Shown: one piece after another, positions 1 through 34,650 of the stretch
Position numbering within the stretch: position 1 is the first letter of the stretch
Layout: every line of letters starts with the position of its first letter
From: Promethearchaeota archaeon
Lineage (GTDB): Archaea; Asgardarchaeota; Thorarchaeia; Thorarchaeales; Thorarchaeaceae
Assembly (NCBI GenBank): GCA_014728035.1
Contig: WJMJ01000120.1
Location: forward strand, 1-34,650
Length of the DNA stretch: 34,650 nt
Direction: 5' to 3'
Translations under genes and position numbers: made by a program
Notes under the pieces: generated by a model
Seen by the model: only the letters and a program-made list of their open reading frames with translations
The model's database searches: none
What the model was told of the DNA's origin: nothing

Positions 1-140
1 AGGAGTTTATATGGAGTGATCTGGAATAGAGATTTGGTCTACAGACACAGGATCCCTGACCAGGACCGAGCCAGTTCCAGTACCGTTTCTGGACGGACAA
101 AGCTCGGGTGTCTAAGTTTGTCCAACTAAAAATGAACGGT
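1..140. mobile_element. End of a probable multicopy IS-like element (left copy, truncated by window edge)
   Basis: 3..140 is the exact reverse complement of 34513..34650. Identity stops abruptly after ...AAAAATGAACGGT. The segment is more GC-rich than its flanks and contains several hairpins. Confidence 0.7.
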
Positions 141-236
141 GTGAATGTAACTGGAATTAGAGAAGTATGTTATACGAAGTTAGATTAGACCTACTCAATA
201 CACATTTCACTCCCAAAATAGTATAGAAATACGGGA

Positions 237-1331
237 CTATCCATATTCCTTCAATACTTCTAAAAATCCGTAATAGGCAGGTTTAGGATTACAATTATTA
301 TCAAACAATAGAGGACCCACAGGAAAGCTCATCCTGTCATTCTGCCAACTGTCTCCGTCACGTAGACCCCATAACGTTATACCATATTGCTGGTCTTCAG
401 GAACCGAGAAGTAGGCCGTAACGATATCTTCAACAATTCGTTGTTGTTCTTCTTTCAGAACATTATCATACCACAAATGAGATCCATCATTTGCCACAAC
501 GTCCATTTCGGATATGTGAATCAATAATCCAAGATCTGCTAGTTCAGTAAGCGCAGCTTGCATCTCAGCTAGATCTGGAGCATCTTCTGTGTTTGTATAA
601 TGCATGTGAATTCCAATACCATGAATTGGAACACCATCATCTAACAAGTTTTTAATCAAAGCTTTGACCACATCTAGTTTTTGCCCAGTGAATCGAAGAC
701 CATAGTCACTATAGAATAATAACGCATCAGGGTCGAGACTGTGAGTATATCTAAACATATCAGCTATATAGTCAGGTCCCATTTTTTCTAAGTAAGAGGT
801 TGGCTCAAATGAAAACCCTGTACCATTCCAATAGAATGCCTCATTTACAACATCATAAGATGTGATGTTACCTTTGTATCGTGTTACAACATTCTTCACC
901 CATTTCTTTGTATAATTGGTGAAATCAGTTGGATTCAGGTCGTTCATCCATTCTGGAAGACTTTCATCCCAAATCAGTGTATGAGCGTGCATCCGAAGAT
1001 TGTTTTCCTGAGCGAAGTTCACAAGATAATCGCTTCCATTGAAATCAAACACATCTCTTTCTCCATTGATAGCATATTGTTTGAATTCAAATTCAGGAGA
1101 TATCGAGTTGAAACTGTGAAACAGAGTTGTTCTGTAAATGTCTGAATCTTCATGTCCTTCTTTCAGATACCAGCTCTGAGTAGCTACTCCGATAGGAAAA
1201 GGTGCATCTTGACATAGAGAGTCATCATCTGATGGAAAATTATTACTGTCTTGTAAGAAGAATTGAATTCCACCAATCATAATGATTAGAATGAGGATTA
1301 ATCCAATCCATAGTTTCTTGGATGCAGGCAT
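237..1331 (-). CDS. Endo-1,4-beta-xylanase, glycoside hydrolase family 10, with N-terminal signal/anchor
   Basis: GH10 motifs HTLIW, YDVVNEA (acid/base Glu), GIGIHMH, ISEMDV (nucleophile Glu), WGLRD and PKPAY; hydrophobic N-terminus. Confidence 0.92.
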   Translation of the reverse strand: MPASKKLWIGLILILIIMIGGIQFFLQDSNNFPSDDDSLCQDAPFPIGVATQSWYLKEGHEDSDIYRTTLFHSFNSISPEFEFKQYAINGERDVFDFNGSDYLVNFAQENNLRMHAHTLIWDESLPEWMNDLNPTDFTNYTKKWVKNVVTRYKGNITSYDVVNEAFYWNGTGFSFEPTSYLEKMGPDYIADMFRYTHSLDPDALLFYSDYGLRFTGQKLDVVKALIKNLLDDGVPIHGIGIHMHYTNTEDAPDLAEMQAALTELADLGLLIHISEMDVVANDGSHLWYDNVLKEEQQRIVEDIVTAYFSVPEDQQYGITLWGLRDGDSWQNDRMSFPVGPLLFDNNCNPKPAYYGFLEVLKEYG

Positions 1332-1567
1332 AACTCACTATCTCTTGTTGAGTAATATAATCTAAATTTGGATAAACTAGGAAACCAATCATTGATGTCT
1401 ATCCAGTAAGAGTGAATGCTTTCAAGATTATTACCAAGAACTTGAATAGAATGTGAATCTATGATCAAATTCTATAAAATTACGCCCATTTCTTGAACTT
1501 TCTTAATTCTTTTAGTATTAGTAGACTAGTAGTACATAGCTAACTTTCTGCCCCGGGAGGTAGAACT

Positions 1568-3109
1568 ATGAGATCAATTAGGAGATTTAGAAAAAACCAA
1601 AAACAAATTTTTAGTACTGTGATTATTCTATTAGTTTTCATCACCTGCTTAAGTATAACAACAATAAGACCAATCACGAATTCTTTTGCTGAAGACGGAT
1701 TCTTATCAGAAAGTAAAACAGAAACTCAGAAAAACAGTATACATATGGATGATTTTGATTCGACATTTATCGCAGATTCAGATGAATGGGATATGGGATT
1801 GGGTCATGACGCTTCGGATTCGCTTCCTGGAGATTTGGTTGGATTCTTCTATGCTACTGGCGGAATGATTGACTATAATTCTGGATTTGAAACGGATGCT
1901 TACAAATTCTGGCTTGAAAAAGATGACGAAATACGAATTGCTTATGGCTATAATGCAGAATGGATTGAGACCGATATAATTGTTAGTCTATACGACCAGT
2001 CGGGAAATTGGTTGTTGAATGTACCTCTTAATTCATATGAATATTTTACATTGACAGAAGAATCTCAATACATGAGTCTGTTTGTGGAAACCTCCAATGT
2101 TGATCCTTCTGAATCTTTTTCAATAGAGTATCAAATAGAAGTAATAGTTGTTGATGGTCAAGAAGATTTCAATACAATTGGAGATGCTTCTGAAAGCGAT
2201 CCACAACTTGTTCAACCTGGAACATATTTCAATGTATTTTCCACAGGCCTCGAGGTAGATAGTTTTAATATTCGAATGGATGCTGAGCAGACATTAACAG
2301 TCACAGTAGAACCAATAGATGAATCATCCGAAATATCCCGTTTTCAATTAACACCTGTTATAGGTCCATCTAAGACAGGAGATATCGGTGAGTCAGTTGT
2401 AGCAAGTTCTACAACACCTTCTGATTTTGTGTATCGAGAGTATAAAACTGAAATCAGATTACCTGGTCTAGTGGATTCCTTTCCTTATGGAGTGTACTAC
2501 TATGTAACTATCGAGCTCACTGATGTAGGGACAATAGACTTAGAACCCACCGAGGATATCTCTGTTCTCACATTATCAGGAGAAGAGGGGACTCGTACAT
2601 ATCAGGCTGCTTTAGAGGCTAAGAAAGGCGGTGCAAGTAATAGTCGAGATCGTGACTTATTCTGGGTTGATGACGATACTTGTCCAGTCGGTTCACAGAT
2701 CACTTTAGACCGACTATGGATTGTTAGTAGTGAAGGAGATGAAGTTGAATATACAGAAGTGCATTTCGGAGTATATCTTGAGAATGAAGATGGAGCTCCA
2801 ACTTATGATTTTGGAGCAACGGACATAACTGTAACCTACATGGGTCTCGGTGACATCACAAACGAAGAAGGGCTTCAGTACGAATTTGAGCTTGAATTGT
2901 ATGGAGATTGGGATATCGATTGCGGCCCAAGTAATATCATCTATAGATTTACTCTTACAATTGAACATCCAACTGAAACCGCCGCTGATATGACTCCACT
3001 TATAGCAGGTGTGGGAATAGTAGGAATTGGTATAGCAGCAATTGTAATCCTGTATATTGCCAATGAAAAGAATTTATTGGGAAACATTTTTGGGAGCTTC
3101 TTTGACTAG
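1568..3109 (+). CDS. Secreted, C-terminally membrane-anchored acidic surface protein (beta-rich, PPC-like repeats possible)
   Basis: GGAGGT SD. Basic plus hydrophobic signal peptide, D/E/T/S-rich body with recurring D-x-[YF] beta motifs, and a C-terminal TM helix. Confidence 0.7.
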   Translation: MRSIRRFRKNQKQIFSTVIILLVFITCLSITTIRPITNSFAEDGFLSESKTETQKNSIHMDDFDSTFIADSDEWDMGLGHDASDSLPGDLVGFFYATGGMIDYNSGFETDAYKFWLEKDDEIRIAYGYNAEWIETDIIVSLYDQSGNWLLNVPLNSYEYFTLTEESQYMSLFVETSNVDPSESFSIEYQIEVIVVDGQEDFNTIGDASESDPQLVQPGTYFNVFSTGLEVDSFNIRMDAEQTLTVTVEPIDESSEISRFQLTPVIGPSKTGDIGESVVASSTTPSDFVYREYKTEIRLPGLVDSFPYGVYYYVTIELTDVGTIDLEPTEDISVLTLSGEEGTRTYQAALEAKKGGASNSRDRDLFWVDDDTCPVGSQITLDRLWIVSSEGDEVEYTEVHFGVYLENEDGAPTYDFGATDITVTYMGLGDITNEEGLQYEFELELYGDWDIDCGPSNIIYRFTLTIEHPTETAADMTPLIAGVGIVGIGIAAIVILYIANEKNLLGNIFGSFFD

Positions 3110-3155
3110 AGGAGCTCTCAACTCTCCTTTTTCATGATAATCATTTGCAGAAAAA

Positions 3156-4484
3156 TTATGGTGATGGTAAGAAGATATCATCTGCTGAATGATCAGTTTG
3201 CTCATGGATATTTTCCAAATACTCGGTCAACTGTTTATGGACATAAGCTAGTGAGTGATAACCAAATGTAGCGAGTCGATAATTTCTCGTTCGAGCATCG
3301 GTTATTGATAAATCAGTTATTATTTCTTGAATACAATCCATTTTTTCTAGTTTGCTGATGTTTGTTGATACAGTCGATTTTGGTTTTGAGATTTTTTCTT
3401 TTAACTGGCTAACATTGAGAGTCGCGGGAAAATTACGAGCAAATTCTATTAATATTGTAACGGGTGTTCCTAATAGAGCTTGAACTACTTCTATTTGGTC
3501 TCTGGACAATAAGGCTTGTTTTTGCTCTTGCAGTGTGAGAAACTGTTTGTATTCCTTTCTCGACTTCACGATATCCTCAACGTTTGTGATTACCTGTTTC
3601 ATCTCGGCTAAGAGTTCCATTATCAACTCCTCTTTGTTGTTCTGAAACAGATCAAAGAGCCATTCTGTAAATTCGTAAAGCTTCTGGAATTTCTGTTGGT
3701 TTCGTTCTAGTTTTTCTCGTACAAGGATTTCTTCTGTCACATTCTCATGATGGATGAGGACATATTCTACTGTACCTTCTGAATTAGTTAATGGAATGAA
3801 TGTGCTCTCGAAACATAACGGCGCATCTTGAAATTTTCCATCAACTTGGATAGGATTAACCCATCGTGGAGGCATTACGGTTACCTTCCCGTTTAGGGCT
3901 CGGTCGAAGAAAGGAAGAATGCCAATCTCTTCAAAATATCCTGAATCAATAAATGACAAGTCTTTGGGAGGTGCTAGTTTATGTGCTTCAATGAATGCAG
4001 TATTGACCCAGATGGAGTGTCCTTCTCGATCAAAAAGCTGTACTGGATTTGGATTCAATTTTGCAGCTTGAATAAACAATTCAGTGAGTGGTTCTTTATG
4101 AGTCCAAGTGATTTCTTCTATAGGTGAGAGTTCACGAAATACAAATTCAATTGTTTCTTTTTCTGTTTCATCTACGTAATGAAAATTCACATAGAATTTC
4201 TTAGTTCCTTCTGGAGTAATACAGGCGATATCATTTGAACTATCTATGTTCCCTACATATTTCTCCTCACCAAGCATGAAGTGGAAACATTGGAACACTT
4301 TACTCTCATGACCATCCAAGAAAATATTGTCTATGTGTTGTCCAATCAATTTTTCAGAGGTAAATCCAAAGAATTTTTCCACGTTTAATGTGCAACTGAT
4401 AATTATACCAGTTAGATTCACTCTAATGATAGCAAAAGGAAAGTCGTCAGGTAGATTCGCTAGGAGAGAACTATTTGGTTTCAT
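3156..4484 (-). CDS. PAS-domain one-component regulator with C-terminal MarR-like winged HTH
   Basis: Two PAS-like segments (EKFFGFTSEKLIG; LFDREG..WVNTAF), a coiled linker, and KSTVSTNISKLEK...DARTRNYRL wHTH. Confidence 0.8.
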   Translation of the reverse strand: MKPNSSLLANLPDDFPFAIIRVNLTGIIISCTLNVEKFFGFTSEKLIGQHIDNIFLDGHESKVFQCFHFMLGEEKYVGNIDSSNDIACITPEGTKKFYVNFHYVDETEKETIEFVFRELSPIEEITWTHKEPLTELFIQAAKLNPNPVQLFDREGHSIWVNTAFIEAHKLAPPKDLSFIDSGYFEEIGILPFFDRALNGKVTVMPPRWVNPIQVDGKFQDAPLCFESTFIPLTNSEGTVEYVLIHHENVTEEILVREKLERNQQKFQKLYEFTEWLFDLFQNNKEELIMELLAEMKQVITNVEDIVKSRKEYKQFLTLQEQKQALLSRDQIEVVQALLGTPVTILIEFARNFPATLNVSQLKEKISKPKSTVSTNISKLEKMDCIQEIITDLSITDARTRNYRLATFGYHSLAYVHKQLTEYLENIHEQTDHSADDIFLPSP

Positions 4485-4888
4485 GGAAAATATGCCTCTT
4501 ACATTACGAGTTCTTTTGGGTTAATTATCCATTTAGTTATATTCTTTATTTATTTCTTATTAGAATTGAGTCTTCATTCTTGCCTTTCGATAGTTATCCT
4601 ATCCACATTTGGTTGTAATAGATTCCATCTCCTTCACGGTATTCAAATTTGTAGCCAATTCTTTGAAAAATTGATTAAAAGGTTCTGTGGATTATTCTTA
4701 AGAACGTGCAAATCAAAGTCAAATTTGTTGTTTTCGCCATCCTGCTCCTACAAATGATGATTAACTAGAGGTAGTAATTCTTAACGAATATTCAATGATT
4801 CTAGCTTTGGTTATTGTGAAAATATTTGAATTAATCTATTAAAAAAATAAATATCCGTTATACTACAATGATGTCGAGGTGTGAGATA

Positions 4889-5302
4889 TTGACAGAAATT
4901 TCTAAACAGTCACTCCTTGATAGACTTAAACAATTACTAAACGAAAATGATGTTGAATATAAAGAAGAAGATACGGGAATCGCTTTTGTAGCCAATGATT
5001 CAGAGGGATATGATGTCACAATACGTGCGCAAATGAATGAAAAAGGCTCATGGCTCTATTTATTCGTGTTTGTAGGCAACCTTAGTGAAGTTGAATCTCA
5101 CAATAAAGAGAGAGTATACCAAGGTCTACTAAAAATGAATCTGGAAATATCGGGTGCAAAAGTAGCAATGGATAGCGATGAAGATTTCGTTATCATTGGT
5201 GAATCAAATGATATGGACCTCACATATAACGAGTTTCACGGTATAGTCGAGAATGTGATTGAAGCTGCGATATTGACTCACAAGGCTTTGGAGCAATTCT
5301 AA
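4889..5302 (+). CDS. YbjN / CesT-type chaperone-fold protein
   Basis: Acidic ~137 aa; LLKMN..ISGAKVAMDSD pattern typical of the YbjN/CesT fold. GAGGTG SD favours the TTG start at 4889 over 4868. Confidence 0.65.
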   Translation: MTEISKQSLLDRLKQLLNENDVEYKEEDTGIAFVANDSEGYDVTIRAQMNEKGSWLYLFVFVGNLSEVESHNKERVYQGLLKMNLEISGAKVAMDSDEDFVIIGESNDMDLTYNEFHGIVENVIEAAILTHKALEQF

Positions 5303-5658
5303 GAACTAATACATTATCTGTTTGAGTTATAAATGACGGTTAGGTTGTTTATTGAATTTCATCATATTGTAACAGAGAACTGGAAATATCTAACAAGAAT
5401 TGATGTGGTTCTTGTAAGGCTGGGACTTTAAATTCAGGAATATCAAAAGTTGACTATACTGAGTATCCCAAAGAAGCTTCAAGTCAGTATTTCTAGTTCT
5501 CTGAATGTGTTGGTTCACTCTTTTGATATTCAATCTTCTATCTATTATTTTTTGAATTATTCTGGAGTTTCGGATAAACTCTACCTTTTTCAATGTCAAT
5601 CTTAATTTAAGTTCTCAAAATTCGTTTCAATTATCGATTCTATAATGTTTATTGCGTG

Positions 5659-7821
5659 TTACCGCAACCACCACTTCTGCAACTGGTCACTTTTCTTTGA
5701 GGTCTCGATCAACCTCAGAATATATTCTCTAAAAACAGGTGAAACTATAGAATGTGATTTGGTAGATTCTTCTTTTTTTAGTTTGAGAGTAACTCCTATG
5801 TTTTGGAATGCTTGATGAATTTGTGAAAATTCTTCTACACTGCAATCGAGCTCAACCTGAAGTGACTTGCAAATATCAAACCCGTAGGCTGTCATGAATA
5901 ACTCGGTGATTTCGACTCTTTCATCCTTATTGATATAGAGAATTATATTTTCAGTTTCCTGTTTTCGACGTTCTAAGATTTCAGGAACGAGAACTGTAAT
6001 CTCAGGATATTTGTTTGAACTGCCTTCGATATCCAATCCAATTGAACTTCCCCCTCTTTCAATTTGGTCCTTGTAAATCGATAATATGTACTCTTTGCGT
6101 TTAGAATCAGAGGAAAGCTCCAAAGCTTCTCCTAATTCACGTTCACCAGCTATTACAAATCCTAAGCCTTCCAAACCGAGAGTATCTTTAAGGCAGTTGA
6201 TGAGGTGAAGAAATTTCCACTTATGTTCTTGATGATCCATGAGAAAAGAGTATAGAGTTCGAATTTGTTCTATATTCCAATAATAGTTGGGTACATCATA
6301 GTAGTGTATCCATCTTTGCAGGGATGGATTGACTCTGTTACATGCTTCCTTACTGAATAGAGTTACAACATATCCATATGTATTGAACTTAAGATCGTTT
6401 AGCTTGTGACAACCAATAAGGAAACTGATATCTGAAGCATCATGACGAAAACTGTCTAAATGAAATAGCTCTAAATCATCACAATAAGCTAATGGCATTA
6501 GGTCGATATCCATATTTTCTCTGACTTTGTGAATAGTTAGATGCTTTAGTTTTGTATCTGCTAATGGAGCTAAGTCTAGAGTCCGGAGACTATCCAAATT
6601 TTCCAGCTGCAACTCTGTTAGATTACTACCAGATAAAGGCGATAAATCAAGTTCTTGAATTTTTTTTCCCGAGATATGTAGTTTTGTAAGACTAACAATT
6701 TTCGAAAGGGGAGAAAAATCCAATGCTTCCAGATTCCCTAAGTTCAGTTTAATGTCTTGGATTGTTGTCGATTCAAGAGGACTCAGGTCTATGTTTCTGA
6801 GCTGGGCTAATTTCAGGACTAGTTTCTTCAAAGACTGCGAGTTCTTTAAGGGGAAAAGACTGAGAGTTTCTAATTTATCCACTTCTACTATCTCTATTTC
6901 CTCGAGATTTGGTTGACTGATTACAGAGGGAAGATGTATCTCTATGAGGTTCAGACATTCTATGATTCTGAAAGTTCTAAGGGCGGGTATAGGACCAAAG
7001 GATGATGAATCTATTCTTTTAATTCCCCTACAATAATCAAAAGAAACTACTTCTATTGTTTCTGATTTTGGAAGAAGGATATTTTGACTATGGACATATT
7101 CTAAATCAAGAGTTTTTATTTTAGATTCTGATAGAGGACGTAAATCTAATACAACTTTACCAAATGATGAGATTCTCAAATACTCGATTGATGAGTGTGA
7201 AATACCCGCTAAGTCAAGTGTTGATAAACTATAGAAGCTCAGTTCAAGTTTCTGTAGAGATGGTAGTGCTGCGAGTGGTGTTAGGTCTATCTTCTTTAGA
7301 TTCTCTGAACGAATGATAATTGATTCCAGTGAATGTGAGTTTGCAAGTGGCGATAAATCAATCACCTTCAATCCATCAAGATTCAATTCTAGTGTTTTCA
7401 ATGAAGGGAGAAATGCTAGTGGTTGCAAATCAATAGAAGATAGTTTTGGAAATTCTAATATTATATTTGTTATTTCAGGGGAGCTAGAAAGAGGAGCTAG
7501 ATCAATAGTATCTATCTCTCGAATGCAAATATGAAATTCTTCTAGTGACTGTGAATCAAATAGTGTGAGAGATTCCACTGCTCCAAAATTGATATCACAA
7601 TTTTTGAGTGTGGTCATTCTGGATAATGGAGATAAGTCAAGTACTTCAACATCCATACCATTCATTTGGATAATATTTCCCTTTACTAGTTGAGAGATGT
7701 TGGTTAAGTCAATCGATTTTAGATTAGGTGTTTTGATCAATATCGATTTTGTATCTAACGGATATTCAAGATAGCTTTCTGAACCGTCCACATTGATGAA
7801 TGGAATCTTGACTTCTTTCAT
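5659..7821 (-). CDS. Leucine-rich repeat protein (paralogue 1)
   Basis: Many LxxLDLSPL repeats of ~22-25 aa; C-terminal domain shared with 11756 and 13987. Confidence 0.9.
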   Translation of the reverse strand: MKEVKIPFINVDGSESYLEYPLDTKSILIKTPNLKSIDLTNISQLVKGNIIQMNGMDVEVLDLSPLSRMTTLKNCDINFGAVESLTLFDSQSLEEFHICIREIDTIDLAPLSSSPEITNIILEFPKLSSIDLQPLAFLPSLKTLELNLDGLKVIDLSPLANSHSLESIIIRSENLKKIDLTPLAALPSLQKLELSFYSLSTLDLAGISHSSIEYLRISSFGKVVLDLRPLSESKIKTLDLEYVHSQNILLPKSETIEVVSFDYCRGIKRIDSSSFGPIPALRTFRIIECLNLIEIHLPSVISQPNLEEIEIVEVDKLETLSLFPLKNSQSLKKLVLKLAQLRNIDLSPLESTTIQDIKLNLGNLEALDFSPLSKIVSLTKLHISGKKIQELDLSPLSGSNLTELQLENLDSLRTLDLAPLADTKLKHLTIHKVRENMDIDLMPLAYCDDLELFHLDSFRHDASDISFLIGCHKLNDLKFNTYGYVVTLFSKEACNRVNPSLQRWIHYYDVPNYYWNIEQIRTLYSFLMDHQEHKWKFLHLINCLKDTLGLEGLGFVIAGERELGEALELSSDSKRKEYILSIYKDQIERGGSSIGLDIEGSSNKYPEITVLVPEILERRKQETENIILYINKDERVEITELFMTAYGFDICKSLQVELDCSVEEFSQIHQAFQNIGVTLKLKKEESTKSHSIVSPVFREYILRLIETSKKSDQLQKWWLR

Positions 7822-7954
7822 TTAACAATCCTTCTGATTTCCTCGCAGATAGTTTTAGCTTTTTCTTTATGAAGGATGAGGGTCTAAAAGTTTGTTTTGC
7901 AGATAAATTAAATAGCGTGTTATTAGATTATTTGTCAATTTAGGAGAGAGATAT

Positions 7955-8236
7955 GTGGCAGAAATACGCGAGAATGTGAAAACATTCGTAACTTGGCAGA
8001 GGACGTTGTTATTTTTTCAAATATGCATCATATTGGGAATCTTAGTTCAGGGAATTATATTCGCAACTTTGCTTTGGTGGGGAAGACCTCCTTTATCAAA
8101 TCTAGCCTTAGTGCTCCAATTCTATCAAGTTCTTGCCTTTTGGGTCCTTACCATAAACGCTAGTGTAATTCTATTTTGGTGGGTGACTAAGAATGGTAGA
8201 GTAGACACAATTACTACAGAAATACCGGAACAATAG
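7955..8236 (+). CDS. Small two-TM membrane protein
   Basis: Two hydrophobic segments; GGAG SD upstream. Confidence 0.65.
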   Translation: MAEIRENVKTFVTWQRTLLFFQICIILGILVQGIIFATLLWWGRPPLSNLALVLQFYQVLAFWVLTINASVILFWWVTKNGRVDTITTEIPEQ

Positions 8237-8364
8237 GTTGTTTCAAAGTCCCAGTTCTAAATTTTTTTTGTTTATCCGGATAGGGACTTTATTTTTATTT
8301 ATTTTTAAATCAATTAATTTATTATCGAAAAAAGATATATGAATTCAAGAGTGGTAACGCTTGG

Positions 8365-8970
8365 TTGATAACTATGGGAAACGAGGACATTATTCAGACT
8401 ATTTTTGATGAAGTAATGGAAGAAATCGAAGAAGAAATTGAAGAAGCATTTGATAAAATTCTTAGCAAAAAGAAGATCGAAAAGACAATTTCAAAGATTG
8501 AAGATGACGTGAAAGATGATGTCATGAAAGTCATCAAGAAGAATTATTCTGACGATATGTCTGATAAAGATAAACGAAAATTAGGGGGCAAACTTGCAAA
8601 GATTATTCTTAAATCTACTAATAAACGGATTTCAAAGCTAGTCGGAAGAATTGTACGAAAAGCCATGGAACTAAGCCTTGTTCTAGAGCATGAAATTATT
8701 GACGAAGTCTTTGAAGAAACTGAAGAATACGAAGATGAGGAGGAAGAAGAATCTGATGGAGATGAGGGAGAAGAAGATGAAGATGATGAAGAGGAAGATG
8801 AGGGAGAGGAAGAAGACGAAGACGAGGTAGAATCCACTGAAGATGAAGATGGCGAAGAAAAAAGTGAACCAGAGGAAGCAGAAGAGAAATCTGAAGAGGT
8901 TACTACAGAGGTAGAAGAAGAAAAGGCCAAGGAAAAAGTCGAAGACAAGACCCCAATAGGTATTGAATGA
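8365..8970 (+). CDS. Hypothetical helical protein with long D/E-rich tail
   Basis: Lys-rich helical core followed by a ~80-aa acidic low-complexity region. True start may be the ATG at 8374. Confidence 0.75.
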   Translation: MITMGNEDIIQTIFDEVMEEIEEEIEEAFDKILSKKKIEKTISKIEDDVKDDVMKVIKKNYSDDMSDKDKRKLGGKLAKIILKSTNKRISKLVGRIVRKAMELSLVLEHEIIDEVFEETEEYEDEEEEESDGDEGEEDEDDEEEDEGEEEDEDEVESTEDEDGEEKSEPEEAEEKSEEVTTEVEEEKAKEKVEDKTPIGIE

Positions 8971-9038
8971 TTAGTTGGATATTTTTATCCTAAATACCTG
9001 AGAAGAACTGAAGTAACATACGAATGACTTTTGTTACT

Positions 9039-9656
9039 TCATTTTTCTTTTTCTTGTTTTATTATCTCTCTAAGAAGCGTAGTAGCTTTTTTTTGATAGG
9101 CTTCATCTATTCCAATACCTTCCTCTCGTATCGAGAGTAACGTGTGTAGCTCGGTATAGAAACTCAACTCTCTTTCTATTCCATGAATAAGCAATAGGGA
9201 TTCAGCAGCTGCATATCTAACAAGATATTCATTATCCTTTAATGTAGAGTAGAGAGCTTTAGTAACACTGGGAGTACCATACAAGGCTAGCCTTCTTGCA
9301 GCAGTTCTTCTAATAGTCCAGTGATAGTCTTCAGAAAGAAAATTGAGTATGTATGAGATGTACTCTGTTGTACCTTCCAGTTCATTAAGTGAAATTGCTA
9401 TTTCTATACCCCGTATCGGATCAATCTCAGATAACAGCTGTTTCATTACAGGAATGGCTTTTTTGGATTTTAGCTCTCGAAGACCAATTATTGGATAATA
9501 TCCCCCATCTATCATAGCTTTAATCAACAAATCTTCTGCTTTTTTCCTTTCTTCTCCATTTAGAAATGTTACAGTAGATATATCTATACCACCATCATAT
9601 TCCATTCTGGATTTTCCAAAATACTCCTCTGTAAATCGTTTCCATTCCTTAGACAA
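9039..9656 (-). CDS. HEAT-repeat (PBS lyase-like) protein
   Basis: IRRTAARRLA and LKDNEYLVRYAAAESL HEAT motifs. Confidence 0.8.
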   Translation of the reverse strand: MSKEWKRFTEEYFGKSRMEYDGGIDISTVTFLNGEERKKAEDLLIKAMIDGGYYPIIGLRELKSKKAIPVMKQLLSEIDPIRGIEIAISLNELEGTTEYISYILNFLSEDYHWTIRRTAARRLALYGTPSVTKALYSTLKDNEYLVRYAAAESLLLIHGIERELSFYTELHTLLSIREEGIGIDEAYQKKATTLLREIIKQEKEK

Positions 9657-9772
9657 ATGAAATTCCTCAAAATGATAATTTCTGAATAGATTGCGGATAT
9701 AATCTAGATAATCTCTCTTCTTAATTTACAAGAAATTAAATAATTCAGTTTTGTTATCCTATTTGATAATAT

Positions 9773-10690
9773 ATGAAAATACTTGTATTAGGTGGCACCG
9801 GATTTCTCGGTTCTCGAATAGTTGATAGATTGATTAACTTGAATCATACAGTTTCTGTGATTACGCGAAATGAGGATAATATTGTCAAACTTCAGGAAAA
9901 AGGAGTTCAAGGTTATGTCGGAGATCTGATGAATCCAGTTTTTATCAAAGAAATACCCAATCATGATTTTGTAGTAAATGTTGCAATGCCGCTAGAATTC
10001 GGTAGAATATCCAAAAAGAAACTGGATAAGATGAGAAAAAGAACTACCAAGTTTGTATCTACCGCATTAATGGCTGGTCGCCAATTTGATTGTCCTACAG
10101 TTCTGACTCTTGGAACCAGTTTCAAAACCGAAGGAAATGAAGTTGCTGATGAGAGTTGGCCTCTAGTAAGAGAAGGACTCGCTGCTGTTGGAGATGAGGC
10201 TGATGAAATAATTTTAGATGCTGTTAATCAGGGACAACCGATTATCAGAATGTATCCTGGACAGATTTACGGCCCAGGTGGTCAAATGAAGAAGATGTAT
10301 GATATGATGATGTCAGGTAAATTTGGTCTGATAGGTGATGGTGAAAATTACATCCCAAGAATACATGTAGAAGACTGTGCAGAAGCATTTGTTTTGGCAA
10401 TTGAGAAAAATGCAGTAGGAGAGAAATACATCATAGCAGATGATACACCTGTTACTATGAAGGATTTCACATATTACATGGCTGAGCTTGCAGGCAAAGA
10501 AAAAGTACGAAAGATTCCCAAACTTTTAGCACGACTCATAATGGGAAAAGCATTGGTAAAAACAATGGAGATGAATTGCATTGTTACAAATGAGAAAGCG
10601 AAAAGAGAACTTGGTTGGTCTCTTCGCTATCCTTCATATAAAGAAGGTCTCAAGGTCACCATAGCTGAATTGGACAAATCAGGTGGCTAA
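9773..10690 (+). CDS. NAD-dependent epimerase/dehydratase (extended SDR)
   Basis: GGTGFLG Rossmann motif, IYGPG, IHVEDCA, KAKRELGW. Confidence 0.9.
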   Translation: MKILVLGGTGFLGSRIVDRLINLNHTVSVITRNEDNIVKLQEKGVQGYVGDLMNPVFIKEIPNHDFVVNVAMPLEFGRISKKKLDKMRKRTTKFVSTALMAGRQFDCPTVLTLGTSFKTEGNEVADESWPLVREGLAAVGDEADEIILDAVNQGQPIIRMYPGQIYGPGGQMKKMYDMMMSGKFGLIGDGENYIPRIHVEDCAEAFVLAIEKNAVGEKYIIADDTPVTMKDFTYYMAELAGKEKVRKIPKLLARLIMGKALVKTMEMNCIVTNEKAKRELGWSLRYPSYKEGLKVTIAELDKSGG

Positions 10691-11644
10691 TTCATCAATA
10701 AGTGAGAGAATCCATTTGTAAAGTGGTTTCCTATTCTTGTACGCATACTCGTAAGGTGTTGTCACAACATCTCCTGCTACTTCACCTAACAACACACCAT
10801 GAATACCTTTCATAATTGATTCAACAGCATGTACACCAAGTCGGGTTGCTAACAAACGATCTTGTCTAGTTGGGCTCCCTCCGCGTTGAATGTAACCTAG
10901 TACCGAGACCCTACACTTCTCATCAACCAATTTTGATAGTTTCTCACCAACGGTAGCTGCATCTCCAGCCTCATCACCTTCAGCAACTATGATGATTGAA
11001 CTCTCTTTTCCAAGGTCTCTTCCCTTTATGATTTTTGACGCAATAGCTTCCAAATCTGTTTTAGTTTCCGGGAGAAGTATGGCAGTAGCCCCACAGCCTA
11101 ATCCTACATGAGCAGCAATCGCTCCAGCATGCCGTCCCATTACCTCAATGAGAAATACACGAGCGAATGACTCTGCAGTATCTCTAATCTTATCAATCGC
11201 ATCAAGAGCGTTGTTTACCGCGGTATCAAACCCTATTGAGAAATCTGTTCCATACAAGTCGTTATCTATAGTCCCAGGTAATCCAATTGTCATACCTTCC
11301 CAATGAGTTTCCAGCCATTCGAGCCCCCGCATAGTACCATCTCCTCCAATTGCTACAAGTGCATCTACTTCCAATTTTTTGAGGACTGATACAGCTTGAT
11401 TTACTCCTTCTTCAGTTTTGAAATGTTCAGATCTGCCAGTTTTCAGGCAAGTACCTCCCCTGTGAATTATTTTTGCAACAGACCTGGCATCCATAGGATT
11501 GTATTTCTCTTCAATGATTCCTTGGAATCCACCATGAAATCCGATAATTTCTAAACCTCGATGAGTTCCAACTCTGACAATCGCTCTGATAGCCGCATTC
11601 ATTCCTGGGCTATCGCCACCCGATGTGATGATACCTACCTTCAT
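10679..11644 (-). CDS. pfkA: ATP-dependent 6-phosphofructokinase (bacterial type)
   Basis: TSGGDSPGMNAAIR, IGGDGT, PGTIDND, EVMGRHAG, LGYIQRGG. Start placed at MKVG, about 31 nt below a TTAATA box. Confidence 0.95.
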   Translation of the reverse strand: MKVGIITSGGDSPGMNAAIRAIVRVGTHRGLEIIGFHGGFQGIIEEKYNPMDARSVAKIIHRGGTCLKTGRSEHFKTEEGVNQAVSVLKKLEVDALVAIGGDGTMRGLEWLETHWEGMTIGLPGTIDNDLYGTDFSIGFDTAVNNALDAIDKIRDTAESFARVFLIEVMGRHAGAIAAHVGLGCGATAILLPETKTDLEAIASKIIKGRDLGKESSIIIVAEGDEAGDAATVGEKLSKLVDEKCRVSVLGYIQRGGSPTRQDRLLATRLGVHAVESIMKGIHGVLLGEVAGDVVTTPYEYAYKNRKPLYKWILSLIDELAT

Positions 11645-11755
11645 GAAAATATACAATGTGAGTATTGGATATTAAGCCTATCTAGTCAAGCGAGATACTA
11701 ATTCCTATATCACAAACATATTAGATATTCAAACAAATGAAGAAAAGAAGAAGTC

Positions 11756-13900
11756 ATGGAACCAATTGAGATTAGATATAGGAGAAGAGACCGATATGGA
11801 ACAGGAACCTACAGCGTCGAAATTGAAGATGGTCTTGTAACTATACCTCAATTAGATGCCAGGTCCTTTGACCTTTCAGATTTGTCTTCATTAAAAGAAC
11901 TGAAATCTGTTGTTATTGAAAATAATCCGTTAGAAGAATTGGACCTAGCTGTTCTTAGTACCTGCCCAAATCTCGAAACACTCAGTATTGAGGGTTCAGG
12001 AACACAGCAAATCGTTCTTGATGATTTAGACCTATCATATTTAAGTGAATGCTCCAAATTTCGGAAATTGAGTATCTCATCAATATCAATAGATTACATT
12101 GACTTCTCATTCTTATCAGGATGTCCCAATTTCGAAGAGTTATCTTTACAACGAATACAAAAAATGGATAAAATCAACATATCTCAATTATCTAAGTGTA
12201 AGAAATTACATAGAATAGAATTCCAATACATTTTCGATTTGCAAGAATTAGATCTATCAGTGCTTGGACAAAACACTACATTACAAGAAATTGTGTTAAC
12301 TCATATACCTCTGCTAGACAGTATTGACCTCAGGCCAGTACAACAGTTCTCAGCACTACAAAAACTCGTAATCGCTGATAATGAATCACTCCAGGTACTT
12401 GACATTCAACCATTACAATCATGTCACAAATTAGTAACTTTGATTATATCTCGGAATACCAAGCTAACTCAACTCGATTATTCTGCACTTTGTTCATTAG
12501 ATAGTCTCCACGAATTAGATTTAGATCGAAATGGCTTTTTATCTCTCGGTTTTAATCCTCCAAAGAATATCAGAAAGCTATCAATTACATTTGATTCATC
12601 TTTTGAGAGAGTAGCTGAATTTCAATCAGTAGAGCACATCTCTATACTAGATTCCAAAGAATCAGAAATCAATCTAGAATGTCTTTGCGAATTACCTAAC
12701 CTCAACATTCTATCTATAAAAGACATTTCCACCCTTGAATTTTATATACCCGATTTGAAAAAACTAACACATCTGTTCATTCAAAATATCGATTGTAAGA
12801 ATACGTTTGATATATCCTCAATTCAGAAGACACAACTGAAGAAACTCGTTCTCAATAACATCAGTACAGTGGAACCAATAGATTTGGCTTTCTTGGGTTT
12901 TTCCCATCAATTAACTGAACTTCATTTGAGTGATATTTTTAGGAGTAGAATTAAAAACTTCTCTTCTATAAATGAATTAGAAAATCTGAGGATAATAAGA
13001 CTTCATAATGTTCGGTTTTTTGAAAAATATGATTCAAAACTATTATCAGAAATTCCATCTTTAGAAAGAATAGAATTAGGATATTTTCCGGATGAAGAAC
13101 TGGTGGACCATAGTGGTCTCTGTCTTAATGATTCTCTTGTTTGGATTGATATCAAATCTAAATGGAAGTGTGACTCATTCGCATGGAGTGTACTTCTGAG
13201 CCATGGTAAACGATACAACCCAAAAATTATCCACACAGGTGGAACTCCATCACCTTATGCAAAAGTGTTCATAGATAAATTTGGTTGGTCTGGTCTTATT
13301 GATAAGATAATAGAAGCTGAAGAATACTGGAATCAAGACATCTTCAAGCATGAAAAAGAGATTCTTGATGGCCTAGGAATTCCAATACCTGATTTACCTG
13401 GAAGGAGGTTTCTAGATTTTCTTACAAATATTAATTCGAATCTTAGTTTTTATGACGGACTAAATGCTATTCAAGAACTGATTATTGAGGATCTTCGTAA
13501 AGAATTCAGAAATGGGTACACAACTGTTATGATCGATTTAGATGAGGTGTCGCAATCGGGTCTTGCAGTACTGGTTCCTGAAATCTTAGATGTACGAATA
13601 GAAGAAATTGAAAATACCGTTCTTCTTACAGGTGATCGAAAAATCGATTTGCTCCCTCTTGCATGCACTGCTTTTGGCTTTGAGATAATTGGAGCTCGTG
13701 AAATGGATCAAATTGTTGGACTAGCTGAACTTCCTAAACTAAAGAGTGATTTCAAAAGATTAGGGATTGAATTGAAGACAACCCAAAAACGAGAAAAAGC
13801 AAGGTCTGTTCTTATCTCAGAGGAATTGAAAGAAATAGTAAAAGCATCATTTAGTGCATGGGCGAATACGGCTTTCAGAAAAGGGGATATCAAATTGTAA
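11756..13900 (+). CDS. Leucine-rich repeat protein (paralogue 2)
   Basis: LDLSxL repeats; shared N-cap and C-terminal domain. Confidence 0.9.
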   Translation: MEPIEIRYRRRDRYGTGTYSVEIEDGLVTIPQLDARSFDLSDLSSLKELKSVVIENNPLEELDLAVLSTCPNLETLSIEGSGTQQIVLDDLDLSYLSECSKFRKLSISSISIDYIDFSFLSGCPNFEELSLQRIQKMDKINISQLSKCKKLHRIEFQYIFDLQELDLSVLGQNTTLQEIVLTHIPLLDSIDLRPVQQFSALQKLVIADNESLQVLDIQPLQSCHKLVTLIISRNTKLTQLDYSALCSLDSLHELDLDRNGFLSLGFNPPKNIRKLSITFDSSFERVAEFQSVEHISILDSKESEINLECLCELPNLNILSIKDISTLEFYIPDLKKLTHLFIQNIDCKNTFDISSIQKTQLKKLVLNNISTVEPIDLAFLGFSHQLTELHLSDIFRSRIKNFSSINELENLRIIRLHNVRFFEKYDSKLLSEIPSLERIELGYFPDEELVDHSGLCLNDSLVWIDIKSKWKCDSFAWSVLLSHGKRYNPKIIHTGGTPSPYAKVFIDKFGWSGLIDKIIEAEEYWNQDIFKHEKEILDGLGIPIPDLPGRRFLDFLTNINSNLSFYDGLNAIQELIIEDLRKEFRNGYTTVMIDLDEVSQSGLAVLVPEILDVRIEEIENTVLLTGDRKIDLLPLACTAFGFEIIGAREMDQIVGLAELPKLKSDFKRLGIELKTTQKREKARSVLISEELKEIVKASFSAWANTAFRKGDIKL

Positions 13901-13986
13901 ATCCTAGCATTTTTCATTCAAGGTTAAAATGGATATCCCTCCAAAAACTATTTGATAGACTTACATTTTGAAGGTAGGAGAGTTGA

Positions 13987-16182
13987 ATGAAAAATATTGA
14001 CATCCAATATATAACCCATAGTGGAGAGAAGAATGCAATTCAGGTTGTATTTGAGGATGGATGTATAACTATCCCTCCCATGGATGTAAAGAGTATTGAC
14101 CTCTCTTCACTGAGCAAATTAGATAGTTTACTTGAGCTAGTGATCGAGATTAATTTTCTAAGGTCCGAATTGGATTTTTCTCCACTTGCTAGATGCAAAA
14201 ATCTTCAGCAGCTTACTCTTAAGGCAATTCATCGAATACCGCCCCATATTGCTGAATTTGACTTTTCTCCAATTGGCAAATGTAAGAATCTTAAGAAATT
14301 AGTATTAATCGGTACTCACAATGAACATCTCGATCTATCCTTTTTGTCACGTTGTTCTAAATTTGAAGAATTGGTATTAGAAGATCTATCCAATCTCGAA
14401 AGCATAGATCTATCCGTTCTTTCTGATTGTAAAAAATTTCGTAGAATCAAGATACATTCTTCAAATATCCCAGAACTCAATTTTGAGGGCATAGCAAAAA
14501 ATAAGGAAATAGAAGAGATAGTTATTCGGTTTCTTAATGAAATCGAGAAACTTGACCTCGAACCTCTATCGGATAAAAAGCATCTAAAAAGAATAGTCAT
14601 TTCTAATTGCTATAATCTTTCTCAGATTGACCTTAGTCATTTGTCAACTTGCAAAAATCTCGCATATATTGAAATCAGTAACAATGGTTTACTTGAAAGC
14701 TTGGACATCACAAAATTGGACGAGCTTACGAAGTTGGATGAACTTGTTATCAATGGAAATGGGATTCCAAGTCTAGATAATAGAGTTCCCCATTGTGTAC
14801 ATAATCTAACAATTTCATATGATTCTTCTTTTGCAAATATCGAGTCGATTGAGAGACTGGATTCACTCACTATTTCTGGGTCAAGAAAATATGAGGTCTC
14901 GATAGACATTCTGGGAAAATTGGGACATCTAAACTATCTAAAGTTAAAGAATCTAGAACTACCTAACGACTTTGAATTCCCTCCTATTAAGGGCTTAACA
15001 GAGATTGTCATAGACAATGTTTCGATAATTAATACACCTGGTCAAGAAATTGCCATCAAATCCCTATTGGAAAATAATCAGTGCTTGAAGAAATTGCATT
15101 TCATCAATTTTTCTCCACTCAATCCTTTTACTCTTAATCCCCTGAGAAATAATTATATGATAGAAGATTTGAAAATTGACTGTTCAAAAAGAGCAAGATT
15201 CATTGGATTTGATGTATTTAGGTCATTAGAAGCACTCAAAAATTTATCCTTGAATAATACCCATTTTCCTAGAAAGGAAATTGATTTTGAAAAGATTTCT
15301 GATTTACCATTATTAGAAAGACTAACTTTGGGCAGCATTTGTTCACCAGAAGAGATGGTAGAAGGTCTTGATTCTCAAGTGAGTCACCTACTTGATATTA
15401 GTGAAATAATACTTAGCTCATCACTAAGAGAGTTGGGAATTATTACTCCATTTCTAGCTGATGCATTTTCTTCAAGAATCATAAATTGTTTTCAATCGTC
15501 AACATACTCGCTGAAGGTTATTGTTAGAGATCAGGATTGCAGTAAATCACCTTATGCTGAAGAATTCATTGAAAAATTCGGTTGGACTGAACTTCGTGAA
15601 AGGATTTCTAACTCATTTGAGAAATGGGATGAAGATCTTTTTGAGAATAACTATCTATTACTGCAAGGTCTAGGAGTTCCAATTCCATGTCCATCAAATA
15701 CAAGTATGACTGATTTGTTAAGCACAATCGATGATGAAGATAGTTTCGAAGGTGGTCTTGAAAAACTCAAAAAGGAAATCATCAACGCATATAGTAAAGC
15801 TATCAGACAGGGATTCTCAACTGTTTTTATCGATATTGAGAGAATATCGAACACAGACCTATCTGTACTAGTCCCAGAGATAATTAAGGCACGCTCCAAA
15901 GAGATTGAAAGAACAGTCATATATACAGGTGCAGATGAAATCGATTTGGTTCCTTTAGCTTTTACATCATATGGGTATAAGATACTCGAAGCTAGACAAA
16001 TGAATTATACAGTTAGTGCTGATGAATTCAAAATAATTGTGAGTGACTTTTCACAATTAGGGTTCACATTGAATACTACTTCCGATGCTTCTGAAGCTAG
16101 ATCAGTAAAGATTTCTAAAGGATTGGACGATTATTTGAGAAATAGAATTCATAGATGGTTATTCGAATCACTTTTTGATTAG
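13987..16182 (+). CDS. Leucine-rich repeat protein (paralogue 3, tandem with paralogue 2)
   Basis: LDLSxL repeats; SPYA..FI.KFGW and LVPEI...R motifs shared with paralogue 2. Confidence 0.9.
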   Translation: MKNIDIQYITHSGEKNAIQVVFEDGCITIPPMDVKSIDLSSLSKLDSLLELVIEINFLRSELDFSPLARCKNLQQLTLKAIHRIPPHIAEFDFSPIGKCKNLKKLVLIGTHNEHLDLSFLSRCSKFEELVLEDLSNLESIDLSVLSDCKKFRRIKIHSSNIPELNFEGIAKNKEIEEIVIRFLNEIEKLDLEPLSDKKHLKRIVISNCYNLSQIDLSHLSTCKNLAYIEISNNGLLESLDITKLDELTKLDELVINGNGIPSLDNRVPHCVHNLTISYDSSFANIESIERLDSLTISGSRKYEVSIDILGKLGHLNYLKLKNLELPNDFEFPPIKGLTEIVIDNVSIINTPGQEIAIKSLLENNQCLKKLHFINFSPLNPFTLNPLRNNYMIEDLKIDCSKRARFIGFDVFRSLEALKNLSLNNTHFPRKEIDFEKISDLPLLERLTLGSICSPEEMVEGLDSQVSHLLDISEIILSSSLRELGIITPFLADAFSSRIINCFQSSTYSLKVIVRDQDCSKSPYAEEFIEKFGWTELRERISNSFEKWDEDLFENNYLLLQGLGVPIPCPSNTSMTDLLSTIDDEDSFEGGLEKLKKEIINAYSKAIRQGFSTVFIDIERISNTDLSVLVPEIIKARSKEIERTVIYTGADEIDLVPLAFTSYGYKILEARQMNYTVSADEFKIIVSDFSQLGFTLNTTSDASEARSVKISKGLDDYLRNRIHRWLFESLFD

Positions 16183-16534
16183 AACATCTATAATAGAATT
16201 AGTTGGATAGATACGTAGATTGAAAGTCATGTACATTTTGAAAGATATTTGGTTATTATAAATCTAAAATTTTGGCAATGAAACGAGAACAAGTTTTAGG
16301 ATAACATAGCAAGAAGGATATTTGAACAATCTTCTAGTCAAAATTTTACTATATCATAATAAAATGCCATAATTCATGGAACTAGGTCATTTTATGAAGC
16401 AGACAAGTTAATTAAGATTTGATACTTTTCATATGATGAGGTTATTTCTGTACAGTCTGTCAGACGTCTAGTATTACCAAGACCGTTTGCACTCCAAGGC
16501 AGCAATTCTCTACAAGTCCATAGAGGTGATTTAA

Positions 16535-16609
16535 TTGGCTAAGGACAAGAGAACACCAAAGAAGGATGACCAAAAACAGAAAACCAAAAAGACTGGTAGC
16601 TCAAAATAA
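16535..16609 (+). CDS. Putative 24-aa Lys-rich small protein MAKDKRTPKKDDQKQKTKKTGSSK
   Basis: Strong GAGGTGA SD at 16523-16529 before a TTG start; hairpins downstream. Too short for the ORF track. Confidence 0.5.
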   Translation: MAKDKRTPKKDDQKQKTKKTGSSK

Positions 16610-16664
16610 TATTGTGTGTCTCAGTGAATTGAGATACTACACTATTGTAAGATAGTTTTGGAAG

Positions 16665-16740
16665 GAGAGCTGCCGATGCTCTCCCTAATTCATTATTTCA
16701 TAGCTAGAATTTCCCGATAAAGAGTAAGTAATTCTAGCTA
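16665..16740. terminator. Two hairpins between the convergent small ORF and corA
   Basis: GGAGAGC/GCTCTCC stem, and an 11-bp TAGCTAGAATT (16701-16711) / AATTCTAGCTA (16730-16740) inverted repeat. Confidence 0.4.
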
Positions 16741-16750
16741 CTTCAATTTA

Positions 16751-17707
16751 CTAAACAAGATTTTTAGACCTTAGAAATATCAACAAGGGAATCGTGATAG
16801 CTAGACTAATCAGAATTATCATAATGAATGCTTCATTCTGATTTTGGAATGGCAAATTCACATTCATACCGTAAATACTAGCTACCAATGTTGGCACCGA
16901 AACCAACAACGAAACCGAAGTCAGCGTTTTCATGACTCGATTCAAATTATGGTTTACAATGGAATCATATGCATTCATTGCATTTTCAATCAAGTCCCGG
17001 TAGATTGCTGATAGTTCCATCTGCTGTGCCAAGTCAACTCTGAGTTCATCCAGCCTGTCTTCATCTAAAATCATTCTGCCTACAGAATGGACTCGTTTCA
17101 ATCGTCTAAGTACTCTCATATTAGCTTTCAAAGCGGCTTCCATGAAAACAGCATCACGAGAGAGTTGAAAGAATAACTCCATCTCAGAAGGATAGAGTTC
17201 GGACATTATTGAATCTTCTACACTATTGATGGTTGCTTCTATCATATCTAGTGTATGCTCAAATGAGTGAATTACTTGCTCCCATACATTGTAGATGATT
17301 GTACTGGGAGTTGTACATTGTTTTAATTTTCTTTTGAGCCTCTGTTTTCGTAGAGGTATTTCTTCATTTTGCAACAGTACGATGTCTCTGCCGTTTGTGA
17401 ACAATCCGATTGGTTGTGTAGAGTATTCACGTCCACCAATTTCGAGATTCATTGGTACTCGTAGAACAAGCATCGTAAATTTGTCTTCAATTTGTAATCG
17501 AGGTCTTTCGTCTGGGTCTTGCAAATCCTGAAGATCTTCTAAATCAATCTCGAATTTTTGAGAGATACGACCTAGATCATATGGACGGATACCTATCATA
17601 TGGATGAAGAGCGGTTCATCTGGAATATTGTCGATATCGTGGTACTCTATTCCACTCTCTAATGCAATTATTGAGAGGCTTCCATTTTGTGTTTGTTCGT
17701 TGGCCAT
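16751..17707 (-). CDS. corA: CorA family Mg2+ transporter
   Basis: ERPRLQIED, LNRVMKTLT, YGMNV signature, two C-terminal TMs. GGGTGAT SD supports the ATG at 17707. Confidence 0.93.
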   Translation of the reverse strand: MANEQTQNGSLSIIALESGIEYHDIDNIPDEPLFIHMIGIRPYDLGRISQKFEIDLEDLQDLQDPDERPRLQIEDKFTMLVLRVPMNLEIGGREYSTQPIGLFTNGRDIVLLQNEEIPLRKQRLKRKLKQCTTPSTIIYNVWEQVIHSFEHTLDMIEATINSVEDSIMSELYPSEMELFFQLSRDAVFMEAALKANMRVLRRLKRVHSVGRMILDEDRLDELRVDLAQQMELSAIYRDLIENAMNAYDSIVNHNLNRVMKTLTSVSLLVSVPTLVASIYGMNVNLPFQNQNEAFIMIILISLAITIPLLIFLRSKNLV

Positions 17708-17945
17708 CGATATCACCCTTTTCCATCTTCTTGTTACACCTGCCTTACAGGTCAAATATTACATGCAGTTCTAGTCTATGCGAAAAAATCGTATTGTCGT
17801 ATGAACTGCATATTATTGAGGGTATCTTCTCTTTTAGGGTTATCTGCGGGAGCAAACTTAATTTCTCATAATTGTAACCATATCATCATCTTAATAGGCA
17901 ATGATTGGAAATTGAAGATTAACTATGATTTAGTGAGGGTGCTAT

Positions 17946-19034
17946 ATGCAACAGATTGAGATGATACTGAACATTGGACTATTTGTCGTTGGGCTAGCTT
18001 TTCTAGTTCTTGGTTCAGACTATCTCATTCAAGCTGCAACTGGATTAGCGAAGCGAATGGGAGTTTCAGATTTATTGATTGGTCTTACTATAGTAGCAAT
18101 AGGGACATCAATTCCCGAGATTGTTGCCAGCATTGCATCGATTTCTGCTGGAAAAGCGGATTTAGCATTATCCAACATTGCTGGAAGTTCTCTAACAAAT
18201 ATGACCTTGATAGTAGGTATTAGTGCAATAGTAGCTCCTTTGGCAACTAATCACATTATTTTAGAACGAGATACTAAAATTATGATTTTCAGTTTTGCTG
18301 TCCTTGGCATTGCTTTACTCGATCCACTAACTCCTGGAGTGATAGCAATTTGGGAAGCCGCTATAATGCTTCTGATTATGCTAACCTATCTAACATTCCT
18401 TCATTGGGGACGCGCAGAATGTGATACATGTTATCAATTCCACATATTTGTGGATTTCTTTGTGCGACTAAAATTCCTCACTTCACTCCAAGGAAAACTG
18501 GAACCTCCCAAGATTGTAAAGACAGAAATAGACGTAGATGATGTTCAAGAAACATTCGAGGATTCAAAATCTACTTTTCGAGACCTTACCATTGTTACAA
18601 TTTCAGTTATTGCTGTTGCTATAGGTGCTCAATGGGTTGTTTCTGGTGCTGAATATCTGAGCCTGACGTTTGGCATTGGAGAATCCGTCATTGGATTTAC
18701 TCTTATTGCGTTAGGTACTTCACTCCCTGAACTTACGGTGTCAATCAATAGTGCTAGACACGGATTTGGGCGACTCTTGATCGGTAATGTCGTGGGAAGT
18801 AATATCATGAATATTACTCTAGGATTGGGAATTGGAGCATTCTTCTTTCTCTCATCATATAACTTCATAGTAAGTATCTTAATGGTTGGATTCTTGATGG
18901 TTATATCTGCCATCTTCTTTTATTTCGTTCAACATGACTGGAAGGTAACAAGAAAGGAAGGCGGAGTCCTGATTTTACTCTATGTAATAATCCAGTTGAT
19001 TTCGATATATGTTGCACAGTTGTTTCTTGTCTAG
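17946..19034 (+). CDS. Ca2+/Na+ antiporter (YrbG/CaCA family)
   Basis: Duplicated alpha-repeats GTSIPE...NIAGS and GTSLPE...GNVVGSN. Confidence 0.92.
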   Translation: MQQIEMILNIGLFVVGLAFLVLGSDYLIQAATGLAKRMGVSDLLIGLTIVAIGTSIPEIVASIASISAGKADLALSNIAGSSLTNMTLIVGISAIVAPLATNHIILERDTKIMIFSFAVLGIALLDPLTPGVIAIWEAAIMLLIMLTYLTFLHWGRAECDTCYQFHIFVDFFVRLKFLTSLQGKLEPPKIVKTEIDVDDVQETFEDSKSTFRDLTIVTISVIAVAIGAQWVVSGAEYLSLTFGIGESVIGFTLIALGTSLPELTVSINSARHGFGRLLIGNVVGSNIMNITLGLGIGAFFFLSSYNFIVSILMVGFLMVISAIFFYFVQHDWKVTRKEGGVLILLYVIIQLISIYVAQLFLV

Positions 19035-19552
19035 CAATTATCTTCTCCCTGTTTAAATCCCTTAATTACTCCCATGACTACATCGAGATCAGGAAATTCA
19101 TCAGGCTTTTCACCAACCCAACGATAGGTAATTCTCTGTTTTTTGTTTATTACGAAAACTGCTGGAAGTGATACATGTCGGAATCCATCCATATTTTCTA
19201 CAAAGACCCCATACTTTTTGCAGACCTCTCGTTCAAAATCCGAGAGCAGAGGAAAAGGAATCTCTTCCTGTATATCAAAAGTTCGTAAAGCTTGGACTGG
19301 CTCAACACTAATCCCAATTATTTTTGCTCCCAATGCTTCCAGTGCAATGTGTTTGGTAACAAAAGCACGCATCTCCATAGTGGAAAAAAATTCGAACGTC
19401 TGTGGGAAGAAGACTAGTACGATACAAGTTCCAATCAATTCAATAAGATGGACTTCTTCTCCATCAGAACTTGGAAGTTTGAAATCCGGGGCAATCATTC
19501 CTTCCATGGGGGGAGGGGGATGATCTGAATCGCCTTTGTTCATGTTGTACAC
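19031..19552 (-). CDS. AhpC/TSA (BCP-like) redoxin lacking the peroxidatic Cys
   Basis: APDFKLP, FFPQTFEFFSTME, FPLLSDF, YGV, PAVFVINK. Confidence 0.8.
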   Translation of the reverse strand: MYNMNKGDSDHPPPPMEGMIAPDFKLPSSDGEEVHLIELIGTCIVLVFFPQTFEFFSTMEMRAFVTKHIALEALGAKIIGISVEPVQALRTFDIQEEIPFPLLSDFEREVCKKYGVFVENMDGFRHVSLPAVFVINKKQRITYRWVGEKPDEFPDLDVVMGVIKGFKQGEDNC

Positions 19553-19668
19553 TTACATTTTTTGGGATATGTACCTTTGGATAGATTCGATGATTATCGA
19601 TTATTCCGTTTTTAATACATAGTAGAAACTAACAATTAGTTCGGTCTAATTGAAATCTTCAGCAGGTA

Positions 19669-20280
19669 TCAAAAACTAGGTGAATCATTTTCTTTTGAGG
19701 ATACAACATCTAATGCATCGCCCAACCACATAATACTCCATCTATCAGGATTCCTTCTGTAATACAAGAATATTCCCAAAAATATAATTAGAAATACAAA
19801 GTGGAATATCAAATTTGTAACAATATAAGCTGCTTCAAGATTGAAACCAAGTAATGCAACAATACTAACACAGGGTCCAACTAGAAGAAATGGATCCACG
19901 AAAGGCCAAAGATGTGGATTGTATTGATGCATTGGGAAATCAAGAATAAGATGGGAGAGAACTCCAAACATACAGGAAAAAACTAACATCCTATTAATTT
20001 TGCAAGTTTCATTCATCTGTCTTTTGTCAATATTAAAAATACGTGGCATTAGAGGTGCGTAGATGAAGTGAGTGACTAAGATAGCTAGTCCAGTTCCAAC
20101 AGTTAAACCTCCGATGAAGCTATGGAGAAAGAGATGATCTGGTAAGCTTGGGAAAAATATCCACAAAAATAAACACTCGATATCTGGAATTACGGAACCT
20201 ACTATTAGACCAGGAAGTGAAAATCTCCACAATTTCGAGATACCGAATGAAAATGGGTAATGTAAAGGAGGAACTGGCAT
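19669..20280 (-). CDS. DUF4184 / YdjM-like membrane metal-dependent hydrolase
   Basis: N-terminal P..H, GSVIPD, HSF and SHLILDFPMH motifs; multiple TMs. Confidence 0.75.
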   Translation of the reverse strand: MPVPPLHYPFSFGISKLWRFSLPGLIVGSVIPDIECLFLWIFFPSLPDHLFLHSFIGGLTVGTGLAILVTHFIYAPLMPRIFNIDKRQMNETCKINRMLVFSCMFGVLSHLILDFPMHQYNPHLWPFVDPFLLVGPCVSIVALLGFNLEAAYIVTNLIFHFVFLIIFLGIFLYYRRNPDRWSIMWLGDALDVVSSKENDSPSF

Positions 20281-20346
20281 GATTGAATCTTCCGTTCAAA
20301 GTTATTCACTAAGATATAGATATTGAGATTCCAATGGATGTACTAT

Positions 20347-21606
20347 TCAATCTTTCATAGGTTCCACAAGTCTACGTACTTCTTCCGAAGAATGAATAGC
20401 TTTTTTGTAGACTTCATTAATTGAGATTCCTGTGTAAATAAGAGAACATATTGGATCGTATCGGTTGACATGCACTCCAATTGGAGTTCTATCAACAGTT
20501 TCAGGAATTCTTGACAGATCTCCAACCACACCTTTAACCTGCGAATAAACAATCATTTTGCATGCCGCAGTAAATTTGGGTGATTGCCTTGGTAAATATC
20601 CTTCGCATGCATCGACATGTAGTTTTGTGATAGAGACCTTCCCTGCATATTCTAGCATTTCAAGAGTAGCTTGAAATCTTGGATTGATTTCCATAAACCA
20701 GATTCTTTCAGCATCATCAAGAACTACATCAATTCCATTTGAACCTACGAGGCCTAATTCTGTCATCATTCTTTCCGTAGTCCTGGTCAGTTTCTTCCGT
20801 GTTTCAGATTCTATTGAGAACGGCATGAAGTTACCAGAAAATGTGAAATTGCATTTTAGACCCGCACTGGGAAATCCAATCATCTGTCCGTGATACGATA
20901 ATGACATTGCTTTTGTTCCTGTTGACAACAGACTGACTGAGGCATCTTTGCCAGTAACATATTGTTGTATACGCATCCGAGAACCTGGTTGAATTTTCTT
21001 GTATTTAGTAATTAGGTCATCTTGATCTTTGATAAAGCGAATCCCAGAACCACCTCCAGATTCTAACGCACGCAGAATACATGGATAACCTATTTCATCA
21101 GCAATTGAGAGTGAAGTATCTAAAGAATCTGATAATTTTTGCAAAGGAACCCTCAGACCTAGCTCCGTAGCAAGTGTATTGACTTTCTGGAAATCTCTCG
21201 CTAACTTCATTTGCTTGGATGAATTTCCTGAAATTCTATACCGCTTTTCAAGTTCCTTTAAATAAATAGTATAATCATCAAATCCACCTGTGATAAAAAT
21301 GTGGTCGTAATCAGAATGACCGTAGTATTCTAAGAAATTCTGCACTAGGTACTCCTGCATAGGTCGATCTAATTTTTTGCGTTGTCGATATCCCGGCTGG
21401 GGATTTAATACAGAAACCCACTTCTTGACACAAGGCTGAAGATCACTATCACCCCAGTAATCACTCACGAAAACTTTTCCTCCTTGTCGGGCGACAGAAC
21501 ACGCAATTGGTCGAGTGTTAAACCCAAGAATGCCAATATCCTGGTTAGCAAAAAAACAATCATTCATCTTGCAGAATATTAGATTTATACTGATAAGACG
21601 TTCCAT
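20347..21606 (-). CDS. ATP-grasp family protein (COG2232-like; C1-cofactor biosynthesis-associated)
   Basis: DYWGDSDL, SGGGSGI, QQYVTG, GSNGIDV, EINPRFQATL, PICSL. The true start may lie ~13 codons downstream. Confidence 0.8.
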   Translation of the reverse strand: MERLISINLIFCKMNDCFFANQDIGILGFNTRPIACSVARQGGKVFVSDYWGDSDLQPCVKKWVSVLNPQPGYRQRKKLDRPMQEYLVQNFLEYYGHSDYDHIFITGGFDDYTIYLKELEKRYRISGNSSKQMKLARDFQKVNTLATELGLRVPLQKLSDSLDTSLSIADEIGYPCILRALESGGGSGIRFIKDQDDLITKYKKIQPGSRMRIQQYVTGKDASVSLLSTGTKAMSLSYHGQMIGFPSAGLKCNFTFSGNFMPFSIESETRKKLTRTTERMMTELGLVGSNGIDVVLDDAERIWFMEINPRFQATLEMLEYAGKVSITKLHVDACEGYLPRQSPKFTAACKMIVYSQVKGVVGDLSRIPETVDRTPIGVHVNRYDPICSLIYTGISINEVYKKAIHSSEEVRRLVEPMKD

Positions 21607-21644
21607 TCACTAGATTCTTATAGCGTATCTCAGAGTTACAGAAT

Positions 21645-21968
21645 ATGAAACGAATACCTGAAAAAGATATTGAAGGTTCTCGTGTTAAAGGTATCCGCGG
21701 TTTTGTTGAGCTTTACAACATTATTACCCTACCATTTGTTGCTGGAGTTCGGATTGTTTCCGAGGATAGTGAGGTTCCACAACGGGTTCATGCTCATCCC
21801 GAGAAGCAGATTATCTATGTGATTGAGGGTAACCCGATGATAACTAACAGAATGCAAACACTGCATTTGAAACCTGGAGATTTCATTATTTTGGAACCAA
21901 ATGAGAAACATTATATTATTACAGAAAATAACCTGGCAAAGATATTTGAGATAAAGTATCCTGAATGA
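21645..21968 (+). CDS. Cupin domain protein
   Basis: HAHPEKQIIYVIEG ... LKPGD ... PNEKH metal-binding motifs. Confidence 0.88.
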   Translation: MKRIPEKDIEGSRVKGIRGFVELYNIITLPFVAGVRIVSEDSEVPQRVHAHPEKQIIYVIEGNPMITNRMQTLHLKPGDFIILEPNEKHYIITENNLAKIFEIKYPE

Positions 21969-22044
21969 TAAACTACACTGCTCTCGCAAACCTTATACAT
22001 AAGAGTAGTACTGAATTATATGATTTGATTCTAGAGGGAGCAAA

Positions 22045-23625
22045 ATGGCACGCGATAATCTGAGCGAAAAAGAAAAGGCTACCATGCAAGAGTTCCTCAA
22101 GAAGGCCTCGATGACTGAAGATGAGATACGAATGTTAGCTGAAGGTGTTGATGATACCGGAGAATTCGTTAATCCTGTTGATACCGAAGGTGAATTAACT
22201 TCAGCTGCTGCTCTAGCTTTGGAATTCGTCGAAAGTATGGAAAGCCCTGAAGCACCTACCACTGAGATTGAAGATGGCGATGCAGTAGAGGGTTTTGACG
22301 CTTTACTAAAGAAGTTGGAAACTCTTCGTTCAGATATTTCGTCCCTACAACGTGGTGTAGTTGGGGTCTTTGCAGCTCAGTTGTTGAGCTTTCGAGGTAA
22401 AGTGGTTGAACTTCGACATAGAATCTCGGACGAGATGGTCGAAAGATTGCGAATGCAATTCTTCAAGACATTCATCGAGTCAACATTTGTTGAGATAGTA
22501 GATACTGAGTTTGCTTCTCTCGAAAAAGAACTGGTTGACAAAATTGTTGAACAGACACAAGAACGTTTCAAAGAGTTTGCTGGTAAGATTCGAGATTCAT
22601 CCAACGAATTGAAGCAGACCATCATGCAGCAACAAGATATTGTTCGTTCATTCATGAGTACTCTCGAGGAGGAAGCCGCTTCTCAACGACAACAATTAGT
22701 AGACAAAGATATGGAAATACGAAAGTTAGAGATGGAGATCAAGAAACTCCAATCCGAACTCGATACAGATATCGCAAAAGGAACAACAAGAGAGGAACTT
22801 GTTAGAAAAGTAGAAGATTTAGAACAAGATATTGAAGAACTTAACGAGCAAATCTATAGAAAAGATGCCTTGTTAGACCAAAAGAATGAAGAAATTTCAA
22901 CCTACAAAGCCAATGTCGAAGAGATGCAGATTAGAATAGGGGAGTTACAGACACAGATTGAAGTATACAAAGCTGAACAATCCGTCAGCCAACCTGCTAA
23001 ATCTGTTCCTTCTGCTGAACTTGAAGCATTAGAAGCGAAAATATCACTTATCGAAAATGCTCTATCTGAAAAGAGGGCAGAAGCTGAACAGCTATCCAAA
23101 CAATTGAAGGATGCTGAGCGTAGAGCTGAAAAAGCTGAGAAGGATAAGGAGCATGCTGAGAGTGATGCTAAGAAACGCCTTGAAGAACTTGAATCCGTTC
23201 AGGATCGTATTGGAGAAGTTCAAGAGTTAGAAGAGAAAGTGTATAATTTAGAAAATGAACTGAAAGATGCTGTAGCTGACTTGGAGAGAGCTGAGATACA
23301 AAAAGAGGCTTTTGAAAAAGCTACTCGCCTTATGGAGAAGGAGCGAGATATGGCATTGGAAGCTAGAGATCTTGCAAATGAACGAGCTTCAAGATACATC
23401 AAAGTACTCGGAATGGAAAACAATACCAAGGTTCTATTACTGGTAGATGAAGTTGGTTCAATGACATTTGCTTCACTTGGAAAATCATTGGGAGTTCCAA
23501 TGGGTGTAGCAGCTAAAGCAGCTAGAGACCTTGAAAAGCTTGGAGTTCTTAGAATTGAGGATGATACAGCATATTCAACGTTAGAAGATACCGAAATTGA
23601 GGAAGGAGAAATCGAAATCAAGTAA
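22045..23625 (+). CDS. Long coiled-coil protein with C-terminal winged HTH
   Basis: Heptad-rich E/K/L helical region over most of ~aa 85-450. C-terminal GSMTFASLGKSLGV..AARDLEKLGVLRI wHTH. No Walker A motif. Confidence 0.8.
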   Translation: MARDNLSEKEKATMQEFLKKASMTEDEIRMLAEGVDDTGEFVNPVDTEGELTSAAALALEFVESMESPEAPTTEIEDGDAVEGFDALLKKLETLRSDISSLQRGVVGVFAAQLLSFRGKVVELRHRISDEMVERLRMQFFKTFIESTFVEIVDTEFASLEKELVDKIVEQTQERFKEFAGKIRDSSNELKQTIMQQQDIVRSFMSTLEEEAASQRQQLVDKDMEIRKLEMEIKKLQSELDTDIAKGTTREELVRKVEDLEQDIEELNEQIYRKDALLDQKNEEISTYKANVEEMQIRIGELQTQIEVYKAEQSVSQPAKSVPSAELEALEAKISLIENALSEKRAEAEQLSKQLKDAERRAEKAEKDKEHAESDAKKRLEELESVQDRIGEVQELEEKVYNLENELKDAVADLERAEIQKEAFEKATRLMEKERDMALEARDLANERASRYIKVLGMENNTKVLLLVDEVGSMTFASLGKSLGVPMGVAAKAARDLEKLGVLRIEDDTAYSTLEDTEIEEGEIEIK

Positions 23626-23628
23626 CAA

Positions 23629-23982
23629 CTAGAACTTAATTTTTCGATCTCCACCCTTGTATGTATCTACAATATCTGACCAATAATTAGCGAGTTTCTT
23701 TAGAGCTCCTGAGAAGTCCTTTGTTAACCGGTATTCGTTCATTTCTTTACGAACTATACCTACGTCTCGGAGTTTTCTCATAACTTTTACATAGAGACCT
23801 CTGCTTGACAGAACAAATCGTTTCCACTCAGAATCAGGAATGACTCCATCAGACTTCATTATTTCATTGAGTATCTTCGCTGCTTGTTCTACTTGCATTT
23901 CTGTTGTGAAAATATAACGTAGAAGATGTCTCGGGCTAATTAGAGAGGGTCTCTTAACTAGTTCTATCTTTGCCATATCCAA
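23629..23982 (-). CDS. Small winged-helix protein
   Basis: YVKVMRKLRDVGIVRKEMNEYRLT wHTH wing pattern. Confidence 0.7.
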   Translation of the reverse strand: MDMAKIELVKRPSLISPRHLLRYIFTTEMQVEQAAKILNEIMKSDGVIPDSEWKRFVLSSRGLYVKVMRKLRDVGIVRKEMNEYRLTKDFSGALKKLANYWSDIVDTYKGGDRKIKF

Positions 23983-23992
23983 TACCCGAGTA

Positions 23993-24023
23993 TAAAAACC
24001 CGGCTCTGTATTTAGAACCGGGT
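23993..24023 (-). terminator. Hairpin plus T-tract downstream of the HExxH membrane gene
   Basis: Minus strand reads ACCCGGTTCT-AAATAC-AGAGCCGGGT (10-bp stem with one G-U) followed by TTTT. Confidence 0.45.
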
Positions 24024-24034
24024 AATACGCCAGA

Positions 24035-25009
24035 CTACCGTCGCAATTGTTTCACAAATAGAAGCGGAATTACAACCGCCATGAATATACCAATACAAAC
24101 AACAGTCTGAAAAGCTGCAGTTCCAAATCCAAAATACCACATCAGAACACCGCCAATGAGTGTTATCAAAATTGGGAATATGTTGAACGGAGTCTTCAGT
24201 TTGGCCATTGAAGAAATCATGATGAAGAAACCATATCCAATTCCCGCAAAAACCAAACCCAATGCAAACATAACAGCTAACAATTCATACAGACCGAATA
24301 GCAACCAACCAGCTTGTGGTATGAAAAATGCTACACCTAGCCAGATGATATTGAAAACCATGATGTATTTGAGACCATCTCTTGCATTGATTATATCTAC
24401 ATCTGAAGGTGCATTACTGAACATTATTGTCATTGCTAAGAATGCAACAATCCAGAACAGTGGGTTGACCACAGTGAGACCTGCGAAGGTATAGAAGAAA
24501 GAATAAACAAAATCACCAATTAGACCTAATGGATAGATTGGATCAGCTAATAGAGTGGGATTGGCTTTCAACCAAATTAACTCATCTAGTAAATCCAGTG
24601 CTTGCCCTCCTATTCCGGGTGATGAAGGAACAAGGTATGTGATTCCAAGGGCGAAAAATGTGAGCAACGTAAGAGACACTGCTACAGGTGCAAGATTGAT
24701 AACAGCTCTCTTTATTGTGCTTTTTGGATTTCTGTATTTTACGTATCCTAATACTACTTGATCACCTTCTACAGACACATTGATTGGTTTGAATTCCACT
24801 ATTTCAGAACGTGTGAAAATACATCCCAGTGCATGACTCGATTCGTGAAGAGCAACACCAGGACCAACAAGGGCGTACCATGCACGAGAACCCGGATCGT
24901 GTGTGGTTTGGAGATTGAGATGTGCTAATCGTTCCAGGAGCCATCCAAGAAACCAGACTACGTAGAATAGCACTATCCCAAGAATCACGATAGAAAAATA
25001 TCCATTCAT
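24035..25009 (-). CDS. Membrane zinc metalloprotease-like protein (M50-like, HExxH)
   Basis: PGVALHESSH, LGYV, INLAP, APSDVD; many TMs. Confidence 0.75.
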   Translation of the reverse strand: MNGYFSIVILGIVLFYVVWFLGWLLERLAHLNLQTTHDPGSRAWYALVGPGVALHESSHALGCIFTRSEIVEFKPINVSVEGDQVVLGYVKYRNPKSTIKRAVINLAPVAVSLTLLTFFALGITYLVPSSPGIGGQALDLLDELIWLKANPTLLADPIYPLGLIGDFVYSFFYTFAGLTVVNPLFWIVAFLAMTIMFSNAPSDVDIINARDGLKYIMVFNIIWLGVAFFIPQAGWLLFGLYELLAVMFALGLVFAGIGYGFFIMISSMAKLKTPFNIFPILITLIGGVLMWYFGFGTAAFQTVVCIGIFMAVVIPLLFVKQLRR

Positions 25010-25027
25010 CTTGATTCCTCACAAGTC

Positions 25028-25504
25028 TTAATCAAGTCCAAGCTCACGACGTTTTTGTTCCTCGACTTTGTCAACAGCTTCTTTCTTTTTACGTTCCATC
25101 TCTTTTGCTTTCTCTTTCTTTGCTTTCTCAACAAGCTTCTCTTTTTCTTTTTCTAGTTCTTTGATTCTCTTTTCTCTTGCTTTTGCTGCATCTTTAATCC
25201 TTTTACGAAGCTTGTCTGCTTTCTTTTCAAGAGACTTAATTTCATTCTTTTTGTTTTTCTTTGCTTTTTCGTATTCTTTGTCAGCCTCTTTCCAAGATTT
25301 CTCAGCATCTTTCAACCTTGATCGAAGTTCTTCATATGCATCTTTCTTGGATTTTGCAATTGATTTCTTTCGTTCAATTTCAGCATCTAACCTTGCTTCA
25401 ATACCTTGTAGTTCAGTTTCAGTGGTTTTCAATTCAGACTCAAAATTTCTGACATCTGAATCTATTTTCTGAATTTTTTTATCATCAGCGTACTCATCAG
25501 ACAT
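25028..25504 (-). CDS. Highly charged coiled-coil protein
   Basis: K/E/A/R-dominated helical sequence, 158 aa. Confidence 0.75.
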   Translation of the reverse strand: MSDEYADDKKIQKIDSDVRNFESELKTTETELQGIEARLDAEIERKKSIAKSKKDAYEELRSRLKDAEKSWKEADKEYEKAKKNKKNEIKSLEKKADKLRKRIKDAAKAREKRIKELEKEKEKLVEKAKKEKAKEMERKKKEAVDKVEEQKRRELGLD

Positions 25505-25640
25505 TGTTAATCAATTGATGATTTACAAAGTAGTATATCACTTTTTTTAATTTATTTTCAAGATTGAACTAGGAAAAATACGATTGAAAAAGATAAAGTA
25601 CTTGAATTAGAGGGATCTCCATTGGATTAGAGGTATAATA

Positions 25641-26492
25641 TTGAGAAAAGGTGTATCTTGGCCCTTAGCTTGTTGGGGTTGTGGAACTGATAGGGATTTA
25701 CGCGGAACTGAATTATATCTAAAACGACGTGAAAAGAAATCAGAGATAGAATACAAAAGAATAGATTCAGAAGAAACCGATACAAGAAAACCTGCCATAT
25801 TTGCGCCTGCTATCATATGTTTATGTGAAAATTGTAAAGAATATGCAGACCAAGAACAAAAACGAATGACTTCCCTCTATAGAAATACTCTATTCGCGGG
25901 AATTATTCTAACCATCCTTCCAATAATTATTGCATTCTTTCTAAATATAAATCAAATAATGACTATAGACTTAGAAGGAGTTATTGCGCTTTTTTCATCA
26001 GGATTGGTTTTCCTCTGGATTCCAATTCTAATGTTTAAGGATTATAGAGATTATTCACTAGCATCTCCACACCATAGTTTCTATCAATTCCAACTCGGTG
26101 ATGGAGAACTGGCTTCCAAGTATCTATATTTTAGAAGTAAGAGTTTCTTCGAGAAGTTCAAAGGTCTCAACTCACATATTAGATTTGTATATAGAAAACC
26201 TGGCATCTATGTCCAACCACAAGAATCTACCAAATTGGATAGTCTACTCAACAAGATTGGCAATCTTACTTTTTGCTGTTTCTACCTCCTTCCAATTATA
26301 CTTGCAATTGCAATCGGATTTAGTGAACCAAACTGGGGGATAGCAGTAGTATTCATTCTAGCAATCCCACCAATTATTGTATACTTTGGGAGCAAATATT
26401 ATGTTTACAAAATGCAAACTCGTTACATTAGCAAGTGCAAAGAAACCTATCCAGGACTCGAAAGTGACATAGCTATTAGTTTTCTAGGATAA
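25641..26492 (+). CDS. Membrane protein with N-terminal Zn-finger
   Basis: CWGC ... CLCENC, then two pairs of TM helices. Confidence 0.65.
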   Translation: MRKGVSWPLACWGCGTDRDLRGTELYLKRREKKSEIEYKRIDSEETDTRKPAIFAPAIICLCENCKEYADQEQKRMTSLYRNTLFAGIILTILPIIIAFFLNINQIMTIDLEGVIALFSSGLVFLWIPILMFKDYRDYSLASPHHSFYQFQLGDGELASKYLYFRSKSFFEKFKGLNSHIRFVYRKPGIYVQPQESTKLDSLLNKIGNLTFCCFYLLPIILAIAIGFSEPNWGIAVVFILAIPPIIVYFGSKYYVYKMQTRYISKCKETYPGLESDIAISFLG

Positions 26493-26600
26493 CCATTTAT
26501 CCTAATAGTTACTAGCTGTTACCTCTTGTTCCTGCGAAATTTACGCTGAAGTCAAAGTATATACCTATTTTAGAATAAGAAAGCACAGTGAAGTGTAAAC

Positions 26601-26879
26601 ATGATTCCAGTATCTAAATATTTCAATGACGGATCTGGTGATGTCGATTTAAGCTCTAGAAATAAAGAACAGCTTATGAGCAGTGTTTTATACTGTATAA
26701 TTTCAATCGTTCTTTTCAGCATCGCTTTTCTGATACGAGACCCTAATATTGCTAATCTTGTTCCCTTTGGAGACCTTGGAATCATAGCTATAAACGTCAT
26801 CATTATTGTGTCTATTGTATTTCTATGTATTTGGCAAGGAATTCCCTGTTCAAAAATACAGAGAAGAAGAAAACCATAG
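26601..26879 (+). CDS. Small two-TM hypothetical protein
   Basis: Two hydrophobic segments and a basic tail. Confidence 0.5.
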   Translation: MIPVSKYFNDGSGDVDLSSRNKEQLMSSVLYCIISIVLFSIAFLIRDPNIANLVPFGDLGIIAINVIIIVSIVFLCIWQGIPCSKIQRRRKP

Positions 26880-26935
26880 ATTCATGTACTGAAAGTTAGT
26901 ATATCCAAGGGATAACTGAAAAATAGTACTAGGGG

Positions 26936-27466
26936 ATGATTCGAATGATAGACTATATTGGATTAACTAAGACTGATCTGTTCACTTTTTTCAATCTCAG
27001 TGAGATAAACAGGGCGAAGACAGAAGATGAGGTGGTTCGCATTTCTCTTAAGCCTGGTGGATACCAAGAGCATATCGATATTGAGATTAAGGTTGACAAA
27101 GACGGAAGCATCCTGCGAGCAGATTTATTCTTAGATAGGGATTGGATAGGTGATTGGAAATCAGTTAACCCCTTTGGAAAAGATATTGCAAAAAGTTTCA
27201 TCGAATGCATGTATACGAACTTTGAGAAACCACAAATTAGAAGTCTTGTATCCGCTATTTGGACACTGAAGGGAGTGAATGATGAAGTCATATCATTACA
27301 TTCAGAAAGTCGGACAAAATTTGATGCTGAAACCCAAAAAGCTATTGATGTATACACTGGAAAAGAAAAACTCTTTCAGAAGATGTTAGACCATTCTGAA
27401 ATAATGCTAGAGAATGTCAGACACAGAGGAAAAGAAAGACTCCACATCACAATTTCAACATTCTAA
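26936..27466 (+). CDS. Hypothetical protein
   Basis: 176-aa ORF with globular composition; no family recognised. Confidence 0.7.
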   Translation: MIRMIDYIGLTKTDLFTFFNLSEINRAKTEDEVVRISLKPGGYQEHIDIEIKVDKDGSILRADLFLDRDWIGDWKSVNPFGKDIAKSFIECMYTNFEKPQIRSLVSAIWTLKGVNDEVISLHSESRTKFDAETQKAIDVYTGKEKLFQKMLDHSEIMLENVRHRGKERLHITISTF

Positions 27467-27540
27467 ATTCAATTTTGACCTTTTCAGAAATACAAATGAT
27501 ACTGCTTTCGAAAGCGTAAAATGAACACAGATTTGCACAC

Positions 27541-29226
27541 TTGATAATGACGGATTTCATTGAAGTTGCTAAACTATTAGATGGGATACGCGTAGAGAGC
27601 AGTAGAAAAAAGAAGGTCACATCAATTGCATCATTTCTTCGAAAGTTAGAACCAATGTCTATCTATCCAGCAACACTCTTTGTGTCAGGTCGTGTATTTT
27701 CTGAAACCGATTCACGCAATCTCAACTTATCATGGAAAGGAATCAGTAAGGCAATGGAAGAAGCTTTTGGTATAAAACCTGATGATTTAGCTAAGTATTA
27801 TGACGGAGATGCAGGTGAAGCAGTAGAGAACTATCTGAAACAAGATGATCTTATTGTTCAATCTACTCTTTTCTCAGAGCCACTTACTATCCGGTCTGTA
27901 TTTAGAGACCTCAGTCGATTAGCGTCATACTCAGGTAAAGGTTCGAAAAAAGCACGCGAAGGTATCGTCCAGAATATGATTAGTGAAGCTTCACCTCAAG
28001 AAGCGAAGTATATTGTATCTCTTCTTCTTGGTGACTTGCGTACCGGAGTTTCAGAGGGACTCGTGTTAGAATGTATTTCAGAGGCATTTGAAATCGACTC
28101 CCATCTTATAAGACGGGCTCTTGGATTCTTAGGTGACATAGGACGCGTCGCTGAGATAGCTGCTGTGGATGGACAAAGTGGAATTGAAGAGGTCAAGATT
28201 GAAATCTTTACTCCTATCAAACCTATGCTTGCTGTACCGATTGACAATCCTGAAGAACTTCTTGAATCCGAAGATGGCCCATTCAGTTTTGAACCAAAAT
28301 ATGATGGAGCTCGAGTTCAAATCCATATCAATAAAAATAGTTGTCGAATATTCTCTCGCCGTCTCCTTGAGGTAACAGATAGTTTACCAGATATAGTTCA
28401 TCTTGTTCGATCTGTATTTCTGAAAGAAGATGCAATTTTTGATGGGGAGGTCATTGCTGTAAATGAGAATGGTGTCCCGTATCCCTTCCAAGTTGTGATG
28501 CGTCGATTTGGCCGAACAAAAGGAACCGAAGAAGCCAGTAGAAGAGTAAAACTTCAACTCCGAGTATTCGATATCCTTTACCTTAACAGTGAGATGCTTG
28601 TTGATGATGCATATTTCAAACGAAGAGTCAATCTGATAGACTCTTTGCCAGAGGAATATGTCACACCATCGAAAATGATGAAGAATATTGATAGTATCCA
28701 AGAAATGTTTTCTACCAGCAAGAAACAAGGTCACGAGGGCTTAATGATAAAGAAGATCAACTCTCCTTATCAACTTGGCAAACGTGGTAGATATTGGTTC
28801 AAACTCAAGCACAATCTTGAAACCCTTGACTTGGTAATTGTTGCAGCTGAATGGGGACATGGTAGAAGAAATGATTGGTTGTCTGATTACCATCTTGCAG
28901 TCTATGATTCCGAGAATGGAGATTATGTAATGATAGGAAAGACATTCAAGGGTCTCACTGATGCTGAATTTGAACAGATGACTCGACGTCTTCTTTCACT
29001 TGAAACAAGCAGGTCGAAAGGGATAGTGACTGTAAAACCAGAGGTCGTTGTAGAAGTTCTAGCTTCTGAAATTCAAGATAGTCCTACCTATGAATCAGGT
29101 ATGGCTCTTCGGTTTGCAAGGATAGTACATATTCGCGATGATAAAGCACCTAGTGATGCTACCACACTTGAGGATCTTCATTCAATTTACTCTTCTCAAT
29201 TCAAGTACAAGGCTAAGTTAGAATGA
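27541..29226 (+). CDS. lig: ATP-dependent DNA ligase
   Basis: KPMLA, EPKYDGARVQIH (adenylated Lys), FDGEV, FDIL, EGLMIK, WFKLK, LRFAR. Start may be the ATG at 27547. Confidence 0.96.
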   Translation: MIMTDFIEVAKLLDGIRVESSRKKKVTSIASFLRKLEPMSIYPATLFVSGRVFSETDSRNLNLSWKGISKAMEEAFGIKPDDLAKYYDGDAGEAVENYLKQDDLIVQSTLFSEPLTIRSVFRDLSRLASYSGKGSKKAREGIVQNMISEASPQEAKYIVSLLLGDLRTGVSEGLVLECISEAFEIDSHLIRRALGFLGDIGRVAEIAAVDGQSGIEEVKIEIFTPIKPMLAVPIDNPEELLESEDGPFSFEPKYDGARVQIHINKNSCRIFSRRLLEVTDSLPDIVHLVRSVFLKEDAIFDGEVIAVNENGVPYPFQVVMRRFGRTKGTEEASRRVKLQLRVFDILYLNSEMLVDDAYFKRRVNLIDSLPEEYVTPSKMMKNIDSIQEMFSTSKKQGHEGLMIKKINSPYQLGKRGRYWFKLKHNLETLDLVIVAAEWGHGRRNDWLSDYHLAVYDSENGDYVMIGKTFKGLTDAEFEQMTRRLLSLETSRSKGIVTVKPEVVVEVLASEIQDSPTYESGMALRFARIVHIRDDKAPSDATTLEDLHSIYSSQFKYKAKLE

Positions 29227-29606
29227 TTTATTCAAAATCATATCTCTGCAAGTAATAAAACCTGTATCGTTGGACTTTATTTTTGTTCACACTCTGTTTC
29301 ATCTAGATTCTAGTCAATATCCTAAATTGATAGGGAGGTGATACTGGGCATTAGCCTGCGATATTTAGTAAGAAATGCCGATTTTTAGAAGGCTACTTTT
29401 CTTAAGGGGGGTACGGGGGGATTCTGGTAGAGCTTCAGAAAGAAAAAATTAACAATAGTTATTATTTCATATATGAAGTGCTTACTATTTGTTTTTATGA
29501 AACTTAAAATACTCATATCTTGTGAGAAGAACAAATAGTTGCAGATCAATTATGATAATCAAAATAGTATTATAATTCAAATAGTGGGTCTACAACAGTT
29601 AACAAG

Positions 29607-30266
29607 GTGCTTTCTGTGAGTAGAGAGAGATTTGCAAATGATATCGATGAGTTCATCAAAAGACTTACAGATGCATCGGATCAGTCCTACAAGAAAAAAC
29701 TCACTCCAGTAAGAAATCGACTTTTGAAGCTAAAGGAAAGAAATCTTGTAAGAATTAATCATAGCATACTAGAGATATTGTGTGCATGGCATCTGATCAA
29801 ATTAAATTATGATGTTGATGTGGAAAAAAGGATAGGAGATAGCATTCTCATTGCGGATATCATTGCTAGAAATGAAGTGGAAAGTAATTCACTACTTGTA
29901 GAAGTTGAAACTGGTTTTGTACCCCCATCAGCAGCAATGAATCCAAGACATTACAGAATGGTGCGAATTGCATCAAAATTGGCACGATACAGTGGACATT
30001 ACCCAAATTTTGCTTTAGCTACCCCTGTATATCATCTCCTCCAAGTACCCTATACATTGCTCAAGGAACCAGGTTTACGAAGGAAAGGTGAATTATTTCA
30101 ACTCAAAAGACTGTGCGACCAATATTATCAAGATCCACCAATAACCTACGAGGACCTAAAAAAAGCCGAGCTTGATAGAATATTTCTTATGAATGTCGAT
30201 GACCTTGAAGTAACATCTCTCTCTTCAGATTTGTACCTTGAGTTACTTTTGGACCTAGGTGTTTGA
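29607..30266 (+). CDS. Conserved archaeal hypothetical protein, PD-(D/E)XK nuclease-like fold
   Basis: HSILE...VDVEK..IADIIA...LVEVETG resembles restriction-endonuclease-like motifs I-III (E, D, ExE variant). Confidence 0.6.
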   Translation: MLSVSRERFANDIDEFIKRLTDASDQSYKKKLTPVRNRLLKLKERNLVRINHSILEILCAWHLIKLNYDVDVEKRIGDSILIADIIARNEVESNSLLVEVETGFVPPSAAMNPRHYRMVRIASKLARYSGHYPNFALATPVYHLLQVPYTLLKEPGLRRKGELFQLKRLCDQYYQDPPITYEDLKKAELDRIFLMNVDDLEVTSLSSDLYLELLLDLGV

Positions 30267-30291
30267 AATTCACCATTGTTACGTATATACC

Positions 30292-30306
30292 CCAAAACTT
30301 AATTGA
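30292..30306 (+). promoter_or_regulatory. BRE/TATA-like promoter for the downstream structured RNA
   Basis: CCAAAACTTAATTGA. TTAATT begins 29 nt before the RNA's closing stem, similar to the TTAATA-to-start spacing at pfkA (31 nt). Confidence 0.45.
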
Positions 30307-30327
30307 TTATGTGAGTATACTATATTT

Positions 30328-30558
30328 AGCCACTTGAGAAGTACGCTAACAATAGACGTACTGAGTCTGTTCATGTTGGACTAGACCATCAACTCGGTTA
30401 GCAGATGGTCCCGTATCAAAGACAGCATGGATGACTGGCCGACGAAAAGAGGTGTCAAATGATTGCTGCAGTTTCGATAGGCAGCAACTGTGTTAGAACG
30501 ACACCAATATTCGAGACAGATAGAGTCGGAGTCTATTGAGGCTTAGGCTCAAGTGGCT
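30328..30558 (+). ncRNA. Unassigned structured RNA (~231 nt, three-way junction)
   Basis: Seven nested helices read by eye: AGCCACTTGAG/CTCAAGTGGCT, CAATAGAC/GTCTATTG, a 14-bp G-U-containing helix 30364-30378/30423-30436, GACCATC/GATGGTC, CCGAC/GTCGG, GGTGTC/GACACC and TTGCTGC/GCAGCAA. Upstream TATA-like box and downstream T-rich tract. Confidence 0.65.
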
Positions 30559-30635
30559 TCTTTATTTTCGAACAAACTTTGATTAAGTCAGATTAACTTT
30601 TTATCCCGATAGAATTTTATTAGACTTGATGTCAA

Positions 30636-31262
30636 TTGGATTTAGATTTTGAAATAAGAGAGCTGGGACTCACTTCTAAGATAGCTAGATTGATAGATTC
30701 TGAACATACTAAAATCCTCAATAAGATATTGGATTTTACAGTAAATGAGCAAAATGGTCAATTTAGACGTGATTGCCAGTGGCGATATCATGACATGATA
30801 GGTATCGAGTTAGGAACGAAGGGGCATCCACTTTCAACAACAAGAGGAGAGCAAGTATCTGTAAAGAAGGTTGAAGAAATTCACATTGGACAGCCTCATT
30901 TAAACAGGACCTACACAATTTTGGATGGATCTTATCCAGCTTTTCTAAATGATGTTTTACATAACCATCTTGGTGATTCAAGTTGGCTTCTCCCATCAAA
31001 AAGACTTGGACGAAATACGGTCTATGAAGGACAATTAGCAGCGATTCTTATTCTGATAAATCATGCCTGGCGAGATATCTATGAATTCACAATCACAGCC
31101 AAAGACCTTAGTTGGATGGTGGATTATAATCACCATCACTCAGTTTTGATCTATGGGGATGAAGTGGCTGCAAGAGCAAAATTTCTCAGTGAAGAGAGAA
31201 GAAAATGGCGAGATAAAATACTCAGTCTAAGCTATTATCCAAAAAGTACGAAAGGAACATAA
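30636..31262 (+). CDS. Hypothetical protein
   Basis: 208-aa ORF; C-terminal DIYEF..DLSWMVDYNHH..IYG motif, family not confidently named. Confidence 0.6.
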   Translation: MDLDFEIRELGLTSKIARLIDSEHTKILNKILDFTVNEQNGQFRRDCQWRYHDMIGIELGTKGHPLSTTRGEQVSVKKVEEIHIGQPHLNRTYTILDGSYPAFLNDVLHNHLGDSSWLLPSKRLGRNTVYEGQLAAILILINHAWRDIYEFTITAKDLSWMVDYNHHHSVLIYGDEVAARAKFLSEERRKWRDKILSLSYYPKSTKGT

Positions 31263-31267
31263 AATTT

Positions 31268-31579
31268 CTATGATTCTGAAAGATTACTAGCTATCAGTAT
31301 AGCTTTCGCAATAGATGACCCGTCAGCACCAATCAGAGTAGCTTTTGATTCGCTTAAAAATGAGTCAATGTCGCTTGACAAAATCTCTTCATCAAGTGGT
31401 TTTCCAGCAAGATGATCTTCTAGTTCAACTATAGTATTTTCAGGATGAAGGAAGAAGTCTCCTAATATCATTACTCTCTTAATTTTACCATGTTCAACCC
31501 ATAATTTGATTTTGAGAAGTTTTCCATTGGGAATTTTGTAAGTACTCTCTTTCATGGTGTTCACCTTGATAGATTCCAT
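31268..31579 (-). CDS. lplB: Lipoate-protein ligase small subunit (LplB, C-terminal domain)
   Basis: YKIPNGKLLK ... ILGDFFLHPE ... LE..L.G; overlaps the end of lplA. Start may be the ATG at 31555. Confidence 0.85.
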   Translation of the reverse strand: MESIKVNTMKESTYKIPNGKLLKIKLWVEHGKIKRVMILGDFFLHPENTIVELEDHLAGKPLDEEILSSDIDSFLSESKATLIGADGSSIAKAILIASNLSES

Positions 31580-32328
31580 TCGTTCGTAGAATACTTGCTT
31601 TCTACTAGTTCTTCGGCCATATTCATCTCGCGTTGAGTAAGTCGAAGATCATCAAATTCAATATCAAGAGCGCTCTTGAATCCGTTGCGTAATGCTTCTT
31701 CTAATCTTCCGAAATTGATTTCTCCTCCAAGAATCTCTTCAATTGAAATCACTCTATCTTTTACATCAGCAATCATCTTGTCTGAGATTTTTTCTTCAGG
31801 TACCTTTAGAACCGAGAACATTTTTCGTACATCGAGTTTTCGTAAAATGGTACCATGTTGTAAAAGACACCGTTTCTGTCTGGTCTGAGCGTTACCTGAA
31901 ATTTTCTTTCCGTGTGAAGTAATGTCATTGATAGGTTTGAATTCCGATTCAATCCCTAGATGAGCTAACCCGTTGATGAGACCCTGACAAATCATCTGAT
32001 AAGACTCAAGAATATCATCTGGTGCTAACCTGTGTTCTATGGGCACTATCAGACTGTAAGTAATCTCGCCCTGATAGTCGTGGTATACAGCACCACCACC
32101 AGTTACTCTTCTAATGTAGTCAATACCATGATTATTACAGTATTCAAGATCTACTTCATCTCTCATACCTTGAAATGTACCAATTGAGACCGCGGAAGGT
32201 TTCCAGCGATAGAATCTCAGGGTTGGTTGAACATCGCCCTCTCTAACTGAATGCATTACTGCCTCATCAATTGCCATATTTTCATATGCAGTATGAGTCT
32301 CACAACTAACACATCTAAATCGCTCCAA
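31561..32328 (-). CDS. lplA: Lipoate-protein ligase catalytic subunit (LplA)
   Basis: NMAIDEA, RRVTGGGAVYHD, PINDI, KKISGNAQ, LQHGT. Confidence 0.93.
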   Translation of the reverse strand: MERFRCVSCETHTAYENMAIDEAVMHSVREGDVQPTLRFYRWKPSAVSIGTFQGMRDEVDLEYCNNHGIDYIRRVTGGGAVYHDYQGEITYSLIVPIEHRLAPDDILESYQMICQGLINGLAHLGIESEFKPINDITSHGKKISGNAQTRQKRCLLQHGTILRKLDVRKMFSVLKVPEEKISDKMIADVKDRVISIEEILGGEINFGRLEEALRNGFKSALDIEFDDLRLTQREMNMAEELVESKYSTNEWNLSR

Positions 32329-33312
32329 TCATGTCACCATTCCTGTGTCTTCAATAGCTTCTGTTAATTCATCCTCATTAAGTTGTCTGGGAAAGTTGTA
32401 CATAATCCCACCTGGACGTTCATTGTAGTATGGTCTATTGCATCCAGGGCACCCAGAAACCCGAAAAGCCAATCCATTTCTAAGATGATTCATCAGCTCT
32501 TCAGCATCCATGTTAATACGAATCTCTCCCCCTTCGTAAAAGACCTCGTCTCTTGAAATAATTCTATGAGCTATAAGATACCTCAGTACCTGTATTCTTC
32601 GATATACATGCAAATCCGGAGGTTCGTTTTCTTCTAGTTCAGTTCCTTGCACTGGAGTAAATGCAAAGAGTCCAACTGAAACACCTCGACTATACATATC
32701 CAATATGAACTCTGCAGCTTCGCGTTCAGACTCACCGAGCCCAACTATTAGATGAGTTGTCACATGTTGCTTTCCAAAAATGTCAGTTGCTAGCTCAAGA
32801 GTTCTAAGATGGGTCTCGTAGCGATAATCTGATCCAACTTCAGAACCTTTGATTGATTCGAAGAGATAATCGGTACAAGCATCAATTGCAACTCCAATAT
32901 TATTTGCTCCTGCATCATGTATTTTTTGCATGTCAGTTTTTGATACCGGATGGATACAGACTGAGATTTGTGTCTTTGTGAATTCTCTAATAGCTTGAAT
33001 GATTGCAACAGTATCATCTACAACATTATCGTAGTTAAGACACTGAATACAAATTCTTCCAAGTTGGGTCTCTCTAAGCTTTGCCAAAACATTAGTAAAA
33101 GAATGGGTTGGCCAAGCTATCCTTGATAAACGATCACTTGAAGACCTACTTCCTCTCGCTTGAGGACAAAATGCACAGTTAGCTTCACATTTTCCCTCAT
33201 GATGAGTCATTATGAATCCGGTTGTGAAGTATTCTCCGGGTTCACCTTTTTCCAGTCCCAAGGTCATGGCCGTACCGATGGATAGTCTTACCTCTTGAAC
33301 CATTTTCTTCAC
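32329..33312 (-). CDS. Radical SAM protein, LipS2-type lipoyl synthase subunit
   Basis: CEANCAFC radical SAM motif, LSRIAWP, HLIVGLGE, and C-terminal SGCPGCNRPYYNERP matching the LipS2 GCPxC(N/D)RP motif; abuts lplA. Confidence 0.8.
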   Translation of the reverse strand: MKKMVQEVRLSIGTAMTLGLEKGEPGEYFTTGFIMTHHEGKCEANCAFCPQARGSRSSSDRLSRIAWPTHSFTNVLAKLRETQLGRICIQCLNYDNVVDDTVAIIQAIREFTKTQISVCIHPVSKTDMQKIHDAGANNIGVAIDACTDYLFESIKGSEVGSDYRYETHLRTLELATDIFGKQHVTTHLIVGLGESEREAAEFILDMYSRGVSVGLFAFTPVQGTELEENEPPDLHVYRRIQVLRYLIAHRIISRDEVFYEGGEIRINMDAEELMNHLRNGLAFRVSGCPGCNRPYYNERPGGIMYNFPRQLNEDELTEAIEDTGMVT

Positions 33313-33373
33313 GGATTGTTGATATTTCCTTCTCTATAATCATATCGCATAAATTACAAACCAGTCAGATTTT

Positions 33374-34512
33374 TCAAAATGGAAACTCAATTATTTTTTT
33401 CTTCCATATGAAATTACTATATGCACAACCTTCGTTTTCGTACATAGGCACCATATCGCCTTCTGCAATGAAGATTCGTATTATTTCTGAGAAGATGTCA
33501 TGCCATATATCCGTCAAGGCTTCTTCAAATGGGACACCATGCTTTTCAGAAGTAGTTCCCTTGTATTCTTCTTCTAACAGGGATAATTGATTCTGCATAG
33601 ATTCTACAATTATTTCCTCAGTCAATGAATTGAGTCGTTGAAGTGGTACTTCATCATCAGAAGTAAGGATTATTGTTTTTGGAATCCATTCGTCATCTTT
33701 TATGGTAATAATACCACCATCAATCAAGTACTGTTCAATTGTTTCAATTTCATTTGGTTGCAGATTCAATTTCTTTCCTATGATTTCTCTGGTTAATGTT
33801 CCTGAACATATTAAATCCATTATCTTATTCAGAAAACGGAATGAGGCGATTTGCGAGAAAGAAGCAATGGTAAGAGCGAGTTCTTTTGGCTTATCGAAGT
33901 TATTGTAGATCGTCGTTCAACTACGCATTTCAATTTCAGGAGTAACTATTCTACTCTTGGTTGCTTGTCCAAATACGGTATAATTCCATTCATCTGTTCC
34001 TGAAGTAGCTGAATAGCAAAACCTTGAGAAGTTTCTAGCACGAGTTTCATGTGTGATACATTGTAAAAGGAATTTCTCACCATTTGGTTGTTGCTTCATG
34101 TAGTAGATAATCCCATTATCAGACAGCCAACCAAGACTGAGCCAATCCAGAATCATACAACCCAGAATTATATACATTTTTTCTCCAATTGGAACATGGG
34201 AATCTGAATCAATTTGATTAACCAATTTTTTAATCTCTGACCACACTTCTCTTAGTGCGGCAATAATACATTCTGCTACCGATTGAATCGATTCTTTCAT
34301 AGATTCATAATCCTGAATAGTGAAACATGGAAATTGAAGATGGACCATATTATCACTTTTTGCAACAAGTCCTAATCTCGCTAGACGTGTTACCATCTCC
34401 TGTTCTTCCGTTGAACGGTCACTTTCTAGTAACGGTTGTGGAATCAATTTCCCAAGAAATGAAATCACATTTTCACTTCTAGCGACTGTTAAAGGATTGT
34501 CATCTGAAGGCG
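33374..34512 (-). pseudogene. Disrupted hypothetical gene (5'-truncated by the repeat; in-frame TGA at 33917-33919)
   Basis: ORFs 33917..34468 and 33374..33820 share one frame, separated by a single TGA and 32 sense codons. The frame stays open upstream to the repeat junction at 34512. Confidence 0.75.
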
Positions 34513-34650
34513 ACCGTTCATTTTTAGTTGGACAAACTTAGACACCCGAGCTTTGTCCGTCCAGAAACGGTACTGGAACTGGCTCGGTCCTGGTCAGGGA
34601 TCCTGTGTCTGTAGACCAAATCTCTATTCCAGATCACTCCATATAAACTC
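34513..34650. mobile_element. End of a probable multicopy IS-like element (right copy, inverted)
   Basis: Exact reverse complement of 3..140; interrupts a coding frame. Confidence 0.7.

Follow-up and report, generated by a model that had tools for sequence, protein, structure and literature searches.

The segment at 30328-30558 on the + strand of a 34,650-nt stretch of a Promethearchaeota archaeon assembly (contig WJMJ01000120.1, positions 1 to 34,650; hereafter the window) can be read with confidence as a free-standing, independently transcribed structured-RNA gene. We are likewise confident that its family is absent from Rfam 15 and from the searchable literature. In the explanation that we favour, with a probability of roughly 60%, the RNA would serve a nuclease-like ribonucleoprotein (RNP) as subunit or regulator; this RNP would be formed through a short conserved element, the clamp, with the PD-(D/E)xK-fold protein predicted from the adjoining gene. 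This reading is drawn from comparison of sequences across genomes, namely from a gene linkage that persists across orientations and phyla, from a one-way co-occurrence of the two genes, and from conservation of the clamp.

Location, transcription signals and copy number of the RNA gene

The RNA lies in the gap between an ORF at 29607-30266 and an ORF at 30636-31262, in which neither strand holds an ORF longer than 31 aa. The original prediction had placed a structured RNA here, and the position held: covariance models recovered 30328-30558 (+), a body of ~235 nt that extends from the 5' strand to the 3' strand of the closing helix P1. We used two such models, R1 built from eight copies and the broader R2 built from 54 copies. 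The match spans 30322-30572 (R1, 225 bits, E 6e-58; R2, 167 bits). As had been noted from the window, the element is richer in GC than its flanks (0.43 vs 0.33-0.37). Folding of 30320-30570 on the + strand gave -79.1 kcal/mol (z -3.66), a value equalled by 0 of 200 shuffles. The reverse strand folds comparably (z -4.41), and since both strands fold equally well, folding energy alone cannot assign the strand. The assignment to the + strand, also that of the original prediction, follows from the models matching this strand only, from the frequency of G-U pairs, and from the TATA-like box upstream and the T-run after P1.

The predicted promoter, read from the sequence, is a BRE/TATA-like element (CCCCAAAA then CTTAATTGA) at about 30292-30309 (+). 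The centre of the box is about 25-26 nt ahead of P1, and relatives have A/T boxes at an equal distance. Directly 3' of P1 is a T-rich tract at 30558-30568 (+), likely an archaeal terminator. Both signals had been pointed out before, and we found the T-run after P1 and the TATA-like box in all copies.

BLAST and the two covariance models found a single copy in the 4.3-Mb assembly, so the element is not a MITE, whose dispersed copies had been considered from the start. More broadly, a mobile-element remnant, or an omega-RNA-like guide or scaffold of a transposon-borne nuclease, would account for the resemblance of P1 to a terminal inverted repeat and for the nuclease-fold gene that adjoins the RNA. 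We give this idea almost no weight, because relatives also carry only one or two copies, compensatory changes preserve the pairing, the ends are locked in P1 without a variable guide-like extension, and the fold of the partner is PD-(D/E)xK and not RuvC. Inheritance is moreover vertical, with no occurrence on viral contigs or plasmids; a search of plasmid records for the RNA returned none.

The element was also compared with known RNAs. No Rfam 15 family reached its gathering score in the window, and at E<=10 the only match was snR79 on the opposite strand (16 bits vs a cut-off of 55, E 5.5), which is at chance level. A box C/D sRNA was rejected, as this far sub-threshold hit was the sole one. 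ARAGORN found no tRNA or tmRNA in the window. These results agree with the original prediction that the RNA is neither a tRNA nor a member of a known Rfam family. We also weighed a highly diverged universal RNA (RNase P/MRP-like, SRP or tRNA-like). GGCUUA occurs on the 3' side of the clamp and GAGGAG on the 5' side, strings reminiscent of CR-V and CR-I of RNase P RNA. Such an identity is nonetheless barely credible given the lack of any Rfam family match even at E<=10, the negative ARAGORN result, and a helix order unlike P1-P2-P3-P4. The RNase P RNA of this genome lies elsewhere (G000:C151:41695-42028, 159.7 bits, full-length, RF00373), as does its SRP RNA (G000:C25:14422-14731, 89.5 bits against a cut-off of 96.5, full-length, RF01857). 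In the literature on Thorarchaeota and Asgard ncRNAs, Nitrosopumilus sRNAs and Bathyarchaeota RNA motifs we found no description of the RNA. The earlier reading of the element as an undescribed archaeal ncRNA is supported by the lack of an Rfam match, the single copy and the abundant covariation described below.

A covarying fold with two pseudoknots

We tested the structure on an alignment of 54 copies with 70 base pairs in 12 helices. Standard pairs occupy 90.8% of the alignment cells, a share that drops to 27-41% once the 3' partners are shifted by 1-3 columns. Compensatory changes are present in 59 of the 70 pairs, and 0 of 500 shuffles match the observed values; covariation among homologues, named in the original prediction as a check, is thus abundant. 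Fitting of the alignment was guided by the nested helices, which are thereby favoured, whereas pseudoknot 1 lay outside the model. Although absent from the alignment model, pseudoknot 1 is 99.6% paired and all five of its pairs covary, and the strongest covarying pair of the whole alignment in an all-against-all scan belongs to it.

The closing helix P1 pairs 30328-30338 with 30548-30558 exactly as first drawn. It fits the family consensus, is 97.9% paired and shows compensatory changes in 7 of 11 pairs. P2 was borne out as 30350-30356 paired with 30532-30538 (93.1% paired, compensatory changes in 7 of 7 pairs). Arm A (30357-30444, family helices 4-7) is a fold-back with helices 30357-59/30442-44, 30364-66/30434-36, 30371-78/30423-30, 30380-81/30413-14 and 30384-89/30405-10; the second, third and fifth of these recover the arm A of the original prediction, match the consensus and covary. 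The arm includes an A-rich bulge at 30415-30422, in which positions G, A, A, A and A are at least 91% conserved. In pseudoknot 1, the apical loop of arm A (30395-30399, CGGUU) pairs with the strand just 3' of the arm (30437-30441, GGCCG), so that arm A folds back across the A-rich bulge.

Arm B (30451-30505) consists of 30451-56/30500-05 and 30463-69/30481-87. Both helices had been proposed; their strands are complementary in this copy and equal to covarying helices of the family, where helices 9-11 make up the arm. The coordinates of arm B in the 30328-30558 copy were read by hand, because the automatic alignment is mis-registered there. The apical loop of arm B (30472-30478, UUUCGAU; register set by hand) pairs with the 3' single strand (30525-30531, GUCGGAG) in pseudoknot 2, which is 87.9% paired in the family with the consensus GUUCGAU and AUCGAAC. 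Its central pair, at alignment columns 164/223, is GC in 28 copies, AU in 12 and GU in 11. A 3-bp hairpin from the first fold, 30515-17/30525-27, is a competing alternative to pseudoknot 2.

In two respects the original prediction gave way. Its helix 30439-43/30525-29 is unsupported, as two of the five pairs are standard in only 1/53 and 3/53 relatives; the helix fails because its bases belong to the two pseudoknots. Its purely nested Y shape is refuted by the same two pseudoknots, which it did not contain and which make the fold neither purely nested nor Y-shaped.

Two local motifs were tried and dropped. A T-loop in arm B was discarded, since the conserved GUUCGAU loop pairs with AUCGAAC as pseudoknot 2. 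A K-turn in arm A or in the clamp was abandoned because the 3-nt bulge and tandem G-A arrangement misfit; it is weakened further by the loss of the G-A pairs in copies from genomes that lack the neighbouring protein.

Distribution of the RNA in Thorarchaeota and Bathyarchaeia

BLAST found full-length relatives with 62-72% identity in the same Thorarchaeota family. Within this family R1 matched 64 times. The matches fall in 48 of 86 genomes, each of which has one or two, and are distributed over 10 of 16 genera; R2 returned the same 48 genomes. The RNA was not found in the sister species (97% complete genome). The sister genome G001 is too diverged from the window for synteny at the DNA level. 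Among 151 genomes sampled from the phylum, matches outside the family occurred only in a second family, f12 (3 of 19 genomes).

In Bathyarchaeia, R1 matched (E 4e-10 to 5e-3) elements of 125-190 nt that lie just upstream of the protein gene and divergent to it. In the best-aligned of these forms P1, the clamp, P2 and arm A are retained and arm B is missing, and the matches delete 84 model positions at arm B. The RNA family is old: it has been inherited with many losses in Thorarchaeota and is shorter in Bathyarchaeia, where it is without arm B.

The adjoining gene encodes a protein with a predicted nuclease fold

The gene at 29607-30266 (+) encodes a 219-aa protein that has no match by sequence in Pfam, NCBIfam, the PADLOC defence models or the PDB. 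An AF2 model (pLDDT 94) has a restriction-endonuclease-like core. VIA-align placed 3dnx first (Z 10.4, 105 residues, rmsd 2.4), followed by XisH 2okf (10.0) and AF1548 (8.9), with NucS, Can2, Hjc and CdiA-CT among the lower-ranked fold matches, and full-length structural twins were present in the ESM Atlas (TM 0.92). As modelled, the protein contains the core fold of the PD-(D/E)xK superfamily. Its invariant residues include H52, E73, D84, E99, E101, a TGFVPP stretch, R120, K124 and R127. For a catalytic D...(D/E)xK motif the candidate residues are D84, E99 and E101, all of them invariant; at position 101, however, E stands in place of the K of the motif, and K124 is located on the next helix.

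Homologues are widespread. With identities of 38-48%, the family yields at least 563 genome hits, and it forms 231 clusters at 50% identity; its members come from Nitrososphaerota, Bathyarchaeia, Aigarchaeota/Caldarchaeales, Brockarchaeota and Thorarchaeota. Among the genomes sampled it is present in 27 of 86 from Thorarchaeota and in 49 of 81 from Nitrosopumilaceae; on viral contigs none was found. The protein tree follows taxonomy (support of 97/93 for Thorarchaeota, 95/88 for Bathyarchaeia and 100/99 for the ammonia oxidisers), which argues that the pairing of protein and RNA is ancient and not recently spread. The tree and the absence from viral contigs speak for an old cellular gene that was lost many times and against a roaming selfish module.

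Several neighbours of the protein gene belong to nucleic-acid metabolism. DNA ligase is encoded in the window and at one Bathyarchaeia locus, PCNA at three Aigarchaeota loci, and DEAD and SNF2 helicases beside the Nitrososphaerota genes. The ligase of the window is a second, divergent copy and not the ortholog. These neighbour functions mostly reflect synteny at the level of the lineage and are weak evidence of function. By hhalign, the protein family is unrelated to the downstream ORF 30636-31262 and to the ORF of 195 aa located ahead of the RNA in genus g7.

Linkage of the RNA gene with the protein gene

The best-scoring RNA loci have one conserved neighbour only, the homologue of the 219-aa ORF, which adjoins the RNA in 22 of the 33 such loci that were checked. 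Viewed from the protein side, 21 of 25 Thorarchaeota genes have the RNA within about 230 nt and one has it at about 2.0-2.1 kb; for two genes, both from one genus, the RNA is on a different contig, and one gene is unplaced. The pair also occurs in the second family f12. The two genes are co-oriented, divergent or convergent depending on the locus, and these three orientations rule out a 3'-UTR element. The original prediction had offered an RNP scaffold as one half of its reading, and this half is made more likely by the conserved proximity of the PD-(D/E)xK-fold protein gene.

The variable arrangement bears also on a cis-acting leader or riboswitch for the downstream gene 30636-31262, in which P1 and the U-tract would form a terminator switch. 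The T-run directly after P1 fits such an arrangement, and in size and pseudoknots the RNA resembles large riboswitch aptamers. The downstream genes vary among loci, however, and only the flanking nuclease-like gene is conserved; at several loci the RNA is divergent or convergent to its neighbours. There is furthermore no alternative expression platform, and P1, with 10-11 bp, is always formed. Regulation in cis is for these reasons very unlikely.

Co-occurrence of the two genes runs in one direction. The RNA is present in all 24 Thorarchaeota genomes with an intact protein gene. The converse fails, as about half of the RNA-bearing Thorarchaeota genomes are without the protein, and this counts against the RNP reading.

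The clamp accompanies the protein

Between P1 and P2 the RNA contains the clamp, a short helix and loop whose 5' strand (AAGUACGCUAA, 30339-30349, +) and 3' strand (AGGCUUAGG, 30539-30547, +) pair at 30342-43/30544-45 and 30345-47/30540-42. We propose it as the putative protein-binding site. The consensus is [AG]AG[UC][AU]NGCU on the 5' side and GGCUU[AU]G[AG] on the 3' side, and the 5' strand is invariant among eight close relatives. None of the 23 protein-adjacent copies lacks the motif, and the two copies of genus g7, whose protein gene is on another contig, have it as well. Copies from Bathyarchaeia keep the clamp though the remaining RNA is greatly changed.

Copies in genomes without the protein behave differently. 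They make up 24 of the 53 full-length copies analysed, come mainly from two genera, and lie in vertically conserved metabolic neighbourhoods with a strikingly conserved promoter block. The 5' half of the clamp is kept in 2 of these 24 copies and the 3' half in 5, whereas all helices are retained. Because it is the body and not the clamp that protein-free copies keep, the body also serves a function that is independent of the protein. The correlation of clamp and protein is confounded by relatedness, since the protein-adjacent copies form one sequence subfamily, though the motif does persist in Bathyarchaeia.

These copies speak for an RNA that functions by itself, for example as a ribozyme, as a binder of a ligand or macromolecule, or as a regulator in trans; the nuclease-like gene would then be a frequent neighbour and not a direct physical partner. 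Besides the 24 protein-free copies with all helices and a strong promoter, the compact double pseudoknot and the conserved A-rich bulges agree with it, features that are typical of self-contained tertiary folds. Yet adjacency to the protein gene persists over three orientations and across a change of family and of phylum, every Thorarchaeota genome with an intact protein has the RNA, and the clamp is kept alongside the protein and mostly lost elsewhere. We regard the stand-alone RNA as a serious competitor, with perhaps a one-in-several chance of being correct, and the nuclease-like RNP as the better account of the linkage.

A second RNA type in other archaeal lineages

In Nitrososphaerales and Nitrosocaldus the protein gene is followed directly downstream by a different RNA of ~235 nt, which has a TATA box of its own. 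Of its 63 predicted pairs, 38 show compensatory changes. A model of this Thaumarchaeota type, R3, matches Aigarchaeota loci beside the protein, where the strand is ambiguous. The models of the Thorarchaeota/Bathyarchaeia type and of the Thaumarchaeota/Aigarchaeota type gave no cross-match, and homology between the two types is undetectable. In Rfam, neither the Thaumarchaeota-type RNA nor the protein-free (type-2) Thorarchaeota copy matched anything credible.

Searches with R1/R2 and R3 found neither RNA in Nitrosopumilus, Nitrosarchaeum and Calditenuaceae genomes. The conserved block downstream of the Nitrosopumilaceae protein is a small Cys/His-rich ORF and not an RNA. The presence of the protein in Nitrosopumilaceae, where RNA of either type was undetected, counts against the RNP reading.

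The same observation counts against an addiction module of the type III toxin-antitoxin kind, in which the RNA would neutralise a toxic nuclease and the orphan RNAs would be anti-addiction antidotes. A two-gene module of nuclease and RNA, the existence of orphan RNAs, the patchy occurrence of the protein in the Thorarchaeota and Nitrosopumilaceae genomes, and the CdiA-CT toxin among the fold matches are what such a system would lead one to expect. Known antitoxin RNAs are repetitive, however, and 30250-30650 contains no tandem repeat; the RNA is served by a promoter of its own, and its orientation relative to the protein gene varies. The genome has one copy, viral contigs, plasmids and PADLOC models gave no match, and the protein tree follows taxonomy, so that rampant transfer is not seen. 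Taken together these points leave the addiction module improbable.

Proposed function and significance

In the mechanism that we favour, the RNA would act as a dedicated subunit of a ribonucleoprotein with the adjacent PD-(D/E)xK-fold protein (29607-30266). The protein would recognise the clamp beside P1. The compact, pseudoknotted body would be the working part, and may either regulate the nuclease-like protein or be something that this protein delivers or handles. Nucleic-acid repair or turnover is the probable setting. Alternatively, the protein could act on DNA only, given the DNA ligase, PCNA and helicases among its neighbours.

A wider version of the RNP reading is offered tentatively and at less than even odds. 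In it, an ancient archaeal RNP would occur in Thorarchaeota, Bathyarchaeia, Nitrososphaerales/Nitrosocaldus and Aigarchaeota, and its PD-(D/E)xK protein would depend on a dedicated compact RNA of ~160-250 nt for regulation, targeting or substrate handling. The RNA would evolve too fast for the forms of different lineages to align. The system would constitute RNA-dependent nuclease machinery of a new class, active in the repair or turnover of nucleic acids.

Large RNAs with a covariation-proven fold and a pseudoknotted core are rare, and those that are understood are often ribozymes, riboswitches or the cores of RNPs. If the pairing of RNA and protein is physical, it would represent a new kind of archaeal RNP, found both in the lineage that is nearest to the eukaryotes and in the globally abundant Thaumarchaeota, and two unannotated gene families would gain a shared function to look for. 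The lineages that bear the protein include cultivable ammonia oxidisers, which makes experiments feasible.

Comparison with known systems

Several known systems combine a structured RNA with a nuclease. The type III toxin-antitoxin systems ToxIN, CptIN and TenpIN likewise consist of a nuclease gene and an adjacent RNA gene; in contrast, the RNA described here is non-repetitive, is not fixed upstream in one operon and persists without the protein, and the fold and vertical inheritance of the partner protein differ as well. The omega RNAs of TnpB and IscB are structured RNAs of 150-300 nt beside a nuclease gene. Here, however, there is no guide segment and there are no IS ends, the element is single-copy with its own promoter and variable orientation, and the partner has a predicted PD-(D/E)xK and not a RuvC/HNH fold.

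Other resemblances concern the RNA itself. It shares with RNase P RNA a closing P1, long-range pairings, A-rich conserved joints and GGCUUA/GAGGA strings, but the RF00373 model failed on it, and its helix order and conserved regions are unlike those of RNase P RNA. The OLE, raiA, ROOL, GOLLD, HEARO and archaeal Hgc RNAs also have a complex covarying fold and a transcription unit of their own. Some of these orphan large ncRNAs, OLE among them, have dedicated protein partners encoded nearby. The present RNA differs in that it has no sequence or structure match in Rfam 15, is restricted to Thorarchaeota and Bathyarchaeia, and has a nuclease-fold partner without a Pfam family.

The closest working analogy is the arrangement of Y RNA with Ro60/Rsr, in which the bacterial YrlA/Yrn genes adjoin rsr. 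The partner here has a PD-(D/E)xK fold in place of the TROVE/vWA ring, and the RNA has two pseudoknots and over twice the length, with partner binding predicted from sequence; the Rfam Y_RNA models gave no match in the window. The analogy is one of logic and not of membership. In both cases an ncRNA gene lies beside the gene of its partner protein or likely partner, and the RNA ends in a long closing stem near a conserved internal element that is the likely binding site. In both, too, the rest of the RNA is fast-evolving and modular, the distribution is patchy, and neighbouring genes belong to nucleic-acid repair.

Genes flanking the nuclease-RNA pair or the protein homologue

An ATP-dependent DNA ligase is encoded on the + strand just upstream of the nuclease-RNA pair (window 27541-29226). 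The assembly G000, from which the window derives, contains two ligases, and the window copy is the second, divergent one, sharing 37% identity with the other (G000:C65:21983-23458) and only 32-35% with the ligases of sister genomes. At the Bathyarchaeota locus L088, the nuclease-RNA pair is likewise flanked by a ligase. The ligase and the pair may form an accessory repair cassette, or their proximity may be a coincidence. Downstream, the sole match of a 208-aa ORF on the + strand (window 30636-31262) is to DUF6756; it scores 23.6 bits and falls short of the cut-off of 27. This ORF is probably unrelated to the nuclease-RNA module, since its neighbourhood with the RNA is not kept in other genomes.

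The genera Nitrosopumilus and Nitrosarchaeum carry a conserved block 3' of the protein homologue (L093:3700-3835; also loci L106, L111, L124, and L135). It consists of a small, zinc-ribbon-like ORF of 44 aa that is rich in Cys and His, and an SNF2 helicase gene comes next.

Protein-free RNA copies

Protein-free copies of the RNA in the Thorarchaeota genera g3 and g6 (loci L047-L064, for example L055:2900-3260) carry a promoter block that is near-identical across genera, TGTGCA..ATCTCAG.GTTTATTA, followed after ~22 nt by TAGTTAAGCC. The 3' tail of these copies, TTTCCTGCGTTTTGG, is also conserved across genera. Judged from sequence conservation, the promoter block suggests binding by a transcription factor, and the tail is perhaps a functional 3' extension. 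Locus L029 holds two tandem RNA copies 1.36 kb apart (G012:C28:8986-9233 and 10596-10842), and the protein homologue was not found in this genome, G012.

Variant and distinct RNAs beside the protein gene

At G095:C1:1049956-1050041 (L122:3805-3890), beside an intact protein gene, the match covers no more of the RNA than arm A (model positions 36-122); this copy has either decayed or been strongly remodelled. The protein of locus L125, on a contig labelled Nitrososphaerota, falls inside the Bathyarchaeota clade, and the adjoining RNA has the clamp of the Thor/Bathy type, the conserved helix/loop between P1 and P2. The bin may be mislabelled; alternatively, protein and RNA may have been transferred together.

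Directly 3' of the gene of the same protein family, Nitrososphaerales and Nitrosocaldus carry a distinct, uncatalogued RNA of ~235 nt (alignment A7: L066:3702-3936, L068:3720-3954, and nine more loci). Its predicted fold has a four-way junction and two tetraloop-capped arms, and compensatory changes occur at 38 of the 63 predicted pairs in A7. Aigarchaeota loci also match the model of this RNA.
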